DNA from: a virus
DNA: 41,500 nucleotides
Virus genome (UHGV): UHGV-0377100
Direction: 5' to 3' (one strand)
Position numbers and translations under genes: made by a program
In this document: positions 1 through 41,500 of the stretch, piece by piece
Position numbering within the stretch: position 1 is the stretch's first letter
How the letters are laid out: each line of letters begins with the position of its first letter
The notes under the pieces: model-generated
Database searches by the model: none
What the model was told of the DNA's origin: nothing
The model's input: the letters and a program-made list of their open reading frames with translations, nothing else

Positions 1-171
1 TCGAATTCTGAACTTGACTATGTGCGGAATGAGCTAAGTAAAGAATTGAATGTAGATGTCAATGAAAATATGCCAGCTAGCATGTTCAAGAAAGCTATGG
101 AAGTTCTGAAGCAATGGATACAACAATTCCAACCACAACCAGAAGAAAACATTACATGGGGGCAAAACTAA
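1..171 (+). CDS. 3' end of an upstream ORF truncated by the window start (C-terminal 56 aa). Its stop overlaps the next start (TAATG), so it belongs to the recombination/replication module.
   Basis: Open frame 1 from position 1 to TAA at 169-171; ATGA-type overlap with the ATG at 171. Confidence 0.4.
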   Translation, partial: SNSELDYVRNELSKELNVDVNENMPASMFKKAMEVLKQWIQQFQPQPEENITWGQN

Positions 172-1094
172 TGACAAACGAATTAACAACAGAATTGCAG
201 TTTAGTGTTGATTTTAAAGCCAGTGAAATTACCATTCAAAACGAAGTGCAGCTAGCTTCGATTGTCGACAGTGCTGTTGAACATTATTCAACAATGATTT
301 TTACAGATGAGAATATTCCCGACGCAAAAAAAGCTAGAGCAGATTTGAAAAAAGTATCTGATTTACTAGAAAACCAACGAAAAAATATAAAAAAAGAATA
401 CAGTGAACCTTTAAAAAAATTCGAGGACAAAATAAAAAAATATACTGGTAAAATCAATCTAGTGCGCTCAAGCATCGATGAAAATATTAAGTCTTATGAA
501 GAAACCGAACGCAATAAACGAAACGAAAAGCTTCAAGAAGTAATTGCTGAAATGTCTGAAAACTATGGTGTTGATATCAATGAATTTGAAATTTCGGATT
601 CATGGTTAAATAAAACATCTTTCACTGCTAAAGGTGAATTAACCAAAAAAACTATTGAAGACATCGCAACAGTAATGTATTCAGCAGCAAAGGAAAAAGA
701 GCGTATCAAAAACGATAAGCTCATTGTTGAAAATTATGCTAAGGCAGTTGGCCTTGACTCGTTTTCTTGGGTCGCATTAATCGATAAAGGGTCTACTGCA
801 CCAGAACTGATAAAAGAAATTGATTCCGCCGTTGCTTTAAAAAAAGAACAAGAAGAACGTGAAAGAGCAAAAAGGGAACACGACGAAGCCATTGCTGCTT
901 TGAAAACTGAAACAATCAACAATAAAACGGTTGACACTGCGACAGGTGAAATCATCACGGAAAAAGCGCCAAAAACCAGCAAAAAACAACAAGAGAAAAC
1001 AGTTACGTTAAGACTAACAGCAGAGCATCAAAAGTTAGTTGCTCTAAACAATTTTATTATTAATAACGGGATTCAAGTGGAAGTGATTGAATGA
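171..1094 (+). CDS. Phage protein with coiled-coil, DUF1351-like, of the kind usually found next to Sak/ERF/RecT genes.
   Basis: ORF track 114..1094. The ATG at 171 is coupled to the upstream stop. The protein is Lys/Glu-rich with coiled-coil character and its composition fits the DUF1351 family. Family assignment is from memory, not a search. Confidence 0.55.
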   Translation: MTNELTTELQFSVDFKASEITIQNEVQLASIVDSAVEHYSTMIFTDENIPDAKKARADLKKVSDLLENQRKNIKKEYSEPLKKFEDKIKKYTGKINLVRSSIDENIKSYEETERNKRNEKLQEVIAEMSENYGVDINEFEISDSWLNKTSFTAKGELTKKTIEDIATVMYSAAKEKERIKNDKLIVENYAKAVGLDSFSWVALIDKGSTAPELIKEIDSAVALKKEQEERERAKREHDEAIAALKTETINNKTVDTATGEIITEKAPKTSKKQQEKTVTLRLTAEHQKLVALNNFIINNGIQVEVIE

Positions 1095-1771
1095 ACCTAA
1101 ACAATGTTTATTCTGCTGTTATTAAGAGTTTGAAAAACAACTCAATAACAGCAGTAATAAACGAAGCAATAAATATTGAACGATTAAAAACCATGTATTT
1201 TGATTATACAGGGCCAAGAGAAGTTGAAATAAGATTTATTGATCCGAGAAAATTTAGTGTTGCCCAACGTCGATTTATCTTTGCAATGCTAGAGGACATA
1301 TTCTCTTTCACAGGGCAAGAAACGGAAGTGTTAAAGGAAATGTTCTATCTCAGGTTTGAAGCGTTACAAGGCTATGAAATTAGCCTCAGAAACGACTCAA
1401 CGAACACAATGGACGATGCAACCATTTTAGCGAACATTATCTTGAATTTCATCTTTGAAAATAATATTCCTTTCAAAAAAGGGTACGACATTTTACCAGC
1501 AAATCAAGAATATTACTTTTATAAATGTATCACTAACCGAGTTTGTTGTATTTGTGGCAAAACTGGTGCAGATATTGACCATTTCGATAAAGCGCTAGGT
1601 CGACGCAAAAGAAAAAGCGTTGACCATACAGAATACACTTACGCTGGTTTATGTCGATGCCATCACACAGAAAAACACAACATTGGTATTACAGCATTTA
1701 AGAAAAAATATCATGTTAAAGGGATTAAATTAAATCAAGAAACAATAAAGAAATTGCATATTGGAGTTTAA
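1091..1771 (+). CDS. Phage protein with a C-terminal HNH-type nuclease/zinc-binding motif.
   Basis: C-terminus CCICGKTGADIDHFDK...GLCRCHHTEKH matches the CxxC ... DH ... CxCHH..KH pattern of HNH domains. 4-nt overlap with the upstream gene. Confidence 0.5.
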   Translation: MNLNNVYSAVIKSLKNNSITAVINEAINIERLKTMYFDYTGPREVEIRFIDPRKFSVAQRRFIFAMLEDIFSFTGQETEVLKEMFYLRFEALQGYEISLRNDSTNTMDDATILANIILNFIFENNIPFKKGYDILPANQEYYFYKCITNRVCCICGKTGADIDHFDKALGRRKRKSVDHTEYTYAGLCRCHHTEKHNIGITAFKKKYHVKGIKLNQETIKKLHIGV

Positions 1772-2722
1772 ATGGAAGGAGGGCATACGTTGTCAGATAA
1801 ACAGAAAAAGCGTTATTACTGGCTTAAATTGAAAGAAAACTTTTTTGAAGAAGACACAATCGAATGGTTAGAAGAACAACCCAACGGAAAAGAGTACTGC
1901 TTAATATACCTAAAATTATGTTTGAAATCTTTAAAAACTGATGGGGTGTTAGTAAGGAACGTTGGCAGCATGTTAATCCCTTACGATGCCGAGACACTCG
2001 CTAGGGTCACAAATTCCACCGTCGACACTGTAAAAGTTGCGATGGATTTATTTAAGAAAATAGGACTAATACAGTTGCTCGATACTGGTGAAATATATAT
2101 CAATCAACTTAATGAACTAGTTGGATCTGAGACAGAAGCAGCCAAACAAAAACGCTTGCAAAGGTCAAAGGTGGACAATGTCCCTAAATTGTCCTCTGAA
2201 TGTCCTGAAAATGTCGCCCAGAGTATAGAGTTAGAGTATAGAGATAAGAGTATAGAGAAAGATAATAAAGAAGAGCCAAAGAAATCTCCTTGTAAATATT
2301 CTGACGAACATTTACGTCTTGCTCAAAAATTACAAAATAATTTAATCAATGATTTTCCGAGTGAAATGAAAAGAGTGAACATTGAAAAGTGGGCTGACAC
2401 GTTTAGGCTAATCGAAGAACGAGATCAACAAACTATTGCAGCAATTGACTATGTTCTTGATTGGTTACCGACTAATTCATTCTGGTTTGGAAACATTAGA
2501 AGTGCTTCTAAACTAAGAACACAGTTTGAAAAACTAAAATTTGAAATCAAGAATGAAAAAGAACGTGGTCAACAACGAGCGGCTTACCAACGTCAAAACG
2601 TTAGGACTGAAAATTTACCAGAATGGGCAAAAGAACCAAATAATCAGCAAGAAGAAAAGCTATCGCCAGAAGAGCAAGCTGAACTTGATAGACAAATAAA
2701 AGAATACTTGGAGGGAAAATAA
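1772..2722 (+). CDS. Phage replisome organizer (Phage_rep_org_N-type N-terminal domain with a DnaD-like C-terminal part).
   Basis: N-terminus KRYYWLKLKENFFEEDTIEWLEE..GKEYCLIYLKLCLKS is the characteristic replisome-organizer N-domain signature. It is followed by rusA. Confidence 0.7.
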   Translation: MEGGHTLSDKQKKRYYWLKLKENFFEEDTIEWLEEQPNGKEYCLIYLKLCLKSLKTDGVLVRNVGSMLIPYDAETLARVTNSTVDTVKVAMDLFKKIGLIQLLDTGEIYINQLNELVGSETEAAKQKRLQRSKVDNVPKLSSECPENVAQSIELEYRDKSIEKDNKEEPKKSPCKYSDEHLRLAQKLQNNLINDFPSEMKRVNIEKWADTFRLIEERDQQTIAAIDYVLDWLPTNSFWFGNIRSASKLRTQFEKLKFEIKNEKERGQQRAAYQRQNVRTENLPEWAKEPNNQQEEKLSPEEQAELDRQIKEYLEGK

Positions 2723-3129
2723 TGCGAATTATCCTACCAATTGAACCAAAGCCACAAAGTCGCCCGAGGTTTGCAAGGCGTGGGAATTATGTCCAAACCT
2801 ATGAAGATAGCGCTATGAGAGCCTATAAACAAAAGGTAAAAGCGTATCTACGAAAGACAAAACCAGAATTGATTGAAAAAGGGGCTATTTTTACGCATAT
2901 TACGTTTTACATCGCTGCCCCTAAATCTCTATTAAGTTCTAAAAAGAAACGCTTAGAAGTGGAATTATAGTGGAAATATTGCGATAAGAAACCTGACTTG
3001 GATAATTATTTCAAAGCAGTCACTGATGCTGCCGAAGGTATTTTATATAAAAACGATGTTTGTCAAAAGTTGTACAGTATACGACCACGAACAGAACTAG
3101 AAATTACAAGTTTGGAGGAACAAGTGTAG
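2722..3129 (+). pseudogene. rusA: RusA Holliday-junction resolvase interrupted by an in-frame amber TAG at 2968-2970. The catalytic KPDLDN motif lies downstream of the stop.
   Basis: N-terminus MRIILPIEPKPQSRPRF is a RusA signature. The same frame continues after the TAG as WKYCDKKPDLDNYFKAVTDAAEGILYKNDV... to TAG at 3127-3129. Uninterrupted length would be 135 aa, the normal RusA size. Confidence 0.65.
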
Positions 3130-3286
3130 TGGGTAAAACGGGTAAACAGATCAAAGAGAATTATTCGGTTAGAAAGCGAGTAAAGAAGATGCTTAAATTT
3201 AAAGAATTTAATATTCAATTATTCGACGTTCACATTTATATAAAAAGGCTAAGTAGTTTTAAAACCAACAAAAAATAGTATAAAAA

Positions 3287-3312
3287 AACTAACTAGTTTC
3301 CGCTAGCTAGTT
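3287..3312. repeat. Hairpin H1: 10-bp stem with one mismatch and loop TTTCCG, preceded by an A7 run (a U-run on the minus strand).
   Basis: AACTAACTAG-TTTCCG-CTAGCTAGTT. Confidence 0.6.
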
Positions 3313-3416
3313 ATAGATACATTTTCATCTCAGATAGAGACAATTAATAATACATTACTATGAAATTTAAGGCAACAAAAAAAGCCAGCTGACCACTAGC
3401 TGACTTATGTGGTAGA

Positions 3417-3440
3417 AACAACTGTTTTCCGCCAGTTGTT
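3417..3440. repeat. Hairpin H1b: perfect 8-bp stem, loop TTTTCCGC.
   Basis: AACAACTG-TTTTCCGC-CAGTTGTT. Confidence 0.55.
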
Positions 3441-3819
3441 CTTTAGGTGTGAGTTAGCACTTTCCCCAAATAAAGTGCTATTAAAAAGCCGATTAAAAAT
3501 CGACAATAAATCTCTTGCAGAGACGTGTACTACTATTAACTGTTTACCAGAAGTTAATGTAGAAAAGGAGGAAATTTATTTCATAAATAAAATCCCCAAG
3601 AAAGTTAAAGTGATTATACCATTGAAAAATAGATTTGAAAATACTTTCTATGCCAAAAATATTTATTAGATGGAAAATAGCAAATGAATAAAGATGATGT
3701 GAAAGATGACGAATGGAAGATTGTAAAATATTGTAGAATTATTATTGTTTTCTTTATAGTCAACCAATAATTTGTTGACTACAAACATGTATGAGTGATG
3801 AATATTTTGATAAATAAAT

Positions 3820-3845
3820 AGCCAGTCGGTTTCCGCCGACTGGCT
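3820..3845. repeat. Hairpin H2: perfect 10-bp stem, loop TTTCCG.
   Basis: AGCCAGTCGG-TTTCCG-CCGACTGGCT, preceded by an A-rich tract. Confidence 0.65.
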
Positions 3846-3954
3846 GAGAAGTGAATAGCTATTGGAATAGTATTCTTAGTATAATTTATATCATATAGAG
3901 TCGCTGATGAGCAAAGGATAAGCATTACTTATATATATTTGGATAAATAAAAAA

Positions 3955-3980
3955 AGCTACTTAGTTTCCGCTAAGCAACT
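3955..3980. repeat. Hairpin H3: 10-bp stem with two mismatches, loop TTTCCG, preceded by an A7 run.
   Basis: AGCTACTTAG-TTTCCG-CTAAGCAACT. Confidence 0.55.
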
Positions 3981-4036
3981 CTTAAATGATGATATGTTTA
4001 TTATAAATTATTATACCACAAAAGGAGCGATTTCAC

Positions 4037-4453
4037 TTGATTAAATTGCTAAGAGAAGTAGATTTTCGACAAACAAAAGCGAATGCCAGAAATGTGTTGA
4101 AGAACTTTAGACGTTTAGAGCGAATAGCTGGTCGCTCTTTGATAGATTTAAAATCACCAATTATTACAGATATGCCTAAAAGCCAAAGTCACGGGAATAA
4201 AGCAGAAGATTCGCTAGTACAATTAGCAGATGCAGAAGCAGAAAGAGACGCAATTTTATCTGCGCTTATGGCATTGAGCCTAACTAGCAGACAAATTTTG
4301 CATTATAGTTTCTGTGTGCAGGATCATTACTCTAATTACAAGATAGCTAGGGAAGTTGGATATTCCGAAAGAAGTATTCAACGCATGAAATCAGAAGCTT
4401 TAATTGAATTTGCTGAAGCTTATCGAAATGGAAAAATAATTGCCTATAAATAA
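4037..4453 (+). CDS. arpU: ArpU/RinA-family phage late-gene transcriptional activator.
   Basis: 138 aa. N-terminus TKANARNVLKNFRRLERIAG and C-terminal sigma-region-4-like HTH (YSERSIQRMKSEALIEF) are typical of the ArpU family. Placed upstream of the packaging genes. Confidence 0.7.
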   Translation: MIKLLREVDFRQTKANARNVLKNFRRLERIAGRSLIDLKSPIITDMPKSQSHGNKAEDSLVQLADAEAERDAILSALMALSLTSRQILHYSFCVQDHYSNYKIAREVGYSERSIQRMKSEALIEFAEAYRNGKIIAYK

Positions 4454-4457
4454 AATT

Positions 4458-4486
4458 TTGGCGGTTTTTTGGCGGAAAGTTGGCGG
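4458..4486 (+). promoter_or_regulatory. Three direct TTGGCGG repeats spaced exactly 11 bp apart, immediately downstream of the arpU stop.
   Basis: TTGGCGG at 4458, 4469 and 4480, each followed by a T/A tract. The one-helical-turn phasing suggests a protein-binding array. Confidence 0.5.
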
Positions 4487-4518
4487 TTTTTATACGAATT
4501 TGAGTGCTAATATAGTAA

Positions 4519-4592
4519 TATCGAAAGTCAAAGAAATGGACACATTACACAACGCTTTCTGGTTTAGTCACCGTTTGATTTGACTTTCGATA
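4519..4592. repeat. 14-bp perfect inverted repeat (TATCGAAAGTCAAA / TTTGACTTTCGATA) separated by 46 bp.
   Basis: Arms at 4519-4532 and 4579-4592. The motif ATATCGAAA also recurs upstream of terS. Confidence 0.5.
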
Positions 4593-4678
4593 GTCACTTG
4601 CAGACTTACGTTCTCAATAAAATGAAGTGAGGTGAATAACCTCCTCTTTTTTCTACAGGTTTGCAATGAATAACACTC

Positions 4679-4707
4679 TTGATCGAACTCTAGTTCGGGT
4701 GTATAAT
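4679..4707 (+). promoter_or_regulatory. Sigma-A type promoter with an extended -10 (TTGATC, 17 bp, TGtTATAAT) upstream of the moron cassette.
   Basis: -35 TTGATC at 4679-4684, TG at 4700-4701, -10 TATAAT at 4702-4707. A weak hairpin plus T-run terminator lies just upstream at 4629-4652. Confidence 0.5.
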
Positions 4708-4827
4708 AAGAAGTATAATCCTTATGGTTATATCTGCTAGAAAGAAGTCGAGAAAAGCACTTGTTTTTCTGACTTCTTTTTGATTTAATTAATATAGCAG
4801 GTATAAATTAAATAAGGAGTGTTACAA

Positions 4828-5742
4828 ATGAACATAGGTAATTTGAGAAATTTTATTTCAAATGTTGAAGCGGATGATAATGATAGTGTTGAAATGAAAA
4901 TGATTCAAAAAATAGGGAACGGTATATGGAGTCATACTCCACAGTTGACTATAGCGATGAGGGAAGAATTAAAAGTTTTTTACACTGAAATCCTTAATAA
5001 TAATTTTTTTGATTTAGAACAAAGTGAGTATAATCCTAATATAGTAATCGAAGGTTCACTACAAGTTTCAGATTTGACAAATGCTCACATCAATGAAGTA
5101 TTAGCTGAAATAGATCTTGAAGAAAACTGTAATGATGATATGGGAAATGTAGATTTAGATAAAATAAATTATTACAGATTTAAATTTAATTATAATGGAA
5201 ATAGTCTTTATATTTTTAGACGATTCACTAAAATGAAAAAAATTAGAAATGGTATTTTAGGTCGTTTTCAGGATAATACATTTAGAAAAATAGAGACTGA
5301 TGATTTTTTTGGAATAGATCGTGATATTGATATTTTGTTATTTGATAATGAGGCACTGATAGTCAATCGCTTTGCATTACAGACTATTTTTAAGCTTAAT
5401 GATTATTTTATTGAAAGAGCGACAACGGCGTTAAGCGAACTAGAAGAAGAAAACGTATTAGTAAATTTTGAAGACTTTAAAAATGATTGTTTAAATGATA
5501 AACTGGCAGCAAGAAGAATGACAAAAATCATTAATACCGAAGGTCGTTTGGAAGGCTTTTTACAGAATACAAGAAATTTGCCTGAGGTAATTGAACATTT
5601 TGATTTAGAAATAGAATTGAATGATAATAATCAAATCATATATAACGGAAGTAAAGAAGCACGAAGTCAGATTTTATTTTGCATATCAGATGCATATTAT
5701 CAATCGCTTATACTCCAAAGATTAGGTGAAGATCCTTCATAA
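4828..5742 (+). CDS. Hypothetical cytoplasmic protein, moron gene 1 (acidic, 305 aa).
   Basis: ORF track 4819..5742 opens with GTG. ATG at 4828 sits 8 nt after the AAGGAG RBS. No family recognised. Located in the arpU-terS moron hotspot. Confidence 0.6.
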   Translation: MNIGNLRNFISNVEADDNDSVEMKMIQKIGNGIWSHTPQLTIAMREELKVFYTEILNNNFFDLEQSEYNPNIVIEGSLQVSDLTNAHINEVLAEIDLEENCNDDMGNVDLDKINYYRFKFNYNGNSLYIFRRFTKMKKIRNGILGRFQDNTFRKIETDDFFGIDRDIDILLFDNEALIVNRFALQTIFKLNDYFIERATTALSELEEENVLVNFEDFKNDCLNDKLAARRMTKIINTEGRLEGFLQNTRNLPEVIEHFDLEIELNDNNQIIYNGSKEARSQILFCISDAYYQSLILQRLGEDPS

Positions 5743-5764
5743 ACAGAGGAAAGAGGTGAAGAGA

Positions 5765-6349
5765 ATGAGGACGATACAGAAAACATTATTTTATATGTCT
5801 TCTTTTATACCACTTTATCTGTTATTGATTGTTCAAAACTTCAAGTTCAGAAATGAATCAGGAAAATTTTCTTGGCAAACGATCTTTGATCAAATTAATT
5901 TTTCAAATAAAATTATTACATTATTTTGGATTGGCTTAATAGTCATGATTATTCTATCATTATTTGGATGTGTTATCTTTTTTAAGATTTATGGTGCAAA
6001 AGAAGGTAGAAATGGTAGCATATCAGATGCAGAATTTGTTAGAGAAGACACTATGGGGTATATTGTGACATATATAATTCCGTTGTTATCCATGGATATA
6101 ACAAGTTTGAGAAGCTTAGTAGTTAATTTACTGTTATTTATCATTATAGGGACTTTTTATGTTAAGAACGATCAGATATTTATGAACCCATTATATAATT
6201 TATTTGGGTATAATATATTTTCTGCTGAAAGTGGAATTTATATCACTAAAATATCCAAGCAAAAGTTGAAATTGTTTGCTAAAAGAGATGTAAAAGTTAA
6301 AAAGATAAATATAATGGGAGATATATACGTACTGAAAGAAAATGAATAA
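5765..6349 (+). CDS. Hypothetical 4-TM membrane protein, moron gene 2.
   Basis: ORF track 5726..6349. ATG at 5765 follows the AAGAGGTG RBS. Four hydrophobic helices (LFYMSSFIPLYLLLIV, IITLFWIGLIVMIILSLFGCVIFF, GYIVTYIIPLL, LVVNLLLFIIIGTFYV). Tightly linked to gene 1. Confidence 0.6.
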   Translation: MRTIQKTLFYMSSFIPLYLLLIVQNFKFRNESGKFSWQTIFDQINFSNKIITLFWIGLIVMIILSLFGCVIFFKIYGAKEGRNGSISDAEFVREDTMGYIVTYIIPLLSMDITSLRSLVVNLLLFIIIGTFYVKNDQIFMNPLYNLFGYNIFSAESGIYITKISKQKLKLFAKRDVKVKKINIMGDIYVLKENE

Positions 6350-6355
6350 ATTAGT

Positions 6356-6382
6356 AGCCATCGCTTATGTGGTGGCTTTTTA
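6356..6382 (+). terminator. Rho-independent terminator after the two-gene moron.
   Basis: AGCCATCGC-TTATG-TGGTGGCT followed by TTTTT. Near-identical to the terminator at 7378. Confidence 0.6.
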
Positions 6383-6410
6383 TAATGAATAATATTTTGT
6401 TTTTTTATAT

Positions 6411-6483
6411 CGGCGTGTAGCTAAATAGGTGATAGCGATTGATTTTTAATCAAGTACATGCAGGTTCGACTCCTGTCACGCCA
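6411..6483 (+). tRNA. tRNA-like gene, anticodon TTT (Lys), 73 nt, no encoded CCA.
   Basis: Manual fold: acceptor stem 6 of 7 pairs (C1 and A72 unpaired); U8; D-stem GCTA/TAGC with a GG-containing loop; anticodon stem 4 pairs plus an A-G closing mismatch; loop TTTTTAA with U33 and A37; 5-nt variable loop; T-stem GCAGG/CCTGT; T-loop TTCGACT. Confidence 0.4.
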
Positions 6484-6789
6484 ATAAGTGGCAAAACCAC
6501 TTAAATAAATTAGGAAACGTCAATAGATGTTTCTATCCTTCACGAGGAGGCATTCGCTTGTAGGATGTCTCTTTTTATATGCAAAAATACTTATAATTAA
6601 ATCATCAGAAATACATGATAGATTATAAGGAAACATAAATATCAAATTTGTAAAGCATTATATACTAAAAAGAGAATTATATATGATCACAAGTGGCACT
6701 CTAAAAGTAGAAGAAATAAAAAAAAGTAACACTATGAAAAGTACTCAACCTAAGGTAAAATAAAACAAAGATACTTTGGGGGGGTATAT

Positions 6790-7353
6790 ATGAGTTTTGT
6801 ATCGATTGCGGGTAATAAGAAATATATCAATGTCATGAGTGATGGTTTAGCAGTATATCAGGATGGGACAAGAGAAGAAAACTGGGAAAAATTTGTCAAT
6901 TACGATAATAAAAGATTTATAGCTTTCGCAGGAACCGTCCATTATTGTCAAAATGTGGTTACAGAAGCTTCTAAATATTTAGAGTTACCATACAATCAAT
7001 GGGTGAATCGGATTAAAGAATACGTCTCAAATATGCCGTATTCACAAGAAACGGGTAAAGCCATAATCTGTGTAGGTGGTAAGGATGGAACGTTAAAGTT
7101 TTCAAGTTTTTCAAATAAACCTGGGCAAAACTTTTATGATTTTGAATTAGTTGATGATAATATTCACTATGTGTTTTTAAGCAACATGGATGAAGAGGAT
7201 TTATTGGACAAAAAGTTTATGGAATTTGTAAAGAGATATCGTTCTGCTAAATCAAGAGATGTTCTGTTAGCTCAAAGAGATTTGAATAATTATGTTTCAG
7301 ATTTGAATCCAAATACTGTGAACAAAAATACTAGTTATTTTGTTTTGAAATGA
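6790..7353 (+). CDS. Hypothetical protein (187 aa), single-gene moron cassette.
   Basis: ORF with a GGGGG RBS. No recognisable family. Has its own upstream AT-rich promoter region and its own terminator. Confidence 0.6.
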   Translation: MSFVSIAGNKKYINVMSDGLAVYQDGTREENWEKFVNYDNKRFIAFAGTVHYCQNVVTEASKYLELPYNQWVNRIKEYVSNMPYSQETGKAIICVGGKDGTLKFSSFSNKPGQNFYDFELVDDNIHYVFLSNMDEEDLLDKKFMEFVKRYRSAKSRDVLLAQRDLNNYVSDLNPNTVNKNTSYFVLK

Positions 7354-7377
7354 TAGCTATTATTTTATTAAATTGAA

Positions 7378-7403
7378 AGTCATCGTTTATACGGTGGCTT
7401 TTT
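7378..7403 (+). terminator. Rho-independent terminator after moron gene 3, a near-copy of the terminator at 6356.
   Basis: AGTCATCG-TTTATA-CGGTGGCT (two G-U pairs) followed by TTTTT. Confidence 0.6.
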
Positions 7404-7410
7404 CATATAC

Positions 7411-7441
7411 AAAAAAACCGCTAATATCGAAAAATTAGCGG
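7411..7441 (-). terminator. Opposite-strand hairpin with a U-run on the minus strand (CCGCTAAT-ATCGAAAA-ATTAGCGG, preceded by A7 on the plus strand).
   Basis: Perfect 8-bp stem. Acts as a bidirectional insulator together with the terminator at 7378. Confidence 0.45.
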
Positions 7442-7539
7442 ATAGGAAGTTATAGTAAGACTTGTTGAAAGAATTATGATAGGTAAATATCGAAAACAAA
7501 ACTCAACCATTTAGATGAAAAGTGAGGTGGTGTTAATGG

Positions 7540-8343
7540 ATGGCTAGAAAAAGAGATCCACGTCGTGACCAGGCTAAAGAAATTTGGTTAAAGTCAAACG
7601 GCAAAAAGGTTCTTAAAGAATTAGCTAATGAACTAAATGTTTCGGATTCTCAAATAAGGAAATGGAAATCTATAGATAAATGGGCTGATGAATTAAAAGG
7701 TAATGTTACCAATTCAAAAAGTAACGTTACCAATAAAGGTGGAGCGCCGCCTGGGAACAAAAATGCTATAGGTAACAAAGGAAATAAAACTGCCTCACCG
7801 CCAAAAAGAAATAAGAATGCGGTAAAAACAGGCGAATATGAAACAATATTTGCCGATATGTTATCTGACGAAGAAAAGGACATCTATTCTACAATGAATG
7901 ATGATCCTTTTTTTATTTTGGAGGAAGAAATAAGAATCCTAAAAATTCGTCAATATAGAATGCTTAAACGCATCAAAGATGCAGAGGTTGACTTAAACGA
8001 TGAAGAAGTTGAACGTTTGCAGCAGCTTCGGAAAGTCAAAGAGCCATCGGTGATTGATGGAAAAATGGTCACTGTCAAGAGAGAAGTTTTAAAAGATGTG
8101 CAAGTAACTCGTAAAACATTTAGAAAACTAGATGACATTTTGGCTATTGAGGAAGCATTGACAAGAATTAGCAATCAGTTAACAAAGGCTATTAAGCAAC
8201 AGAATGCCTTGCTAGCAAATGATGCCAAATTACAATTATTGAAGGTTCAAACTGAAAAAGTTAAAGCTAGTTTAGATGCTACAAATGGAGACATGGATAT
8301 GCCAGTTTTCATCGATGATATATCAGGTGATGAATATGAGTAA
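7540..8343 (+). CDS. terS: Terminase small subunit with an N-terminal HTH.
   Basis: MARKRDPRRDQAKEIWLKSNGKKVLKELANELNVSDSQIRKWK is a TerS-type HTH. Gly/Asn/Lys-rich linker. Overlaps terL by 8 nt. Confidence 0.7.
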   Translation: MARKRDPRRDQAKEIWLKSNGKKVLKELANELNVSDSQIRKWKSIDKWADELKGNVTNSKSNVTNKGGAPPGNKNAIGNKGNKTASPPKRNKNAVKTGEYETIFADMLSDEEKDIYSTMNDDPFFILEEEIRILKIRQYRMLKRIKDAEVDLNDEEVERLQQLRKVKEPSVIDGKMVTVKREVLKDVQVTRKTFRKLDDILAIEEALTRISNQLTKAIKQQNALLANDAKLQLLKVQTEKVKASLDATNGDMDMPVFIDDISGDEYE

Positions 8344-9634
8344 AAAATTATCTGAATTTCTTCCTAAAGCATTTCATACTACTTGGAAGATAGCATTAAA
8401 CTCAAATATATTACATGTTGTTGAAAAAGGTGGCCGTGGGTCAGGTAAATCATCTGGCATAGCACACATAATCGTTCAATTGATTATGAGATATCCTGTA
8501 AATGCTGTGGCCATTAGATTTGTTGATAATACGATTGAGTTATCTATTTTTGAACAGATTAAGTGGGCTATTGAAGAACAAGGTGTGTCTAAGTATTTTA
8601 AAGTAAATAAAAGTCCTATGAAAATCACCTATAAGCCTAGGGGTAATTATATTGTTTTTCGAGGTGCACAGAATCCAGAAAGGATTAAGTCGTTAAAAGA
8701 TTCAAGATTTCCATTTGCTATAGCTTGGATTGAGGAATTAGCCGAGTTTAAAACTGAAGATGATGTAAAAACCATAACTAACTCATTGCTACGTGGTGAA
8801 TTAGCAGATGGTCTTTTTTATAAATTTTTTTATTCGTACAACCCTCCTAAGCGACGACAATCATGGGTTAATAAGAAATATGAATCTAGCTTCCAACCTG
8901 AGAATACTTTTGTTCATCATTCAACATATAAGGATAATCCATTCATAGCACAAGCATTTATAGAAGAAGTTAATGCCACGAGAGCTAAGAATCCGAAACG
9001 TGCTGAGTGGGAGTATGACGGCAAAGCTATTGGTTCAGGAGTTGTTCCGTTTGATAATTTACGAGTAATAAAAGGTTGTATAACTGATGAAATGGTAGCT
9101 AACTTTGATAATATCAGAAATGGTCTTGACTTCGGTTATGCTACTGATCCGTTAGCGTTCGTTCGATGGCATTATGATAAAAAGAAAAATGGTATCTATG
9201 CTATTGATGAGATATACGGTGTGAAAATTAGTAATAGGGAATTAGCTAAAAAACTACATGAAAAGGGCTATCAAAATGATGAAATTTTTTCTGATTCTGC
9301 TGAGCCCAAAAGTAATGCAGAGTTAGTAAATGAGCATGGTATCAATCATATAAAAGGTGTTAAAAAAGGCCCGGATTCGGTTGAATATGGTGAGCAATGG
9401 CTAGATGACTTAGATTTTATTTGTATCGATCCATTGAGGACTCCAAATATAGCTAAGGAATTTGAAAACATTGATTATCAGACTGATAGAGATGGTAATC
9501 CTAAACCGAGACTAGAAGATAAAGACAATCATACAATTGATGCCACACGTTACGGATTTAACGAAGACATGTGGGCGAAGAAAAAAACTAAAATTAGTAA
9601 AAATCAAAGAAACAAAATAAAAGGAATGTTTTAA
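8336..9634 (+). CDS. terL: Terminase large subunit.
   Basis: Walker A motif VVEKGGRGSGKSSGIAH. ATG at 8336 with an AGGTGA RBS (the ORF-track start at 8276 is an upstream alternative). C-terminal nuclease-like region. Confidence 0.85.
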   Translation: MSKKLSEFLPKAFHTTWKIALNSNILHVVEKGGRGSGKSSGIAHIIVQLIMRYPVNAVAIRFVDNTIELSIFEQIKWAIEEQGVSKYFKVNKSPMKITYKPRGNYIVFRGAQNPERIKSLKDSRFPFAIAWIEELAEFKTEDDVKTITNSLLRGELADGLFYKFFYSYNPPKRRQSWVNKKYESSFQPENTFVHHSTYKDNPFIAQAFIEEVNATRAKNPKRAEWEYDGKAIGSGVVPFDNLRVIKGCITDEMVANFDNIRNGLDFGYATDPLAFVRWHYDKKKNGIYAIDEIYGVKISNRELAKKLHEKGYQNDEIFSDSAEPKSNAELVNEHGINHIKGVKKGPDSVEYGEQWLDDLDFICIDPLRTPNIAKEFENIDYQTDRDGNPKPRLEDKDNHTIDATRYGFNEDMWAKKKTKISKNQRNKIKGMF

Positions 9635-9651
9635 AAAAAGGAGTGTGAAGT

Positions 9652-11190
9652 ATGGAAAATGAAGAAATCCAAAAAGTTAATGAATTTGAACATGGATCGG
9701 ACATCAGCTATTCAAGTGGTGTGAATGAAAATTTTGTTAGCTTTGGCGTAGAATCAAATATTCACTATAGATATAGTTCTGCAGAAGAATTGTTGGATAA
9801 TACTGATGTTTTAGCAAAAATGATTGCGCACCATAATGAACACCAAGTTCCACGTCTACAGGTTTTGGATGATTATTATAAAGCGAAGAATACAAACATC
9901 ATCAAAAATCGTCGCCGTAAGGAAAAAGAAAAAGCAGACCATAGAGCTGCTCATAATTTTGGAAAAGTTCTTGCAACGTTTGATGTTGGATACAATACAG
10001 GCAATCCATTAAAAGTCCAAATTAATAATAAAGCTAGTCAAGAGACCATTGATAATTTCAATCAAGATAATGACATTGACGGATTGAATGGAGAATTGTG
10101 GTTAGATATGGATAAATACGGCCGAGCTTATGAAATCATATATCGAGATGAAGATGACGTTGACTATGTTGATCTATGCAATGTTTTTGAAACGTTTGTT
10201 GTTTATGATACAACGGTCAAGCGTAGACCAATACTTGCTGTTCGTTATCCTAAAACTAAATTTACTATAGATGCAGACAAACAGTATATTCAACCGATAA
10301 TTTACACAAAAGACAAAATCATTACTTACGCTGAAACGACTCTTGCTACGATTAAACTAAGTGATCCAAAAGAGGATTCTCATGATTACAAAGAAGTTCA
10401 GATAACTGAGTTTTCTCCTAATCGTTTTAGAATGGGATTGTATGAAGATATTTTATCTCAAATCGATTTGTATGATGCTGGACAGTCTGACACTGCTAAT
10501 TACATGACGGACTTAAACGATGCGCTATTAGTGATTAGCGGAGACATTGAAGCAGCGGGTCTATCAACCGAAGATGCTATTAAGCAAAAAGAAGCGAACA
10601 TTCTTTTACTTGAATCTGGCACAGATATCAATGGTAACAAGACCTCAGTGAATGCTAGCTACATCTATAAACAATACGATGTAAACGGCGTTGAAGCATA
10701 CAAAGAACGAGTGAGAAAAGGAATACATGAAATATCTATGATTCCAGATTTAACAGATACAAATTTTTCTGGTGTTCAATCAGGAGAAGCAATGAAGTAT
10801 AAAATGTTTGGTTTCAATCAAATGACGGCAGTAAAGCAAAGACTATTTAAAAAAAGTCTTGTGCGGCGCTATCGTCTTTTATTTAATCTGAAATCAAGTG
10901 TTTCTGAGATTGATAACTCCGATTTAAAAGGATTGCGAATTATCTTTACTCCTAATCTTCCGAAAGCAATTCTAGAAGAATTAAAAACATTGATTGACTC
11001 TGGAGCTGAGTTAAGCCAAGAAACAATTTTAGGTCTAGCTTCGTTTGTTGATGATGTTCAAGCTGAATTAGAACGTGTAAAAAATGAAAATAAACCATTA
11101 GATATTACTGATGAAGAAGTAGCCAAAACGAAAGTGAATCAGGCAAAATTTTTAGCTAAACAATCGGAAAAGGAAACCGAGGAGGAATGA
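9652..11190 (+). CDS. Portal protein (SPP1 gp6-like).
   Basis: 512 aa ORF immediately after terL. Size and position are typical of a portal. Confidence 0.75.
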   Translation: MENEEIQKVNEFEHGSDISYSSGVNENFVSFGVESNIHYRYSSAEELLDNTDVLAKMIAHHNEHQVPRLQVLDDYYKAKNTNIIKNRRRKEKEKADHRAAHNFGKVLATFDVGYNTGNPLKVQINNKASQETIDNFNQDNDIDGLNGELWLDMDKYGRAYEIIYRDEDDVDYVDLCNVFETFVVYDTTVKRRPILAVRYPKTKFTIDADKQYIQPIIYTKDKIITYAETTLATIKLSDPKEDSHDYKEVQITEFSPNRFRMGLYEDILSQIDLYDAGQSDTANYMTDLNDALLVISGDIEAAGLSTEDAIKQKEANILLLESGTDINGNKTSVNASYIYKQYDVNGVEAYKERVRKGIHEISMIPDLTDTNFSGVQSGEAMKYKMFGFNQMTAVKQRLFKKSLVRRYRLLFNLKSSVSEIDNSDLKGLRIIFTPNLPKAILEELKTLIDSGAELSQETILGLASFVDDVQAELERVKNENKPLDITDEEVAKTKVNQAKFLAKQSEKETEEE

Positions 11191-11194
11191 TTGA

Positions 11195-12133
11195 ATGTCC
11201 TACTTGAAAAATCGTGAAGAATCTTGGATCAAAGAACAGATGAAGCTAGATCGCAATAGAGAAAAAGAAATTGTTCAACAGCTTCAAAATGCTATTGATG
11301 CGATTCAAACCGAAATTGTAGCTAACTGGGATAGATTTTCCAATGGCCAAAAGATTACGATTAGCGAAGCAAGAAAAATGGCTAATAAGATGGACGTAAA
11401 ACGCTTTGAGAGAAAAGCAAAGGAGTATGTAAAAAATAAAGACTTTAGTCCACAGGCCAATAAAGAATTGAAAATCTATAACTTAGTAATGCGAGTGTCT
11501 AGATTAGAGCTATTAAAGTCTCAAATTGGCTTAGAACTAATCACGTTGTTTGATGAGCTAGATAAGTGGGGATATTCTCAGTTATCTGAAGCAGCAAAAG
11601 ATGAGTATTTAAGACAGGCGGGAATACTAGGCGAAACCGTTAAAGAAAATTATTCGTCTAAGGTTAGAAAAATTGTTAATGCATCATTCAAATCAAGTGA
11701 ATTCCCTTCGTTTAGTGATAACATTTGGCAAAATTTTGTTGAAATGAAAGCTGATTTAGAAAAAATAATCACTCAGGCAATCACTCAAGGTAAAAATCCA
11801 AGAGCAGTAGCAAAAGAGATGGCAAAATTTTTAAAGCCTAACCAATTAAATATAAGATACAAGCTAAATAGGCTAATGATGACTGAAATATCTGGTGTTC
11901 AAACAGATATTCAAAAGCAAAGTTACTTGGATGCAGATATCGAAGAATATGATTACATTGCAGAACCGTTTGCTTGTGAAATATGTAAAAAAGTAGCTAA
12001 GGGTAGTCCTTATAAAGTACTAAAGATGAAAAAAGGAATTAATGCTCCTTATATGCATCCTCATTGTAAGTGCTCTACTGTCCCTAAAGTTAGTGAGGAT
12101 TATGAGAAGTCGCTGAAAGAAAGAGGTTTGTAA
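11195..12133 (+). CDS. Minor head / head morphogenesis protein (SPP1 gp7 / MuF-like).
   Basis: Position after the portal. 312 aa. C-terminal Cys cluster (CEICKK...HPHCKC). Confidence 0.55.
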   Translation: MSYLKNREESWIKEQMKLDRNREKEIVQQLQNAIDAIQTEIVANWDRFSNGQKITISEARKMANKMDVKRFERKAKEYVKNKDFSPQANKELKIYNLVMRVSRLELLKSQIGLELITLFDELDKWGYSQLSEAAKDEYLRQAGILGETVKENYSSKVRKIVNASFKSSEFPSFSDNIWQNFVEMKADLEKIITQAITQGKNPRAVAKEMAKFLKPNQLNIRYKLNRLMMTEISGVQTDIQKQSYLDADIEEYDYIAEPFACEICKKVAKGSPYKVLKMKKGINAPYMHPHCKCSTVPKVSEDYEKSLKERGL

Positions 12134-12403
12134 ATGGATAATCTATATAAATGCAATCAATGTCATAAACACACTCCTTTAATTAGAAAATCTGAAAATA
12201 TCATGAAGGATGTCGAACACCATTATGCTGAATGTGCAAATTGTGGATATAAAGCGACAATTATGTATATGAATACCGAAATCAAGTTATTAATGTATGA
12301 ACAAAGAAAAACAAAATTTGGTACAAAAAAGAAAGGTAAATTGACAGAAAAGCTAAACAGATTAATTTCTGAATTAAGAAAAGAAGTCGAAGAATCACTT
12401 TAA
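12134..12403 (+). CDS. Small zinc-ribbon protein (CxxC...CxxC).
   Basis: CNQCHK ... CANCGY. 89 aa. Confidence 0.45.
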   Translation: MDNLYKCNQCHKHTPLIRKSENIMKDVEHHYAECANCGYKATIMYMNTEIKLLMYEQRKTKFGTKKKGKLTEKLNRLISELRKEVEESL

Positions 12404-12494
12404 AATTATGACAGAAAGGTGTGATTCTATGAATGACGATCCTTAAGATTATTTAGATGCTGATTATGAAGAATATTTAAGAAAAGAGGGTAAA

Positions 12495-12761
12495 ATGATG
12501 GATTCACAAGAATTTATTGATAAATGTAAAGAAATTGTTTCAAATTATGCAAACAAACACTTGGATAAATCAGATCAAAAAGAAATTACAAAAAAAGATG
12601 TTTTTGTAGTTTGGAGTTGTAAAACATTGCAGAATAACAAAGCTCTATTAAGCACTAATTTACTTGATGGTATGTATTATGAATTAACATTAAACGGCGA
12701 CAAGCAAGAGATTTATTTTGATGCATACAAAAAATGGGAAAATAAGGCAATTAAAGTCTAA
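12495..12761 (+). CDS. Hypothetical small protein.
   Basis: 88 aa ORF with an RBS, followed by the terminator at 12755-12780. Confidence 0.45.
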   Translation: MMDSQEFIDKCKEIVSNYANKHLDKSDQKEITKKDVFVVWSCKTLQNNKALLSTNLLDGMYYELTLNGDKQEIYFDAYKKWENKAIKV

Positions 12762-12780
12762 CAAACGTTAGGCTTTTTAT
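12755..12780 (+). terminator. Rho-independent terminator.
   Basis: GTCTAAC-AAAC-GTTAGGC followed by TTTTT. Confidence 0.5.
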
Positions 12781-12883
12781 ATTGCCTTCTTACTGCTTAC
12801 AGGCACTAAAGAGAAAGCTGTTTCGATTGATAGGCGTAACTTATCAAATATATCGGGTAGCGGCGTAACCGTGGAGGATAATC

Positions 12884-13483
12884 ATGAAAACAAAAAAACT
12901 ATTATTGCCAATGCATTTACAATTCTTTGCTGATAATCCAGATACTGGTACTGGAGGTACGGACCAACCGGCCGGAGGTCAAGAGCAAACACCGCCAGTA
13001 GATAGCGGCAAAGATAAAGGTAATGAAAAAACGTTTTCTCGTGGTGAAGTAGCAAAAATGATCGCTGCTGAAGTATCAAAAACAAAAGAAGCTTGGGAAA
13101 AAGAGCAACAAGAAAAACAAGCAGAAGCAGAAAAACTGGCAAAAATGAATGCTCAGGAAAAAGCTGAACATGAAAAGAAACAGCTAGAAGCAAAAATTGC
13201 GGAATTGGAACGTAGTCAAGCATTAGTTTCCATGTCAAAGGAAGCTTCTAAAATGCTTTCAGAGGCTAGTTTGCCGCATGACGATGATTTGCTAGGATTG
13301 ATTGTTTCAGATGATGCAGAAGCTACAAAAAAAGCTGTCGCTATTGTTACGAACTATGTATCAATGATTAAGAAAGAAAATGCTCGCCAAAAAACACCAG
13401 GTGAGGGTGGACAATTTTCAACTGATAAAAAAGAAACCGAATCAGTTGCAGCTCTTGCAGCAAGTAAACGAATTGTAAAATAG
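12884..13483 (+). CDS. Scaffold protein carrying an N-terminal L27-like (Prp) cleavage motif.
   Basis: Coiled-coil Glu/Lys/Ala-rich protein placed before the capsid gene. N-terminus MKTKKLLLPMHLQFFA|DNPD. Confidence 0.7.
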   Translation: MKTKKLLLPMHLQFFADNPDTGTGGTDQPAGGQEQTPPVDSGKDKGNEKTFSRGEVAKMIAAEVSKTKEAWEKEQQEKQAEAEKLAKMNAQEKAEHEKKQLEAKIAELERSQALVSMSKEASKMLSEASLPHDDDLLGLIVSDDAEATKKAVAIVTNYVSMIKKENARQKTPGEGGQFSTDKKETESVAALAASKRIVK

Positions 13484-13495
13484 GAGGAAATATAA

Positions 13496-14428
13496 ATGAA
13501 GAAAAAACAATTAATGAAAATGGATATTCAAATGTTTGCTCAAACATGGAATCCAGACAACGTCACTGTATTAGAGAAAAAAGATGGAACAATTCCAGAT
13601 AAGTACAACACTTTAATTTTAAAAGATGTGATGGAAAATTCTAAGTTAATGCAGTTGGCTAAATATGAAGAAATGGACGGCAAAGAAAAGAAATTCGAAT
13701 ACTTTGCAGAAGGTCCTGGGGCGTACTGGGTTGGTGAAGGCGAAAAAATTAAAACGTCTAAACCTAAATGGTTAAACGTAACGATGACTGCGAAAAAAAT
13801 TGGTGTTATTATCCCAGTTTCTCGGGAATATTTAACTTATAAGATGTCTGATTTCTTTACTCAAATGCAACCAAAAATCGCAGAAGCATTTTATAAGAAA
13901 ATTGATGCGGCTACTATCCTTGATAAAGAAAATCCATTCTCTCAATCTATTGAAAAATCTGTCATTGCAGCTAGTAATGTAATTGAGGGCGACTTGACAT
14001 ATGACAACATTTTAGCATTAGAGGATTTGCTTGGAGAAGGTGAATACGATCCGAATGCTTTCATTTCTAATCGTAAGAATCGTACAGTGCTACGTGAAGC
14101 AAGTAAAAAAATTGGTGACACAACTCAATTTATTTATGATCGTGTCAGCAATACTATTGATGGACTACCTGTAGCAGATCTAAAATCTATGGATAAGGGA
14201 AACCTTTATACTGGTGATTTTGATTACTTGCGCTATGGTATCCCATTTAACATTAATTTCAAAATTTCAGAAGAAGCTCAATTATCTACTTTAACGAATG
14301 AAGACGGTACGCCTGTCAACTTGTACGAACAAGAATTGGTTGCTTTACGAGCTACAATGGATATTGGTTTCATGGTCATCAAAGATGAAGCATTTGCTAA
14401 GATTCAAACAAAAGCTGCGGGGGAGTAA
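13496..14428 (+). CDS. Major capsid protein. A longer form to 14490 is predicted via a -1 shift near the stop.
   Basis: 310 aa ORF after the scaffold gene. N-terminus MKKKQLMKMDIQMFA|QTW carries a Prp-like motif. The -1 frame stays open from 14401 to 14490 and encodes the conserved peptide SPVVGKVTPTTNGATIELT. Confidence 0.75.
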   Translation: MKKKQLMKMDIQMFAQTWNPDNVTVLEKKDGTIPDKYNTLILKDVMENSKLMQLAKYEEMDGKEKKFEYFAEGPGAYWVGEGEKIKTSKPKWLNVTMTAKKIGVIIPVSREYLTYKMSDFFTQMQPKIAEAFYKKIDAATILDKENPFSQSIEKSVIAASNVIEGDLTYDNILALEDLLGEGEYDPNAFISNRKNRTVLREASKKIGDTTQFIYDRVSNTIDGLPVADLKSMDKGNLYTGDFDYLRYGIPFNINFKISEEAQLSTLTNEDGTPVNLYEQELVALRATMDIGFMVIKDEAFAKIQTKAAGE

Positions 14429-14501
14429 CTAGCCCTGTTGTCGGAAAAGTAACACCGACAACAAATGGGGCGACAATCGAACTAACTTAGGTGGTGTTTT
14501 G

Positions 14502-14834
14502 ATGTCAGAGATAGCAAATGATGTAAAAAAATTATTAAATGGCAGTCTTGATGAAAAATTAGAAATCATTGAAAGACGTACAAAAGATCGGCTTCAAAAT
14601 ATATTGAATGTCATTGAGTTACCAAAAAGTTTTGATTCAGTTGTATATGAAGTCACTTTAAAACGATTTAATCGTATTGGCCAAGAAGGAATGCAATCTT
14701 ATTCTCAAGAAGGTTTATCTATGGCATTTCCAGACTCTGATTTTTCTGAATATCAAGATGAGATTGAAGAGTATAAGAATAAGGAAATAGAAGAACTTTA
14801 TAAGCCTAAACGTGGGAGGTTTACATTTTCATGA
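14502..14834 (+). CDS. Head-tail connector (gp6-like).
   Basis: Position and size. ATG at 14502 after an AGGTGGTG RBS. Confidence 0.5.
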   Translation: MSEIANDVKKLLNGSLDEKLEIIERRTKDRLQNILNVIELPKSFDSVVYEVTLKRFNRIGQEGMQSYSQEGLSMAFPDSDFSEYQDEIEEYKNKEIEELYKPKRGRFTFS

Positions 14835-15166
14835 GATATTTAGATGAAATTACCTTTGTAAAAAAATCTTCAGAATCGCATTATGATCCAAATTCAGGTG
14901 AATGGATTGAAGAAGAACCGTTTAGAAAAACTGCTGATGTCAATGTAACTGATATTGGTACAAATCGTTCTATTACTATTTTCGGAAGCATTAAAGAAGG
15001 GGCTAAGGTCATTAGGACACAGCCCCTTTTCGTTATTCCAGAATTTGATTACATTGAGTTTGAGGGTAAAACTTGGGAAGTTATTACAAGTAGAGTTCCT
15101 GCATTAAGAAATAGCTTGATTATTCAGGAAGTGACTATTGATGGCAAGAAGTCAAGTAAGAATTAA
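14831..15166 (+). CDS. Head closure / head-tail adaptor.
   Basis: Overlapping start, 111 aa, position in the module. Confidence 0.5.
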   Translation: MRYLDEITFVKKSSESHYDPNSGEWIEEEPFRKTADVNVTDIGTNRSITIFGSIKEGAKVIRTQPLFVIPEFDYIEFEGKTWEVITSRVPALRNSLIIQEVTIDGKKSSKN

Positions 15167-15521
15167 TGGATTAGCTGGAATTTCTAAAAAACTAAAGAGA
15201 AATGCTCAACTTGATGATGTGAAAAAAGTTGTTAGAAATAACACAGCAGAATTAACCGCCAATATGCAAGCTGAAGCCGGAAAAGTGTTAACTGGACACT
15301 GGGAAGGTAAAAAGTTTGTTAAACCAACTGGGGCAACAAAAAGAAGTATCATTATGAGGCTTTCGAACAATGGTTTTTCTGGGCATACAGGACCAGGAAC
15401 GGAATACGCACCGTATTTAATAAACGGTACGAGATTTATGGTGAAACGTGATTTCTTTTTACCGCCGCTGAAACAACAAAAAGTGAAATTTAGAACGGAC
15501 TTGGAAAGGTTGATGAAATGA
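15138..15521 (+). CDS. Tail component (HK97 gp10-like).
   Basis: Position and size. Confidence 0.45.
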
Positions 15522-15907
15522 TTAAAACAAGAGATCAATCAATCTTCGATGAAGTGTATAAGAAGTGTCAATCACTGGGTTATGAAACCTACGATTATAA
15601 ACCTATGAATGATGTAGGTTATCCATTTGTCGAATTAGAAGATACTCAGACACTGCACCAAGCCAACAAAACTGATATTAAAGGTTCGGTTACATTGAAT
15701 CTATCTGTATGGGGATTGGCAAAAAAACGTAAACAAATATCGGATATGGCTTCAGCAATTTTTGCTGAGGCTCTATCTATTTCTGAAACGGAAGGTTATT
15801 ATTGGTCGCTCAATATCCAATCAAGCGGTATTCGGTTAGTAGATGACATTTCGACTAACACACCATTGAAGCGGGCAATGATATCTTTAGAATTCAAAAT
15901 ACTATAG
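15518..15907 (+). CDS. Tail completion protein.
   Basis: Position directly before the major tail gene. Confidence 0.45.
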
Positions 15908-15922
15908 AGAGAAGGAATATAA

Positions 15923-16453
15923 ATGGCTAATGAAGCAAAAGTAGCGGCTAAAGGTATTGATATTATTTTACTTTTCCGTTTGTTAAAAAAATCAAAAGAG
16001 GAAGCAGCATGGAAATTAGCTTTCCAGACAGAACATGAAAATACAAAAACAAAAGATAGTGACTCTGTGACCACTAAAGATGGTCCGATTCGCATCCCAG
16101 GATCATTGGAAATTGATTTTTCGGCAACATCTATTTTATCAGTCGGTGATCCGTATGTTGACCAGCTAGAAGAAGCTTTAGACAATGACGATATTATTGA
16201 AATCTGGGAAATCAACAAAGCAGAAAAAGGCACAGGAGATAATGCTGACAAATACAAGGCAACCTATTACCAAGGATACGTAACATCATTTGGTAAATCG
16301 CCTAATGCTGAAGACACCGTAGAAGTTTCATTAGAATTTGGTATCAATGGTAAAGGTGCAAAAGGATTTGCAACATTAACTGCTGATCAAGAAGAAGTAG
16401 TTCAATATGTCTTCAAAGATACGACTATTGAAACAGATGATCCGGGAAAGTAG
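15923..16453 (+). CDS. Major tail protein. A longer form to 16515 is predicted via -1 frameshift at G GGA AAG (16444-16450).
   Basis: 176 aa ORF before the Ig-like and chaperone genes. The slippery heptamer lies in the last codons. The -1 frame is open from 16441 to 16515 and encodes VDSPVVGNVTPTVDGASIELS. Confidence 0.7.
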   Translation: MANEAKVAAKGIDIILLFRLLKKSKEEAAWKLAFQTEHENTKTKDSDSVTTKDGPIRIPGSLEIDFSATSILSVGDPYVDQLEEALDNDDIIEIWEINKAEKGTGDNADKYKATYYQGYVTSFGKSPNAEDTVEVSLEFGINGKGAKGFATLTADQEEVVQYVFKDTTIETDDPGK

Positions 16454-16533
16454 ATAGCCCTGTTGTGGGTAATGTAACTCCTACAGTCGATGGGGCATCT
16501 ATTGAATTAAGCTAAGAAAGGAAAATTAATATA

Positions 16534-16989
16534 ATGGATACTTTTAAAATTTATAAAGGCCAAACCGAAGTTGTTTCCGGCACATCACCTTTAACTATAA
16601 CAGGAATGGAACCTGACACCTCAGTGCCGGCTGGTGAGTACCAAGTAACTCGTGTTGTTAATGGGAAAGAATCAGAGCGAGTAGATATTCCAGCTTTTAA
16701 AACATTGTCTATTGCTGTAACTGGCTTAGAGTTTTCTCCTAAAACATCAACAGCAGATGCGGGTACTGCAGGTAGCCGACAAATCACAGCAACTGTCTTG
16801 CCTGAAAATGCAACCAACAAAAAAGTAACCTATAAGATTACGCCTGAAACAGAAGGTCTTGCTGTCTCTGAAACAGGAAATATTACTTGGACAGAAGCGG
16901 TACCGGCTGGTGTTTATACCACAACAGGAACAACAGAGGATGGTAAAAAAACAGCTCAACACACCTTAACATTGAATAATCAAGCTTAA
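16534..16989 (+). CDS. Ig-like (Big_2-type) domain protein.
   Basis: Beta-rich, Thr/Gly-rich repeats (TYKITPETEGLAVSETGNITWT). Confidence 0.55.
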   Translation: MDTFKIYKGQTEVVSGTSPLTITGMEPDTSVPAGEYQVTRVVNGKESERVDIPAFKTLSIAVTGLEFSPKTSTADAGTAGSRQITATVLPENATNKKVTYKITPETEGLAVSETGNITWTEAVPAGVYTTTGTTEDGKKTAQHTLTLNNQA

Positions 16990-17001
16990 AATAAAATTTA
17001 G

Positions 17002-17028
17002 AGGGCAGCTTAGCGGCTGTCCTTTTCT
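17002..17028 (+). terminator. Rho-independent terminator.
   Basis: GGGCAGC-TTAGCG-GCTGTCC followed by TTTTCTT. Confidence 0.5.
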
Positions 17029-17043
17029 TATGGAGGAAAAGAC

Positions 17044-17394
17044 ATGCAAATCGAAATTAAAGGGAAAAAATATAACTGTATTTTTGGAGTCAAGTTTATT
17101 CGTGAATTGGATAAGCAGCATGGGGTAGTTCGTAATGATGTGAATCTTGGTATGGGACTAACAACATTATTACCGCAGCTAGTAAGTGGAAATATCGTTG
17201 TTCTATCTGATGTACTTTACACAGCTACCATTACGGAAAAAAGTAGACCTTCTAAGGATGAAGTAGATGAGTTTGTTGAAACTGTTGATGATATTGAGGC
17301 GTTATTTGATGAAACGTTGAAAAACTTAGAAGAAAGCAATGCGGGAAAGTTAACGGTCAGAAATTTCAAGAAAGCTCTGATGGAGAACAAGTAA
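17044..17394 (+). CDS. Tail assembly chaperone G.
   Basis: 116 aa acidic protein directly upstream of the tape measure gene. Confidence 0.65.
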   Translation: MQIEIKGKKYNCIFGVKFIRELDKQHGVVRNDVNLGMGLTTLLPQLVSGNIVVLSDVLYTATITEKSRPSKDEVDEFVETVDDIEALFDETLKNLEESNAGKLTVRNFKKALMENK

Positions 17395-17744
17395 GAGAGG
17401 AGCTAACCTCAGCTGAAGCTTATGAAAATATTCTTATTAATTGTTTTCGTTACCTAGAAATTACTGATTTATCAAAAATCGAACGAATGACTTTGTATGA
17501 ATATGAAGTTAGGCTATTGTCGTTTCAGTTAAAAAGACTTGACCATGAAAGAGACCTCTATCTTCAATCTTGGCTAAATAACCAAATTAAGGCGACTAAA
17601 GGTAAAAAATCTGAACCTTATTATAAGGAATTCAATAAGTTTTTCAATTATGAAGAACGAGAGAAGCTTATTTTGGGTAAATCATTAATTGATGAAAAAG
17701 TTGATATAGGAGCAATAGATTTATTAAGAAAAGCAAATAAGTAG
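17044..17744 (+). CDS. Tail assembly chaperone GT fusion produced by -1 programmed frameshift at G GGA AAG (17343-17349).
   Basis: The -1 frame is open from 17343 to 17744 and contains the annotated 17487..17744 ORF. The canonical XXXYYYZ heptamer sits 45 nt before the G stop. Confidence 0.6.
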
Positions 17745-17759
17745 GAAAGGAGGAAAATA

Positions 17760-20700
17760 ATGGAATCATATTCAGTCGAAGCAATACTTACTGCCACTGA
17801 TAGAACGTTTAGTAGCACGATGAGTAGCGCTGAACGTTCTATGGCTGGTGTAAACAAGCAATCTGGTGAGCTAGGGGATGGATTGGATAAAAGCACCACT
17901 AAAGGGAATCAATTAGGCAAGTCAATTCTTAGTATTGGAGCAGGTGTGGGTGCCGTAAAATTAGTGTCTACGGCCGTAAATATGGTTAAGGATTCTGTTG
18001 AAGGAGCTATTAACCGTTTTGATACGTTGAATAAATATCCTGTAGTTATGAAGGCTCTAGGTTACTCAACAGAAGATGTAGATAGATCAATGACTAAGTT
18101 AAGTGATGGAATTGATGGGCTTCCTACATCGTTAGATGAAATCGTATCAAATACGCAACAGTTAGCAATTTCAACTGGTAGCTTGAGTAAAGGAACTGAC
18201 ACAGCTATTGCATTAAATGATGCCTTTCTTGCTTCTGGAGCTTCAACTGCTGATGCAACTCGTGGTATGCAACAATATATTCAAATGCTCGGTAAGGGTG
18301 AAGTTGATATGCAGTCTTGGCGAACATTACAAGAAACAATGCCGATTGCGATGGATAAAGTTGCTAAGTCTTTCAAAGAACAAGGTGTAAACTCAGTTAA
18401 CCAATTATACGATGCCTTAAAAGAAGGAGATATTACATTTAATGAGTTCAATAATCGTTTGATTGAGTTGGACAAAGGCGTAGGTGGTTTTGCGGATTTA
18501 GCCAAGAAAAACTCAAAAGGTATCAAGACCTCATGGGCAAATATTAAAACAGCCACCGTTAAAGGTGTAACTACAGTTATTAAATCATTTGATGAATTAT
18601 CCAAAGCAGTGACAGGAAAAAATATTGCCGAAAATTTGGACTCTTTAAAAAATGTAGTGAATATAACTTTTAAGGCAATTGATGCAGCGATTCAATCAAC
18701 TATTCCATTGATGAAACTATTCGGAAAAGCAATTACGTCAATAGGTACAGCCTTAACACCATTACTACCAACAATTGCCAGTTTTGCTGCTACCTTCACA
18801 GCATTGAAAGTAATTCAGCAAGTGACAGGCTATATAAAGCAATCTGAATTGGCAATCAAAGCTTATACAACCGCAATAAGTTTATACAATGGAATATCAA
18901 AACTGGCTACGTTATCTACTACAGCACTCGGAAGAGCATGGATGTTAAACTTAGCAGCCGATAAAGCCAATTCTGCAGCAATAGCAATAAAAACTGGTCT
19001 TTTAGTGGCGCAAAATACAATCGTTGGTGTTTTGACGGGAACAATTAGTTTAGCTACAGTAGCTACAACTGTTTTTAGTACCGCTATGAAATTGTTATTG
19101 GGCCCTATTGGTTGGGTAATAGCCGCAATAGGAGGACTAGTAGCTGTAGGGGTAAACTTGTGGAAATGGTTAAATAAGGAAACTGAATCAACTAAGGCAG
19201 TTAAAAAAGAGCAAGAAAACCTTATGAAAACCACAGATGACTTGATTAAAAAGAATCAAGAACATGCACAATCCCGAAAAGATGAAGCTATTGAGTTAGA
19301 AAATACTAAAGAAAAATATAATTCAATGATTTCTGAAATGGCAACGCTCGCTGCTAAAGAGAAATTAAGTAACAGCGAGAAAAAACGTATGACAGAAATT
19401 GTTGAAGAGTTAAACGGTAAAATGACTGGTTTAAACTTAGTTTACGATGAACAAAGTAATAAACTTTCTGAAATGCCAGGTAAAATTCAACAACAAATGG
19501 ACGCATATAGCGCATTAGATAAAGCTTCTCAAGCTCAAGAAGATATCAATAAGATGTTGCAGCAAAGAAATGACAATGAAGCAAAATTAATGGAAATCAA
19601 TGCAGCTAGGGAAAAATGGAATCAGACGTTAAAAGAATCTGGCGGGAATACAAAAGAAGCTCGTGAAAATATTGAAAAATTGGGCGAGCAAGAAAAAGTT
19701 TTGATGGGCGTTCAAGAAGATTTGAGAAATGATATTATAAATACTGCTAAAACACATGAATCCGCAATCCAAACAGCTAGTCAAGCTGTAGCAAATGGAG
19801 TTTTAGAGCAGACAGTTTCTTACTATTCATTGAAGGGTAAAACAAAAGAAACAATGGATGCTATGCGGGCTGAATATTCATCGCTTGAAACAAAAGTGGG
19901 TAGCGCCTTTGATGTTATTGAGCAAAAGCAGGCTATTTCAGTTGATCAGATGGCTGCTAACTTACAGAAGAACCAAGAAGCTGTTAGCCAATGGAGCACT
20001 AATATTGCTACGTTAGCACAGCGAGGGGTAGATGAAGGGCTTTTAGAGCAACTAAGGAAAATGGGGCCTGAAGGTGCTGCCCAAGCAGCAGAATTAGTTA
20101 ATTCTTCAGATGAACAATTACAACGCTTAAATGATGTCTATCGTAATACTGGTGAAACTTCCATGAATGCGATGAAAGAAGGCTACCAGTTAGGTAAAAA
20201 TGGTGTTAATGATGAAATAGCAAGCCTCATCCCAACCCAAAAAGATACATTAATGACTCAGATTAAGAGCACCGATTTTAGTAGTGTAGGTAAAAGTGTT
20301 ACTGAAGACTTTAAAGCAGGAATTGAGAATGGTAGAAATGCAGTAGCAGAAATGACCAAAGGAATTGTTCCACAAATGGGAACCGATATGAAAGGTGAAG
20401 TTGAAAAGGCTAATTTCCCTGATATAGGTAAAGCTATCCCTCAAGGTCTAGAGAAAGGTATTGGAGCTAACAAACAATTACCTGTAAAAACATCTAATCA
20501 AATGATTGATGATGTTGTTTCTGGTGCCAGAAAAGGTTTAGATTCTCACTCTCCTTCTCGTGTATTTCACTCAATTGGTGAAGATGTTGATTCTGGATTA
20601 TCAAACGGTATCGAACAAAACGCAATGAATCCAGTAAGAGCTGTTGAGTCTATTGTTGATAAAATAATTTTTGCAATGGATAAATTGCCATCAGAAATGA

Positions 20701-21167
20701 ATTCTATCGGAGCAAATGCAATTGATGGATTGACTAATGGTATTAACGCCAATGCTAATAGTGCTTTAGCTGCAGCAAGAGGTGTGGCAGATCAAATTGT
20801 AAGTACAATGAAAAGCGCTATGGATATTCATTCTCCATCACGTGTAATGCGTGACGAAGTAGGTAAAATGATTCCAGCAGGAGTAGCGGTTGGTATTGAT
20901 AAATATTCAAACTTTGTAGAAAAATCTATGCAACGACTAAGTAAAAAAGTAGCCATGCCAGCGCTGGATAATTTAAATTCAAATCTGTCATTTAGTGGCG
21001 GAACACAAAGTTTAGCGTTTTCTGGAGATGTATCTTCAAAATTCACTGTGGAGGTACCTGTTATTTTAGATAGTACAGAGGTTGCAAGGGTTATTGCTAA
21101 ACCAATGAGTAAAGAATTGCAGAATCAACAAGATAAAAAGAATGTTTCTTTAGGAAGGAGGCGCTAA
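17760..21167 (+). CDS. Tape measure protein.
   Basis: 1135 aa with alpha-helical repeats and hydrophobic segments, in the canonical position. Confidence 0.85.
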   Translation: MESYSVEAILTATDRTFSSTMSSAERSMAGVNKQSGELGDGLDKSTTKGNQLGKSILSIGAGVGAVKLVSTAVNMVKDSVEGAINRFDTLNKYPVVMKALGYSTEDVDRSMTKLSDGIDGLPTSLDEIVSNTQQLAISTGSLSKGTDTAIALNDAFLASGASTADATRGMQQYIQMLGKGEVDMQSWRTLQETMPIAMDKVAKSFKEQGVNSVNQLYDALKEGDITFNEFNNRLIELDKGVGGFADLAKKNSKGIKTSWANIKTATVKGVTTVIKSFDELSKAVTGKNIAENLDSLKNVVNITFKAIDAAIQSTIPLMKLFGKAITSIGTALTPLLPTIASFAATFTALKVIQQVTGYIKQSELAIKAYTTAISLYNGISKLATLSTTALGRAWMLNLAADKANSAAIAIKTGLLVAQNTIVGVLTGTISLATVATTVFSTAMKLLLGPIGWVIAAIGGLVAVGVNLWKWLNKETESTKAVKKEQENLMKTTDDLIKKNQEHAQSRKDEAIELENTKEKYNSMISEMATLAAKEKLSNSEKKRMTEIVEELNGKMTGLNLVYDEQSNKLSEMPGKIQQQMDAYSALDKASQAQEDINKMLQQRNDNEAKLMEINAAREKWNQTLKESGGNTKEARENIEKLGEQEKVLMGVQEDLRNDIINTAKTHESAIQTASQAVANGVLEQTVSYYSLKGKTKETMDAMRAEYSSLETKVGSAFDVIEQKQAISVDQMAANLQKNQEAVSQWSTNIATLAQRGVDEGLLEQLRKMGPEGAAQAAELVNSSDEQLQRLNDVYRNTGETSMNAMKEGYQLGKNGVNDEIASLIPTQKDTLMTQIKSTDFSSVGKSVTEDFKAGIENGRNAVAEMTKGIVPQMGTDMKGEVEKANFPDIGKAIPQGLEKGIGANKQLPVKTSNQMIDDVVSGARKGLDSHSPSRVFHSIGEDVDSGLSNGIEQNAMNPVRAVESIVDKIIFAMDKLPSEMNSIGANAIDGLTNGINANANSALAAARGVADQIVSTMKSAMDIHSPSRVMRDEVGKMIPAGVAVGIDKYSNFVEKSMQRLSKKVAMPALDNLNSNLSFSGGTQSLAFSGDVSSKFTVEVPVILDSTEVARVIAKPMSKELQNQQDKKNVSLGRRR

Positions 21168-22097
21168 ATGTTATACAACTTTATTGATGTAAATGAACAA
21201 CAAACAAAAGCCTCTTTGCCTTCGGAAGCCATGAATTTTAATGGTTCCTTTTTAGAAGATTTAGTTCCAGGTTATAGAACATTATCTGTTGTTGGAAGAG
21301 AGTTAGCTCCTACTGAGATACAAAGCTACCAGTTGGGAATTCGTGATGGAATGCGACATGTTTATGCTCGTATTCCGGAAAGAGAATTAACAGTTAAATT
21401 CAAAGTTGAGGCTAACTCTAACGAAGCGTTTAGGGATTCTTTTAACAGACTAAACGTTGCTTTGTTTACAGAAAAAGATGTACAGATTTGGTTTAATGAT
21501 GAACCAGAAATGCTTTGGTCGGGTAGTAAATCAGACGTTGATGCAGTTCCTGAGGGATTGAATCGAGTCGTTGGTACATTTACAATTTTGTTGAACAATC
21601 CATATAAATATACTCGAAGCGATGCTACTAGTGTTATGTGGGGTTCAACAGAAATAACGTTTCAGGCTAACTATCTTATGGGTAATACTGGATCAGGGGC
21701 TGTTGACTTACCTATTGTTATTGAAGGTGGGGCGTATTGGGGTTCAACCATGATTACTTTTCAAAACCGTTCCTATCTAATGGGAGATAATGGTCAAGAA
21801 GTGAAGCCGATTGAAATATATCCAACTGTCGAAGGGTTAAAAGTAAAACCGATTATTACTATAAAAGGTACTGGTAGAGGCGTGTGGATAAAAACTAGAA
21901 GTGATACTATTGATATTGGTGATTTTGATAAATCAGAAATAGTGATTGATACAGAACAGTTTAATATTACGAAAAACGGGAAGCCAATGATTCGTCCTAT
22001 GAACGATTTTTATATTTATCCAAATGAGCCACTATACATCCAAGCGAAAGATAGTACTTTTAATCTAACTATTCGATATCCAAATCGTTTCTTATAG
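21168..22097 (+). CDS. Distal tail protein (Dit).
   Basis: 309 aa directly after the tape measure gene. Confidence 0.65.
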   Translation: MLYNFIDVNEQQTKASLPSEAMNFNGSFLEDLVPGYRTLSVVGRELAPTEIQSYQLGIRDGMRHVYARIPERELTVKFKVEANSNEAFRDSFNRLNVALFTEKDVQIWFNDEPEMLWSGSKSDVDAVPEGLNRVVGTFTILLNNPYKYTRSDATSVMWGSTEITFQANYLMGNTGSGAVDLPIVIEGGAYWGSTMITFQNRSYLMGDNGQEVKPIEIYPTVEGLKVKPIITIKGTGRGVWIKTRSDTIDIGDFDKSEIVIDTEQFNITKNGKPMIRPMNDFYIYPNEPLYIQAKDSTFNLTIRYPNRFL

Positions 22098-22113
22098 GAG
22101 GTGTTGCTAAAAT

Positions 22114-24132
22114 ATGTTGATGGCAATGGATTTAAAAAGAGAATATACGGCAGTTTTAGATAACGCTTATAATGTTGGATATGAAAAAATTGAAAACCAA
22201 ATAGGGAATCTAGAATTTTCAATGCCGTTGGATGATCCTAAAAATGAATTTTTGCAAGAAATGTTATGGGTTGAACTAACAGATAATGAAAATGAATATA
22301 TAGGATTATACCGTGTTATGCCTTCAACGGTTCGCAAAGATGCTAGTAACAATTCAATCACGTATACGGCAAATGAAGCTCTGTGTACTTTGCTAGACAC
22401 AGTTCTTTTTGGTTATCATGAACTAGTGAATCGAAAAACGGTTGATGTTATTAACTATCTTTTGAATAAACAAAGGTCAAAACACTGGGTTTTAAAAAAA
22501 TGTGAATTCACTCGGTATTTTAGTTATGCATGGGAAAATGAAAATGGTCTCGCTGATGCCTTGTTTAGTATTCCTCAAGCATTTGATGAAGACTACATGT
22601 GGCAATGGAATACCAAAGTTTATCCATTCGAATTATCTTTAGTGAAGCCACCAAAAGAACCTGTTGCTCGTATTCAAGAAGGATATAACATGCAAGGTTT
22701 TGAGATTGAAAGAGATCCTAACAATTTAGTTAATCGAGTTTATCCTTTAGGTGCTGGTGAAGGCGTCAATCAGATAAATATAAAATCAGTGAATAAAAAT
22801 GTCCCTTATGTAGAAGATTCACAGTCGATAAAAGATCACGGTTTAGTTGAATATGTTTGGGTGGACCAACGATTCACAGTTCCGCAAGCTTTAAAAGACA
22901 ATGCAATCAACATGTTAAAAAAATGGGCACAGCCTAAAATTTCTTGGGATGTGACTGCGGCTGATTTATTGAAATTAACAGATGAACCTTTAAGCATTGA
23001 TAAGTTAAGACAAGGAACTGTGATTATGATTAACACAGATGACTTTGGAAGTATAAATTTACGTATTAAAAAAGAGACAAAACAGGATGTATTCGGTGCC
23101 CCACAAGATATTCAGCTAGAGCTTGGTAATTTATCTGACGATTTTACTACGACAATGTCTGATTTGAAACGTAAACAGGAAATAAATGAGACATACTCGC
23201 AAGGTGCAACGAATATTTTGAACTATAGTTATCAAGATAACTGCGAAAAGGCCTACCCAGCAGAAATTGAATTCTTCTTAGATGATGATGTATTTCATGT
23301 AAATACTGTAGAACTGACTTTTAAAACTAAGCGCTATCGTGGCTACACAAAAGCCGTAAAAGGAGGCGGAGCTACGGTTAAAAGTACTTCAGCTGGTGGA
23401 GCTTCAACACAAACGAGTTCAGCTGGTGGCGGAAGTGTCGTTTCAAGTTCAGCTGGAGGAGGCTATTCTAGTGGATCCACCACAGGTGGAGGAGGAGGTA
23501 GCATTCAATCCAGTTCTGTAAATGGTCAAAGCTCACAAACAAGTTCAGCAGGTGGAGATCATAATCACCTGGTTGCAACTAATAATGGTAGCACTGAATC
23601 AAGTGCATTTTATCGAGAAATGGATGCGGGGTCAGGTATGAGATTTAGACTAATGTCGACTGCATCAACAGATTGGTACACAAAGACGAGCTCAGGTAAT
23701 CATACTCATAATGTGACTACACCGGCACATTCCCACACAGTGAATACACCTAACCATAGTCACAATTTTAATATTTCTATACCAAACCATACTCACAGCA
23801 TATCAGTTCCTAGCCATAGCCACCAAGTAAGAATACCGGCACATACACACCAAATTACTTTACCTGATCATAGCCATCCATTAGAATGGGGAATTTATGA
23901 GGCACCAAGTAGCGCAACTAGTGTTGATATAGTTGTAGATGGTACCACCATTCCAGTACACGATACTAGCCAACAAAGACTAAACATTGTTAATTACCTT
24001 AGGAAAACTAGTGGCGGTAAAATCTCTAGAGGTAATCATACAATCAAGATAATACCTAACAAACTTGCACGAATCGAAGCGCAAGTTATTTGTCGTGTTT
24101 TTATACAATCACAATTAGGAGGACAATTTTAA
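22114..24132 (+). CDS. Tail-associated lysin / baseplate hub (Tal, prophage-tail endopeptidase family) with Gly/Ser-rich and HxH repeat regions.
   Basis: 672 aa after Dit. Internal SAGG(G) repeats and eight (P)xHxH repeats. Confidence 0.65.
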   Translation: MLMAMDLKREYTAVLDNAYNVGYEKIENQIGNLEFSMPLDDPKNEFLQEMLWVELTDNENEYIGLYRVMPSTVRKDASNNSITYTANEALCTLLDTVLFGYHELVNRKTVDVINYLLNKQRSKHWVLKKCEFTRYFSYAWENENGLADALFSIPQAFDEDYMWQWNTKVYPFELSLVKPPKEPVARIQEGYNMQGFEIERDPNNLVNRVYPLGAGEGVNQINIKSVNKNVPYVEDSQSIKDHGLVEYVWVDQRFTVPQALKDNAINMLKKWAQPKISWDVTAADLLKLTDEPLSIDKLRQGTVIMINTDDFGSINLRIKKETKQDVFGAPQDIQLELGNLSDDFTTTMSDLKRKQEINETYSQGATNILNYSYQDNCEKAYPAEIEFFLDDDVFHVNTVELTFKTKRYRGYTKAVKGGGATVKSTSAGGASTQTSSAGGGSVVSSSAGGGYSSGSTTGGGGGSIQSSSVNGQSSQTSSAGGDHNHLVATNNGSTESSAFYREMDAGSGMRFRLMSTASTDWYTKTSSGNHTHNVTTPAHSHTVNTPNHSHNFNISIPNHTHSISVPSHSHQVRIPAHTHQITLPDHSHPLEWGIYEAPSSATSVDIVVDGTTIPVHDTSQQRLNIVNYLRKTSGGKISRGNHTIKIIPNKLARIEAQVICRVFIQSQLGGQF

Positions 24133-24306
24133 ATGAGATTAACAGTAAAACTAATTAGCAAACAAGAAGAATTTATAATTAATGATGAATCAGGTAAAAC
24201 GTTAGATGATTATTTTGCAGAACTGATTGATAATAGTTCGCCATTCATCAAGATAGGAAATCGTATTTTACAAAAAGCCACGATTGAATACATTAATGCA
24301 GAATAG
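24133..24306 (+). CDS. Small ORF (57 aa) between Tal and the fibre gene.
   Basis: ATG at 24133. Not in the ORF track because it is under 60 aa. Confidence 0.3.
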   Translation: MRLTVKLISKQEEFIINDESGKTLDDYFAELIDNSSPFIKIGNRILQKATIEYINAE

Positions 24307-24317
24307 GAGTGATGGAT

Positions 24318-26276
24318 ATGGCTATTGAACAAATCAAAGAAACAGATACGCTGAATCAAGGTCGAATTAAAATTAATGCTATCTTGGATCAATCAAACGC
24401 TTCATCTGAAAAAGTAGATGCGTATCAAGAAGAATTAAAAAACGGTGTTGATGATGCAAAGAAAATAGCTGATACCGCTGGTAAAGAGGCAATCAAAGTT
24501 GCTGAAGAAGCAGGGGCTCAAGCAAATGCAACGGCGAATCAAGCGATGGATAATGCTAATACGGCAATTACGATTGCAGGAAATGCAGTTTCAACGGCAA
24601 ATAATAATAAACAAGAATTCGATGCTCTAAGAAATGATTTTGACAAGTTGGTCGGTGAAGCAGGTGATAGTAACCCTGAAATCGTACAAGCTAGAACAGA
24701 TACTCAAGGAGTAACGCAACCGACATTAGCGACTCGATTACTGGTTGATTTTAACGATCGTATGACTAAAGCGGAAGGTGTATCATTACTGTCAGGAACA
24801 ACAAATGTAAAAATTCCTATGGATTTTTCTGGGAAAACGGCAGGTAATACAGCAACTAATGCGCATCAATATTTTACGGATGTAACTGCTAAATCGCTAA
24901 AAAAACCAAAAGATATATGGAATGAAGTTTCTCAAGCAGAATACAATAAATTAGTAAGCCGTGATGATTCTGGAGTAAGTAGTGGTTCAACACAAACTGG
25001 AGTTATCCCACAACAGTTAGGTTCATTCAATGCTTTAGAAGCTGCAAAAAAATTAATTCCTCAAATTTTCGAAGGATTAAATCAAGAAGAAGCGGTATCT
25101 TTATTAAAAGATAGCTTTGTAGCGTTCACTATTAGCGAACGTGCTAAAGCAACTTCGCCAAACAACAAAACAATTAAAGTTTCTACTTACATTGAGTCAA
25201 CAGATTCATGGGCAACTCAAATCCAAGAAAGCGCTGGAGAGTATAAAGATATATCAGCGCAAATAACAGACAAAAATTTCATTACTAGCGAAGGGGTTAT
25301 ATATCTAATTAATTATACAGATCCATCGAATGGAGTAACAACAGCTAATTTAGATATAGACTATTCAGCTATTCAATTAGAAATTAGTGTTAATGTCCAA
25401 AACGTTTTAGAAAAAAGTGGGTTTGTTAAATCAAAACAATTAAATGATCATGTAGACGATAAAGAAAATCCACATCAAGTGACAGCTGAGCAAGTGGGAG
25501 CATATAGCAAGACGGATTCTACTGATCTATTTATTAACAAAACTGAAGCAGAAAATGGATTGTTTGTTGCTAAAAAAACAGTTGTTAACTCGCAAGATTG
25601 GGATAAAATTCTAGATGCAGGTATTTACACCGTTTTTGGAGCTTCTGGAGCAAACAGACCTTATTCGGGTGCAGCTTATGGTGCTTTAGTTGTTTATGCT
25701 GATAATACATTTGTAAGTCAAACGTATATGTATAAAGGTGCAACATACACCCGTAGTCGTCAAGGTAGTCCAGCGGCTTGGACACCATGGAATAAAATGC
25801 TTGTGGAAAAAGAACAACCTTTTGAAGCTTGGTATTTGCCTGGCACTAATCATGCTGGATTCAAAAATAAAGCGAGGTACAGTTTGGGGCCGGAATTTAG
25901 CAACGTAGGTAATCGACTTGGATTATCTATGAAAAGCAATCCCTTAGAATGGAATAGTGGTCGATGGCAAGCAAAAGTGCTTAGAGACTGCAAGTTAAAT
26001 GTAAGTGGAACTGTAAAATATCAAGTTGGCGGTTCGAGAGGTGTTCTATATGCTTATACTCATATAGATAAGGGACTAGATGCTGGGGCAAGTGACTTAG
26101 GTATTGGAGCGGCAGTCGGAGCTGTTGGCGGTTTGAATTATCAAAATGTCGCAGCCTTTGACTTAAACGTTACACTAAAAAAAGGCGAGTATTTTGCGTT
26201 TCGTTTAGAATTAGCAGCAGATAAGCAACTTGACTATACTCAATTATCGTCGATGCGTATTACAGAATTAGTATAG
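24318..26276 (+). CDS. Tail fibre / receptor-binding protein.
   Basis: 655 aa with an Ala/Asn-rich coiled N-terminus and a beta-rich C-terminus. ATG at 24318 sits 8 nt after a GGAG RBS. Confidence 0.6.
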   Translation: MAIEQIKETDTLNQGRIKINAILDQSNASSEKVDAYQEELKNGVDDAKKIADTAGKEAIKVAEEAGAQANATANQAMDNANTAITIAGNAVSTANNNKQEFDALRNDFDKLVGEAGDSNPEIVQARTDTQGVTQPTLATRLLVDFNDRMTKAEGVSLLSGTTNVKIPMDFSGKTAGNTATNAHQYFTDVTAKSLKKPKDIWNEVSQAEYNKLVSRDDSGVSSGSTQTGVIPQQLGSFNALEAAKKLIPQIFEGLNQEEAVSLLKDSFVAFTISERAKATSPNNKTIKVSTYIESTDSWATQIQESAGEYKDISAQITDKNFITSEGVIYLINYTDPSNGVTTANLDIDYSAIQLEISVNVQNVLEKSGFVKSKQLNDHVDDKENPHQVTAEQVGAYSKTDSTDLFINKTEAENGLFVAKKTVVNSQDWDKILDAGIYTVFGASGANRPYSGAAYGALVVYADNTFVSQTYMYKGATYTRSRQGSPAAWTPWNKMLVEKEQPFEAWYLPGTNHAGFKNKARYSLGPEFSNVGNRLGLSMKSNPLEWNSGRWQAKVLRDCKLNVSGTVKYQVGGSRGVLYAYTHIDKGLDAGASDLGIGAAVGAVGGLNYQNVAAFDLNVTLKKGEYFAFRLELAADKQLDYTQLSSMRITELV

Positions 26277-26297
26277 GTATTGAATTTTAAAATGAAG

Positions 26298-26325
26298 CCG
26301 TTTAGCAAAAAGCTAAGCGGTTTTT
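26298..26325 (+). terminator. Rho-independent terminator after the fibre gene.
   Basis: CCGTTTAGC-AAAAA-GCTAAGCGG followed by TTTTT. Confidence 0.6.
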
Positions 26326-26343
26326 ATTATTGGAGGAATTGTT

Positions 26344-26565
26344 TTGTCAAATGAAATTGTAGTTGCTGTAATAGGATTAGTAGGCAGTACATTTGGTGCA
26401 TTTATTGGAGTTGTAGCTAGTGCCAATTTGACAGCTTACAGGATTGAACAGCTAGAAAAGAAAGTAGAAAAACATAATGGGGTAATTGAAAGAACCTTTA
26501 AATTAGAAGGTCGAATGCAAGAAGCGGAACATGACATAATAGAATTGAAAGGAGCAAAAAAATGA
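26344..26565 (+). CDS. Holin-like protein, XhlA-type (one TM plus coiled coil).
   Basis: N-terminal TM (VVAVIGLVGSTFGAFIGVVASA) then a charged coiled region. Confidence 0.55.
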   Translation: MSNEIVVAVIGLVGSTFGAFIGVVASANLTAYRIEQLEKKVEKHNGVIERTFKLEGRMQEAEHDIIELKGAKK

Positions 26566-26765
26566 TATTACCAGACAAGTATTACAAAATCATTAAATGG
26601 GGAGTGCTTACTGTGCTTCCTGCAAGTTCTGTTTTGGTTGCCACACTAGGCAAAGCCTATGGATGGCAGCAAACAGATATGGCTGTTTTAACTATCAATG
26701 CCATTGCAACTTTTTTAGGAGTAGTAACTGGTGTGTCAGCATATAATTTAAAAGACAAGGAGTAA
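26562..26765 (+). CDS. Holin (two TM).
   Basis: 67 aa with two hydrophobic helices. Overlaps the endolysin gene upstream region. Confidence 0.6.
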   Translation: MILPDKYYKIIKWGVLTVLPASSVLVATLGKAYGWQQTDMAVLTINAIATFLGVVTGVSAYNLKDKE

Positions 26766-26769
26766 ACGA

Positions 26770-28029
26770 ATGAAAAAGAAAATTTTAGTGGGAGCGTTAA
26801 TCGCTCTATTTTTTATGCCTTTAAATGTATTTGCTGCAAAGGGTGATCAAGGTGTTGATTGGGCCATTTATCAAGGTGATCAAGGGCGTTTTGGTTATGC
26901 ACATGATAAATTCGCTATCGCTCAAATTGGCGGCTACAATGCTAGTGGTATTTACGAGCAGTATACCTATAAAACGCAAGTAGCAAGTGCCATTGCTCAA
27001 GGAAAACGAGCACACACCTATATTTGGTATGACACTTGGGGAAACATGGATATTGCGAAAACAACGATGGATTACTTCTTACCACGTATTCAAACGCCTA
27101 AAAATTCCATTGTTGCTTTAGACTTTGAGCATGGCGCTAATTCTGATGTAAACGCAAATACAGAAACGATTTTGTATGGTATGCGCCGCATCAAACAAGC
27201 AGGTTACACGCCAATGTATTATTCATACAAACCTTTTACATTGCAATATGTAGATTATCAGCAAATTATTAAAGAATTTCCTAACTCTTTATGGATTGCT
27301 GCATATCCTAGTTATGAAGTAACACCAAGTCCATTGTATGACTATTTTCCAAGTATGGATGGTATTGCAATTTGGCAATTTACATCTACTTATATTGCAG
27401 GCGGCTTAGATGGTAACGTAGATTTAACAGGAATTACGGATAGTGGTTATACAGATACCAATAAACCAGAAACGGACACGCCAGCAACAGATGCAGGTGA
27501 AGAAATCGAAAAAATACCGAATTCAGATGTTAAAGTCGGCGACACAGTTAAAGTGAAATTTAATGTAGATGCATGGGCAACTGGTGAAGCTATTCCAGAT
27601 TGGGTAAAAGGAAACAACTACAAAGTGCAAGAAGTAACTGGAAGCAGAGTATTGTTAGAAGGTATCCTGTCATGGATTAGCAAAGGCGATATTGAATTAT
27701 TGCCAGATGCAACAATTGTTCCCGATAAGCAACCAGAATCTACTCACGTAGTGCAATATGGTGAAACATTATCCAGCATTGCTTACCAATACTGTACTGA
27801 CTATCAAACCTTAGCTTCGCTAAATGGGTTGGCTAATCCAAATCTTATTTACCCTGGACAAACTTTGAAAGTAAATGGATCAGTAGTAAGCAATGTTTAC
27901 ACAGTTCAATACGGTGATAATTTATCAAGTATTGCATCTAAGCTTGGTACGACATACCAAGCTTTAGCACAACGAAACAGGTTAACTAATCTTAACTTGA
28001 TTTATCCAGGGCAAACATTAATTTATTAG
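26770..28029 (+). CDS. Endolysin with an N-terminal signal peptide, a GH25 (Cpl-1-like) muramidase domain and two C-terminal LysM repeats.
   Basis: MKKKILVGALIALFFMPLNVFAA signal peptide. YYSYKPFT..VDYQQI..FPNSLWIA.Y...FPSMDGI matches Cpl-1-type GH25. Two YxVQxGxxLSSIA...LIYPGQTL LysM motifs. Confidence 0.85.
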   Translation: MKKKILVGALIALFFMPLNVFAAKGDQGVDWAIYQGDQGRFGYAHDKFAIAQIGGYNASGIYEQYTYKTQVASAIAQGKRAHTYIWYDTWGNMDIAKTTMDYFLPRIQTPKNSIVALDFEHGANSDVNANTETILYGMRRIKQAGYTPMYYSYKPFTLQYVDYQQIIKEFPNSLWIAAYPSYEVTPSPLYDYFPSMDGIAIWQFTSTYIAGGLDGNVDLTGITDSGYTDTNKPETDTPATDAGEEIEKIPNSDVKVGDTVKVKFNVDAWATGEAIPDWVKGNNYKVQEVTGSRVLLEGILSWISKGDIELLPDATIVPDKQPESTHVVQYGETLSSIAYQYCTDYQTLASLNGLANPNLIYPGQTLKVNGSVVSNVYTVQYGDNLSSIASKLGTTYQALAQRNRLTNLNLIYPGQTLIY

Positions 28030-28041
28030 GAGAGTGGTAGT

Positions 28042-28422
28042 ATGAAATCAGAAATAAAAAAACATATTCGTCAATTATTATGTGATTATAAAAAAATAGA
28101 AAAACAATTGAAAAAGTATGAAGATGCATTAGTTTACCCCCAATCTTCTTTTTCTTTATACTTTGAAGAAAAGTCAAATGAAAAAATAAGTTTGAACCAA
28201 ATAGTTTTTCATAAGTTTTTTTTAAATACAGTTGAAGAGGTTTTATCAGATGCAACATCGGATGTACGTGATATTTTTATTTCTAAGTATAAAAATGGCT
28301 ATCCACGTAAAAAGAATGAAATTGTGGCCTATGAAACTTATTTAAGTTTATCAACGATTAAAAGAAGGGATAGTGAATTCTTAGAGGAATTAGCACGACA
28401 ATTAGGTTGGCTAGAAGTTTGA
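28042..28422 (+). CDS. Second ArpU/RinA-like regulator (paralog) or sigma-region-4-like HTH protein.
   Basis: N-terminus KKHIRQLLCDYKKIEKQLKKYE parallels the ArpU N-terminus. C-terminal HTH LSLSTIKRRDSEFLEELARQ. Confidence 0.35.
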   Translation: MKSEIKKHIRQLLCDYKKIEKQLKKYEDALVYPQSSFSLYFEEKSNEKISLNQIVFHKFFLNTVEEVLSDATSDVRDIFISKYKNGYPRKKNEIVAYETYLSLSTIKRRDSEFLEELARQLGWLEV

Positions 28423-28510
28423 GCAAAAAAAAAGTGTATTTAGTTGTAGACTTTAGATAAGGACATATGTTCTCCATGGACGCATGGACAGAATATTAAG
28501 GAGGGGAATT

Positions 28511-29776
28511 ATGGCAGACACATGGTTAAGTCCTCTTGCTGTTTCTTATCAAGCAACTCAAGAATGGGATGAACCTGATTATTTGAGCGGAGGGCAAGCA
28601 GGAATTCACGGAGGCATTGACTTAGCTCCAAAAGCAGGTACTAATCCACCTGTTTATTCAGCTAAATCTGGGACAGTAGAAGAGGTAGTACCAAATCATC
28701 CAATTGGTGGTAATTACATTGTTATCAGACATATGGATAACTACTGGACCTATTATGGACATTTAGCAACTATAAATGTATCAGTAGGACAACAAGTAAC
28801 AAATCAAACGGTTCTTGGATTATGTGGAGCAACTGGGGGTGCCACAGGTATCCATCTTCATTTTGAAGTATGGCGTGGTGGTAAATGGCAGAGAATCAAT
28901 CCACGAGAAGTAATTAATTTAGATGGATCTGGCAGAGACTCTAGTAATAACGGTGGCAATGGTGGAATTTATACAGGCGGAGCTTTATTAAATGCAGGAA
29001 AAAGCATTTCAGAATCAAATATTCGTCTAATCATTTCTGCTGGAAAAAAATATAATATCAAGCCAAGTTTTATGATTGCACAAATGTTTATTGAAAGTCA
29101 TTGGGGAGATCCAAGCATTTCAATTGTTGGAAGTAAAGACAATAATTGGGCAGGAATTTCAGAACCTTTTAGCGTTCCAGCTGATTTAGGAATTAATATG
29201 AGTCGTGGATCAGCAAGACCAGTTGGTGAAGGTGGTTATTATATTCATTTTGCAACCATGAACGATTTTTTTAAAGCATATGCATTTGTATTATCAAAAA
29301 GAAATGGCTTATATAATGTTGAAGGTGCAAATTCAATTGAAGAATACTGTAAAGGCTTATTTCGCATAGGTGGAGCAAATTCAGACTATGCCGCGACAGG
29401 CTATCAAAATTATTTTAATATGTTAATACCAACTTATAATTCAATAAACAAACAAAATCCTGGTAAACTTGCACAAATTGATGCAAGTACTGAAGAAATT
29501 ACTAATAATGGAGGACTGACAACTATGCAATGTTTATATGAACGACCAATTAATCCGAATACTGGAGCTTTAGATATAAATGGCTCAGCAACTACAATGA
29601 TGTTTTGTAATGGGGTCAATACACGACGAGTATATCATAATGATGAAGTTAATATTGTTAAAGAGCTATATCGTAAAAACAATGGAAAAGAAATCCCGGT
29701 ATATTATAAAAAAGATTGGCCTAAAACTTCGCCATGGTATATTCGACTAGAGGCAATGTTTCCAGTAGTGAAATGA
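28511..29776 (+). CDS. Bifunctional lysin with an M23 peptidase domain and a glucosaminidase domain, no signal peptide.
   Basis: GIHGGIDLA ... HLHFEV is the M23 zinc motif. IAQMFIESHWGD is a glucosaminidase (FlgJ-like) motif. ATG at 28511 after an AAGGAGGGG RBS. Confidence 0.7.
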   Translation: MADTWLSPLAVSYQATQEWDEPDYLSGGQAGIHGGIDLAPKAGTNPPVYSAKSGTVEEVVPNHPIGGNYIVIRHMDNYWTYYGHLATINVSVGQQVTNQTVLGLCGATGGATGIHLHFEVWRGGKWQRINPREVINLDGSGRDSSNNGGNGGIYTGGALLNAGKSISESNIRLIISAGKKYNIKPSFMIAQMFIESHWGDPSISIVGSKDNNWAGISEPFSVPADLGINMSRGSARPVGEGGYYIHFATMNDFFKAYAFVLSKRNGLYNVEGANSIEEYCKGLFRIGGANSDYAATGYQNYFNMLIPTYNSINKQNPGKLAQIDASTEEITNNGGLTTMQCLYERPINPNTGALDINGSATTMMFCNGVNTRRVYHNDEVNIVKELYRKNNGKEIPVYYKKDWPKTSPWYIRLEAMFPVVK

Positions 29777-29788
29777 TTTTATGTAAAT

Positions 29789-29822
29789 AACCCTATTCCT
29801 GATAGAATAGGGTTATTTTTAT
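29789..29822. terminator. Bidirectional terminator between convergent genes.
   Basis: AACCCTATTC-CTGATA-GAATAGGGTT, flanked by an A-run 5' and a T-run 3'. Confidence 0.6.
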
Positions 29823-29839
29823 TAACAGAAGTTTGAAAT

Positions 29840-31342
29840 TTATTTTGATAAATTAACAATTATACAATCATCTACCACTCTGATGGAATCTTTACTAGGC
29901 CAGACGTTCATTTCCGCTTGTAAAGCTTTGTGTTTTTCAAAATCTTCTGGTGTAGGATCATTAAAATTTAATCCAAATGTTTTCATATAGAGTAAAGTAT
30001 TTAAACTAGTATGCACCGAGTTAGGCATGAATTCAAATAATGAAACACCGTTTGTTTCACCTTTTATATTCGAAACATTCCGAGGAGAACGATTTCCATA
30101 CATTAAAAGTTTATAGGATTCAGGATTTTCAATTTCCATTGAATAAATGTTATTTGTAATCATTTCAGCAGTACGTAAATCTTCTTCCGCTGTTAGATAC
30201 TCAGAATATTCTAGGTTGGTTGTTTCCCGAACTTGAATAAAAGTAAAGAGAATTACTATACCAATTAATAAATGTTTAAGCACAAAGTTGTATCCCCAGT
30301 AAATCATAATAAAGACGAGTAATAACGCTAAAACAGCAGGGAAGTTAGGTACTTCACCTCTAATTGCTGGACGTTTTCCACCTAAAATTGTAAACATGAG
30401 TGGAGTGATTAGAATACCTAACAAGGTAATAAAGATGAAAAAAACATTTTTGCGTTTTAGATAGGACATATTAATTAATACAATGACCAGTAAAAGAACA
30501 CATATCAAAAACAGCGGTGTAAAAAAAGTGTCTCCGACTGGAGGGAAGAATAGTTCTTTGGCGTAATCTTTAATATCGTTGATAGAATCTATAAAGGGAC
30601 GTTTGCCCCAAAGAATCATATTATCTAGATAGGAGCTTTCAACTTTTAAAACTTTTTTCGCTAACATCGCCATTAGTTGAGATAGAACGAGAGATGAAAT
30701 AGCTAGTAGAATAAAATGGCCGATTTTGAAGGCATAGTCTTTAAAAGAAATTTTAAGATCATTTAACTGAGCAAAATACAATGCCATTAAAATTTTGAAT
30801 AAAATTAAGGTACACGCAAATACAAAGAATGATTGATACATAGTAAGTGTAAACGTCAATAACAAAAAGCCAAATAATTTAAAAATTTTATTGGGAATAT
30901 GGTAAATAGTAATGAGAGAAAGTATAACCAAACAGATACCTAATGAAAATTCAAAATTTTGTAGGACGAAGTAAAATTGTTCGCTAAATAATTGACTGGT
31001 TGGAAAAATACTCGGGATAATATATAAATACTTTTTGTTATAAATCTGCTTAGTTGAAAGATCAACATAATAGCATAACAAGATAGCGGCGATAGCAAAG
31101 AAAATAATAGCTAACAAATTTAAAAAATAAACATTTACATAGTTGTATGTTAAAAGCTTTAAAGCTACTAATCCTGGTCTACCAATGGAAACCCAATGTT
31201 TTAAGTAGCCTCTGTAGTTAGTCATTAAGTGCATAGTATCAATAGCGTAAGTATTGTTAAATAGTTTAATACCATAAGTAGCAAAGACCATCAAAAAGCT
31301 GTAGATAGCTAAGCCTTTGTTTTCTTTAAAAAAATATTTCAT
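29840..31342 (-). CDS. Polytopic membrane protein (about 12 TM plus a C-terminal extracytoplasmic domain); possibly a GT-C type glycosyltransferase or cell-wall modification protein.
   Basis: 500 aa, many hydrophobic helices, soluble last 120 aa or so. No family confidently recognised. Confidence 0.5.
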   Translation of the reverse strand: MKYFFKENKGLAIYSFLMVFATYGIKLFNNTYAIDTMHLMTNYRGYLKHWVSIGRPGLVALKLLTYNYVNVYFLNLLAIIFFAIAAILLCYYVDLSTKQIYNKKYLYIIPSIFPTSQLFSEQFYFVLQNFEFSLGICLVILSLITIYHIPNKIFKLFGFLLLTFTLTMYQSFFVFACTLILFKILMALYFAQLNDLKISFKDYAFKIGHFILLAISSLVLSQLMAMLAKKVLKVESSYLDNMILWGKRPFIDSINDIKDYAKELFFPPVGDTFFTPLFLICVLLLVIVLINMSYLKRKNVFFIFITLLGILITPLMFTILGGKRPAIRGEVPNFPAVLALLLVFIMIYWGYNFVLKHLLIGIVILFTFIQVRETTNLEYSEYLTAEEDLRTAEMITNNIYSMEIENPESYKLLMYGNRSPRNVSNIKGETNGVSLFEFMPNSVHTSLNTLLYMKTFGLNFNDPTPEDFEKHKALQAEMNVWPSKDSIRVVDDCIIVNLSK

Positions 31343-31627
31343 TTTTTTCTCCTATCGTTTTATTTCTTAACCATATAAATTTACTTAGTTTTGAAATTTG
31401 AAAAAATTTTTGAATTTTTCATAAATTATACTAACAAACATATATTTGCTAAATAGAAAAAAGCTTTTTTGAAAAAAGTCTTACTAGTTAAATAAAATAA
31501 CCTATAAATTACCAAAAATATATTTATACAGTACATTAATTATAAATTAAGAGCACCTCAAATTCCAGTTTTAATTAAAAACAAGTAATTAGATAGTTCT
31601 TGTTTCGACAAATCACTTATTAATATC

Positions 31628-32951
31628 AGTCAAGTCCAGACTCCTGTGTAAAATGCTATACAATGTTTTTACCATTTCTACTTATCAAAATTGATGTATT
31701 TTCTTGAAGAATAAATCCATTCATCATGTAGGTCCATAAGAACGGCTCCAATTAAGCGATTGGCTGATGTTTGATTGGGGAAGATGCGAATAATCTTTTC
31801 TCTTCTGCGTACTTCTTGATTCAGTCGTTCAATTAGATTGGTACTCTTTAGTCGATTGTGGGAATTTCCTTGTACGGTATATTGAAAGGCGTCTTCGAAT
31901 CCATCATCCAATGATGCGCAAGCTTTTGAATATTTTGGTTGATCGATATAATCATGAATCAATCGATTTTTAGCCTCACGCGCTAAGTTAATATCTGTGA
32001 ACTTAAAAATTCCTTTAACAGCTTCTCTGAAAGATTTTGAATTTTTTTTAGGAATGGTGGTAAAGATATTTCTTAGGAAGTGAACTTGGCATCTTTGCCA
32101 ACTTACGTTGGTGAAGGATTTTCTAATGGCAGAGACTAATCCTTTGTGCGCATCAGAAATAACGAGTTCCGTACCTTGTAAACCGCGTTCTTTTAGGTAT
32201 TCAAAAAATGTTGTCCAGGTCTCTTCGCTTTCGCCACTTTGAATCATGAAGCCGATAATTTCACGGTCGCCATCTTTGGTTATTCCAATCGCTATATGAC
32301 AGCTTTTTGAGAGTACTCGATTTTCTTCTCGTACTTTTATATAGAGTACATCGGTCATTAAGTAAGGATAATTTTTTTCTGATAATAAACGATTCTGCCA
32401 CTCGTTAACCATAGGTTCTAGCTGTTCTGTTAAGCTAGAAACGAAGGACTTAGAGACGGATTTACCACAAAGTTCTTCCACAATTTTTGATACTTTACGA
32501 GTTGAAACGCCTGATACATACATTTCCAACATTGAAGCCATGAGGGCTTTTTCGTTTCGTTGATAACGTTCAAACACTGTGGGTGAAAAATGGCCATCAC
32601 GTGTTCTGGGTACTTTTAATTCTAGCGTGCCTACACGTGTCGTAAAGCTGCGCTCATAATAGCCATTTCGTTGACTTTGTCGGTTTTCTGTTCGTTCATA
32701 TTCTTTTGCTTGAATATATTCTGTTCGTTGATTTTCCATTAGTTGATTAAATACCGTTGTTAAAATATTTTTAGAAACGTCATCCTTTACAGAATATTCA
32801 ATAATGCTTTGAATCTCTTCGCTTTTCAGTGTAAAATGTACTTGGGTCATGTAAAAGTCCTCCTGGGTATGTTTTTGTCGTTAAAAACATTGTACCGTAA
32901 AAGGACTGTTATATGGCCTTTTTACTTTTACACAATTATACGGACTTTATC
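31628..32951 (-). mobile_element. IS256, complete copy of 1324 bp.
   Basis: The terminal inverted repeat GATAAAGTCCGTATAATTGTGTAAAA is present as its reverse complement at 32926-32951. The other end is AGTCAAGTCCAGACTCCTGTGTAAAA at 31628-31653. The 390-aa mutator-family transposase lies inside. Confidence 0.85.
31678..32850 (-). CDS. tnp: IS256 transposase.
   Basis: 390 aa, MTQVHFTLKSEEIQSIIEY..., matching my recollection of the IS256/Tn4001 transposase sequence. Confidence 0.9.
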   Translation of the reverse strand: MTQVHFTLKSEEIQSIIEYSVKDDVSKNILTTVFNQLMENQRTEYIQAKEYERTENRQSQRNGYYERSFTTRVGTLELKVPRTRDGHFSPTVFERYQRNEKALMASMLEMYVSGVSTRKVSKIVEELCGKSVSKSFVSSLTEQLEPMVNEWQNRLLSEKNYPYLMTDVLYIKVREENRVLSKSCHIAIGITKDGDREIIGFMIQSGESEETWTTFFEYLKERGLQGTELVISDAHKGLVSAIRKSFTNVSWQRCQVHFLRNIFTTIPKKNSKSFREAVKGIFKFTDINLAREAKNRLIHDYIDQPKYSKACASLDDGFEDAFQYTVQGNSHNRLKSTNLIERLNQEVRRREKIIRIFPNQTSANRLIGAVLMDLHDEWIYSSRKYINFDK

Positions 32952-33056
32952 ATATCAACAGCTAGTTGTATGAAAAAAACTATATATACTATATATAATT
33001 ATAAAAATAGATAGAGTCAGCTAAGATGACTTAAAAAATTAACATGATGGATATTT

Positions 33057-33638
33057 TTAAGGTGTCTGAGAAGATGCTTCTAGGATTCCAGTTTGTTGTT
33101 CAGATGACATTTGTCCTTTATTTTTAAGTTCAAGCCATTGCTCTAGCGTAATGTTTCCAAGATAACTATAGATTTGATTTTCAGTAGATAAAGTGCCATC
33201 TAAGTTTTTTGTAAATGAGAGAGAGGTATTATTAATTATAAAATTCATTGTAATGCTTCCGTCAGCGTTACTTAGAAAATTAGGACTCTGAATAACTCCA
33301 TTTGGCTGGCCAGATCCAGACATTTTTCCATCAGGATTAATGAAAAAGAAATTACCACTTTGCGGAATACCCCAGCCACCAACAAAAGAAGACAAACTAG
33401 CTGGATCCTCAGTATGTGATTGTTCTTCTTCAGTTTGGGATGATTTTCTGTCAGCAGTTGAAGTAGTTGTTGTGTTAGTGGACAGTATGTTTTTTTCATT
33501 TATACTATAATTAGATGATTTCTTTACTGTAGAAGTGACAGTAGTTGATGACCCTTTTGTATTTTCTGTTTTCGTATTTTCATTAGTACAAGCTGTTAGT
33601 AATAATAATGCAAAGACCAGCGAAAGAGATTTCTTCAT
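33057..33638 (-). CDS. Lipoprotein of unknown function.
   Basis: Signal peptide plus lipobox LLLTAC. Thr/Ser-rich linker. Confidence 0.6.
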   Translation of the reverse strand: MKKSLSLVFALLLLTACTNENTKTENTKGSSTTVTSTVKKSSNYSINEKNILSTNTTTTSTADRKSSQTEEEQSHTEDPASLSSFVGGWGIPQSGNFFFINPDGKMSGSGQPNGVIQSPNFLSNADGSITMNFIINNTSLSFTKNLDGTLSTENQIYSYLGNITLEQWLELKNKGQMSSEQQTGILEASSQTP

Positions 33639-33985
33639 TTGTAATCATTCCTTTCAATCTATTCATAAATTTAGTAATGTAAATAACTGCTGTAAAAAAA
33701 CTATACCATACTATAAAAATATAATAAAAAAAAAGAGTCAAAAAGCTAAGGCTATTAATAGAGGGGCAAAAAAGGGGCAAAAGTTGTAAAAGGTTGTAAA
33801 AAAATATATAGTATTAAATTATAATATTCTTGATTTAACAGTGTTTTTACAAGGCTATAAATAGTCGTAAAATACGCTTGAAAGACTAAGCAAGTGCCGC
33901 CATGTGTCTGAATTATAGTTGATATCAAAGGCTTTAAGCCTTTTTTTATTTGTTTTGAATTAAAAAAGGGGCACGAAAGGGGCAA

Positions 33986-35122
33986 TTACTTGCCATATTT
34001 ATTTAGAGCTTCTACCAGATTTGTTTTAGCTTTTTTTGTAACATGAGTATAAATTTTTAAAGTTGTTTCCGTGTCAACGTGGCCTACACGTTCCATTATT
34101 GCTTTTACTGGTACATTTAATTCTGCAAGTAGTGAAATATGAGAATGTCTAAAAATATGACTTGATATAGTTTTGTTTATTTTATTTTTACCTAGACTTT
34201 CATTAGCTTTCTTTAGAGAGGCATTAAATGAATTAACTTGAATTGGTCTGCCTGTTTTGCCAACAAATAGATAATTTGTTTGCTCTTTGAATTTTATTTC
34301 TCTTTCTAAAATTAACTCTTCGATTATTTTCACAGCTCTATTTGATAATTCTACTTTCCTGAATGATGCTAGAGTTTTAGGTAATTCTTTTGTAGCGTTT
34401 TTATAACCATTAGAATAATCCAGAGTCCCATTAACTAAAATAGCATGTTCATTTTTTACATAATCATTTATAGTAAGACTAATTGCTTCACCAGCTCTTA
34501 ATCCAGTTAAATACATAAACTCTGCTAAACGACCATGATGGACACTTTGAAATGTAGAATAATAATAGTTTAATAATTGATAAACCTCTTTCTCTTCGAG
34601 GTATTTACTTTCTATATTTTCAAAATTTTCTTTTGTTAGTGGGGGTTTAACAACTTTCACTCTATTGATAGGATTTTCATCAATCATCCCCATGTCTTGT
34701 GCATAAGTGAAGGACATGTTAAGCACACTTTTGAATTTTTTCTTATACTCCCACGAATGCGGTAAATCATTAATAAAGTCTTGGAAAAATTTTGTATCTG
34801 TGTTTCTTATGAGTACATCAACATTCATATTGGAAAATATATATTTTAAAATTTTTCCGTAAGCTTTAACTGATGTTTTCCTAATAGATAATTGATGTTG
34901 TTGCCACCAGCTATTTAAGAGATTCTCTAATGATACTTTTTTTTGCTCTTTTTTCTCCATTCGATTATTAATCTTATCCTGTAATTCCATCATCGCTTGT
35001 TTTTTCGCTTGGTTAGACTTCGAATTAAGTGTAACTGAAACGCGTCGATATTTTTCTGTGTATGGATCTTTATATCGCTCAAAGTATTTAAATTTTCCAT
35101 TAGGAAGTTCCTCGATCCACAA
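33986..35122 (-). CDS. int: Tyrosine integrase of prophage B with a TTG start.
   Basis: C-terminal HIFRHSH ... LKIYTHV (R, HxxR, Y). AGGAG RBS 8 nt before the TTG (complement of 35120-35122) giving MWIEELPNGKF. The ORF-track extension to 35290 lacks an RBS. Confidence 0.85.
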   Translation of the reverse strand: MWIEELPNGKFKYFERYKDPYTEKYRRVSVTLNSKSNQAKKQAMMELQDKINNRMEKKEQKKVSLENLLNSWWQQHQLSIRKTSVKAYGKILKYIFSNMNVDVLIRNTDTKFFQDFINDLPHSWEYKKKFKSVLNMSFTYAQDMGMIDENPINRVKVVKPPLTKENFENIESKYLEEKEVYQLLNYYYSTFQSVHHGRLAEFMYLTGLRAGEAISLTINDYVKNEHAILVNGTLDYSNGYKNATKELPKTLASFRKVELSNRAVKIIEELILEREIKFKEQTNYLFVGKTGRPIQVNSFNASLKKANESLGKNKINKTISSHIFRHSHISLLAELNVPVKAIMERVGHVDTETTLKIYTHVTKKAKTNLVEALNKYGK

Positions 35123-35189
35123 TGTTAAAACTCCTTTCGAATGTATGTTCTCAAGTATTGAAAAAAGAAAAGCCCAAAGGCCATTCCTT

Positions 35190-35390
35190 TTACTTAAATA
35201 AATCCCAAAAGCTAAAAGTTGTTTTATTATATACTTTATTATACATAGCTTTCTTTGGGTTCTTAATGAAACCAGTTCCTTTTTGCCCATAACCAGGAAT
35301 TACTGCTTTTTTAAGCTTACGTTTAGCTTTTCCAGTAGTACGAGCACTTATTGATTTTTTTATACTTGGTTTACGCATTCCTACTTTCAT
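35190..35390 (-). CDS. Small highly basic protein (66 aa).
   Basis: MKVGMRKPSIKKSISARTTGKAKRKLKK...PGYGQKGTGFIKNPKKAMYNKVYNKTT. Lies between the Ltp and int genes. Confidence 0.4.
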   Translation of the reverse strand: MKVGMRKPSIKKSISARTTGKAKRKLKKAVIPGYGQKGTGFIKNPKKAMYNKVYNKTTFSFWDLFK

Positions 35391-35405
35391 GTAAAACACG
35401 TCCTT

Positions 35406-36290
35406 TTATATATTATTTAAGGCATAAGTTATTTCCGAATCGGTAAAACCTTCATATAACAACTGGTCTTTTAATTTTTCTTTAGAGATATCCATACTTT
35501 CCATATACTCTTTAGCCTTATTTACTGCTTGTTTATTCCAATTGGTAGATATATTTTCTACTGCAAAGTTTGCTGCTTCATCAGAAAATTTTTCATACTG
35601 AAGTTGTTTATATAAGCTAATTTTTGAAAAAGAGCTGTGGTTAATATACTCTTCAGCTTTTATCTTTGCATTTGTGTATTCCAGAGGAACTTTACTAGAT
35701 TGTGAGGAAGAAGAAGTTGTTTCTTGCGCCTTTTTATCTTTACCAGATAGTACATCTGCTAATAATTCGTCTAAATCATTACTATTTAAATCATTGTTAA
35801 AAACAAAAGTGACAAATTTATTATCATCTATTGAATTTTCAGATTTACTAGTATATTTTTTTGAATTATCTGGAATACTATTTTCTAAAACAAGAATTAA
35901 ATCATCAAACTTTTTTTCTACTACGCTATTTGCAAGTCTCATAGTAGAAAAAATGGTTAGCGCAGAAGGCTGTTTTTCATCGGTTTTTGTGAACAAAGCA
36001 AAAGCAATCGGTGACAAACTTTCTTTAAATATTTCAACTTTTAGATTTTTTGATGTCAGATAGGAATCATACTTATTAGTAAGTTCATATTTACTTTCGG
36101 TCAATTCATTTAAATTAGATTCTATTATTTTTTTTGAATCTATTCCCAATTTATTTTCAGGTATTTTGGTAGTTTGTTTTTTTTCATGGGTTTCCACTTC
36201 TTTTGTTTTATCATCGTTACCACTGGCACTACAACCTGATATAAAAATAATAGGTAGTAGTAGTGAAGTTAAAATAACCCTTTTTTTCAT
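35406..36290 (-). CDS. ltp: Ltp-family surface lipoprotein, a superinfection exclusion candidate.
   Basis: Lipobox IISGC. Ser-rich linker. Two C-terminal repeats (SLYKQLQYEKFSDEAANFAV and LKDQLLYEGFTDSEITYAL) matching the Ltp repeat. Confidence 0.7.
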   Translation of the reverse strand: MKKRVILTSLLLPIIFISGCSASGNDDKTKEVETHEKKQTTKIPENKLGIDSKKIIESNLNELTESKYELTNKYDSYLTSKNLKVEIFKESLSPIAFALFTKTDEKQPSALTIFSTMRLANSVVEKKFDDLILVLENSIPDNSKKYTSKSENSIDDNKFVTFVFNNDLNSNDLDELLADVLSGKDKKAQETTSSSSQSSKVPLEYTNAKIKAEEYINHSSFSKISLYKQLQYEKFSDEAANFAVENISTNWNKQAVNKAKEYMESMDISKEKLKDQLLYEGFTDSEITYALNNI

Positions 36291-36379
36291 TTTTAAAACT
36301 CCTCATTTCTGATATAATGTATTTATTGAATAATTCTCATAAATGAGGAAAGAGTTCCGTGTTGTAGCACGGGGCTTTT

Positions 36380-36853
36380 TTATTGTAAATTTGTATTTAA
36401 AATCATGACTGATAAATCATTAAACTCAAAAATTCTTCCTTTATAAAAATGGGTATCACCAAATTTTTGCCGATAATAGGCGAGTACATTTTTTAGCGTT
36501 TCAACGTCTACCCCTAAAAATTCAGCACATGTGTAATGATTACTGAAGCCTGATTCTGAACACTTAATTAAATCATCCAAAGTGACTAATTGTTCTAAAG
36601 CATATTGTCTAGCTTTTAGTTCTTGTTTGCGATTTTCTAAACAATCCTGGTTTAATATATCGCCAAACGAAGTATCATGGTGACCAAGTTCTTCAGCTAG
36701 CACATTTCTTTTTTCACTTAGACTCAACGATTTTTCAATATAAATTCTACCATCACGGTACAACCCATAGCATCCAGTATATTGAAACAAATCTGTTTCA
36801 ATAACTGGTGCTTTTTTCTGTACCTCTGACACCAACAGTTCATATTCGTTCAT
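36380..36853 (-). CDS. immA: ImmA/IrrE-family metallopeptidase (anti-repressor protease).
   Basis: HEXXH present as AEELGHH. Start MNEYELL has an AGGAG RBS. Co-oriented immediately downstream of the repressor gene. Confidence 0.75.
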   Translation of the reverse strand: MNEYELLVSEVQKKAPVIETDLFQYTGCYGLYRDGRIYIEKSLSLSEKRNVLAEELGHHDTSFGDILNQDCLENRKQELKARQYALEQLVTLDDLIKCSESGFSNHYTCAEFLGVDVETLKNVLAYYRQKFGDTHFYKGRIFEFNDLSVMILNTNLQ

Positions 36854-36869
36854 AAAATACTCCTGAAAA

Positions 36870-37394
36870 TTATTCTTTATCATCTGATTCATCATCAAAA
36901 AGATGTTTGCATTCTTTTTGCTTTTTATCATAATCAGCATCCACTTTATCTAGAAATTGATTAATTTTAAATTTCTCTTCATCAGTAAATACTTTATTGG
37001 GATCTGGTGAATGCGCAGCTAAAGTATCGTATTTTTTCTTGTTAATGTTAACTACATTATTAGAAGCTTTGTTTTGTTGCACCAATTGCTCTTTAGCAGT
37101 CTCATATACAATTTTTTGTCTTTCTGGCTCTAGAATATTATAAATAGATTCTAGAGATGAAGGGTCACTGTTTTCTTTGTAAGTAGTATCGATATCACTT
37201 TTTTTGATTTTAAAATAATCAGCTATTCTTTGGATTACACCATGAGAAGGGTTTGACCTAAGATTCATATAATCGCTCATTGTTGATGGAGATATTCCGA
37301 TTTCTTCAGCTAATTTTTTTTGTGTAATATTACTTTCTTTAAGATACTTTTTTATGTTAGTTGCTATTATCTTATTACGTTGTTTGTCTTCCAC
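36870..37394 (-). CDS. XRE-family repressor (cI/ImmR-like) with no S24 peptidase domain.
   Basis: HTH ITQKKLAEEIGISPSTMSDYMN. GTG start with an AAGGAGG RBS. Confidence 0.8.
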   Translation of the reverse strand: MEDKQRNKIIATNIKKYLKESNITQKKLAEEIGISPSTMSDYMNLRSNPSHGVIQRIADYFKIKKSDIDTTYKENSDPSSLESIYNILEPERQKIVYETAKEQLVQQNKASNNVVNINKKKYDTLAAHSPDPNKVFTDEEKFKINQFLDKVDADYDKKQKECKHLFDDESDDKE

Positions 37395-37417
37395 GATAAC
37401 ACCTCCTTATATTTCAT

Positions 37418-37446
37418 ATTATACGAAAAAATCGTAAGGATGTAAA
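37418..37446 (-). promoter_or_regulatory. Repressor promoter: -35 TTTACA, 17 bp, -10 TATAAT, with the operator in the spacer.
   Basis: On the minus strand: TTTACA (complement of 37441-37446), spacer, TATAAT (complement of 37418-37423). Confidence 0.6.
37422..37436. promoter_or_regulatory. Operator O1, TACGAAAAAATCGTA (inverted half-sites TACGA/TCGTA).
   Basis: Identical 15-mer at 37485-37499. A degenerate copy at 37455-37470. Confidence 0.65.
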
Positions 37447-37477
37447 TATATAAATACGAAAAAAACGAATTTTATTA

Positions 37478-37506
37478 TTGACAATACGAAAAAATCGTAT
37501 TATAGT
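37478..37506 (+). promoter_or_regulatory. cro promoter: -35 TTGACA, 17 bp, -10 TATAGT, with operator O3 (37485-37499) filling the spacer.
   Basis: TTGACA at 37478-37483, TATAGT at 37501-37506, RBS AAAGGAGGG, ATG at 37533. Confidence 0.65.
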
Positions 37507-37532
37507 TATAGCATAGAAAGGAGGGATTAGAT

Positions 37533-37796
37533 ATGAAAACATTAAAAGAATTAAGAGTTGAGTATGGGTTGACTCAAGAAGAATTGGCTGACTTGTTTAA
37601 AGTGACTTCTAGAACTATTCAAAATATGGAAAAAGATTCATCCAATATAAAAGATAGTTTACTAAAAAAATATATGGATGCCTTTGCCGTAAAATATGAT
37701 GATATTTTTTTAGGCAATGAATACGAAAATTTCGTACATTTGGAAGAAAAGAAAAAGTCTATTATTTTAACCTTTAAAAATAAGCAGTTAACTTAA
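37533..37796 (+). CDS. cro: Cro-like XRE HTH regulator.
   Basis: LTQEELADLFKVTSRTIQNMEK HTH. Divergent from the repressor gene. Confidence 0.75.
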   Translation: MKTLKELRVEYGLTQEELADLFKVTSRTIQNMEKDSSNIKDSLLKKYMDAFAVKYDDIFLGNEYENFVHLEEKKKSIILTFKNKQLT

Positions 37797-37834
37797 AAAT
37801 TCAAGCAACAAATAAAAAGGAGGTAATAAAAGAA

Positions 37835-38086
37835 ATGTCACAAATCACACTAGCAAAGACTATCGAAGTACAGCAAGCGTGGATGGCAAAAGATGAAGCA
37901 ATTATTTATTTTGGCTATCAGCATCACAAACCAACATTTCAAAAACTGCTGAGAGAGTTTAAGGAACATAATGATTTTAAAGATGGTTATAGACTCGTTA
38001 CATCATGCATGCCAATTATTCATATTCAGAAATTTGATGAATTTTTGGTTTGGCGGGAAAAAAACAAGTATAAGCGAAACAAATAA
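37835..38086 (+). CDS. Small putative DNA-binding protein (excisionase/HTH_17-like?).
   Basis: 83 aa, basic. Position after cro. Confidence 0.35.
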   Translation: MSQITLAKTIEVQQAWMAKDEAIIYFGYQHHKPTFQKLLREFKEHNDFKDGYRLVTSCMPIIHIQKFDEFLVWREKNKYKRNK

Positions 38087-38105
38087 ACGTTACAGGAGGA
38101 AGAAA

Positions 38106-38861
38106 ATGGCAGACTTAGTAATTATGAAAAATGAACAAGCAGTAACAAGTAGTTTACAAATTGCAGAGACATTCAATAAAAATCACCGAGATGTTTTAGC
38201 AGCAATTGATGATTTAAAAGAGGGGGTTGCGGAAAATTACGCAGACCTATTTTACGAAGATACCTACATTCATCCACAAAACAAACAATCCTATCGCCAA
38301 GTTGTTATGAATCGCGACGGCTTCACTTTGTTAGCAATGGGGTTCACTGGTCAAAAGGCATTGCAGTTCAAAATGAAATATATTGAGGCTTTTAATCAAA
38401 TGGAAAATCACATCAAGGAACAATTAGACACGTCAACTTTAAGTCCAGAACTACAATTCATGAATAGCGTAGTCCAATCACTCGCAAAACAAGAAATCGC
38501 GAACAAACGTCTTGAACATAAGGTGGATAACATCACGGATATTATCGCTTTAAATACAACTGATTGGCGTAAAGAATGCCGTAGCTTGGTTAACAAGATG
38601 GCAAAAACACAAGGCGAGTTTGGTGCTTATCAAGAAATACAGACAGCGATTTATGACGAAGTAGATCGTCGAGCTGGCTCATCGTTGAAAACACGTTTAA
38701 CCAATTTAAAAAACCGCATGGCTGGTGAGGGTGTTTCCAAATCTAAGCGGGACAAAATGAATAAATTAGATGTGATCGATAGTGACAAACGATTAAAAGA
38801 AATCTATTTAGCGGTTGTTAAAGATTTTGCCATTAAATACGGAATCTGGAAGGAGAATTAG
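38106..38861 (+). CDS. Rha-family phage regulatory protein / antirepressor.
   Basis: N-terminus NEQAVTSSLQIAETFNKNHRDVLAAIDDL is a pRha domain signature. ATG at 38106 after an AGGAGGAAG RBS. Confidence 0.7.
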   Translation: MADLVIMKNEQAVTSSLQIAETFNKNHRDVLAAIDDLKEGVAENYADLFYEDTYIHPQNKQSYRQVVMNRDGFTLLAMGFTGQKALQFKMKYIEAFNQMENHIKEQLDTSTLSPELQFMNSVVQSLAKQEIANKRLEHKVDNITDIIALNTTDWRKECRSLVNKMAKTQGEFGAYQEIQTAIYDEVDRRAGSSLKTRLTNLKNRMAGEGVSKSKRDKMNKLDVIDSDKRLKEIYLAVVKDFAIKYGIWKEN

Positions 38862-38865
38862 GATG

Positions 38866-39159
38866 GATATTGAAGAAAAACGAGCATTAGGGAACTTTTT
38901 AAGTACTATCATTTCTGAAGAATCAGCTAACCAATTGGTAAATCTGGAAGGGCAAAAATTAAAAGATGTTTACTACACGTTGCAGGAACAAATGGAATAC
39001 GAAGGTATTGCTCCTGAAGAACCGACAGTAAAAAGTGTTATTAATGAAATTCGGGAGTTACTAGAAATTACCCCAAGTGCTGATTTTGGGATTGAAGATT
39101 ATCAAGACCTTATTTATCAAAAAGTAGATATGTTAAGTAGCATATTAGGTATCGAATAG
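38866..39159 (+). CDS. Hypothetical early protein.
   Basis: ORF with an RBS, 97 aa. Confidence 0.4.
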   Translation, partial: DIEEKRALGNFLSTIISEESANQLVNLEGQKLKDVYYTLQEQMEYEGIAPEEPTVKSVINEIRELLEITPSADFGIEDYQDLIYQKVDMLSSILGIE

Positions 39160-39172
39160 GAGGGAATTTAAA

Positions 39173-39406
39173 ATGAATAACGAAAAAAAAACAAAATATG
39201 ACGAAACAAAAGAACATTACTTATCAAAATTTAAGCGAAATAATGACGTTGAAAAATTTGGTTTCTCAAAAGAAGCTGAAAAAGCTGGGAAAATAATTTT
39301 AGATGAACTAAAAAATAGAGACTTAACGTATGATGACGCATACGCAAGTCTCCAATGGGCATATAACAAGCTTCAATATGAATCAAATTTTATTAGTATC
39401 CGATAA
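39173..39406 (+). CDS. Hypothetical early protein.
   Basis: 77 aa with an RBS. Confidence 0.4.
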   Translation: MNNEKKTKYDETKEHYLSKFKRNNDVEKFGFSKEAEKAGKIILDELKNRDLTYDDAYASLQWAYNKLQYESNFISIR

Positions 39407-39884
39407 ATTTAGCATTGTTATTGAGTTCAATTGATAAAACTTCGAAGTTGTCATCAGCTAGCAACATAGAGTCTAGTCTTGTTCCACTTTCTAGGAAATG
39501 TACATTTTTTACTAGGGTAGTTACAGGTTTCTGTGATTCGAACTTCAAACTGTTTTCAGAAACAAAATCAAGCACTTTTTTTAGTAGTAAATCTGGACGC
39601 GAAAAAGCTTGTTTTGTAGAAAATATACGACTTTCTACAGAACTTCTCCAAATTGAAAAGAGTTCTGTAGCTAAACAACCATTAATCGTTTTTTTCTGAA
39701 TATCAAAGTCATAGTCAAATTCTTCTAATGAAATATGCGTTTTACTGTCATTCAACGGCAAGAATTCAGCAGTTAAAAGTTTTCCTTTGTAATTCACAAC
39801 CAGAGAAAATTCTTTCTTTTCATTATCTTTAAACTGCATCGCATAAAGAAGGTAGTATACGGCTTGTACTTGGCTTAAATTCAT
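39393..39884 (-). CDS. Reverse-strand moron gene (163 aa) with its own promoter.
   Basis: Minus strand -10 TATAAT (complement of 39921-39926), RBS GTGAGGTG, ATG. No family recognised. Confidence 0.5.
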   Translation of the reverse strand: MNLSQVQAVYYLLYAMQFKDNEKKEFSLVVNYKGKLLTAEFLPLNDSKTHISLEEFDYDFDIQKKTINGCLATELFSIWRSSVESRIFSTKQAFSRPDLLLKKVLDFVSENSLKFESQKPVTTLVKNVHFLESGTRLDSMLLADDNFEVLSIELNNNAKFIGY

Positions 39885-40065
39885 ATTATCACCTCACTTT
39901 CATAACTAATTATATCAAAGATTATAACCAAAGGAGGATTTTAAATGTCTAAAGAAAATATCCAAGATAAATATCATGAATCTTTAAAGGAACGGAATAT
40001 CACAGACCCATACAAAGAACTGGCTGAACGTCTCATCGGAGTCAAACAAAGTTAGGAGTGTCAAC

Positions 40066-40251
40066 ATGGCTTATACAATAGAACAAGAAAGCTGGATACT
40101 CAACCAAATCAAAAAAGAGCGGAAACAGCTACAAGACGACCGAGCAGCACTTAGAAAGTCAGAGCAACTAACAGAAGGAAAAGCCTATCAAATTGAAAAA
40201 GAACTCGAATTTTTAAGATACTTAGAGATTCAAAATAGAATGCATATTTAA
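40066..40251 (+). CDS. Hypothetical small coiled-coil protein.
   Basis: 61 aa with an RBS. Confidence 0.35.
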   Translation: MAYTIEQESWILNQIKKERKQLQDDRAALRKSEQLTEGKAYQIEKELEFLRYLEIQNRMHI

Positions 40252-40755
40252 GGAGAAATGAAATGAGAAAAATTTATAACTTAAGAAGAATTGCAGTACT
40301 GCTTATTGTTTTCGGATTGGGTCTGCTAGTGGGTGGAAACTTTAATCCAATCATCCAAAATGTGTATATTGGATTGTTCATTATTTGGACATTATTTTAT
40401 GACTTAGCTCTTGAAGATAGAGAGGTAAATAAATGACAAGGAAAGAAAAACTACAGCAAACCAAAAAACTTGCTGATTTATGGTACCGGCAACAAAAAAA
40501 TCAGATATATATAGCGCAACAAAAAGAGAGAAGAGGGATTTAGATGTTTCAAGCGGTTGGCAAAGATAGTTTAAAAATTTATGTTGTCGAGAAAACGAAA
40601 GCCCTGGTATTTCAAAATCTGAAAGAAAAATATCCAGACACTGCGATAAATAAGGCAGTATTTCCAGAAGCGTTATTTATCCAAGAAACAAAAAAGTGAC
40701 TTCCGCCGGCAAGCAAAAAGTCACAAACAAAATTAATTGATAGGAGAATTATAGC

Positions 40756-41001
40756 ATGAGAGTGGAAGTGGATTCAATGCAAAGAATTGTCTTAATTGAT
40801 AATCATTCACCTTATGGATCACTGATTTTTGAAAAGGATGCTATTAATAATCATGTTGCTGTTTACCAAGATAGCGAAGATGAAGAAGTTAGATCAGTAT
40901 TCGAAAGTTTAGATGAAAGTGCTTATTTTAAAAAAGTTGAATTAATTGAAGGGCTAGAAAAAGTTCTTTCGTTGTTGAAAGAGGAGGAACAAAATGAATA
41001 A
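40756..41001 (+). CDS. Hypothetical small acidic protein.
   Basis: 81 aa. Overlaps the start of the ERF gene. Confidence 0.4.
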   Translation: MRVEVDSMQRIVLIDNHSPYGSLIFEKDAINNHVAVYQDSEDEEVRSVFESLDESAYFKKVELIEGLEKVLSLLKEEEQNE

Positions 41002-41500
41002 TTACAGTGAAAATTTAGAAAAACTTTTTGATGGGATGTATAAGCTGAAAAGCAAATTAATCCAACCAAAATTTGACGCAGAAGTGGCATACTCAACGAA
41101 AAAAGGTGGAATGAATTTCCAATATGCAACTCTTAAAGCAATTGAAGAAGCAATTAGAAAAGCTGCACAAGAATCTGAAATTGGAATTGATTTCCAACAA
41201 AATGTTGTCAATGAAAATAATGCGTTAAAAGTCACAACAATTATCACTCACATAAGCGGGCAGTATATCATTCATGGTCCATTTGAATTCCCAAATAGTG
41301 ACACTAATCCACAAGGGCTAGGAAGTTTAACGACATACGCAAGACGTTACTCGCTTTCGGCAGCGTTTGGAATTGCAGCAGATAAAGACGATGATGGACA
41401 AACAGCAGCTGAAAAGAACAGCGATACTTCAAAAGTTGATTTGATTAGCGGTAAACAGTTAGCTACGTTAAACGATCATATCCGACAACTTTCTGAGTTA
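40994..41500 (+). CDS. ERF-family single-strand annealing protein, 5' part; runs off the window end.
   Basis: GAGGAGG RBS then an ATG at 40994. Open to position 41500. Not listed in the ORF track because it has no stop. Sequence GGMNFQYATLKAIEEAIRKAAQESEIGIDFQQ...ITHISGQY fits ERF family features. Confidence 0.5.
   Translation, partial: MNNYSENLEKLFDGMYKLKSKLIQPKFDAEVAYSTKKGGMNFQYATLKAIEEAIRKAAQESEIGIDFQQNVVNENNALKVTTIITHISGQYIIHGPFEFPNSDTNPQGLGSLTTYARRYSLSAAFGIAADKDDDGQTAAEKNSDTSKVDLISGKQLATLNDHIRQLSEL

Follow-up and report, generated by a model that had tools for sequence, protein, structure and literature searches.

A predicted tandem array of minus-strand small RNAs with a common C-GGAA-A hairpin loop upstream of arpU in an Enterococcus faecalis temperate phage

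Hairpins in the rusA-arpU gap and the strand on which they fold

Why does the ~0.9-kb gap between rusA and arpU in an Enterococcus faecalis temperate phage carry several hairpins with a single common loop, and from which strand are they made? The first-pass annotation of the 41.5-kb stretch of DNA analysed here (the window) described four hairpins with a TTTCCG loop, and all four are found where it placed them, within 3287-3983. TTTCCG occurs 11 times on the plus strand of the window, and four of these copies (3297, 3426, 3830 and 3965) each lie in the middle of a hairpin loop. Base composition predicts 0.075 copies in 694 nt, which gives four copies a Poisson probability of ~1e-6. The 8-mer GTTTCCGC occurs four times, three of them inside the hairpin region, compared with 0.39 occurrences expected from shuffles. 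At the other 19 TTTCCG/CGGAAA occurrences in the window, none is flanked by a stem of more than 4 bp (0/19). A search for the loop together with a stem across the window confines TTTCCG-capped hairpins to 3287-3983; within the phage sequence, these hairpins do not occur at random frequency.

The loop was originally read as TTTCCG on the plus strand, and this placement is not supported. The 35 distinct hairpins contain 35 G.U pairs and only 4 A.C pairs when read on the minus strand, which identifies the folded molecule as a minus-strand RNA. H1 and H3 both include G.U pairs that become A.C mismatches on the plus strand (Table 1), and the G.U pairs, U-tracts and extended -10 promoters fit the minus strand only. 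On this strand, the loop reads G(CGGAAA)C or G(GCGGAAAA)C. It is best written C-GGAA-A, a GNRA-type GGAA tetraloop between C and A.

A function of the duplex DNA, as a replication origin, a packaging signal, a cruciform or a set of binding sites for ArpU or the replisome organizer, is extremely improbable. The region does lie downstream of the replisome organizer gene, and TGGCGGAAA is common to H1b and the second ArpU box. However, the G.U/A.C asymmetry indicates that pairing is selected in an RNA of one strand rather than in duplex DNA, the U-tracts and promoters are strand-specific, and the modules are gained, lost and reshuffled among close relatives. Binding by ArpU was rejected as a candidate, as the same loop is kept in phages with four different Ltr boxes (TTGGCGG, TTGTAGGG, TATACCC and ATGTTCAC). 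An Ltr operator comprises three direct 7-nt repeats, and the hairpins have at most one partial copy; the three TTGGCGG boxes for ArpU are found at 4458-4486, downstream of arpU. None of the roles suggested at first, as an origin, a packaging element or a target of ArpU, is supported.

The terminator-like appearance of the hairpins on the minus strand, which was also pointed out at first, holds to different degrees. Between 3287 and 3983, five to six minus-strand terminator-like sites are found, compared with 0.4 expected. H1, H3 and the hairpin at 3406-3382 form a G+C-containing stem-loop followed by a U-tract, as in an intrinsic terminator; the tail of H2 is weaker, and H1b, which lacks a U-tract, is no terminator. 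The AGCTGAC-N4-AGCTGAC sequence at 3381-3398 is present, but the two copies are the arms of the 3406-3382 terminator hairpin.

Predicted small RNA units and their relation to Ref1C

These features suggest that the gap holds a tandem array of about four minus-strand small RNA genes, which we consider probable together with the antisense gate on arpU described below. Each gene would be transcribed from a sigma-A extended -10 promoter of its own and end at a separate intrinsic terminator, and the units point against the early and late genes of the phage. The first-pass annotation noted no minus-strand gene nearby; the predicted small RNAs would themselves be such genes, and a set of small antisense RNAs, one of the options that it listed, is the reading favoured by the evidence. 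An extended -10 element (TGnTAnnnT) is located upstream of every unit, both in the window and in its relatives. H1, H2 and H3 would serve as the terminator stem-loops of three RNAs of 60-70 nt, while H1b would be an internal stem-loop of a multi-hairpin RNA, the 3' half of which would adopt the three-hairpin architecture of Ref1C (Rfam RF02845).

Table 1. Features of the rusA-arpU gap and its flank; all RNA ends are predicted from the sequence. R1 is a covariance model.
Feature	Coordinates	Strand	Basis or remark
arpU, late-gene activator	4037..4453	+	TIGR01637, 133.7 bits; downstream of RNA cluster, on the other strand
Small RNA 1 extended -10 promoter, TGGTATAAT	4010..4018	-	sequence; conserved in all arpU-anchored loci read
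Small RNA 1, ~59 nt: single-stranded 5' part CAUAUCAUCAUUUA and terminator H3	3945..4003	-	fold -13.6 kcal/mol, z -3.4
H3 terminator hairpin, 13 pairs (three G.U), loop CGGAAA, then U7	3952..3983	-	
Small RNA 2 extended -10, TGATATAAA	3885..3893	-	
Small RNA 2, ~69 nt: 5' hairpin, then H2 with tail AUUUAUUUAU	3810..3878	-	fold z -5.5
H2, 10-bp hairpin, loop CGGAAA	3820..3845	-	
Inverted repeat TAGTCAAC-N9-GTTGACTA	3757..3781	-	without U-tract
Long-RNA promoter: TTTTCA, 17-nt spacer, TG-n-TATAAT	3613..3641	-	best promoter match of the region, 10/12 with TG
Long structured RNA, ~230 nt, seven hairpins	3376..3606	-	fold; covariation; predicted ends
Long-RNA hairpin A	3567-3597	-	
Long-RNA hairpin B, degenerate loop UCUGGUAAAC	3530-3562	-	
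Long-RNA hairpin C	3510-3524	-	
Long-RNA hairpin D	3483-3504	-	
Long-RNA hairpin E	3455-3480	-	
H1b, internal hairpin of long RNA, loop GCGGAAAA	3414..3443	-	without U-tract
Terminator F of long RNA, Ref1C type, loop AGUGGUC, then U7	3382..3406	-	
Small RNA 5 promoter: TTGCCT, 17-nt spacer, TG-n-TATTAT	3347..3375	-	
Small RNA 5, ~60 nt: 5' hairpin and terminator H1	3281..3340	-	fold; R1 24.0 bits; predicted ends
H1 terminator hairpin, 10 pairs (one G.U), loop CGGAAA, then U7	3287..3312	-	

A distance of 5 nt separates the promoter of small RNA 1 from the complement of the Shine-Dalgarno sequence of arpU (4020-4026), and the start codon of arpU (4037) is overlapped by the upstream part of this promoter; the same promoter layout is found beside RinA-type and sigma70_r4-type regulators. 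Small RNA 1 has an R1 score of 20.6 bits, and its 5' part is conserved in one relative, L051, despite a different stem. Small RNA 2 is a degenerate Ref1C-like unit (Rfam Ref1C 39.1 bits, E 5e-4, at 3881-3784; R1 24.5 bits), and its transcript possibly extends as far as 3755. The inverted repeat that had been flagged at 3758-3780 does exist and is conserved. In the alignment it falls on the terminator position of the H2-containing Ref1C-type unit, with the loop motif and U-tract lost, and the stem of the repeat corresponds to the AGTCAACC/GGTTGGCT terminator found in L008-type RNAs. We interpret it from the alignment as a terminator-position hairpin of the H2 unit that has decayed; one relative has lost it through an 89-nt deletion.

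The 3' 107 nt of the long RNA form a Ref1C-like unit (R1 66.5 bits), and a homologous RNA is present in L009-type and phiFL1B-type phages. By sequence and fold, the H1b unit is a divergent member of the Ref1C family, as is, more weakly, the H2 unit. The Rfam model matches the H1b unit at 3480-3374 with 40.6 bits (E 2e-4); this score and that of the H2 unit are far below the gathering score of 90 bits, whereas a relative from an Enterococcus faecium phage-like element (L085) reaches 93.7 bits. The minimum-free-energy fold of 3376-3482 on the minus strand consists of exactly three hairpins that align to positions 1-131 of the Ref1C model, and all three helices are supported by covariation in relatives. 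Both Ref1C loops, GGCGGAAAAC in the middle hairpin and AGUGGUC in the terminator, are found in the H1b unit, while the H2 unit has the loop GGCGGAAAC and a decayed terminator loop. The extended -10 promoter, the tandem sRNA neighbours and the genus Enterococcus are also common to Ref1C and the window copies. In contrast, Ref1C as described is a core-chromosome gene, while the copies in the window are phage-borne and adjoin a late-activator gene; for H1 and H3, the capped hairpin is the sole feature in common with Ref1C.

The Ref1C sRNA of E. faecalis has been mapped experimentally, by northern blot, 5'tagRACE and 3'RACE (PMC3074167), and appears as sRNA_103 in the dRNA-seq of E. faecalis V583 (PMC7724050 supplement). 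It is for the chromosomal V583 copy only that a discrete small transcript has been demonstrated (PMC3074167; PMC7724050 supplement). The chromosomal gene, in the V583 locus at 2,405,700-2,406,300, is located outside any prophage and, according to the supplement of the paper, adjoins an sRNA pair with a BsrC-like match. No paper on the function of Ref1C, on sRNAs of phages beside arpU or on the CGGAAA loop emerged from our literature search, and the KhpB Grad-seq paper held no usable information on these RNAs. A scan of genome contigs for Ref1C with an overly strict pattern matched E. phoeniculicola and Ca. E. leclercqii only, and not E. faecalis. At the other loci with CGGAAA terminators, an Rfam scan at gathering level returned no known family.

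Two readings would place a protein or peptide in the gap. That the annotated 86-aa ORF at 3409-3669 on the plus strand is a real gene, with the hairpins incidental, deserves hardly any credence. The ORF is annotated in SEsuP-1 and matches phrog_35744 from end to end, but this family is of no known function and, we assume, was built from near-identical phage annotations. The ORF has no Pfam match, and covarying RNA hairpins of the opposite strand occupy the same stretch. H1b sits on a 38-nt indel (3414-3451) that is missing from phiFL1B-type phages; its length, which is not a multiple of three, cuts the ORF there, and the corresponding strand of these phages has no annotation at this place. The public annotation of the gap as hypothetical proteins is probably wrong. 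It is also very unlikely that the small RNAs are antitoxins of a type I toxin-antitoxin system directed against a small hydrophobic peptide encoded in the gap. Modules of the rli28/BsrG/RatA type are located beside arpU in related phages, a faint fstAT match is obtained (E = 6), and the BsrC-like neighbour of chromosomal Ref1C points the same way. Nevertheless, none of the eight ORFs of 20-86 aa combines a ribosome-binding site with a clear transmembrane segment, and the Rfam toxin and antitoxin families give no meaningful score. Among relatives, a 28-aa plus-strand ORF is hit by a frameshift and by the 89-nt deletion, which also takes out the start of a 40-aa minus-strand ORF.

Covariation and loop constancy among relatives

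Across relatives, three hairpins show compensatory changes in 16 of 27 base pairs, with 95% of cells paired. These pairing and covariation values were reached in none of 500 shuffles, and controls slid along the sequence gave 29-45% pairing. The version of H1 in L008-type phages carries a compensatory change from G.U to C-G. The same loop caps 35 distinct stems, and the initial proposal that structure is selected together with a conserved loop is borne out. The stems had been described as unrelated in sequence, which does not hold throughout: H1 and H3 have a common (C/T)TAG beside the loop, and hairpin B of other phages is a relative of H1b.

Of 80 arpU-anchored loci, 74 have one or more hairpins with this loop upstream of arpU. 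The covariance model R1 places the four units of the window at ranks 1, 2, 3 and 5, each of them on the minus strand, and 49 of its 51 matches in 28 arpU-anchored loci lie upstream of arpU on the opposite strand. Other loops upstream of arpU recur on three stems at most, and these three are nearly the same. In some arpU phages, hairpins with the C-GGAA-A loop are missing or variant loops are present, e.g. AAAAAA or GCGAAAAA. That GGCGGAAAAC and AGTGGTC do not vary in alignment A2 is partly by construction, as these were search patterns, and the same holds for TAGCGGAAACTA in the third scan. Within the long RNA, the window combines a degenerate hairpin B loop with the extra H1b, while phiFL1B-type phages have a canonical B and no H1b.

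We consider the C-GGAA-A cap, as part of the explanation favoured here as a whole, to be probably an ancestral and selected feature of the hairpin module, the stems of which would have drifted through compensatory changes. The cap could act as a fast-folding element, as a site of kissing contacts or as the site of a common host factor. The first of these options could stand by itself if the hairpins were ordinary portable terminators that spread with small accessory genes and kept a GNRA-type cap for fast and stable folding, with nothing reading the loop. H1 and H3 are textbook terminators, and H1-type terminators occur on RNAs with unrelated bodies. A CGGAAA-loop terminator also follows an ordinary coding-strand gene in a Mammaliicoccus phage, and in other phages the terminator nearest to arpU has plain GNRA tetraloops (GCAA, GGAA, GAAA and GCGA) on covarying stems. 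Yet H1b and all copies of hairpin B of the Ref1C type are internal and have no U-tract, and the loop is used by none of the ~30 other terminator-like hairpins in the window. Selection for stability alone predicts a mixture of stable loops and not an identical 6-8 nt with fixed C and A on 35 stems, and we regard this explanation as rather unlikely.

Position before late-activator genes and proposed role

Nine of 12 representative units directly precede a late-activator gene (ArpU, RinA or sigma-70 region 4) and are encoded on the strand opposite to it. The role of ArpU has been described in phiFL2A, and transcription of ltr genes, arpU among them, is reported to come last in a repressor-controlled early operon of relatives (PMC3753634). 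The array would therefore be antisense to a leader of ~0.9 kb that is crossed by early transcripts. arpU is the presumed object of control. The first promoter of the array would abut the arpU ribosome-binding site, and the RNAs together with the opposing RNA polymerases may reduce or postpone read-through into arpU. In lysogens, this would leave the late genes unexpressed, and after induction it would impose a threshold. Between H3 and arpU, a scan for promoters detected none on the plus strand. Limitation of early read-through into arpU by antisense RNA and opposing transcription is, in our interpretation, the most likely role.

The orientation and position of the predicted RNAs relative to arpU fit cis-antisense regulation of the kind known for lambda OOP and paQ. 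OOP RNA is antisense to cII, and the paQ transcript is antisense to the late activator Q. Like these, the predicted RNAs would be short opposite-strand transcripts with their own terminator, placed to lower a gene of a developmental switch; however, OOP and paQ overlap the coding sequence of their targets, whereas the RNAs of the window would overlap only the untranslated arpU leader, several in tandem. In the Anti-Q (RF00388) or prgQ-prgX system of E. faecalis pCF10, an antisense RNA and interference between convergent promoters gate a downstream operon. The host genus is in common with the window, while no sequence or structure match is found and, unlike in that system, no plus-strand attenuator terminator was detected in the gap. 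The Anti-Q family is listed for V583 plasmids. Like morons, the units are self-contained combinations of promoter, body and terminator that are placed between functional modules and point against their neighbours, and their number and order vary among close relatives; in contrast to morons, their cargo is RNA instead of protein and they share one conserved hairpin cap. Lambda boxB, which is bound by N, also combines a short stem with a constant purine-rich GNRA-like loop, but three of the four window hairpins (H1, H3 and, more weakly, H2) are themselves terminators, and no boxA-like partner, N-like protein or antitermination context came to light in an analysis not aimed at these features.

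A purely cis mechanism does not account for all observations. The loops of a cis-antisense pair are complementary whatever their sequence, and the constancy of the loop across many units and chromosomal Ref1C is therefore left unexplained. The loop also does not contain the YUNR U-turn motif typical of antisense kissing loops. It is possible, though doubtful, that prophage RNAs made in the lysogen act in trans and that the constant C-GGAA-A and AGUGGUC loops are docking sites for one host or phage factor, an RNA-binding protein or a conserved RNA; chromosomal Ref1C would then use the same partner. Consistent with this, a single loop is found on 35 unrelated stems, on internal hairpins and terminators alike, and it is kept in phages with different late regulators as well as in the core-genome sRNA Ref1C. 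The difference between the window and phiFL1B-type phages resembles a rule of one canonical loop per long RNA, and some of the mini-RNAs keep single-stranded 5' parts while their stems differ, which is seed-like behaviour. Against a partner in trans, no complementary site above chance exists elsewhere in the window (BLAST with short words, run with the region against the remainder of the window, yielded chance-level matches only), no link to the Ltr DNA box is seen, and no RNA-binding protein is encoded nearby. Two candidates were rejected. The additional GTTTCCGC at 40119 on the minus strand is located opposite plus-strand ORFs, with no sign of a minus-strand transcript, and the phage tRNA varies in type (Lys, Asn, Gln, Trp or Asp) or is absent. 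The loops contain GGA, as in the protein sponge RNAs of the CsrB/RsmZ type; to our knowledge, CsrA is absent from enterococci.

The antisense gate and a reader of the loop could be combined. The C-GGAA-A hairpin and the AGUGGUC terminator would then form the recognition module of an unrecognised class of regulatory RNAs, represented by Ref1C in the Enterococcus core genome and carried by many temperate phages, in which it would act as an antisense gate before an ArpU, RinA or sigma-70 region 4 gene, with a dedicated factor reading the loop. We put this forward as a speculative proposal that is unlikely to be correct in full.

Since 2011, Ref1C has been known from E. faecalis as an orphan sRNA. 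The family would gain dozens of phage-borne members, a structure supported by covariation, two invariant loops and a recurrent position before late-activator genes, and with these a testable hypothesis on how temperate phages of Gram-positive bacteria prevent late-gene expression until it is due. Strains of E. faecalis harbour several interacting prophages, and antisense modules that these have in common could therefore mediate interference between them. If the proposal of a dedicated loop reader is true, the early-to-late switch and possibly the cross-talk of co-resident prophages would be controlled by RNA.

Capped hairpins on the minus strand

A gap of about 0.9 kb separates the replication module from arpU, a late-activator gene, and the genes around it all lie on the + strand. 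Enterococcus phage SEsuP-1 shares 99% identity with the region, and phiFL1B (genus Phifelvirus) shares 93%. The four hairpins with a TTTCCG loop described here by the first-pass annotation were confirmed at 3287–3312 (H1), 3417–3440 (H1b), 3820–3845 (H2) and 3955–3980 (H3). TTTCCG occurs 11 times on the + strand of the window, four of them in the hairpin region and each in the middle of a hairpin, and none of the remaining TTTCCG or CGGAAA occurrences is flanked by a stem of more than 4 bp, which bears out the claim that these hairpins are not random. In addition, GTTTCCGC is found four times versus 0.39 expected (three of the four in the hairpin region), and no CGGAAA loop is present in the ~30 other terminator-like hairpins of the window. 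Together, these observations show a genuine pattern rather than a chance one.

In 3287–3983, a consensus scan picked out five to six minus-strand sites that resemble terminators (0.4 expected), and no such site on the + strand. Folded as minus-strand RNA, H3 has 13 stem pairs, three of them G.U, and H1 has 10, one of them G.U; on the + strand each of these G.U pairs becomes an A.C mismatch. Across 35 distinct hairpins with the loop from all sources, 35 G.U pairs fit the CGGAAA strand versus 4 on the other, which shows that pairing is selected in RNA made from the minus strand and argues against a + strand TTTCCG loop. The loop should thus be written G[CGGAAA]C for H1, H2 and H3 and G[GCGGAAAA]C for H1b. 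The strand asymmetry and strand-specific signals also rule out an element acting at the DNA level, such as the proposed origin or packaging signal, or a cruciform.

Predicted RNA units of the array

Each hairpin is preceded by a minus-strand extended -10 promoter 40–70 nt upstream. Four RNA units are thereby predicted, with all transcript ends inferred from sequence, in a region said to have no minus-strand gene nearby. Strand, promoters and terminators favor one option of the first-pass annotation, a set of small antisense RNAs.

Features of the array and neighboring genes
Feature	Position	Strand	Remark
Replisome organizer	1772–2722	+	
RusA	2722–3129	+	
49-aa ORF	end at 3278	+	
RNA 5	about 3340–3281	-	terminates at H1
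TTGCCT-17-TGTATTAT	3375–3347	-	promoter, RNA 5
Long RNA	about 3606–3376	-	seven hairpins including H1b; ends at AGCTGAC-repeat hairpin
TTTTCA-17-TGGTATAAT	3641–3613	-	promoter, long RNA
RNA 2	about 3878–3810	-	terminates at H2
Extended -10 TGATATAAA	3893–3885	-	promoter, RNA 2
RNA 1	about 4003–3945	-	terminates at H3
Extended -10 TGGTATAAT	4018–4010	-	promoter, RNA 1
ArpU	4037–4453	+	TIGR01637, 133.7 bits
tRNA-Lys	6410–6485	+	
Small terminase	7540–8343	+	

The hairpin at 3504–3483 is terminator-like in the window. Most relatives have an interrupted U-tract there, and in phiFL1B types and in L009 (L-numbers denote loci of related phages and relatives) the homologous RNA continues past the equivalent hairpin; 3606–3376 is therefore treated as one RNA. 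Two repeats recorded earlier are present, with altered meaning: AGCTGAC-N4-AGCTGAC is a repeat but constitutes the two arms of a terminator of the type found in Ref1C (Rfam RF02845), an E. faecalis sRNA, and AGTCAAC-N9-GTTGACT aligns with the terminator position of the H2 unit. The latter has the stem of the AGTCAACC/GGTTGGCT terminators found in L008-type RNAs, but its loop motif and U-tract are lost. An 89-nt deletion (window 3707–3795) in one aligned relative, probably L073, removes this inverted repeat (3758–3780), most of a 28-aa + strand ORF and the start of a 40-aa minus-strand ORF, which indicates that the segment is dispensable.

A type I toxin-antitoxin system was rejected, as no credible toxin ORF was found in the gap. 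The 86-aa ORF at 3409–3669 (+), annotated as a hypothetical protein in SEsuP-1 (phrog_35744), runs opposite the structured RNA. It matches no informative family, and a 38-nt indel breaks its frame in phiFL1B-type relatives, so the annotation is probably spurious. Further upstream, the RusA frame contains an in-frame TAG (2968–2970; GAG in SEsuP-1): the gene may be a pseudogene, the stop may be suppressed, or the sequence may be in error.

Relation to Ref1C and conservation in relatives

In a permissive Rfam scan, Ref1C matches the minus strand at 3480–3374 (40.6 bits, E 2e-4) and 3881–3784 (39.1 bits), both below its gathering score of 90. The Ref1C consensus carries the cap GGCGGAAAAC on its middle hairpin and AGUGGUC on its terminator, and the H1b unit has both. 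Ref1C was mapped in E. faecalis V583 by 5'tagRACE, 3'RACE and northern blot and was found in 25 of 25 genomes examined (PMC3074167); by dRNA-seq it is sRNA_103 (2,405,737/2,405,869–2,405,996), with sRNA_104 directly next (PMC7724050 supplement). We found no function reported for it in the literature. On the V583 chromosome (2,405,737–2,406,269), sRNA_103 has two start sites and forms a tandem pair with sRNA_104, itself antisense to a BsrC-like match in Rfam, making the site another small-RNA cluster (PMC7724050 supplement).

Among 80 IMG/VR loci gathered by an ArpU anchor, and hence chosen independently of the hairpins, 74 carry one or more hairpins with the CGGAAA cap in the 1.2 kb before arpU; these hairpins are in every case on the opposite strand, and nine different stems are represented. 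Any other loop upstream of arpU in these loci is shared by at most three stems, which are nearly identical. A motif scan with both Ref1C loops added 62 loci (15 distinct sequences). One of these sequences, L085, scores 93.7 bits on the Rfam model, above the threshold; its DNA is identical in two 40–58-kb E. faecium plasmid-collection records classed as non-mobilizable. Minimal two-hairpin versions are present in two Enterococcus species genomes.

An alignment of 18 Ref1C-like RNAs supports all three helices, with 95% of cells paired and both-side changes in 16 of 27 pairs. These values were matched by none of 500 shuffles, and slid controls reached 29–45% pairing. Loop invariance in this alignment arises partly by construction, as the loops were the search pattern; stem variation does not. 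The covariance model built from it (R1) ranked the four units 1st, 2nd, 3rd and 5th in the window (66.5, 24.5, 24.0 and 20.6 bits, all minus strand), and 49 of its 51 matches on 28 arpU-anchored loci lie upstream of arpU on the opposite strand. R1 also gives 22.9 bits to a three-hairpin stretch at 6484–6574 (+) following the tRNA-Lys(UUU), a slot taken by Asn, Gln, Trp or Asp tRNAs in related phages.

A third scan (TAGCGGAAACTA plus U-tract) brought in another 25 distinct terminators; in many cases an extended -10 box and a short conserved 5' segment precede the terminator. Another mini-sRNA family (L150, L165, L167, L190, L220, L229) combines the conserved 5' segment (G)AUAUAGUCACU with an extended -10 promoter and a CGGAAA-capped terminator with a covarying stem. 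In Mammaliicoccus phage phi6228 (L245, 2505–2548), a CTAG[CGGAAA]CTAG terminator on the coding strand follows an ordinary gene close to the lysis module, which indicates that the capped terminator is not limited to Enterococcus or to the arpU position.

The elements are very probably Ref1C-type sRNA genes in antisense orientation. The hairpins themselves are of a known type, namely intrinsic terminators and structured sRNAs from an Rfam family already described; we found no description in the literature of phage-borne Ref1C-like RNAs, their placement before ltr (late-activator) genes, or the conserved cap.

The late regulator and the constant loop

The array is located in front of the late activator. 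A distance of 5 nt separates the RNA 1 promoter from the Shine-Dalgarno complement of arpU, and the upstream portion of this promoter overlaps the start codon of the gene. Nine of 12 representative Ref1C-like units adjoin a late regulator divergently (ArpU proper, a distant ArpU-like protein, a sigma-70 region 4 protein, or a RinA-family protein in E. phoeniculicola), and in all nine the extended -10 box is a few bases from the regulator's ribosome-binding site. In phiFL2A, late transcription was shown to depend on ArpU (Quiles-Puchalt et al., PMC3753634).

Just after arpU, three direct TTGGCGG repeats (4458–4464, 4469–4475 and 4480–4486; 11-bp period) agree with the 7-nt boxes published for Ltr. 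In relatives that use other regulators, TTGTAGGG, TATACCC or ATGTTCAC takes their place while the hairpin loop stays the same, which rules out the suggested binding of ArpU to the hairpins as an operator. The boxes are followed in every relative read by a conserved (T/G)GTCGAAAG motif (ATATCGAAAG near 4520–4529 in the window), which we take to mark the late transcript start. Downstream of arpU in L051, 4320–4629 matches Rfam rli28 (147.7 bits) and RatA (50.2 bits), both above thresholds, and BsrG (50 bits) just under its threshold of 55; this module is type I toxin-antitoxin-like.

One reading of C-GGAA-A is a GNRA tetraloop set on a C.A mismatch, to which the 8-nt form adds a G.A pair. A purely structural cap fits this reading and the sRNAs nearest the regulator in L009, L008, L011, L071, L085, L101 and L124, whose terminators have covarying stems and plain tetraloops that vary only within GNRA (GCAA, GGAA, GAAA, GCGA), but it leaves unexplained why the same 6–8 nt are found on 35 stems and also on internal hairpins. 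Nor does a cis-antisense role account for the constancy, since a sense loop and its antisense counterpart pair for any sequence. A shared partner that reads the loop is therefore a live alternative, although a search in the phage found none. The window has a degenerate hairpin B loop (UCUGGUAAAC) and an extra canonical H1b on the 38-nt indel (3414–3451), whereas phiFL1B-type phages lack H1b and have the canonical GCGGAAAA in hairpin B (compare L002, L080); these two architectures hint that each long RNA needs one canonical loop.

ltr genes such as arpU are reported to come last in the repressor-controlled early operon, and no + strand promoter was detected by the promoter scan in the interval from H3 to arpU, so early transcripts en route to arpU would have to cross the array head-on. 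Tentatively, and with the odds against it, the constitutive antisense RNAs and opposing polymerases may damp or delay read-through into arpU, which would keep late genes silent in lysogens and impose a threshold once the phage is induced. For such gating, the closest precedents are OOP and paQ of lambda and, on E. faecalis plasmids, the Anti-Q/prgQ switch. There is a moderate chance that a more specific RNA-based control of the late switch is hidden here.

Follow-up and report, generated by a model that had tools for sequence, protein, structure and literature searches.

The window, by which the whole analysed stretch of 41,500 nucleotides is meant (UHGV virus genome UHGV-0377100), comes from a temperate phage of Enterococcus faecalis of the phiFL/phiEf11 type. 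The gene for the late transcriptional activator, arpU, is preceded by replication and recombination genes, which encode an HNH-like nuclease, a replisome organiser and RusA. An array of short repeats follows arpU, and the terminase genes terS and terL lie about 3 kb downstream of the array. The interval between arpU and terS holds a Kiwa cassette, a tRNA-Lys gene and one ORF without a family match. Homology to the phiFL-type relatives covers arpU and the 213 nt that follow it, ending near position 4666. The features of this region are the following.

4037 to 4453, + strand: arpU, late transcriptional activator of 138 amino acids (TIGR01637, PHROG 248), with its stop codon TAA at 4451 to 4453
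4458 to 4464, + strand: putative ArpU box 1, TTGGCGG, promoter-distal (motif search)
4469 to 4475, + strand: putative ArpU box 2, TTGGCGG (motif search)
4480 to 4486, + strand: putative ArpU box 3, TTGGCGG, promoter-proximal (motif search)
4487 to 4507, + strand: spacer of 21 nt from box 3 to the putative -10 hexamer, fixed in length and divergent in sequence
4505 to 4513, + strand: putative extended -10 element TGCTAATAT, with the hexamer TAATAT at 4508 to 4513, conserved as TGnTAnnnT
4516 to 4521, + strand: second -10-like hexamer, TAATAT, 2 nt after the first, conserved as TAnTnT
4520 to 4591, + strand: beginning of the late leader, with a predicted start near A4520, the conserved sequence ATCGAAAG from 4520 and a 13-bp inverted repeat
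4629 to 4652, + strand: weak terminator-like hairpin GAGGTGAATAACCTC with a T-run, -8.6 kcal/mol, conserved in sequence in relatives
4743 to 4781: hairpin with a T-run, -21.6 kcal/mol, downstream of the Kiwa promoter
4828 to 5742: kwaB of the Kiwa system (PADLOC, E 4e-123)
5726 to 6349: kwaA of the Kiwa system (PADLOC, E 1e-74)
6356 to 6377: hairpin with a T-run, -14.4 kcal/mol, right after kwaA
6410 to 6485: tRNA-Lys
7540 to 8343: terS
8276 to 9634: terL

Two observations concern the region upstream of arpU. The RusA-like ORF (2722-2970, 82 amino acids) spans only positions 1-72 of the 124 positions of its profile and is followed by a short ORF (2998-3129); a split or a frameshift of the resolvase gene is possible. 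A match to the Enterococcus small RNA Ref1C lies on the - strand at 3784-3881 and is sub-threshold (39 bits against a gathering score of 90). Two terminator-like hairpins, at 3845-3820 and 3983-3952, accompany it on the same strand.

The array starts 4 nt 3' of the arpU stop codon. Its three TTGGCGG copies begin at 4458, 4469 and 4480 on the + strand, 11 bp from start to start, and an earlier reading of the letters alone (the sequence-only reading) had placed them correctly. TTTT separates boxes 1 and 2, AAAG separates boxes 2 and 3, and TTTTTAT follows box 3. The full phased pattern occurs once in the window, and a search that allowed 3 mismatches found no second array there; the pattern was absent from all 100 dinucleotide-preserving shuffles. 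When any 7-mer repeated three times at a spacing of 8-14 bp was sought, the TTGGCGG array was the only one in the 41.5 kb, and none of 300 first-order Markov simulations contained such a triple. Because the G+C content of the window is 33.8%, a G+C-rich 7-mer is especially unlikely by chance. TTGGCGG as such is found 9 times in the window against 1.5 expected. The six copies outside the array were rejected as further ArpU sites because they are isolated and lie within ORFs. Replication iterons and chance low-complexity sequence were dismissed in view of the published binding data and the linkage of the array to arpU, both described below.

The sequence-only reading had called the operator of the ArpU family poorly defined, a statement that is out of date. 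Quiles-Puchalt et al. (2013, NAR 41:7260, PMC3753634) used phage phiFL2A as the model for this family and described three 7-nt direct repeats immediately distal to its arpU gene. Replacement of these repeats by adenines abolished the ArpU-dependent activation of a terS-blaZ reporter. Purified His-tagged ArpU shifted a phiFL2A fragment of about 100 bp by EMSA, and binding tolerated the mutation of one repeat and not of two or more. Deletion of arpU lowered the phage titre from 1.3e7 to <100. The specificity for the repeats is set by the regulators' C-terminal part, and the repeats are necessary and sufficient for specificity among the late regulators (PMC3753634).

The phiFL2A genome (locus L001) carries at 2949-2977 a 29-nt array, TTGGCGGTTTTTTGGCGGAAAGTTGGCGG, that is identical to the array of the window. 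As no 7-mer other than TTGGCGG forms a clustered triple in the gap between arpU and terS of phiFL2A, the TTGGCGG copies must be the published repeats. The ArpU proteins of the window and phiFL2A are 97% identical, and their last 54 residues are the same. These 54 residues are also shared with phiEf11 and phiFL3A; the array is the same in all four phages, while the four proteins have an overall identity of 83-97% and differ in their N-terminal halves. The array of the window thus lies distal to the ltr gene, consists of three 7-nt direct repeats and is identical to a validated operator. Judged by this identity, the three TTGGCGG boxes are very probably the ArpU operator and would make up the half of the late promoter that lies upstream. 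The proposal that the array binds ArpU is well supported by the reporter mutagenesis and EMSA on the identical phiFL2A sequence (PMC3753634). The ArpU reading is correct but is a rediscovery, as its core has been known since 2013 on that same sequence.

What differs between the two phages lies downstream. The identical array stands right after arpU in both, with near-identical flanks up to window position 4666. In phiFL2A, it is followed by about 400 nt of non-coding sequence, a tRNA-Arg gene and an unrelated TerS, whereas the window has the Kiwa insertion, tRNA-Lys, an ORF without a family match and another TerS/TerL pair.

The array travels with arpU and not with terS. An exact-match scan of IMG/VR for the 29-nt array returned 84 copies, 80 of which have enough upstream sequence to be checked. 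All 80 follow an arpU gene. In 72 of the 80 the array starts 2-5 nt after the arpU stop codon, in 7 it directly follows an arpU whose C-terminus is slightly different, and in the remaining one about 80 nt separate it from arpU. Conversely, of 80 close relatives of the window ArpU, 59 are accompanied by the exact array and 18 by an array with one changed base, and the other 3 have no array within 1.5 kb. The single-base variants affect box 1 or box 2 only, and box 3 is unchanged in all 77 close relatives that possess an array. The three loci lacking it (L070, L072 and L081, all IMG/VR prophage contigs) encode an ArpU with the same recognition helix and have an insertion that begins directly behind the stop codon; the available 1.5 kb after arpU holds no TTGGCGG array, which has been either displaced or lost.

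Across the wider family, the sequence of the boxes appears to follow, coarsely, the putative recognition helix in the C-terminal domain of ArpU. Proteins with the helix GEKNVEKLKSIA are accompanied by TGTAGGG boxes, those with SVRTIEDYKATA by ATGTGG boxes, and those with SERQVRRVKDDA by TGTCCGG boxes. This co-variation is a coarse one, several different helices sharing the GGCGG core. The box types are the following.

E. faecium type: TGTAGGG three times, and four times in one locus
E. gallinarum type: ATGTGG, ATGTGG, ATGCGG
Eight other clades from Enterococcus or Tetragenococcus: for the most part (A/T)TGGCGG three times; TGTCCGG four times in Tetragenococcus
Streptococcus O1205 group: xCGGTAT three times
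Latilactobacillus: TGTCCGC-type
Aneurinibacillus and one other genome: TGGCGG three times plus TGGCGT

The ORF at 4037-4453 matches the NCBIfam model TIGR01637 with an E-value of 4.6e-39 (133.7 bits, cut-off 43.1) and belongs to PHROG 248, 'transcriptional activator'. No Pfam model matches ArpU, and searches of the PDB with the single sequence and with a profile gave nothing significant. An AlphaFold prediction from the single sequence was unusable (pLDDT 45.6) and was repeated with a 65-sequence alignment, which gave an AF2 model with a pLDDT of 83 and a pTM of 0.75. The model consists of an N-terminal helical hairpin (residues 10-35), a long helix (55-78) and a three-helix C-terminal domain (82-131); the linker KSPIITDMPK is conserved yet disordered in the model. 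When the model was compared with the PDB by Foldseek, every top match was a region 4 of a sigma factor (M. tuberculosis SigL and SigA, T. aquaticus sigma-A), matched by the C-terminal 70 or so residues, with target-normalised TM scores of 0.76-0.81 and an rmsd of about 2 Å, at E-values of 0.1 that are not significant alone. The protein is also weakly similar to the ECF sigma factors of NCBIfam (E 8.9e-5, 22.2 bits against a cut-off of 42.9). ArpU was nevertheless rejected as a sigma-70 or ECF sigma factor: the score is below the cut-off, only the C-terminus resembles region 4 and the rest includes a helical hairpin. There is no sigma region 2, and therefore ArpU is not a sigma factor. A helix-turn-helix of the region 4 type that reads a box beginning with TTG is a reasonable picture of how the modelled domain may recognize its operator.

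The following observations suggest that the array is one part of a promoter with a fixed geometry. No -35-like hexamer is present 16-18 nt upstream of the putative -10 hexamer, where the sequence at 17 nt is GGTTTT. In all 84 exact-array loci, box 3 is followed by exactly 21 nt, the hexamer TA(A/T/C)TAT, 2 nt, a second hexamer TA(A/G)(T/C)(A/G)T and CGAAAG, while the sequence of the 21-nt spacer comes in clearly distinct versions. The distance of 21 nt recurs in seven of eight further clades and is 20 nt in Tetragenococcus; in O1205 and Latilactobacillus the distance from box to hexamer depends on the choice of repeat frame. TGnTAnnnT is found at about the same distance at the ArpU loci of E. 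faecalis, E. faecium, Streptococcus, Tetragenococcus and Aneurinibacillus, and the second hexamer, TAnTnT, is present at its position in every clade examined. Arrays of 3-5 boxes in an 11-bp phase occur in ten Enterococcus and Tetragenococcus clades, the Streptococcus O1205 group, Aneurinibacillus and one other genome, the last two being among the matches listed by a loose contig scan (TGGCGG-N5, three times) that also yields chance matches in genomes of high G+C content. The hexamers that follow these arrays are a TAnnnT, usually preceded by TGn, then 2 nt and TAnTnT. The sequence C(G/A)AA(A/G) after the twin hexamers (the region 4508-4527 of the window) was seen at every ArpU array examined, and (A/G)TCGAA(A/G) stands there in many clades.

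Loci with more than three boxes are informative about the direction in which an array grows. An E. pallens locus (L346) has five (A/T)TGGCGG boxes and an E. faecium-type locus (L249) has four boxes of the TGTAGGG type; the extra boxes are always promoter-distal and the 21-nt distance is unchanged. An invariant box 3 together with distal extra boxes is the pattern expected if the proximal protomer contacts RNA polymerase at a fixed point. From this plan we infer an activator-dependent extended -10 promoter without a -35 element. If the first hexamer works as the -10, transcription would start near A4520 and the boxes would be centred at about -37, -48 and -59; if the second hexamer is the -10, the start and the box positions shift by 8 nt. 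In the sequence-only reading, the array came after the activator gene and ahead of the first late promoter. Its position after arpU stands, and the array itself would be the upstream part of that promoter. The consensus sigma-70-type promoter farther downstream (4679-4707) belongs to the Kiwa insertion, and the putative late -10 is only 21 nt from the array.

By combining the published data with this geometry, it is possible to propose how the late operon is switched on. The C-terminal domain of ArpU, which resembles sigma region 4, would bind the three 11-bp units head to tail, roughly on one face of the DNA, and at least two boxes would be needed for binding. The bound ArpU would substitute for the missing -35 contact, and the host RNA polymerase carrying sigma-A would then start the late transcript at about 4520. 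The transcript would run through a structured leader into the accessory genes and the tRNA, then into terS and terL, and finally into the genes for morphogenesis and lysis. The position of the -10, the start site, the head-to-tail occupancy and the contact with RNA polymerase are all proposed here from the conserved layout.

The proposed start differs from the published one. In phiFL2A, the late start was assigned by 5' RACE to a G that precedes the ATG of terS by 118 bp; the kit used does not distinguish primary ends from processed ones (PMC3753634). As the terS ATG lies at 3741 of the phiFL2A locus, this G is at 3623. A tRNA-Arg gene, which is not mentioned in that paper, occupies 3547-3621 according to ARAGORN and 3548-3620 according to Rfam (42.8 bits). 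The published RACE end is thus 2-3 nt past the 3' end of the tRNA and about 640 bp downstream of the proposed -10. The published start is probably a cut made during tRNA maturation in a transcript begun beside the repeats, as the coordinates suggest. In the same study, blocks of repeats from S. aureus phages, fused to the phiFL2A intergenic region, which is unrelated to them, conferred their own specificity (PMC3753634), a result that is easy to understand if the promoter lies at the repeats. No ArpU promoter whose primary start had been mapped was found in the literature; for S. thermophilus phage 2972, RNA-seq of exonuclease-treated RNA yielded a single early promoter and a single middle one, for which the text gives no coordinates.

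The late leader contains several structured elements. The inverted repeat at its beginning (4520-4532 with 4579-4591) has a fold energy of -23.0 kcal/mol; no claim is made for selection on RNA structure, as the variants in relatives break pairs of the 13-bp stem without compensation. In the hairpin at 4629-4652, an SD-like GAGGTGA is paired with an anti-SD-like ACCTCCTC, and a T-run and no ORF follow. Its sequence, and not only its shape, is kept in phages of E. faecalis, E. faecium and E. gallinarum (the leaders of L007, L008 and L010). The leader is also a slot for tRNA genes, Lys(UUU) in the window and Arg, Asn or Glu in relatives (L001-L005, L012); several more distant ArpU phages have a T-arm-like GGTTCGA(T/C)TCC at the same place. 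No known RNA family fits the leader: Rfam searches of window positions 3700-7600 and of the phiFL2A leader returned tRNAs and sub-threshold matches only (Ref1C at 39 of 90 bits, FMN at 16.5 of 66 bits).

The Kiwa cassette (4679-6377), a two-gene anti-phage system with its genes in the order B-A, is inserted in the late leader, downstream of the proposed ArpU promoter and ahead of terS. The cassette has a consensus promoter of its own, TTGATC-17-TATAAT at 4679-4707, and a terminator at 6356-6377. The strong terminator-like hairpin between this promoter and kwaB (4743-4781, in the stretch 4714-4790) may represent a small RNA, or a leader of the attenuator type, that controls the defence genes. 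Kiwa was found at the late-leader position in no deposited phage.

The sequence-only reading had offered TerS as the other candidate protein, the array being a pac-like recognition site at which packaging starts and which inserted genes have moved away from terS. The array does precede terS within the late region, and TerS sites are known to take the form of tandem phased repeats, but the comparison with phiFL2A, where the same array stands beside a TerS (gp34) without similarity to that of the window (BLASTP E 0.13) and a TerL of a different family (weak Pfam match), argues strongly against it. The window TerS is 86% identical to the TerS of SEsuP-1. A pac site is co-inherited with a TerS family and lies in or next to terS. 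The array is about 3 kb from terS and adjoins the arpU stop codon whatever lies downstream, at 80 of the 80 checkable loci (at one of them from about 80 nt away), and it is the ArpU helix, and not the terminase, with which the boxes change. ArpU binding accounts for the array fully, and a packaging role is extremely improbable. A quite different modification of the proposed promoter makes ArpU a surrogate of sigma region 4 that reads the proximal TTGGCG as a displaced -35, with the distal boxes aiding cooperative loading. The resemblance of the C-terminal 70 or so residues to region 4 structures (TM 0.76-0.81), the weak similarity to ECF sigma factors (E 8.9e-5), the agreement of TTGGCG with TTGACA at four of six positions and the rigid distance from the proximal box to the -10 are consistent with this idea. 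It is nonetheless doubtful: the gap between TTGGCG and the -10 is 22 nt instead of 16-18, the Foldseek E-value of 0.1 is not significant, sigma region 2 is missing and the score is under the curated sigma cut-off, and the need for at least two boxes (PMC3753634) fits a DNA-binding activator that acts free of the polymerase.

The hairpins between the proposed promoter and terS count against simple recruitment, a model that gives no account of how they are passed. The late transcript must cross hairpins of -8.6, -21.6 and -14.4 kcal/mol with T-runs, and there is no second array. Possible explanations are that the terminators leak when set against a strong promoter, that terS is fed by other promoters, or that the polymerase resists termination. 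The last would be the case if ArpU, instead of or besides recruiting RNA polymerase, were loaded on it by means of the array and made it resistant to terminators, as the Q protein of lambda does. Transcription that entered the phiFL2A reporter from Pcad failed to reach terS when ArpU was absent, from which the authors inferred an intergenic terminator (PMC3753634). No hairpin was found between the arpU stop codon and the -10, and therefore the terminator of that reporter would lie downstream of the proposed promoter. Reporters placed downstream cannot tell activation from antitermination, and the second -10-like hexamer just after the -10 is conserved in all clades. The same data are, however, explained by a strong promoter followed by leaky terminators, and a promoter without a -35 fits dependence on an activator. 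ArpU has no similarity to Q proteins in Pfam, NCBIfam, PDB profile or Foldseek searches, and no paper on antitermination by ArpU, RinA or LtrC was found. The second hexamer would span about -4 to +2 and overlap the start, whereas sigma-dependent pause elements act in the transcribed region. A Q-like action of ArpU is accordingly improbable, and there is little likelihood, by analogy with lambda Q/PR', that the array, the twin -10-like hexamers and the hairpin of the leader act jointly as an antitermination device coupled to the promoter. If they did, one promoter could serve the whole late operon, about 25 kb in length, in spite of the terminators that inserted genes such as Kiwa carry, and the failure of upstream read-through to reach terS in the phiFL2A reporter would be explained.

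The preferred description is that of an ArpU operator joined to an activator-dependent late promoter. What is added here to the published work, a promoter geometry that would be fixed across the ArpU family and the probable misplacement of the phiFL2A start site, is modest. The geometry is of practical use in annotation: the motif of 3-5 boxes at an 11-bp phase, 21 nt, TGnTAnnnT, NN and TAnTnT would mark the start of the late operon from Enterococcus to Aneurinibacillus, and everything between the array and terS, including defence cassettes and tRNA genes, would sit inside the late leader.

The proposed arrangement can be compared with several known systems. Among them are the other 'Ltr' late regulators of this superfamily, namely Alt of Lactococcus phage TP901-1, Ltr/P23 of S. 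aureus Phi13, RinA and LtrC, which have upstream repeats and behave in the same way. Alt binds repeats at -76 to -32, and the repeats of the Phi13 regulator lie at -107 to -42. The protein families, the box sequences and the repeat lengths (18 bp in Phi13) are different, and no description of a 21-nt spacing to twin -10-like hexamers was found for the Alt, Phi13, RinA and LtrC systems. The lambdoid Q/PR' system also has a single late regulator acting at the late promoter, a leader with a terminator-like hairpin and a very long operon. It differs in that the proteins have no similarity, PR' is constitutive and has a -35, and the position of the pause element does not match.

The tandem 11-bp geometry itself has counterparts among bacterial activators. 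The pho boxes of PhoB and the heptamers of the SARP regulators consist of 7-bp cores with 4-bp A/T-rich spacers, which are arranged in tandem and abut or replace the -35 in front of a good -10. Direct repeat units of 11 nt are described for Streptomyces PhoP (PMC2275107). Together with its putative -10, the ArpU array shares with the PhoB, PhoP and SARP sites this layout of tandem 11-bp units. These activators are, however, winged-helix proteins of the OmpR type, whereas ArpU is modelled as a helix-turn-helix protein of the sigma region 4 type.

Follow-up and report, generated by a model that had tools for sequence, protein, structure and literature searches.

In E. coli Kiwa, the sensor is KwaA, which sits in the membrane, and the effector is KwaB, which binds DNA; cells survive the infection (PMC11785009). 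The solved proteins come from E. coli O55:H7 RM12579 and ECOR49 (9mrg, 9mrr, 9mrx, 9mtn, 9nyu and 9o0i). The KwaA protomer has four transmembrane (TM) helices and six strands, with a cytoplasmic beta-barrel built from ICL1 and the C terminus, and carriage in prophages is common: about 197 of about 1,260 dereplicated loci co-localize with prophages (PMC11785009). A second Kiwa, St90730_688/689 of S. thermophilus 90730, was detected by PADLOC and gave 4 to 5 logs of protection against the lactococcal phages sk1 and c2 (PMC11514479). Other systems offer parallels in regulation and placement. The leader of lactococcal abiD1 keeps a defence gene nearly silent until it is activated (PMC2661086). Alternative defence cargos occupy a fixed position in syntenic phages at the P2/P4 hotspots (PMC9122126), and at the Listeria comK-prophage TERi locus different genes follow one conserved promoter region (10.1101/2025.02.27.640495).

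The window analysed here, a stretch of 41,500 nucleotides in all, holds a phiFL-like prophage of E. faecalis in which a kwaB-kwaA pair lies between arpU and terS. We conclude, with a probability of about 0.88, that positions ~4667-6392 form a self-contained mobile cassette that belongs to a divergent Firmicute Kiwa subfamily with the order kwaB-kwaA and occupies the arpU-terS moron slot. The first-pass annotation had described two genes at 4828-6349, encoding an acidic cytoplasmic protein of 305 aa and a membrane protein with four TM segments. The two co-oriented ORFs, the acidic protein and the four TM segments were borne out, but ORF1 encodes 304 residues plus a stop. For ORF2, we chose the ATG at 5765 over the GTG at 5726 because AGAGGTG precedes it and alignments to the family models begin at residue 1. 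The genes are 22 nt apart on the same strand, and one promoter and one terminator serve the pair.

Table 1. Features of the kwaB-kwaA cassette and its leader (positions in the window)
Feature	Position	Strand	Details
Cassette promoter	4679-4707	+	-35 TTGATC (4679-4684), 17-nt spacer, -10 TATAAT (4702-4707); 10/12 matches
Palindrome GAACTCTAGTTC	4685-4696	.	Fits Gram-positive SOS/LexA (Cheo) box GAAC-N4-GTTC; inside promoter spacer
Structured 5' leader	4713-4827	+	Anti-SD, helix P1, hairpin P2, SD AAGGAG (4814-4819)
Leader anti-SD CCTTAT	4720-4725	+	
Leader P1 5' strand TTATATCTGCTA	4728-4739	+	
Leader hairpin P2	4741-4779	+	T-run 4777-4781
Leader P1 3' strand TAGCAGGTATAA	4795-4806	+	
ORF1, kwaB	4828-5742	+	304 aa + stop; pI 4.53; hydrophobic segments absent; SD AAGGAG (4814-4819)
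ORF2, kwaA	5765-6349	+	194 aa; pI 9.5; four TM helices
Intrinsic terminator closing the cassette	6356-6382	+	9-bp stem (6356-6377) with 5 GC pairs, then TTTTT

Sequence and fold alike identify the two proteins as Kiwa homologues. ORF1 matched Pfam PF16162 (DUF4868/KwaB) at 111.9 bits (cut-off 26.3; E 4.7e-32), and it matched 12 PADLOC KwaB models, the best being PDLC00231 (E 4.3e-123, residues 1-303 of 305). A phmmer search of the PDB with the single ORF1 sequence gave nothing meaningful. Because the KwaB family profile reached only E 0.025 there (9o0i_H, KwaB), fold comparison was required for this protein. The AF2 model of ORF1 (pLDDT 84.4) has an N-terminal alpha/beta, Rossmann-like domain and a C-terminal DUF4868/KwaB domain, matching the fold of solved KwaB, whose C-terminal domain is helical. 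Foldseek against the PDB placed KwaB entries at ranks 1 to 6 (9mtn, 9nyu, 9mrx_D; E 1.8e-10 to 3e-9), each with probability 1.00 over ~300 aligned columns, and the next-ranked match fell to E 1e-2. The TM-score on solved KwaB was only ~0.5; perhaps the two KwaB domains are arranged differently in the model. In contrast to E. coli Kiwa, the KwaB of the cassette is strongly acidic overall. A basic motif is invariant in the subfamily (F130 R131 R132 K135 K138 R140), and its R132 and R140 fall opposite E. coli N134 and R142 in an alignment that is weak (E 0.025, 14% identity, possible PDB tag offsets).

ORF2 hit 14 PADLOC KwaA models (best PDLC00208, E 7.6e-75, residues 1-194), phmmer aligned it directly to solved KwaA (9mrg/9o0i, E 4e-6), and its precomputed annotation carries Pfam PF28043 (KwaA). 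The AF2 model (pLDDT 83) shows four long helices (2-25, 49-76, 96-108 and 115-134) and six beta strands. All of Foldseek ranks 1 to 7 were KwaA, with TM-scores of 0.57 to 0.72. The pair therefore shares with E. coli Kiwa its two genes, a KwaA with four TM segments and a cytoplasmic beta domain, and a two-domain KwaB ending in DUF4868. The first-pass annotation had recognized no family for either protein and had called the resemblance to Kiwa superficial. The full-length model matches, together with the KwaB and KwaA Pfam matches already present in public data, overturn the first statement. The resemblance proves to be true homology, and the Foldseek comparison it had suggested returned KwaB (six entries) and KwaA (seven) as the best PDB matches.

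Identity to the solved E. coli proteins is only ~14-18%, and both proteins score under the NCBIfam equivalog cut-offs: ORF1 reaches 33.6 bits of 200 for KwaB (NF041623) and ORF2 91.4 bits of 100 for KwaA (NF041622). The latter shortfall explains why NCBI names KwaA a hypothetical protein. Judged by these scores, the cassette represents a divergent subfamily rather than an equivalog of E. coli-type Kiwa; mechanistic details may hence differ from those of E. coli Kiwa.

The gene order is kwaA-kwaB in E. coli Kiwa and kwaB-kwaA here, and the first-pass annotation had held this reversal against a relationship. That argument does not hold. We found kwaB-kwaA in all relatives examined, from E. dongliensis, E. 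faecium, E. hirae and metagenomic sources, and the active system of S. thermophilus 90730 is likewise described as "Kiwa (kwaB, kwaA)", spanning 1553 bp compared with 1522 bp for the cassette, in a host that also belongs to the Lactobacillales (PMC11514479). Unlike our prophage-borne pair, it belongs to a CRISPR-associated defence island of the chromosome, and a constitutive promoter on a plasmid drove its expression. Within the Firmicute Kiwa subfamily whose scores lie under NCBI naming cut-offs, kwaB-kwaA is the standard order. The gene pair is an already described Kiwa system, and the cassette itself is ordinary, with little that is new.

How widespread is it? Among public assemblies of E. 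faecalis this exact KwaB is widespread. In the assembly collection, 497 blocks contained it, and the prophage context was the same on each contig read. A single-sequence scan of genome contigs gave one locus, and context was taken from exact-protein look-ups. Relatives at 47-73% identity retain both genes, which indicates purifying selection. A DNA-level search of deposited phage genomes found none with the cassette; at the protein level, deposited phages held only distant KwaB homologues, in C. difficile and Mammaliicoccus phages. Kiwa carried by prophages is common in E. faecalis, a clinically important species, and could limit phage therapy against it.

The slot is bounded by ArpU (TIGR01637, E 4.6e-39) and TerS (NF040601, E 3e-80), confirming the location given at first pass. 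DNA homology to phiFL1A, phiFL2A and SEsuP-1 stops at 4666 and restarts at 6458 or at 7468-7486; in those phages the slot is empty or filled with other contents. GC content is 25-29% in the cassette versus 33-36% in the flanks. The unit recurs in other prophages, in the arpU slot or after an endolysin (Amidase_2 or GH25 lysins), so the cassette is mobile. Its absence from the three phages and its presence elsewhere in relatives answer the question of mobility raised at first pass, and with the Kiwa homology they uphold the idea that an anti-phage defence moron occupies a slot whose content varies between phages. We found no direct repeats flanking the cassette that would signal site-specific insertion. 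The terminator assigned to the cassette is present as a stem followed by a T-run. Terminator-like sites numbered 5 against 1.0 expected, and this terminator's sequence accompanies the 73%-identical cassette in L011. An 80% copy of it lies at 7369-7403, downstream of the next ORF. A weak match of the ORF at 6790-7353 to Proteasome (E 0.15) was dismissed as noise.

The promoter predicted at first pass is also present, but its designation as a canonical extended -10 is not supported, since it lacks the TG motif. The stretch is AT-rich, and its 21 promoter-like matches do not exceed the number expected by chance (19.0). The promoter is supported instead by its conserved position in the leaders of homologous cassettes. 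Because homology with the cassette-less phages ends at 4666, we count it as part of the inserted unit. The palindrome in its spacer (CGAACTCTAGTTCG with flanks, 4684-4697) is the sole GAAC-N4-GTTC site in the window. A box of the form GAAC/AAAC-N4-GTTC/GTTT stands at the promoter in 44 of 44 distinct aligned leaders, and its N4 bases vary. By comparison with the Firmicute LexA-box consensus (PMC4234289, PMC11442139), we predict that the palindrome is a candidate LexA-type operator overlapping the promoter. A dedicated promoter with such a box, followed by a structured leader, is not among the features described for E. coli Kiwa in PMC11785009.

Between promoter and kwaB, the transcript is predicted to fold strongly (minimum free energy -42 kcal/mol, z = -7.5), and a covariance model matches positions 4713-4808 at 91 bits. 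In the leader alignment, 91% of cells were paired compared with 47-59% in slid controls, and both sides had changed in 12 of 23 pairs. Helix P1 carries three double changes in L016 and one in L025, plus strand-specific G-U wobbles. The SD is paired with the leader 5' end in 37 of 44 members, and for each cargo the region around the ribosome-binding site (RBS) forms a more stable pairing with the 5' segment of its own leader than with permuted segments (-7.58 versus -6.48 +/- 0.24 kcal/mol; 0 of 2000 permutations as good). An alternative 5' hairpin, ATAATC/GATTAT, would place the anti-SD in its loop, and by eye it shows apparent compensatory changes in L016 and L087.

The promoter and leader together (~135 nt, 4676-4827) are conserved before at least 10 different cargo types, and conservation stops exactly at the cargo start. 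A pattern search of viral contigs gave 56 matches, from which 14 chance ones without the leader were dropped. Unannotated cargos behind the leader include proteins of 306-350 aa, often with small multi-TM partners. Examples are gp56 (313 aa) of phage vB_ElaS_B1578, a 306-aa protein whose TM partner has 150 aa, and proteins of 318 and 319 aa. Rfam 15, including the abiF motif, had no match to 4713-4827 at E <= 5; its hits elsewhere were tRNA and one weak chance match. For the leaders of L045 and L035 it gave only chance overlaps well below gathering (Plastid-psbM, E 0.086; mir-627, E 1.3-2.2). An identity with the abiF motif was dropped, as Rfam returned only far-sub-threshold chance matches. 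The leader type of the endolysin slot went unmatched in the deposited phage collection.

Might the conserved element be something other than a cis-acting leader? It could be a small RNA gene that runs ~65 nt from promoter to terminator, with the cargo behind it under a promoter of its own, or shared DNA that anchors recombination when cargos are swapped. A hairpin with a U-run right behind a promoter should end most transcripts, and a -35/-10-like pair with 16-nt spacing is visible by eye in most members; here the cargo promoter would have its -35, TTGATT, inside the T-run and its -10, TATAAA, overlapping 4802-4807. Conservation of the loop and its flanks goes further than a terminator requires and ends abruptly at the cargo start, and in Listeria comK prophages a conserved promoter at another locus has alternating cargo behind it (10.1101/2025.02.27.640495). 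However, P1 joins both sides of the terminator and has its double changes there, and each cargo's RBS region favors its own 5' segment over permuted ones; these two observations require a transcript that spans the terminator. We consider a non-leader identity unlikely, and both versions are compatible with leader function.

The regulatory leader before kwaB, common to many cargo genes, may be new. More specifically, we propose tentatively, and at somewhat less than even odds, that 4676-4827 is an undescribed portable module, comprising an SOS-box promoter, a terminator and an anti-SD helix, which marks exchangeable defence cassettes in the arpU and endolysin slots of temperate phages that infect Enterococcus and related hosts. 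Its logic would be that of the abiD1 leader, with a promoter, a short terminated transcript, rare read-through and an RBS sequestered by structure (PMC2661086). The two differ in that the abiD1 RBS lies in a local hairpin and that of kwaB in a predicted helix enclosing the terminator. The abiD1 leader has no reported SOS box, is activated by phage Orf1 or cold, and serves one gene rather than many cargos. The P2/P4 hotspots and TERi differ from the cassette in phages, in slots (here arpU and endolysin) and in sequences, and the conserved element here also contains an SOS-box-like operator and a leader predicted to form a structured RNA. If the module is real, "guilt by leader" nominates its unannotated cargos as new anti-phage genes, and expression of defence cargo would be tied to the host SOS response. 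A possible parallel is the LexA-regulated Listeria prophage gene lmo2271. The leader, if real, would also offer a handle on how prophages silence potentially harmful defence genes and a sequence bait for new ones.

If the cassette works as E. coli Kiwa does, KwaA tetramers and KwaB dimers would form a complex in the membrane and detect the disturbance that a phage brings about there when it attaches or ejects its DNA. KwaB would then bind the incoming DNA and stall its replication, late gene expression would be prevented and the cell would survive. With the trigger outside the cell, an induced resident prophage would not be expected to set off Kiwa. Three stacked controls in the leader may hold expression low: a predicted LexA-type operator in the promoter, a predicted intrinsic terminator upstream of kwaB and a predicted long-range helix sequestering the kwaB RBS. 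Such control is hard to reconcile with a sensor that must already be in place in the membrane when a phage arrives, since the promoter would be repressed by LexA and attenuated by the terminator. The host differs as well from that of E. coli Kiwa: enterococci have a Gram-positive envelope and AddAB instead of RecBCD, so that the published interplay with RecBCD and Gam may not apply.

The first-pass annotation had proposed abortive infection, in which the soluble protein senses the phage and the four-TM protein permeabilizes the membrane, killing the infected cell. The hourglass shape of the KwaA tetramer is channel-like, and its authors note a possible gated channel (PMC11785009); the S. thermophilus study counts Kiwa among abortive-infection-linked systems (PMC11514479), and the cassette's subfamily is divergent. 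Yet the roles in E. coli are the opposite: Kiwa is activated externally via tail fibres, the DNA-bound KwaB stays at the membrane, and phage yield is cut with most cells alive at an MOI of 10 (PMC11785009). The invariant basic motif of the subfamily aligns, weakly, with the E. coli segment of the DNA-contact residues. We regard killing of the host cell as improbable and favor the survival mechanism known from E. coli. That the cassette is an inactive remnant, or has a non-defence role such as lysogenic conversion, seems scarcely credible despite the sub-cut-off NCBIfam scores: the two ORFs are uninterrupted and align with subfamily models over their full length, identical KwaB recurs in the same prophage context throughout the contigs read, both genes are kept in diverged relatives, and the same-order S. 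thermophilus system is active (PMC11514479).

The pair of adjacent genes reported in the first-pass annotation is confirmed: two real plus-strand ORFs lie 22 nt apart. Both encode members of the Kiwa defense system. ORF1 matches Pfam KwaB/DUF4868 (E 4.7e-32) and twelve PADLOC KwaB models, the best over its full length (E 4.3e-123). In a PDB fold search with its AlphaFold model (34 homologues, pLDDT 84), the top six matches were all solved KwaB structures (E 1.8e-10 to 3e-9, probability 1.0) aligned over about 300 columns; the next-ranked match had an E of 0.01. ORF2 matches fourteen PADLOC KwaA models (best E 7.6e-75), and plain phmmer against solved KwaA chains gave E 4e-6. Its model (pLDDT 83) has six beta strands and four long helices, the published architecture of the KwaA protomer (PMC11785009), and KwaA structures occupy its top seven fold-match ranks (TM-score up to 0.72). 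Hence, the Kiwa likeness that had been suspected is borne out, while the statement that neither protein had a recognizable family is not. Scores fall below the NCBIfam equivalog cut-offs (KwaB, 33.6 bits versus 200; KwaA, 91.4 versus 100), which is why this KwaA appears as a "hypothetical protein" in public records, with close KwaB relatives named "KwaB-like domain-containing." The subfamily is divergent.

Table. Features of the cassette, its leader, and the surrounding region. Positions are in the window unless preceded by an L number, which denotes a related locus in another phage or viral contig.
Feature	Position	Details
RusA gene, split	2722-3129	82-aa ORF (2722-2970), 43-aa ORF (2998-3129)
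ArpU-family late regulator	4037-4453	TIGR01637, E 4.6e-39; one flank of ORF pair
TTGGCGG direct repeats (three)	4455-4491	immediately 3' of arpU stop
14-nt inverted repeat	4519-4592	TATCGAAAGTCAAA / TTTGACTTTCGATA, 46-nt loop
Promoter	4679-4707	TTGATC-17-TATAAT
Leader -35	4679-4684	
Leader palindrome	4685-4696	GAACTCTAGTTC
Leader -10	4702-4707	
Leader anti-SD	4720-4725	CCTTAT
Leader helix P1, 5' strand	4728-4739	
Leader hairpin P2, then U-run	4741-4779	
Leader helix P1, 3' strand	4795-4806	
kwaB SD	4814-4819	
ORF1 (kwaB)	4828-5742	+; 304 aa, pI 4.53, without hydrophobic segment
ORF2 (kwaA)	5765-6349	+; 194 aa, pI 9.5
Terminator	6356-6377 plus T-run	3' of ORF2
tRNA-Lys(UUU)	6410-6485	3' of cassette genes
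187-aa ORF	6790-7353	
Terminator of 187-aa ORF	7369-7403	
Hairpin with inverted TTGGCGG	7412-7441	CCGCTAATTTTTCGATATTAGCGG
Small terminase	7540-8343	NF040601, E 3e-80; other flank of ORF pair
Slot tRNAs, related loci	L003:3547-3621; L001:2179-2251; L035:929-1000	
Leader loci, part 1	4676-4827; L004, L011-L019, L021-L026, L028-L031, L035-L036, L038-L039, L041, L043-L046	
Leader loci, part 2	L048-L053, L056-L057, L059-L060, L062-L065, L067-L069, L071-L072, L074-L076, L078-L080, L082-L083, L087-L088	
Soluble plus multi-TM pairs	L022:1865-3481; L024:1265-2854; L026:4985-6383; L049:5364-6875; similar loci	306-335 aa plus 150-205 aa

Gene order had been raised as an objection to Kiwa. However, kwaB precedes kwaA in Enterococcus dongliensis, E. 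faecium, and E. hirae, in a metagenomic relative (73% identity), and in several viral contigs; this order is the rule in the clade. A Streptococcus thermophilus 90730 system is likewise listed as "Kiwa (kwaB, kwaA)" and spans 1553 bp (PMC11514479), compared with 1522 bp for the cassette genes here. Once cloned, it gave a 4-5 log drop in lactococcal phage plaquing (PMC11514479); therefore, Kiwa of this order has already been shown to function. The cassette is already known in kind, can be detected with standard tools, and has a functional precedent of equal gene order; its rank as a finding is low. The reading of the locus as a defense moron stands, and the moron is Kiwa, but the novelty and mechanism attached to it do not hold.

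The mechanism can be considered by analogy. In Escherichia coli, KwaA tetramers and KwaB dimers form a membrane-embedded array that is triggered externally; KwaB binds DNA via its DUF4868 domain, and phage replication, hence late transcription, stalls (PMC11785009). We infer that the enterococcal proteins would assemble a similar array, that phage attachment or DNA ejection would activate it from the cell exterior, and that DNA binding by the KwaB DUF4868 domain would stall replication and then late transcription. The first-pass annotation had cast the soluble protein as sensor and its membrane partner as a membrane-disrupting effector, the inverse of the E. coli roles (PMC11785009). It had also suggested abortive infection, yet E. 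coli Kiwa cells survive even at an MOI of 10 (PMC11785009), so Kiwa action is not abortive there and, by analogy, would not be here. An external trigger would also explain how a prophage escapes harm from its own cassette upon induction. Identity to the solved E. coli proteins is only 14-18%. Because enterococci have a Gram-positive envelope and AddAB, unlike E. coli with RecBCD, the published Gam/RecBCD interplay may not transfer. In a low-confidence profile alignment (E 0.025), a basic motif invariant in the KwaB subfamily (F130 R131 R132 K135 K138 R140) falls opposite the E. coli segment with DNA-contact residues N134 and R142, a weak hint of a shared mechanism.

The window is a phiFL1A/SEsuP-1-type temperate phage or prophage of Enterococcus faecalis, and the cassette is clearly an insert in it. 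The surrounding 4.4 kb matches Enterococcus phages only, at 84-95% identity and in the flanks only. Homology to the cassette-less phages phiFL1A, phiFL2A, and SEsuP-1 ends at 4666, about 10 bases 5' of the -35 element, and restarts at 6458 or 7468-7486; their slot holds different genes or is nearly empty. GC content is 25-29% in the cassette versus 33-36% in the flanks. Relatives lie 3' of arpU in some phages; in others they are at the prophage end, directly 3' of an Amidase_2 or GH25 endolysin. Thus, the comparison of otherwise syntenic prophages that had been proposed finds the cassette present, absent, or relocated. The cassette-less phages also lack the leader, the region from the promoter to the kwaB start codon; therefore, the mobile unit is leader, cargo, and terminator, the last recovered where it had been predicted. 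A public assembly collection lists the identical KwaB in 497 blocks, and every contig read had the same prophage context.

Other features of the slot were observed. The 187-aa ORF has no detectable family and is confined to enterococci; its terminator is an 80% copy of the Kiwa terminator (6347-6381), and together they look like a second cargo module. The slot tRNA varies among related phages: phiFL2A has Arg(ACG), SEsuP-1 has Asn(GTT), and L035/L071 have Trp(CCA), in place of the Lys(UUU) of the window. Its position relative to the leader cassette is upstream in some phages and downstream in others; L004, L078, and L080 have a tRNA-like gene directly 5' of the leader. The TTGGCGG direct repeats are in the phiFL-conserved part and the inverted copy is just 5' of terS; they may be late-activator binding or packaging-related sites. 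The perfect 14-nt inverted repeat, in the arpU-cassette interval, lies in sequence that cassette-less phages also have.

The predicted leader family, which conservation and covariation support, is the sole element that may be new. The leader is conserved in kwaB-kwaA cassettes across species and slots. Two pattern scans of viral contigs plus an nhmmer search gave 64 hits, one of them in the window; these collapse to 44 distinct sequences. The promoter motif claimed earlier is present, but a canonical extended -10 is not, and in DNA this AT-rich, promoter-like matches are about as frequent as chance predicts (21 versus 19.0 expected). The leader palindrome fits the Gram-positive LexA operator GAAC-N4-GTTC (PMC4234289; PMC11442139), given as CGAACAAATGTTCG in Staphylococcus aureus (PMC11442139), and is the single such site in the window. 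Both arms are kept in every family member, while the central four bases vary.

The leader RNA is predicted to fold at -42 kcal/mol (z = -7.5). In a covariance-model alignment of 42 hits, which is fitted to the model and hence biased in its favor, 91% of cells are paired versus 47-59% with slid partners. Changes on both sides occur in 12 of 23 pairs, a level reached in 0 of 500 shuffles. Helix P1 spans the terminator, with three compensatory pairs in E. hirae (L016) plus strand-specific G-U wobbles. The cargo SD pairs with RNA nucleotides 9-13 in the minimum-energy fold of 37/44 members, and the cargo RBS region pairs with its own leader 5' segment at -7.58 kcal/mol versus -6.48 +/- 0.24 when permuted (0/2000 permutations). 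The window leader has no Rfam match, and two related leaders gave far-sub-threshold chance matches only. As a working model, a predicted triple lock of LexA-type operator, attenuating terminator, and SD sequestration would keep basal expression low. However, a pre-infection membrane sensor would seem to require constitutive expression. The logic resembles that of the lactococcal abiD1 leader, with its 50-nt terminated transcript, rare read-through, and sequestered RBS; there, a phage protein switches on translation of the otherwise nearly silent gene (PMC2661086).

Leaders precede at least 10 cargo types in two phage slots, post-arpU and post-endolysin. Leader sequence types follow slot, and the distance to the start codon is nearly constant across cargos. 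These comprise Kiwa variants (KwaB identity 23-60%), PDC-M67A/B (DUF6731), a HipA-like kinase related to PDC-M66A, an NA37-like protein, a 335-aa weak KwaB-like protein with a KwaA-like partner, and several 306-338-aa proteins of no family. Second genes mostly encode small multi-TM proteins, so many pairs have Kiwa architecture. The pairs in the table are PDC-M67 or of no family, except that L022 couples a KwaA-like protein with one matching KwaB only below the Pfam cut-off; such pairs may indicate a broader Kiwa-like superfamily. Enterococcus phage vB_ElaS_B1578 (arpU, leader, unannotated 313-aa gene) shares slot and leader with the window but differs in cargo. We found no description of the leader in the searchable literature; another locus of Listeria comK prophages, with a conserved promoter and alternating genes, is conceptually similar (10.1101/2025.02.27.640495).

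Single genomes can carry two leaders with different cargos (L029 and L044 in IMGVR_UViG_647000243_000001; L018 and L075 in IMGVR_UViG_2860422191_000001), for example Kiwa behind one leader and a 318-aa protein of no known identity behind the second. The record PQ554527.1, "Acinetobacter phage D2SVT" (hits H31 and H35), equals vB_ElaS_B1578 in the identity and coverage of its match to the enterococcal leader, at nearly equal coordinates on the opposite strand, and may be mislabelled or contaminated. Finally, the split in the RusA gene probably reflects a premature stop or a frameshift, since otherwise near-identical prophages (L007-L009) have an intact 135-aa RusA.

Follow-up and report, generated by a model that had tools for sequence, protein, structure and literature searches.

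The locus examined here raises the question of why a phage would carry nearly the same short peptide in the -1 frame behind two different structural genes, and whether and to what end that peptide is made. In the window, which is the whole 41,500-nucleotide stretch of UHGV-0377100 that was analyzed (all features given below lie on the plus strand), the first of these genes, at 13496..14428, encodes the major capsid protein in the 0 frame (310 aa; Pfam PF05065, E=1.8e-31; PDB 6b0x, the 80alpha major head protein, E=1.4e-101) and ends in GCG GGG GAG TAA, with the stop at 14426-14428. The second, at 15923..16453, encodes the tail tube (major tail) protein (176 aa; Pfam PF06199, E=1.1e-18; PDB 9m7c, the NF5 tail tube, E=1.8e-68) and ends in CCG GGA AAG TAG, with the stop at 16451-16453. 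The original prediction placed a conserved peptide in the -1 frame past both stops, and the two stretches were confirmed: past the capsid gene this frame is open from 14401, as had been stated, and reads ..GVTSPVVGKVTPTTNGATIELT up to a stop at 14488-14490, and past the tail-tube gene it reads KVDSPVVGNVTPTVDGASIELS up to a stop at 16513-16515. The capsid tag itself is VTSPVVGKVTPTTNGATIELT with its TAG stop (14425..14490; predicted product 310+21 aa), and the tail tag is VDSPVVGNVTPTVDGASIELS with its TAA stop (16450..16515; predicted product 197 aa, a protein that phiEf11-type phages encode in frame). An extended capsid protein is predicted to yield the junction peptide AAGEVTSPVVGK and the C-terminal peptide VTPTTNGATIELT, and an extended tail protein would end in ..DDPGKVDSPVVGNVTPTVDGASIELS. 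Judged from the sequence of this Enterococcus phage and that of its relatives, ribosomal frameshifting most likely places one and the same peptide of 21 residues on part of the capsid and tail-tube proteins.

A repeat search recovered the two copies as a pair (14402-14485 and 16427-16510) with 73% identity over 84 nt. They had been said to differ at 12 positions, a count that holds for codons but not for nucleotides, 18 of which differ over 21 codons; counted from the Ser codon on, 16 nucleotides differ, with one more in the stop codon. Seven of the codon changes are synonymous, just as originally listed, and the remaining five alter the residue (K/N, T/V, N/D, T/S, and T/S). When stop-terminated 21-mers resembling the tag were scanned for (83 sequences), the gap in scores was clean, with background at 28 or below and hits at 39 or above, and all matches lay on the gene strand; apart from five in-frame fusions in phiEf11-type tails, each was in the -1 frame relative to a long ORF upstream. 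The resemblance is far beyond chance, and the consensus peptide is xPxVxxVxPTTDGAxIxLx. Across 37 distinct tags, pN/pS was 0.56 in the tag frame vs 1.09 and 1.29 in the other two frames, and entropy was highest at the third codon position of the tag frame (1.35, vs 0.82 and 0.74). The value of 0.56, seen in the tag frame only, supports the purifying selection originally proposed for a translated -1 frame peptide.

The capsid slip site, as read from the sequence, is G_GGG_GAG (14419..14425), a non-canonical heptamer that abuts the 0-frame stop and at which re-pairing (GGG to GGG and GAG to GGA) would need one middle-position G.U pair. The tail slip site, G_GGA_AAG (16444..16450), is a canonical X_XXY_YYZ heptamer that likewise abuts its stop. 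A second G_GGA_AAG in this genome (17343-17349) belongs to the tail-chaperone G/GT shift, so that the tail slip site shares its heptamer with a Lambda-type G/GT tail assembly chaperone, although the G/GT shift occurs in mid-gene, enters a long ORF, and has a role in assembly and not in virion decoration. Six nucleotides past each heptamer, a stem-loop is predicted to start within the tag codons, at 14432..14471 in the capsid tag (-19.5 kcal/mol, z=-2.84, with 0/200 shuffles as good) and at 16449..16503, core 16457-16496, in the tail tag (-22.2 kcal/mol, z=-2.92). The stem-loop at 14432..14471 is likely a frameshift stimulator, and an equivalent GCCC../..GGGC stem is found in most relatives (mean z -2.2). 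The Pro and Gly-Ala codons conserved in the tag also make the RNA stem, so that protein and RNA constraints are confounded. An apparently weakened hairpin in the in-frame phiEf11 tail was gone once the flanks were folded too. An intrinsic terminator at the tags was rejected for want of a T-run signature, as was a known RNA family, the tags having no Rfam match.

The search for the tag in relatives that accompanied the original prediction as a suggestion found it in about 50 related viral contigs as well as in many phage genomes. The N-domain of the proposed tag-socket system (see below) is present in 604 INPHARED genomes, and the system would be represented in more than 600 sequenced genomes, including Staphylococcus aureus Triavirus, Enterococcus faecalis phiEf11/EFC-1-like, and Brochothrix phages and an SPbeta-like prophage. 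The carriers of the tag include non-homologous capsid genes (PF05065, PF03864, PF25209, and unclassified families) and tail-tube genes (PF06199, YomU, and one family without a Pfam match), and the tag is reached by a -1 or +1 shift or, sometimes, by in-frame fusion. The -1 slip runs found with a stop ahead of the tags are GGGGGAG, GGGAAAG, AAAAAAA, GGGAAAC/A, and GGGGGAA; cGGGGGAG plus stop stands upstream of the tag in most of the diverse loci and is the commonest slip site across relatives, and in one -1 variant the run is CCCAAAA, one codon further upstream. Other lineages have CCC_TAA or CCC_AGC_TAA ahead of a tag in the +1 frame; there the nucleotide sequence is very different and the peptide, corresponding to strands A-B of an FN3 domain (see below), is the same. 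The capsid slip site of phiEf11 is A7, and phiEf11-type tails carry the tag in frame in two independent variants, the phiEf11 in-frame tail differing from the arrangement in this genome by one extra base in the slip run. Some of the partner (truncated-FN3) proteins themselves end in a tag. Within a genome, capsid and tail tags are more similar than between genomes (0.53 vs 0.44; permutation p about 0.0015), which could stem from shared ancestry or gene conversion. Together with published protein data on relatives, the comparative data strongly support the core of the original interpretation, namely that the peptide is translated, is kept by purifying selection, can be reached only through a -1 shift at the G-run beside the capsid stop, and is common to the tail-tube protein.

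The gene directly after the tail tag (16534-16989) encodes a 151-aa protein that offers a candidate partner. Its N-terminal ~59 aa (16534..16710) are an FN3 domain in which strands A and B are missing and which we propose as the socket that receives the tag, and the remainder (16711..16989, including the stop) is an Ig-like domain of the He_PIG / Big_2 kind (Pfam PF05345, E=2.4e-6, and PF02368, E=6e-4; PDB 7quz Big_2, E=2.7e-7), the proposed displayed module. One homologue of this protein (P0062) matches PF00041. In another (L070), the N-domain alone aligns with fn3 profile positions 32-83 (34.4 bits) and the tag and N-domain joined align with positions 2-83 (49.5 bits), the tag covering positions of about 2-31 only; tag+N-domain sequences of this phage's type gave no Pfam fn3 match. 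For a profile of the concatenated tag+N-domain family, the best PDB match was FN3con (E=0.0014), in an alignment that spans the junction, and a tag-only profile, too short to find the BppU hairpin described below, returned nothing meaningful from the PDB. The tag looks like FN3 strands A-B and the neighboring gene like an FN3 domain lacking them, a correspondence that is new here. Every truncated-FN3 gene with enough upstream sequence lies 1-18 nt after a tag, and homologous tails and capsids without such a gene have no tag (NF5, Tuc2009, and L072-L082). The N-domain is constant and always N-terminal in relatives; the C-terminal modules vary, and Ig, G5, mucin-like, and HeH modules appear as exchangeable displays on the socket proteins. 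In this genome the tail tag and the downstream ORF share a frame, with one TAA and 18 nt between them. Simple read-through at the stop of the tail tag was discarded as a general route into the downstream ORF, since the spacing ranges over 1-18 nt with no conserved relative frame.

The structure of the socket was approached through AF2 models of two self-tagged relatives, P0012, where a truncated FN3 and two Ig domains precede the C-terminal tag, and P0179, where a linker joins the truncated FN3 to the tag; the N-domain was confident in both. The E-strand region had no sheet partner in either model, as expected if strand B is missing. The tag was disordered (pLDDT 55-72) and undocked; short rigid Pro/Glu linkers may prevent docking in cis. 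The two models, structure prediction having been put forward as a check on the tag, do not count as support for docking. Foldseek with the whole P0012 model returned generic Ig arrays only; with the N-domain model, rank 1 was domain 2 of BppA from phage Tuc2009 (5e7t_B; TM 0.64, rmsd 1.4 A, 27% identity over 59 columns). The A3 profile matches residues 225-282 of the same chain, and BLASTP to BppA domain 2 gave 37.5% over 56 aa for the L070-type domain and 27.8% for this phage's domain. Moreover, an hhalign comparison of tag+N-domain with the BppU hairpin plus BppA domain 2 reached a probability of 94.7% (E=5.9e-8, 71 columns), and within that alignment the tag pairs with PPTNLIVSDVTSTSAKISWE of the BppU hairpin (BppU 296-321); the C-terminal end of BppU is KPPTNLIVSDVTSTSAKISWENGG. 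The C-terminal ends of the two domains are also alike (..VAFKTTLPK in BppA domain 2 and ..IPAFKTLP in the N-domain).

In the Tuc2009 structure, the C-terminal hairpin of BppU completes the sandwich of BppA domain 2 (PDB 5E7T; Legrand et al., 2016, PMC4742702), and the docking principle thus has a crystallized precedent. There, a C-terminal beta-hairpin of ~25 residues completes an incomplete sandwich of ~57 residues (BppA 230-286) in an accessory carbohydrate-binding protein, and homology is detectable between its hairpin and the tag of this phage and between its sandwich and the N-domain. The arrangements differ in that the Tuc2009 hairpin belongs to the normal reading frame of a baseplate protein and so is present on every copy, whereas here it would be added by frameshifting to some copies of the capsid and tail-tube proteins, and in that the socket is at the C-terminus of BppA but at the N-terminus of the 151-aa protein, with one partner serving two carriers. 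PDB sequence searches found no solved virion with a tag-socket system; NF5 has a homologous tail tube, but without a tag and without a socket gene.

We propose that, in a fraction of ribosomes, a -1 shift takes place at the two final sense codons of the capsid and tail-tube genes, aided by the stem-loop that the tag's own codons would form 6 nt downstream, and that 21 residues are added before a stop is reached. The added peptide would be a beta-hairpin equivalent to FN3 strands A and B, which, on a tagged capsid or tail subunit, would insert into the incomplete FN3 domain of the 151-aa protein and complete its sandwich. The Ig-like protein would thereby be held non-covalently on head and tail alike, and the number of decorated subunits would be set by the efficiency of frameshifting. 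The tag is, in our judgment, probably a frameshift-dosed docking tag for one decoration protein; for this phage we infer the binding of tag to socket, the frameshift efficiency, and the biological role of the displayed Ig domain. A decoration tag was among the functions guessed at originally and agrees with the one arrived at here, while direct binding of the cell wall by the tag and its use as a target for host modification found no support.

Published protein data on relatives bear on several of these steps. In phiEf11, the capsid protein runs on SDS-PAGE as two bands about 3 kDa apart, and a 21-aa -1 extension was proposed for its major head protein, ORF10, and called speculative; the extension peptide was not detected by MS (Stevens et al., 2016, PMC5221750). 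This is the same element as the one described here: AAAAAAA precedes the stop, the 21 added residues are IEAPKVESVIPTTDGASIVLS, a stem-loop follows, and the capsid gives two bands. The phage is a close relative that differs from this genome in its capsid family and capsid slip site. The phiEf11 tail protein ORF15 ends in the tag peptide in frame, and ORF16 is an FN3 domain lacking two strands; the phiEf11 study (PMC5221750) concerns the capsid only and leaves the tail end of ORF15, the two-strand-short FN3 of ORF16, and the wide spread of the element unremarked. The peptide, which could not originally be attributed to a described system, is thus in part described already, the capsid extension having been proposed for phiEf11 (PMC5221750), though with no link drawn to the tail protein or the neighboring gene.

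Similarly, intact virions of S. aureus Triavirus phages have published shared MALDI peaks at 23,295, 25,208, 15,871, and 30,373, to be set beside computed masses of 23,294.7 Da for the tail protein, 25,204.7 Da for the tail protein plus tag, 15,871.2 Da for the Ig-like protein, and 30,374.8 Da for the mature capsid protein. None of the annotated phage-47 proteins lies near 25,208, and the peak, left unassigned in the published spectra, matches the +1 tail-tube-plus-tag product, a correspondence of mass and not an MS/MS identification; in phage 47 the predicted tail/tag junction would read ..SLP followed by ANPQNVEVAVNSK. The Ig-like protein is an abundant component of these virions, and a capsid-plus-tag peak (about 32,310 Da) is absent from the reported shared list. 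A covalent, SpyTag-like link was rejected for now, the MALDI masses of the Triavirus virions being those of free proteins.

Several other explanations of the tag were weighed against docking. A frameshift-made tag could act alone, as a C-terminal arm that staples neighboring subunits or stabilizes the lattices, with the Ig-like protein attached otherwise or not at all. The C-terminal arm of the tail tube makes inter-ring contacts in NF5, 80alpha, and SPP1, and the tag extends that arm; the AF2 cis models without a docked tag also fit this explanation. We nevertheless regard it as unlikely: the same tag is found on non-homologous capsid and tail-tube families, which points to a common external partner rather than to carrier-specific contacts, the tag strictly co-occurs with and adjoins the truncated-FN3 gene, its homologue, the BppU hairpin, has no known role other than completing BppA domain 2, and some partner proteins are themselves tagged at the C-terminus. 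The tag may alternatively be a relic of an FN3-Ig frameshift array cut by a stop in the B-C loop, its 21 residues being tolerated, the pieces not interacting, and the downstream protein free or non-functional. Consistent with such an origin, the tag and downstream ORF of this genome share one frame across a single TAA and 18 nt, and classical, uninterrupted frameshift extensions into an Ig domain occur in L072/L076/L078 and in NF5. We give this explanation very little credence, however, since lineages from Enterococcus, Staphylococcus, Brochothrix, Oceanobacillus, and Virgibacillus have all kept the split state while differing in slip site, frame, and spacing, a second tag stands on the other structural gene with no FN3 remainder after it, the tag frame is under purifying selection, and the Ig-like protein is abundant in Triavirus virions; moreover, no unsplit homologue (tag and N-domain in one chain) was present among the 120 matches listed from a search of 5.8 billion proteins, all of which covered the N-domain part only.

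That the 60-nt elements act as RNA only and are untranslated, serving, for example, to stabilize or process the mRNA or to terminate transcription partially behind the two late genes with the highest expression, would agree with the stable hairpins in both copies and with an outer stem built from the invariant Pro and Gly-Ala codons. It is nonetheless extremely improbable, given that the tag frame alone shows this codon-position pattern and this pN/pS, that slippery heptamers lie directly at the stops, that phiEf11-type tails and some partner proteins end in the peptide through in-frame fusion, that the +1 variants share the peptide but not the nucleotide sequence, and that a protein doublet and a matching MALDI mass have been published for relatives. 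The extended proteins might, on the other hand, arise through transcriptional slippage, with one base added in a G5 or A7 run, which would give the same products and the same downstream function. A one-base insertion does yield the same frame, and the A7 capsid site of phiEf11 and the single extra base in the run of its in-frame tail are in keeping with this route. Yet polymerase slippage usually takes longer runs than GGGAAAG and GGGGGAG, the conserved hairpin stands 6 nt away, as is typical where ribosomes shift -1, and the +1 lineages use CCC beside a stop or rare codon, a classical ribosomal +1 site (recoding review, PMC5009743); slippage is very unlikely on these grounds, and a ribosomal shift that delivers a docking tag remains the preferred reading.

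Extensions by a whole domain, produced when ribosomes undergo a programmed -1 or +1 shift where a major capsid or tail gene ends, are known from Lactobacillus A2, Listeria PSA/A118/A500, SPP1 (gp17.1*), T3 (10B), and NF5 (gp6.1); a minority of subunits is extended and puts an Ig-type module on display, it seems to make no difference which way the frame shifts, and in-frame fusion also occurs (review, PMC5009743). The shift site at the 3' end is present in this phage and the complete-domain extension absent: A2/PSA/SPP1-type extensions are complete, covalently attached domains, whereas here two strands (21 aa, closed by a conserved stop) would be added and the rest would come from a separate gene. 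In the donor-strand complementation of chaperone-usher pili, an incomplete Ig-type fold is completed by one or more strands of another polypeptide; the pilins have no homology to the proteins considered here, and one strand is donated there as against two here. SpyTag/SpyCatcher pairs, in turn, form an isopeptide bond, and no covalent link is indicated in the present system. In the literature searched, a frameshift-delivered docking hairpin on capsid and tail is not described. Somewhat more probable than not is a general split-FN3 "plug and socket" in Firmicute phages, in which a -1 or +1 shift would add a two-strand plug to a set fraction of major capsid and/or tail-tube subunits, one socket protein would decorate head and tail, and sockets with their own plug (P0012, P0176-type) would chain into filaments; by analogy with pilins, P0012, P0176, and other self-tagged proteins could chain head to tail.

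The proposed docking tag offers a function for three unexplained things, namely the phiEf11 capsid extension, the Ig-like gene after the tail-tube gene, and the 25.2 kDa peak of Triavirus, and would bring together frameshift-dosed display and the completion of an incomplete sandwich by a hairpin, each of which is known already. A single gene would decorate two unrelated lattices, with the stoichiometry set by recoding. If confirmed, tag and socket, at about 21 aa and about 59 aa, would be a docking pair that occurs in nature, binds non-covalently, and could serve to display cargo on therapeutic E. faecalis and S. aureus phages, and annotation would be affected as well, extended capsid and tail forms being almost never annotated. 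Hundreds of Staphylococcus and Enterococcus phages have a gene named "second major tail protein" or "Ig-like protein" behind that for the tail tube.

The window derives from an Enterococcus faecalis siphophage or prophage; between 13400 and 17800, the stretch compared, it shares 98% identity with phages EFC-1 and IME197, and from 14449 on it is 93% identical to phiEf11, whose capsid gene differs. This region encodes a scaffold protein (12884-13483), the major capsid protein (13496-14428, PF05065), the tail tube protein (15923-16453, PF06199), a 151-aa protein with an Ig-like C-terminal domain (16534-16989, He_PIG/Big_2), a tail assembly chaperone pair (from 17044) and the tape measure protein (from 17760). 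As the original prediction described, a conserved peptide tag can be read in the -1 frame after both the capsid and tail tube genes: GVTSPVVGKVTPTTNGATIELT follows the capsid stop (TAA, 14426-14428) in a frame open from 14401, and KVDSPVVGNVTPTVDGASIELS follows the tail stop (TAG, 16451-16453), each ending at its own stop codon. In a repeat search the pair forms the longest direct repeat in the region (84 nt, 73% identity). The 12 differences first counted between them are correct as codons (7 synonymous, 5 conservative), not as nucleotides, 18 of which differ over 21 codons.

Each tag is preceded by a slip site, the canonical heptamer G_GGA_AAG abutting the stop in the tail gene (16444-16450) and the non-canonical G_GGG_GAG in the capsid gene (14419-14425), at which re-pairing would be perfect for the P-site Gly tRNA and would include one G.U pair for the A-site Glu tRNA. 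A stem-loop made of the tag's own codons lies 6 nt past each heptamer, with folding energies of -19.5 kcal/mol (z -2.84) for the capsid and -22.2 kcal/mol (z -2.92) for the tail. An intrinsic terminator was rejected at either element, as terminator-like features are lacking, and neither matches an Rfam family. A role for these elements as RNA only, as well as chance, is excluded by the pattern of substitution: over a set of 37 distinct tags, the tag frame has a pN/pS of 0.56 and the two alternative frames 1.09 and 1.29, and the most variable positions are third codon positions. The purifying selection on a translated peptide that had been proposed from the two copies in the window is thus borne out, and the tag is very probably translated by recoding. 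A further in-frame G_GGA_AAG heptamer lies at 17343-17349 in the chaperone gene (17044-17394), from which the -1 frame stays open to 17744, across the second annotated chaperone ORF, the expected layout of a classical G/GT frameshift; the phage would apparently use three -1 shift sites, with the same heptamer at two.

To survey relatives, we took 80 viral contigs encoding homologs of the 151-aa protein and scored all 21-mers ending at a stop, whatever their frame, for similarity to the known tags. Scores were separated by a clean gap (background ≤28, hits ≥39), and the hits, all on the gene strand, confirm that the peptide also follows capsid and tail stops elsewhere. Except for in-frame tail fusions of the phiEf11 type, each lies at -1 relative to a long ORF upstream that ends in a slippery run and a stop, most commonly cGGGGGAG-TAA, with GGGAAAG-TAG, AAAAAAA-TAG, GGGAAAC/A-TAA and GGGGGAA-TAA also in use. 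Other routes include C_CCA_AAA one codon ahead of the stop (tag SVAPVVDKITPTTTGVIIDMKEGI, in the group of locus L036) and a +1 shift at CCC_TAA (tag KKPVNLKASDTTETSITLTWD, in loci L070 and L071). The tail tag of phiEf11-type phages is read in frame as part of a 197-aa protein, of which two independent sequence variants occur, so that every tail-tube subunit would be tagged; the fusion corresponds to a single additional base at the slip region (phiEf11, L002, 4494-4568; also L013 and L026-L028). The carriers are mutually non-homologous: capsid proteins of PF05065, PF03864 (phiEf11), PF25209 and unclassified families, and tail tube proteins of PF06199, YomU and one family without a Pfam match. 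Capsid and tail tags are more alike within than between genomes (0.53 vs 0.44, permutation p ~0.0015), to which shared ancestry could contribute.

The probable partner of the tag is encoded next to it. A constant N-domain of ~59 residues, starting at the initiator Met (MxxFKIYKG..ESPLTITG..EYQ..ESE.VDIPAFKTLP), opens the 151-aa protein and every one of its relatives. What follows it varies: a single Ig domain or two, G5, HeH, mucin-like stretches rich in Thr, or no further module. In sequence-canonical relatives this N-domain matches Pfam fn3 only from profile position 32 on, and therefore lacks strands A and B. The N-domain of L070 scores 34.4 bits by itself (positions 32-83) and 49.5 bits when joined to its own tag (positions 2-83). 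Similarly, a profile built from 17 concatenated tag and N-domain pairs has as its best PDB match the consensus-designed FN3con (4u3h, E=0.0014), in an alignment where strands A and B fall to the tag (PGNLRVTDVTSTSVTLSW) and strand C onward to the N-domain. AlphaFold2 models of two relatives (clusters P0012 and P0179) give a high-confidence N-domain whose strand-E segment has no sheet partner, and Foldseek matches are FN3 domains over only ~55-60 columns. Among the matches listed for the concatenated profile, no unsplit homolog carries both parts in one chain, and we found no solved virion with such a system in the PDB.

The top Foldseek match of the N-domain is the Tuc2009 baseplate protein BppA (5E7T chain B; TM 0.64, rmsd 1.4 Å, 59 columns), where the aligned part is presumably C-terminal domain 2; the family profile, A3, likewise matches BppA residues 225-282, in the domain 2 region. 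In the Tuc2009 structure, the 25-residue C-terminal extension of BppU is a beta-hairpin that completes one beta-sheet of BppA domain 2, forming a composite titin-like domain (Legrand et al., 2016, PMC4742702). The end of BppU (KPPTNLIVSDVTSTSAKISWENGG) is an FN3 A-B hairpin resembling the tags, the end of BppA domain 2 (SESVAFKTTLPK) resembles the ..DIPAFKTLP of the N-domain, and hhalign aligned our concatenated profile to the BppU hairpin plus BppA domain 2 across both halves (probability 94.7%, E=5.9e-8, 71 columns). The proposed docking mechanism is thus observed in a homologous module, and the tag probably acts as a docking strand pair, most likely as a frameshift-dosed hairpin by which one Ig-like decoration protein is placed on both capsid and tail.

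Ten clusters (P0012, P0166, P0171, P0172, P0176, P0179, P0182, P0187, P0189 and P0190) have an N-terminal truncated FN3 and their own C-terminal A-B tag after a Pro/Glu linker, an arrangement that suggests head-to-tail chaining. AlphaFold2 of P0012 and P0179, modeled in cis only, left the tag disordered (pLDDT 55-72) and undocked, and so lends docking no support. FN3 has its termini at opposite poles, and the linkers are short and Pro/Glu-rich, so sterics may rule out docking in cis; these proteins may chain in trans instead.

Published virion proteins also bear on the tag. The phiEf11 capsid gene yields two SDS-PAGE bands (~41 and 38 kDa), for which a -1 shift at AAAAAAA adding 21 residues, with a stem-loop downstream, was proposed; the extension was not detected by MS, and the authors labeled the proposal speculative and did not connect it with the tail protein or ORF16 (Stevens et al., 2016, PMC5221750). 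The 21.5 kDa in-frame-tagged tail protein migrated anomalously at 28-30 kDa in the same study. In Staphylococcus aureus Triavirus phages (phi12, 47 and ~100 others), capsid and tail genes both end in TTA_CCC_AGC_TAA, with +1-frame tags continuing after ..LP as AKPQKVNVTAKAKSAVISAE (capsid) and ANPQNVEVAVNSKSATVSAE (tail, then an Ig-like gene); an identical 12-mer, TTACCCAGCTAA, ends both genes ahead of these tags (phage 47, L085/L086; 4046-5209, 6729-7370). MALDI-TOF of intact virions of six such phages gave common peaks, of which the authors assigned 23,295 (tail protein) and 15,871 (Ig-like protein) and no others (Stverakova et al., 2018, PMC5923470). Masses that we computed from phage 47 proteins match these two after loss of Met (23,294.7 and 15,871.2 Da), and also match 30,373 (mature capsid protein from Leu114, 30,374.8 Da) and 25,208 (+1 frameshift tail product, 25,204.7 Da), a value near which no annotated phage 47 protein falls. 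The other three common peaks agree with doubly charged ions of the Ig-like protein (7,936), the tail protein (11,645) and tail-plus-tag (12,598). No peak near 32,310 Da, where capsid-plus-tag would fall, is among those reported. Judged by matching mass, rather than by MS/MS identification, the extended tail and Ig-like proteins appear abundant in Triavirus virions. The 30,373 Da peak fits capsid cleavage at MEAQR/LLHALP, a site that we did not find stated in PMC5923470.

Collectively, the comparative survey, the tag-frame pN/pS and the virion data of relatives uphold the main interpretation of the original prediction, a -1-frame peptide translated by recoding. Already known are frameshift-extended capsid and tail proteins in phages, the extension proposed for phiEf11, and the principle of hairpin completion from BppU/BppA; apparently undescribed in the literature searched are the combination of frameshift extension with hairpin completion, one tag on two unrelated lattices, the breadth of the tags, the self-tagged variants and the reinterpreted Triavirus mass spectra.

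Wherever a locus extends far enough upstream, its truncated-FN3 gene begins 1-18 nt past a tag stop (16516-16536 in the window; equivalents in L003-L073); depending on the lineage, that tag follows the tail gene or the capsid gene. Read-through as a general link between the two was rejected because their relative frame is not conserved. Given the short gap, frameshifted ribosomes would terminate at the ribosome-binding site of the partner gene, and it is conceivable that termination-reinitiation couples synthesis of tagged carrier and partner. Close tail-tube homologs in phages lacking the truncated-FN3 gene (NF5, Tuc2009) have neither tag nor slip site. Loci L072-L082 have only the Ig domain in common; the 21-mer scan found no tag there, and the capsid gene shifts at cGGGGGAG-TAA straight into the Ig domain. 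In L072, L076 and L078 (~6100-6230 / 6990-7090), a capsid gene of the same family shifts into an Ig domain ~68% identical to the one displayed in the window, a putative covalent counterpart of the split arrangement. Similarly, NF5 (L089, 1780-2080) has an annotated classical capsid frameshift extension, gp6.1, with a Big_2-like domain; its 2026 cryo-EM paper reports no decoration protein. An Oceanobacillus SPbeta-like prophage (L087, 7850-8252) has an untagged capsid and carries the tag on the tail tube (YomU) only, with CCC_TAA as the +1 shift site. A tblastn search with the N-domain hits 604 INPHARED records (488 Staphylococcus, 112 Enterococcus, few others). The Triavirus tail tag occurs in only 109 records vs the 488 from Staphylococcus phages, the remainder of which, such as Silviavirus, may have diverged tags or a different attachment.

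Follow-up and report, generated by a model that had tools for sequence, protein, structure and literature searches.

Predicted −1 frameshifting would place half of a split FN3 domain on the tail-tube and capsid proteins of phage UHGV-0377100

The window analyzed here is the whole 41,500-nt stretch of the virus genome UHGV-0377100, an Enterococcus phage, and the features of interest within it are collected in Table 1. The product of the tail-tube gene matches Pfam PF06199 (Phage_tail_2, 1.1e-18) and PHROG 238, major tail protein. Its 3′ codons are CCG (16442-44), GGA (16445-47), AAG (16448-50), and TAG (16451-53), and because the first base of the heptamer is the third base of a codon, G_GGA_AAG lies in the X_XXY_YYZ phase; a first-pass annotation of the sequence had read both the gene end and the in-phase heptamer correctly. 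The same annotation counted 22 codons in the −1 frame up to the TAA at 16513-16515, which agrees with the 21 sense codons plus stop found here. The 21-residue extension (herein the tag) contains neither Lys nor Arg and is preceded by a Lys. Its TAA lies 18 nt 5′ of the ATG of the next gene; gene and tag are in the same frame, with that one TAA and a ribosome-binding site between them.

Table 1. Features of the capsid, tail-tube, and chaperone region of the window
Feature	Position	Strand	Details
Major capsid protein gene, zero frame	13496..14428	+	310 aa; ends GCG GGG GAG TAA; Pfam PF05065, 1.8e-31
Capsid shift site G_GGG_GAG	14419-14425	+	abuts TAA
Capsid −1 tag VTSPVVGKVTPTTNGATIELT	14425-14487, then TAG 14488-14490	+	translation; tag profile 44.9 bits
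Major tail (tube) protein gene, zero frame	15923..16453	+	176 aa; ends ...DDPGK-TAG; from ORF list
Slippery heptamer G_GGA_AAG	16444..16450	+	X_XXY_YYZ phase; abuts zero-frame stop TAG (16451-16453)
−1 frame extension (tag)	16450..16515	+	21 codons VDSPVVGNVTPTVDGASIELS (16450-16512) + TAA (16513-16515)
Predicted stimulatory hairpin, tail site	16451..16501	+	MFE −19.7 kcal/mol
Putative decoration protein gene	16534..16989	+	151 aa; annotated "major tail protein"
Predicted FN3 without strands A-B (FN3-prime)	residues 1-58, 16534-16707	+	
Ig-like He_PIG/Big_2 domain	residues 61-148 of 16534..16989 product	+	
G/GT tail-assembly-chaperone frameshift site, second in-phase G_GGA_AAG	17343..17349	+	gene 17044..17394

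A programmed −1 shift at G_GGA_AAG, by which the tail-tube protein would gain, as the first-pass annotation proposed, a C-terminal tag like that of the capsid protein, is strongly supported by comparison of related sequences, namely by conservation of the heptamer, coding periodicity, and relatives in which the tag is read in frame. The heptamer is identical in all close frameshift-type relatives; the codon before it varies (CCG/TCG/CTG), exchanging P for S or L and retaining G at the third position. Among the stop-adjacent shift motifs of the tag family, GGGAAAG|TAR ranks second, with 14 distinct contexts, after GGGGGAG|TAR, the commonest, with 31. A tag profile scanned against the window scores 47.4 bits at the tail gene end and 44.9 bits at the capsid gene end, and no other site on either strand exceeds 4.9 bits; all 158 matches that the profile returns over 166 sources, at a cut-off of ≥10 bits, lie on the gene strand and none on the other. 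Entropy in the tag frame is 0.87, 0.71, and 1.48 at codon positions 1, 2, and 3, respectively, as is typical of coding periodicity, and the two remaining frames across the tag are closed in 66 of 66 and 65 of 66 tags. Judged from these sequences, purifying selection acts on the tag frame. Natural relatives (phiEf11, L026 through L030, and P0001) have the tag as an in-frame continuation of the tail protein, with at least three different fusions represented (DDPEKVDSP, TADHGKVDSP, and TASLGKVDSP).

It is hardly credible that no recoding takes place and that the heptamer and the short −1 ORF arose by chance. The number of GGGAAAG heptamers in the window would allow it, being no greater than chance (4 observed vs. 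4.26 expected); it is the context and not the number that exceeds chance. The comparative data, however, effectively refute this explanation already: the confinement of tag matches to the gene strand, the in-frame variants, the conservation of the heptamer, and the coding signal of the tag frame all speak against it.

The heptamer recurs in phase at the G/GT chaperone site, as the first-pass annotation had pointed out, in a gene whose product matches Pfam Phage_TAC_12 (4e-32). The slippery site lies near the 3′ end of this TAC gene, and the −1 frame, open up to 17744, joins a downstream ORF before the tape-measure gene, as expected of a G/GT chaperone frameshift (Xu, Hendrix, Duda 2004). The chaperone and tail-tube sites share the heptamer but differ in the rest: the former has a separate function, an extension of 131 codons, no adjacent stop, and no marked downstream RNA structure (z −0.26). 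The suggestion that the phage relies on one slippery motif three or more times does not hold, since the capsid site has a different, noncanonical motif and in-phase use of GGGAAAG is limited to two sites, tail and chaperone. The third + strand copy of GGGAAAG, at 16663 within the gene at 16534-16989, is read GGG AAA G, out of phase.

Downstream of the tail heptamer, a 6-nt spacer (UAGAUA) precedes the predicted hairpin, the 13-nt 5′ arm of which, GCCCUGUUGUGGG (16457-16469), is paired to 16480-16485 and 16490-16496. Its z score is −2.19 against dinucleotide shuffles and −2.72 when the peptide is recoded synonymously for comparison. A hairpin predicted at the capsid site (14432-14471; −19.5 kcal/mol, z −2.71) is alike in architecture, and the two show one compensatory synonymous double change. 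Over 66 ungapped tag regions, RNAalifold returned no consensus structure, and the mean folding z of the tag family is only −1.26; pair counts across the family indicate that only the CCC:GGG core of the stem is general, and this core is inseparable from conserved Pro and Gly codons. We regard the support that RNA structure gives to the tail frameshift as moderate.

The tail and capsid extensions had been described as the same C-terminal tag. They are homologous, with 15 of 21 residues matching, but not identical; at the codon level, they are separated by 7 synonymous and 6 nonsynonymous (conservative) differences. The nucleotide likeness of the two gene ends is restricted to the tag (71% identity vs. 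43% and 23% in the flanks). What the first-pass annotation missed is the identity of the tag, which we read as one half of a split FN3 domain, the other half of which opens the next gene. Profile comparisons and structural models indicate that the tag is strands A-B (a β-hairpin) of the FN3 domain and that the 16534..16989 product begins at strand C.

The split is clearest at locus L085, where the tag and the N terminus of the next gene's product together match Pfam fn3 positions 2 through 82 (46.4 bits), and the product without the tag matches positions 29 through 82 only (31.7 bits). When a profile of window-type tag plus FN3-prime was compared using hhalign with the L085 chimera, a canonical split FN3, the two aligned across the junction, strand B of the tag included (probability 90.6%). 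Pfam fn3 gave no match to the window's own tag plus FN3-prime chimera, and a profile of window-type chimeras searched against the PDB by sequence gave nothing significant; the FN3 assignment in UHGV-0377100 thus comes from homology to clearer members and from the match in fold. The window's tag reaches only fn3 profile positions ∼2 through 28, and there is no whole Ig-fold domain in its 21 residues before the TAA. An AF2 model of the window's FN3-prime alone (pLDDT 95.7) matches FN3 domains over ∼55 residues, the single-domain FN3 chains among the matches listed being 88 to 103 residues long, and its E-strand segment, PLTITG at residues ∼19 to 24, has no β partner. The best structural match of the truncated FN3 is BppA of phage Tuc2009. 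FN3-prime stands at the N terminus of 67 short proteins; where copies are internal (P0303, P0243, P0249, P0203, and P0220), tag-like strands are directly contiguous upstream.

As the tag would constitute the first two FN3 strands missing from the protein of the next gene, it most likely anchors that protein on head and tail. We consider it probable that the frameshift-added tag completes FN3-prime and in this way attaches the Ig-like protein encoded by 16534..16989 to both structures. A precedent is found in the crystal structure from Tuc2009, where a 25-residue C-terminal extension of BppU is a β-hairpin that completes, in trans, a sheet of the matched BppA domain, forming a titin-FN3-like composite (Legrand et al. 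2016, PMC4742702; PDB 5E7T). The C-terminal end of BppU, KPPTNLIVSDVTSTSAKISWENGG, is the same kind of sequence as the tag. In Tuc2009, the hairpin is read in frame as part of a baseplate protein, and BppA carries the partial domain at its C terminus, whereas in UHGV-0377100, the hairpin would be added by recoding to capsid and tube and the partial domain is at the N terminus of the Ig-like protein; the complex itself is shown only for Tuc2009. A split FN3 as a general system is not described in the accessible portions of PMC4742702 or PMC6669499, and literature searches for a split-FN3 decoration system returned nothing but the Tuc2009 structure.

The tag and the frameshift could also be real and the tag act alone, as a C-terminal arm that firms capsid or tube contacts or as an assembly signal, with no binding of the downstream protein. 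C-terminal arms that stabilize tube rings are known, such as the C-arm of 80alpha gp53 (PMC8718954), and FN3-prime, which AF2 folds with high confidence without the tag, may be stable without a partner. In the AF2 model of P0132, which consists of FN3-prime, two Big_2 domains, and a tag, the tag is undocked (pLDDT 60-67), although this model is uninformative on docking because its 8-residue linker is too short to span three domains. We judge a tag that acts alone unlikely: it would leave unexplained the near-perfect co-occurrence of tag and FN3-prime on unrelated capsid and tube families, the contiguity of both halves elsewhere, and an fn3 profile that spans the two, and the homologous BppU hairpin is crystallographically bound to BppA.

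The co-occurrence was assessed over 168 sources, 82 of which have both tag and FN3-prime and 70 neither. One of the 16 discordant sources is a truncated contig; inspection showed divergent tags in 14 of the 15 others, most of them reached via the +1 frame at CCC-stop, and left L090 ambiguous. Two tags are present in 74 of 97 FN3-prime loci, although such locus counts overstate the number of independent events because many loci are closely related. The arrangement spans capsid families PF05065 and PF25209 and tube families PF06199 and PF04630 and occurs in Enterococcus, Oceanobacillus, Siminovitchia, Geomicrobium, Bacillus, and Atopostipes; across sources, the tag is reached via −1 shifts, +1 shifts, or in-frame fusion.

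Wherever an FN3-prime gene follows a tag, the tag stop lies 4 to 18 nt upstream of its start. Such spacing would also suit a −1 frame that is mainly regulatory, in which shifted ribosomes stop at the TAA and re-initiate at the next ATG 18 nt on, so that expression of the Ig-like protein is coupled and the peptide is incidental; the hairpin could then mask the region until it is unwound by a shifted ribosome. This is improbable, given that about half of all tags, the window's capsid tag among them, have no FN3-prime gene behind them and that the peptide is conserved with synonymous variation and retained in the in-frame fusions. Translational coupling could be an extra feature beside the function of the tag rather than an alternative to it.

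The shared frame of the window's tag and the next gene, with a single TAA between, is compatible with a further explanation, in which an ancestral full-length tube-FN3-Ig extension (cf. SPP1 gp17.1*) was interrupted by a stop codon and left the tag as its decaying remnant, or in which −1 shifting with read-through of the TAA still yields the full fusion. Frameshifting is known to add complete FN3 or Ig extensions in SPP1 (PMC8718954), and A500 Tsh has one as well. We find this very improbable, more so than the regulatory explanation. In relatives of the window, the tag stop, the ribosome-binding site, and the start codon are invariant, and at other loci the tag and the FN3-prime gene are in different frames or have several stops between them. 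The absence of an FN3-prime gene behind the capsid tag and the purifying selection on the tag speak against decay or read-through as well, as does the position of the break, which is always the same, after strand B.

Docking of the tag onto FN3-prime, the reading we prefer, would proceed as follows. Some ribosomes on the tail-tube gene would slip −1 at G_GGA_AAG as the zero-frame TAG arrives, probably aided by the hairpin that starts 6 nt downstream, append the 21 residues, and terminate at the TAA; the capsid gene would undergo the same recoding at G_GGG_GAG-TAA. A tag carried by a subunit of the capsid or tail tube would then insert into the incomplete FN3 (strands C-G) and complete it. The completed domain would plug the Ig-like protein, in a presumed adhesive role, onto head and tail, and the efficiency of frameshifting would set the occupancy.

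Frameshift-extended tail proteins with a whole Ig-like or FN3 domain have reportedly been found in SPP1 (gp17.1*), Listeria A500 (Tsh), and lactococcal 936 phages (TpeX) (Fraser et al. 2006). In systems of the gp17.1* type, as proposed for UHGV-0377100, the tube gene is recoded at its 3′ end, and some of the subunits therefore display an Ig-fold adhesin (FN3 or Big_2) along the tail. The complete domain lies within the extended polypeptide in the former, whereas the extension in UHGV-0377100 would hold strands A-B only (21 aa), with the rest of the FN3 and the Ig-like domain on a separate product, so that one protein can serve head and tail. Extensions of phage capsid and tail proteins by frameshifting are known and have so far been read as adding a whole adhesin domain to some subunits; what would be new in UHGV-0377100 is an extension that serves, we propose, as a docking peptide only and an adhesin that is a separate product and can use this one peptide at both head and tail. 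If true, this would give a function to the widespread, misannotated PHROG 341 family ("major tail protein") and, in many phages of Bacilli, Staphylococcus Triavirus and Kayvirus among them, account for the short conserved ORFs behind capsid and tail genes. One product would join two recoding signals, the G/A-rich −1 sites beside a stop and the +1 sites at CCC-stop, and the peptide and domain would form a natural, genetically tunable pair for the display of cargo on phage particles. Annotation pipelines would, moreover, be overlooking two recoded products per genome in this phage group.

On balance, we slightly favor a wider reading, in which Firmicutes phages share a split FN3 of the plug-and-socket kind: a plug of 20 to 25 residues (strands A-B) would be placed on capsid, tube, or other virion proteins by −1 shift, +1 shift, or in-frame fusion, and the socket (strands C-G) would head interchangeable cargo (Big_2, He_PIG, G5, and others). 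A single gene could then supply the decoration of both head and tail, at an occupancy governed by how efficiently recoding occurs. Where one protein combines socket and plug, as in Kayvirus 812 Gp156, P0132, and P0246 (85 aa), chains could form. The system would likewise account for many genes for a "second major tail protein" and for the short extensions, so far unexplained, with which capsid and tail genes end.

Capsid and tail proteins are both recoded at their 3′ ends, adjacent to the stop, in the Firmicutes phages Lactobacillus A2 (−1), Listeria PSA (+1), and A118/A500. The signal of A500 cps is G_GGA_AAC-TAA and that of tsh in A500 and PSA is CCC-TGA, and members of the split-FN3 family have both signals. 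We considered Listeria PSA and A500 for membership and rejected them, as their extensions are unrelated to the tag; these extensions consist of a SAP/gpFI-like segment (capsid), an acidic tail (PSA Tsh), and a whole Big_2 domain (A500 Tsh).

Our literature search found no experiment on the tail protein of UHGV-0377100 and, for the Enterococcus phage phiEf11, which belongs to the same phage group, only a speculative proposal of a capsid frameshift (PMC5221750). This is a −1 shift at A_AAA_AAA-TAG in the capsid gene ORF10 that would add 21 aa (Stevens et al. 2016, PMC5221750), and the proposed extension is a variant of the UHGV-0377100 tag. Virions of phiEf11 contain two capsid-protein bands ∼3 kDa apart, an indirect sign of two products, and peptides of the capsid extension were not found by mass spectrometry (PMC5221750). 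The authors stated that no alternative frame extends ORF15 (PMC5221750); the paper does not remark that this peptide also closes the tail protein ORF15, in frame, nor does it draw a link to ORF16.

The window is an Enterococcus faecalis siphophage in the group of phiEf11, EFC-1 and IME197 (96.5 to 98.3% nucleotide identity over 15500 through 17800). Rechecking the open reading frame and the -1 translation at the end of the tail-tube gene reproduced the coordinates and extension of the first-pass annotation. The window holds four copies of GGGAAAG where 4.26 are expected, so the weight of the tail site comes from its context and not from the frequency of the heptamer. Reuse of the motif, which had been put at three or more times, is borne out at the tail and G/GT chaperone genes only, where it is in phase; at 16663 it is not, and the capsid site is a different, non-canonical motif (G_GGG_GAG).

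Features of the tail, capsid and decoration genes (window coordinates unless a relative is named)
Feature	Position	Family or domain	Detail
Tail-tube protein gene	15923..16453	PF06199; PHROG 238	3' end CCG GGA AAG TAG
Slippery heptamer G_GGA_AAG	16444-16450		X_XXY_YYZ phase
Tail tag, -1 frame	from 16450		VDSPVVGNVTPTVDGASIELS; stop TAA 16513-16515
Decoration protein gene	16534..16989	He_PIG/Big_2 Ig-like domain, residues 61-148	same frame as tag; one TAA and a ribosome-binding site between
Decoration gene, relative L001	4533-4991		
Decoration gene, relative L002	4531-4989		
Decoration gene, relative L003	4532-4990		
Capsid gene	13496..14428	PF05065	3' end GCG GGG GAG TAA
Capsid tag, -1 frame	14419-14490 (shift site to stop)		(G)GVTSPVVGKVTPTTNGATIELT; stop TAG
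G/GT chaperone site GGGAAAG	17343-17349		in phase; -1 frame open 131 codons, to 17744

The tail and capsid C-terminal extensions (herein tags) had been called the same; they are homologous, but only 15 of 21 residues are identical. Of their 18 nucleotide differences, 10 fall in third codon positions, and read in the tag frame the changed codons comprise 7 synonymous and 6 conservative replacements, against 3/10 and 0/13 in the other frames. Nucleotide identity is 71% inside the tag, 43% upstream and 23% downstream, so the likeness is limited to the tag itself. At the capsid site G_GGG_GAG lies directly against TAA, and perfect re-pairing is possible for tRNA-Gly only. This putative shift motif also resembles a Shine-Dalgarno sequence.

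In a set of 80 related viral loci, a tag lies behind both the tube gene and the capsid gene wherever the tube protein is at least 95% identical. The heptamer is unchanged even though its first base comes from a codon that can be CCG, TCG or CTG, so that the residue differs and the G stays. Across 66 distinct tag sequences, the entropy at codon positions 1, 2 and 3 of the tag frame is 0.87, 0.71 and 1.48, and stops close the remaining two frames in 66/66 and 65/66 of these sequences. The annotated tail protein of phiEf11 has 197 residues, not 176, as CCAGAAAAAG replaces CC-GGGAAAG and fuses the tag in frame; two more independent in-frame fusions read TADHGKVDSP (locus L026) and TASLGKVDSP (P0001, a cluster of 159 sequences). 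In nature, then, the tag demonstrably ends this tail protein, and a tail in which every subunit bears it is tolerated. Slippage at the tail gene is annotated in no public record (RefSeq entries of phiEf11, EFC-1 and IME197).

The tail and capsid sites follow one plan: the shift site and zero-frame stop, then 6 nt of spacer, then a hairpin whose 5' arm is 13 nt long. Folding energy is -19.7 kcal/mol (z = -2.19) at the tail gene and -19.5 kcal/mol (z = -2.71) at the capsid gene. Compared by eye, the two stems differ by one pair changed synonymously on both sides (GUG/CCU, forming G.U; GUC/CCG, forming C-G). The tail region is unusually stable relative to 200 synonymous recodings of its peptide (z = -2.72); for the family, the equivalent z averages -1.26, with 26% below -2, and the G/GT site is without comparable structure (z = -0.26). 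A stimulatory hairpin is therefore likely in this phage; as a general feature it is unproven, since no consensus fold was found across the family and the universal CCC:GGG core falls on conserved Pro and Gly codons.

The decoration gene downstream of the tail tag is named "major tail protein" in phiEf11, EFC-1 and IME197 (RefSeq) and in PHROG 341, which is probably a misannotation because the product has no tube-protein domain and consists instead of a truncated FN3 and an Ig-like domain. All homologs start M..FKIYKG, and Pfam fn3 matches one of them (P0182). Elsewhere the gene lies directly behind a capsid gene (L084, PF25209; L085, PF05065) or a tube gene (L086, PF04630), after a gap of 75 to 105 nt that encodes a tag in a different frame. 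For L085, the tag, (P)NKPVNVDASNVTETSVTLAWD, joined to the N terminus of the next gene product matches Pfam fn3 positions 2 through 82 (46.4 bits); without the tag, the match covers positions 29 through 82 (31.7 bits). The hhalign alignment of this chimera with a profile of the window-type tag plus N terminus runs through the junction (probability 90.6%). The AlphaFold2 model of decoration-protein residues 1 through 59 (pLDDT 95.7) has four paired strands, and residues 17 through 29, the FN3 E strand, are left without a β-partner. Searching 1.84 billion representative proteins exhaustively returned 107 relatives; the match begins within the first 12 residues in 67 short proteins, and internal copies of the domain (P0303, P0243, P0249, P0203 and P0220) are preceded by contiguous tag-like sequence (SPTLTELTPTKDGFTVKLTGSNEDSTFRIYDK in P0303; PPTIESVTPTEDGAVVIVVSG in P0243). 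The split fn3 match, the model and the contiguous internal copies together indicate that one FN3 subfamily is divided here, with strands A-B in the tag and strands C-G at the start of the gene.

Nine seeds went into a tag profile, which separates cleanly: 158 matches on the gene strand score 10 bits or more, and the opposite strand has none. Of 168 sources, 82 have both the tag and the truncated FN3 and 70 have neither. Among the 70 are tube-protein relatives of no more than 84% identity, in which the stop is followed directly by a terminator. These counts are not independent events, since many loci are closely related. The only source with a tag alone is a truncated contig. Fifteen have a truncated FN3 without a profile match, and inspection revealed divergent tags in 14 of them: most lie behind a +1 site at CCC-TAA/TGA/TAG, and two use a -1 shift at A_AAA_AAA. 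The remaining source, L090, is ambiguous, with a possible in-frame tag upstream. Chance, a tag acting alone, translational coupling, and a remnant or read-through sequence were considered as alternatives; the proposed docking accounts better than any of them for this co-occurrence and for the two parts being halves of one domain.

Two tags occur in 74 of 97 positive loci. The distinct contexts (31 capsid and 32 tube) are all -1, with two further in-frame tube fusions. GGGGGAG/TAR is the commonest stop-adjacent motif in the family (31 contexts), followed by GGGAAAG/TAR (14) and a few others, among them TCA_AAA/TAA, which permits a single-tRNA slip only. The same arrangement is found in prophages of Oceanobacillus, Siminovitchia, Geomicrobium, Bacillus, Atopostipes and several Enterococcus species. 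In Staphylococcus phage phi12 (L166), the capsid and tail genes (4739 and 6900) both end TTA CCC AGC TAA, with +1-frame tags PAKPQKVNVTAKAKSAVISAE and PANPQNVEVAVNSKSATVSAE and a truncated-FN3/Big_2 gene behind the tail tag; the system thus reaches the widespread S. aureus Triavirus prophages via a +1 signal.

The E. faecalis group has two capsid gene types (L001 1416-2491, L006, L011, L012, L014 and L026 through L030, about position 2012), one of 310 residues ending AAGE and one of ∼340 residues ending DSKK with A_AAA_AAA-TAG. Both pair freely with one tail module, each with its own shift site and a homologous tag, which suggests that the tag moves along with, or is regained by, swapped capsid genes. 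A metagenome-assembled genome labeled Veillonella sp. (L172) carries the E. faecalis phage module with a 97% identical decoration protein; the label is likely a binning error.

We propose that a -1 slip at G_GGA_AAG as the stop codon arrives would place an A-B hairpin on a fraction of tube subunits, that the capsid gene would be tagged likewise at its own shift site, and that the Ig-like protein would dock onto the tags by domain completion, by analogy with the Tuc2009 baseplate pair. There, a β-hairpin made by 25 C-terminal residues of BppU is reported to complete a sheet in BppA, and the composite domain resembles a titin FN3 (Legrand et al. 2016, PMC4742702). The BppU C terminus is KPPTNLIVSDVTSTSAKISWENGG, and BppA residues 230 through 282 match the truncated-FN3 profile (17.8 bits, E = 2.8e-7). 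For a homologous pair, then, docking of the proposed kind has a solved structure, although the BppU hairpin is encoded in frame, belongs to a baseplate protein and meets a partial domain at the C terminus of its partner, whereas that of the window would be recoded and carried by tube and capsid.

Recoding of capsid and tail genes has precedents in Lactobacillus A2, Listeria PSA and A500, SPP1 and the 936 phages. Extensions by a whole FN3 or Ig domain are also known; the window lacks the defining feature of the whole-domain class, since its domain is divided between two genes. In A500 (L169), cps ends GCG GGA AAC TAA (6059) with a -1 SAP-like extension and tsh ends AAA CCC TGA (8161) with a +1 Big_2 extension; in PSA (L168; 5148 and 7290), tsh ends ACA CCC TGA. 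The signals of A500 (G_GGA_AAC-TAA in cps and CCC-TGA in tsh) and of PSA match those of the split-FN3 family, but both phages were ruled out as members because their extensions are unrelated to the tag. It is as if stop-adjacent recoding cassettes were common to Firmicutes phages, with different payloads. Our partial coverage of the literature gave no description of split-domain contact as a general recoding-fed system beyond the Tuc2009 structure, its single structural precedent.

Virions of phiEf11 contain two capsid bands ∼3 kDa apart; no capsid extension peptides were found, among bands of at least 27 kDa (Stevens et al. 2016, PMC5221750). The phiEf11 tail protein, the carrier of the in-frame tag, ran at 28 kDa against 21.5 kDa predicted, without explanation from the authors (PMC5221750). 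The 16.5-kDa decoration protein would run below 27 kDa, outside the bands analyzed (PMC5221750).

Truncated FN3 heads varied cargo (P0195, P0187, P0193, P0210, P0215 and P0253), including Big_2, He_PIG, G5 (PF07501), PF20622 and long uncharacterized regions, consistent with a docking module whose payload can be swapped. P0132 (L087 284-1060), P0246, P0295 and P0270 have a truncated FN3 at the N terminus and a tag at the C terminus; the 85-residue proteins among these comprise nothing else. In a single-chain model of P0132 the tag is undocked (pLDDT 60 to 67), but the linker is too short to reach its own truncated FN3, which makes the model uninformative on docking. As self-completion looks precluded by linker length, such proteins might polymerize or act as extenders. 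In three consecutive genes of Kayvirus phage 812 (L167 5337-6746), Gp155 carries an in-frame terminal tag (APKNVQVTPKEDGADVSAE), Gp156 has a truncated FN3, a Big_2 domain and a terminal tag (APADVTVEPGENSADITV), and Gp157 has nothing but a truncated FN3; the domain order suggests that the three may assemble head-to-tail through split domains, with no frameshift needed. Wherever a truncated-FN3 gene follows a tag, the tag stop lies only 4 to 18 nt before its start codon (16513-16536 in the window), and termination-reinitiation could keep decoration-protein output in step with how many ribosomes shift.

Follow-up and report, generated by a model that had tools for sequence, protein, structure and literature searches.

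Between its major tail protein and tape measure protein genes, the phage genome UHGV-0377100 carries two short open reading frames in different registers, and the question is whether they yield two independent proteins or are joined by a -1 ribosomal frameshift into one tail assembly chaperone, a fusion of G and T. The window, by which we mean the whole 41,500-nt stretch of DNA that was analysed, belongs to a temperate siphophage of Enterococcus faecalis, of the EFC-1/phiEf11 type. The region of interest is 98.5% identical to EFC-1, 96.5% to phiEf11 and 94.9% to vB_EfaS_IME197, all of which are temperate E. faecalis siphophages. The features discussed below are as follows.

15923..16453, plus strand: major tail (tube) protein gene (Pfam PF06199, E=1e-18), the upstream partner in the gene order
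16534-16989, plus strand: ORF for an Ig-like protein (He_PIG/Big_2), between the tail tube gene and G
17044..17394, plus strand: G ORF for the 116-aa, 13.1-kDa tail assembly chaperone that standard translation yields
17313..17394, plus strand: 82-nt overlap, open in both the G frame and the -1 (T) frame
17343..17349, plus strand: slippery heptamer G_GGA_AAG at codons 101-102 of G, proposed as the main site of the -1 shift
17349..17744, plus strand: T segment, reached through the predicted slip into the -1 frame (131 codons, from GTT 17349 to TAG 17742-17744)
17361..17367, plus strand: second in-register heptamer, A_AAT_TTC, in the same G/T overlap and 18 nt downstream of the first
17487..17744, plus strand: 85-aa ORF from the ORF track, a separate CDS in related records, whose ATG is the internal Met of a conserved ERMT motif
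17760..21167, plus strand: tape measure protein gene (1135 aa; PF20155 TMP_3, E=3e-32) with an AAGGAGG Shine-Dalgarno sequence

The G/T pair shows the lambda-type gene order, with the major tail protein gene (PF06199) on one side and the tape measure gene (PF20155) on the other. By analogy with lambda, the G domain is presumed to target the tape measure protein and the T domain the major tail protein.

Reading frames and homology of the G/T pair

The G frame starts at ATG 17044, with a GGAGG Shine-Dalgarno sequence 7 nt upstream, and ends with TAA at 17392-17394, in agreement with the end at 17394 given by the initial annotation. The same annotation had placed a heptamer in the register G GGA AAG at 17343-17349; both the sequence and the codon phase counted from 17044 bear this out, the zero-frame codons being GCG (A100), GGA (G101) and AAG (K102), i.e. 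the canonical X_XXY_YYZ register. The distance of 45 nt reported between heptamer and G stop is right when counted to the last base of the stop, and is 42 nt when counted to the stop codon. The -1 frame, described as open from at least 17343 to 17744 with the second ORF inside it, is indeed so and is open already from 17313: after a TGA at 17310-17312 it runs to the TAG at 17742-17744 and holds the 85-aa ORF, whose ATG at 17487 is the first ATG, GTG or TTG of this frame after 17313. Because both frames are open only from 17313 to 17394, any productive shift must fall there. A slip at 17343 would produce a GT fusion of 233 aa, composed of G residues 1-102 followed by 131 T residues that would begin with VNGQKFQESSDGEQVREELTSAEAYENILINCFRYLEITDLSKIERMTLYEY. 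Its computed mass is 27.1 kDa against 13.1 kDa for G, slightly larger than the roughly 25 kDa proposed earlier. That the ORF track displays two separate ORFs and misses the fusion also holds for the relatives in RefSeq. In NC_025453.1, NC_013696.1 and NC_028671.2 (L001 to L003), G and T are two CDSs with no ribosomal-slippage join, they are named 'tail chaperone protein' and 'tail assembly chaperone', and T is annotated from the internal Met.

The G protein matched the Pfam family PF12363 (Phage_TAC_12) with E=4e-32 and 111.4 bits, against a gathering cut-off of 26.2; its residues 2-108 cover profile positions 1-110 of 111. It also matched phrog_183. The predicted fusion was recognized as a unit by PHROG 441 (tail assembly chaperone, length 257), with residues 1-233 aligned on profile positions 1-236 (E=1.2e-69). 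Within the T segment, the match to PHROG 441 begins at residue 12, which is about 35 codons upstream of ATG 17487. No Pfam match was found for the T segment, and a sequence search with GT against solved structures returned nothing at E<=1.

In the RefSeq records of EFC-1, phiEf11 and IME197, T is given as an independent 85-aa protein starting at ATG 17487, with no frameshift involved. In line with that reading, an ATG-initiated ORF does exist, and it is annotated on its own as a 'tail assembly chaperone' CDS. We nevertheless consider it very unlikely. ATG 17487 stands alone among the 12 starts compared in the structural module (13496-24132) in having no Shine-Dalgarno core in the 25 nt before it, and it sits 93 nt past the G stop, too distant for ordinary termination-reinitiation coupling. 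An alignment of the -1 frame peptides from 16 lineages revealed a conserved block (aYe.i.ncfRYLgi..l..iERMTL.EY) upstream of most annotated T starts, which themselves are scattered among the relatives between 13 and 75 codons from the opening of the frame. Met 17487 aligns with the internal Met of the ERMT motif, and both conserved residues and the PHROG homology reach further upstream by about 35 codons. The alignment thus indicates that ATG 17487 is an internal Met and not a start. Furthermore, substitutions upstream of this codon follow the -1 frame: in the gap 17395-17486, where only the -1 frame is free of stops, the ratio of synonymous to non-synonymous changes among five close relatives is 6:3 in the -1 frame against 2:7 and 0:9 in the two other frames. 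Finally, mutating the heptamer of the lactococcal phage TP901-1 abolished tails (PMC4493119).

The putative slip column across relatives and its proposed mechanism

Taken from the sequence alone, the heptamer is weak and non-significant evidence. GGGAAAG occurs four times in the window against 4.26 expected, so the motif is not enriched. In-register X_XXY_YYZ heptamers were found 78 times in the 8905 codon positions of the window's long plus-strand ORFs, a rate at which a 25-codon overlap would contain some such heptamer by chance with P of about 0.2. In-register GGGAAAG is found only twice among these 8905 positions, at 17343 and at 16444. Since the heptamer by itself is statistically unremarkable, the case rests on homology and comparison, and its significance comes from the comparative data.

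The fusion was searched with tblastn against 50,697 phage records, of which 211 matched, and the full-length matches were all split into two pieces. T lies in the -1 frame relative to G in all 18 annotated loci, and the same holds for each of the relatives compared, which amount to about 60 distinct sequences and go down to 30% identity. A scan of IMG/VR provided 33 close relatives with an identical junction, GGGAAAG included, and, at 41-61% identity, another 42 distinct G-T sequences, all of which have a long -1 ORF. In the untruncated loci among these 42, the -1 ORF spans 111-168 codons compared with 3-40 codons in the +1 frame. A canonical in-register heptamer is present in 33 of the 42 (20 GGGAAAG, 12 AAAAAAC and one AAAAAAG). 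In the codon alignment, NCG GGA AAG (motif N-A/T-G-K-L) occupies a single column in the window, Brochothrix NF5, D2SVT and Lactococcus TP901-1, and the sequences that share the GGGAAAG column with the window are only 42-49% identical to it in protein. The joint probability of the synonymous codon choices in the three other lineages is about 5e-7, a rough value that assumes independent lineages and is based on the codon usage of the window (GCG 9.5% of Ala, ACG 14% of Thr, GGA 32% of Gly, AAG 22% of Lys). Several lineages have a -1 frame that becomes open just 0-9 nt ahead of the heptamer, which places the shift at the heptamer.

The column is not always occupied by a canonical heptamer. The nearest intermediates, two IMG/VR loci with a 61% identical G (L060 and L061), have GCG GGG AAG at this position, while Javan516-like phages have GC[A/G/T] TCA AAG where the window has GCG GGA AAG. 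The -1 layout of G and T is kept without a canonical heptamer in L060, L061, L007, L064-L070, L081 and L095. Since L060, L061 and the Javan516-like phages do without it, the canonical heptamer is dispensable in the family, and these non-canonical variants may be single-tRNA or P-site slippage sites. Across the Phage_TAC_12/PHROG 441 lineage, the aligned sequences indicate that the column of the putative slip site is fixed while its content varies between GGGAAAG, GGGGAAG and TCAAAG.

One of the phages sharing the column, PQ554527.1 ('Acinetobacter phage D2SVT', L005), is labelled as an A. baumannii phage; its G/T pair is 46% identical to that of the window and has the same heptamer column. This G/T type is usual in Firmicutes phages, and many IMG/VR loci (the L082-L107 group, with a G of 122 aa) resemble it. 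The host label may deserve a check.

The second heptamer of the overlap, A_AAT_TTC at 17361-17367, offers another place for the shift, wholly or in part, and would also give a 233-aa fusion. It is formally a canonical X_XXY_YYZ in the correct register, and it shows no variation among the 33 close relatives or in the sister prophage L020. This invariance says little, as those relatives belong to the phiEf11-like clade and are >94% identical; with the junction unchanged throughout, they are uninformative as to which heptamer is used, and only relatives at 61% identity or less could discriminate. Among the latter, AAATTTC is found in none of the 42 distant sequences, whereas GGGAAAG recurs in its column. 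In every lineage outside the phiEf11 clade, the A_AAT_TTC column is non-slippery (GAA CTC, ACG CTC, AGA ACA, GAC ACC, AAC CTG). In bacteria, X_XXA_AAG sites are also far more shift-prone than sites ending in TTC. A shift at 17361 is hence unlikely in our judgment. The two sites predict different junctions, namely ...AGKLTVRNF followed by QESSDGE... for 17361 and ...AGK followed by VNGQKFQESSDGE... for 17343. The predicted tryptic markers are NFQESSDGEQVR for the former, and VNGQK together with FQESSDGEQVR for the latter.

Transcriptional slippage, or a frameshift mutation or sequencing error in what used to be a single GT gene, would produce an identical two-ORF appearance in any one sequence. 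Polymerase slippage needs runs of roughly 6-9 nt or more, and the homopolymer runs here (GGG and AAA) are just 3 nt, far below this requirement. An error or recent mutation is ruled out by the identical two-frame layout in about 60 distinct sequences from many genera, and no in-frame GT fusion allele was seen at the G/T site in deposited proteins or IMG/VR loci. Taken together, we regard explanations of this sort as exceedingly improbable.

Our preferred reading, to which we assign a probability of roughly 0.88, is that a -1 slip at G_GGA_AAG 17343-17349 yields the GT tail chaperone fusion. The programmed -1 frameshift claimed by the initial annotation is thus supported by gene order, register, the PHROG 441 match, conservation and the TP901-1 homolog. 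Its view that the arrangement is a conserved one for tape-measure chaperones was likewise upheld, by about 60 distinct relatives and by the same column in TP901-1.

According to this reading, most ribosomes translating G (17044-17394) would stop at TAA 17392, giving the 116-aa G protein. A small proportion would slip by -1 while tRNA-Gly and tRNA-Lys sit on the GGA and AAG of G_GGA_AAG; the two tRNAs would re-pair on GGG and AAA (tandem slippage), and reading would continue in the -1 frame from GTT 17349 to TAG 17742. The output would be the 233-aa fusion of G residues 1-102 with 131 T residues. By analogy with lambda and TP901-1, many G and few GT would use their G domain to coat the tape measure protein. 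Tube polymerization would start once the T domain recruits the major tail protein, and neither chaperone would be expected in the virion. We infer the occurrence of the slip, its efficiency and its role in assembly.

We also searched for elements that could stimulate the shift. Four folds of the region downstream of the G/T site did not outperform those of shuffled controls (z-scores between -1.3 and +0.3), and a consensus fold computed from four homologs with the same site contained zero base pairs. Substitutions in the sister prophage L020 disrupt a weak local stem downstream (-5.7 kcal/mol, z about 0). No upstream Shine-Dalgarno-like stimulator (GGAGG-like motif) is visible in the sequence before 17343. 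The heptamer appears to act alone, without a stimulator. Because there is neither a conserved structure nor a Shine-Dalgarno-like stimulator, a low efficiency of a few percent would be expected, as in lambda.

The -1 sites of E. coli dnaX and of insertion sequences (IS) combine A_AAA_AAG with a Shine-Dalgarno-like element before it and a hairpin after it, and the dnaX type reaches roughly 50% efficiency. The predicted site resembles them in A-site tRNA-Lys slippage on A_AAG within a tandem-slippage heptamer. In contrast, it has no Shine-Dalgarno-like element and its hairpin is weak and non-conserved, from which low efficiency is expected. The -1 programmed frameshift of lambda gpG/gpGT was reportedly worked out by Levin, Hendrix and Casjens in 1993 and by Xu, Hendrix and Duda in 2004, 2013 and 2014, and G_GGA_AAG is, we presume, lambda's own G-T heptamer. 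The site studied here is similar to that of lambda in that no stimulatory structure is evident, but its G domain is a Phage_TAC_12, typical of Firmicutes phages. The review by Atkins et al. (PMC5009743) lists G_GGA_AAG as highly shift-prone in E. coli, gives a lambda gpG:gpGT ratio of about 30:1, and states that the G part binds the tape measure protein and the T part the major tail protein, neither being in the virion.

TP901-1 provides the closest experimental counterpart. Its gpG/gpT pair (ORF43/44) is a true homolog, with 42% identity over the whole predicted fusion and the same PHROG, and GGGAAAG lies in the same column (ACG GGA AAG TTA in TP901-1, GCG GGA AAG TTA in the window). In that phage, when GGGAAAG at the gpG 3' end was replaced, capsids formed but tails did not, and the mutant had no detected major tail protein or Dit, the distal tail protein; a permanent gpG-gpT fusion led to normal-looking but non-infectious particles (Stockdale et al. 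2015, PMC4493119). The two phages differ in host genus, Lactococcus being the host of TP901-1, and in the length of the overlap, which is 43 nt there and 82 nt here. TP901-1 also lacks a second in-register heptamer.

A second G_GGA_AAG and a phage tRNA

The other in-register copy of G_GGA_AAG (16444-16450, plus strand) directly precedes the stop codon of the major tail protein gene, in the context CCG GGA AAG TAG. A -1 slip at 16444 would add 21 aa (VDSPVVGNVTPTVDGASIELS) and end at TAA 16513 (element 16444-16515). We considered whether this slip could fuse the tail protein to the Ig-like ORF at 16534-16989, and rejected the idea since TAA 16513 intervenes. Three in-frame alleles of the same extension were found in sister prophages, namely phiEf11 (CCAGAAAAAG), L020 (CTGGGAAAAG) and L030 (CACGGGAAAG). 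Their codons read CCA GAA AAA GTA in the phiEf11 type, CTG GGA AAA GTA in L020, where the run contains one extra A, and CAC GGG AAA GTA in L030. The contrast between the alleles is one of GGGAAAG (slip) versus GGGAAAAG (in-frame). The slip-dependent form with an intact extension ORF was present at 24 loci, including the window, EFC-1 and IME197. Across the IMG/VR loci, the codon before this heptamer was CCG, TCG or CTG, always ending in G. The tail protein clusters comprised 159 member sequences for the 197-aa form and 30 for the 176-aa form, and more distant tail proteins had no extension.

A hairpin at 16451-16501 (plus strand) follows the tail-protein heptamer (-19.7 kcal/mol, z=-2.2; an equally good fold in only 5 of 200 shuffles), and its G+C-rich inner stem begins 6 nt past the heptamer. 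The hairpin is not specific to slip alleles, because it is also found in the in-frame allele of L020 (-20.8 kcal/mol, z=-2.7). Frameshift-extended major tail proteins are known from SPP1 (gp17.1/gp17.1*, +1) and from Lactobacillus phage A2 (-1), both cited in PMC5221750. The site at 16444 resembles these in that a slippery site ending the major tail protein gene would give a C-terminally extended minor form. It differs in that the extension is just 21 aa and has no Ig-like domain, the Ig-like ORF (16534-16989) being separate. The site could plausibly be a second -1 frameshift or a 'rescued' indel. One possible, though doubtful, scenario is that the same heptamer is used twice within 900 nt (16444 and 17343), with one Gly/Lys tRNA pair setting both tail-assembly ratios. 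Related prophages would in that case produce the long tail protein alone or mixed with the short one, depending on whether their allele is in-frame or slip-dependent.

Slipperiness of A_AAG depends on the tRNA-Lys repertoire of the host. The window encodes a tRNA with the anticodon UUU (Lys) at 6410-6485 on the plus strand (ARAGORN; Rfam RF00005, 60.7 bits), which would read the A-site AAG codon in each of the two heptamers. Positions 5600-7400 of the window had no match in EFC-1 or phiEf11, and no tRNA was found in the first 24 kb of the EFC-1 record (early region through the capsid gene). IME197 has a homologous tRNA (L022 3671-3744; record positions 39670-39743) that is 90% identical and unannotated in its record, but differs at anticodon position 36, giving UUC (read as Glu) instead of UUU (Lys). 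The sequences suggest that a single tRNA body has switched its anticodon. A link between the phage tRNA(UUU) and the slippery alleles was considered and rejected, as EFC-1 keeps both heptamers and the IME197 homolog reads UUC. Because EFC-1 has both heptamers and no tRNA in the 24 kb scanned, the phage tRNA is needed for neither shift. Modulation of A_AAG slippage by this tRNA is considered unlikely.

Annotation and significance

No fused GT protein of this lineage was found among deposited proteins; the search returned nothing beyond proteins consisting of G and a 139-aa piece of the -1 ORF from the edge of a contig. Our literature search found no description of a G/T frameshift for phiEf11-like phages. 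The G/T pair (ORF17/18) is unmentioned in the phiEf11 virion proteomics paper (PMC5221750), as is expected of chaperones, which are non-virion components. The same paper proposed a -1 frameshift at the capsid gene ORF10, where AAAAAAA precedes TAG, adding 21 aa. We examined this candidate in the window and rejected it, since the capsid gene here (13496-14428) is a different one and has no in-register heptamer near its stop. It encodes 310 aa, the same length as the annotated capsid gene of EFC-1 (933 nt), and differs from phiEf11 ORF10 (L019 2114-3127).

The G/T shift predicted here is well supported but ordinary, an unannotated case of a very well-known kind. Its value lies mainly in annotation, as the RefSeq/GenBank records of EFC-1, phiEf11 and IME197 miss the predicted 233-aa GT, and the correction for them would be a ribosomal-slippage join at the position homologous to 17349. 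For the engineering of E. faecalis phages, the heptamer should be kept when the region is recoded, given that site removal and fusion both gave defective phage in TP901-1. The variants of the slip column are of modest interest for the tolerance of non-canonical frameshift sites. More broadly, the predicted shift would add another example of the recoding event that is most widespread among tailed phages.
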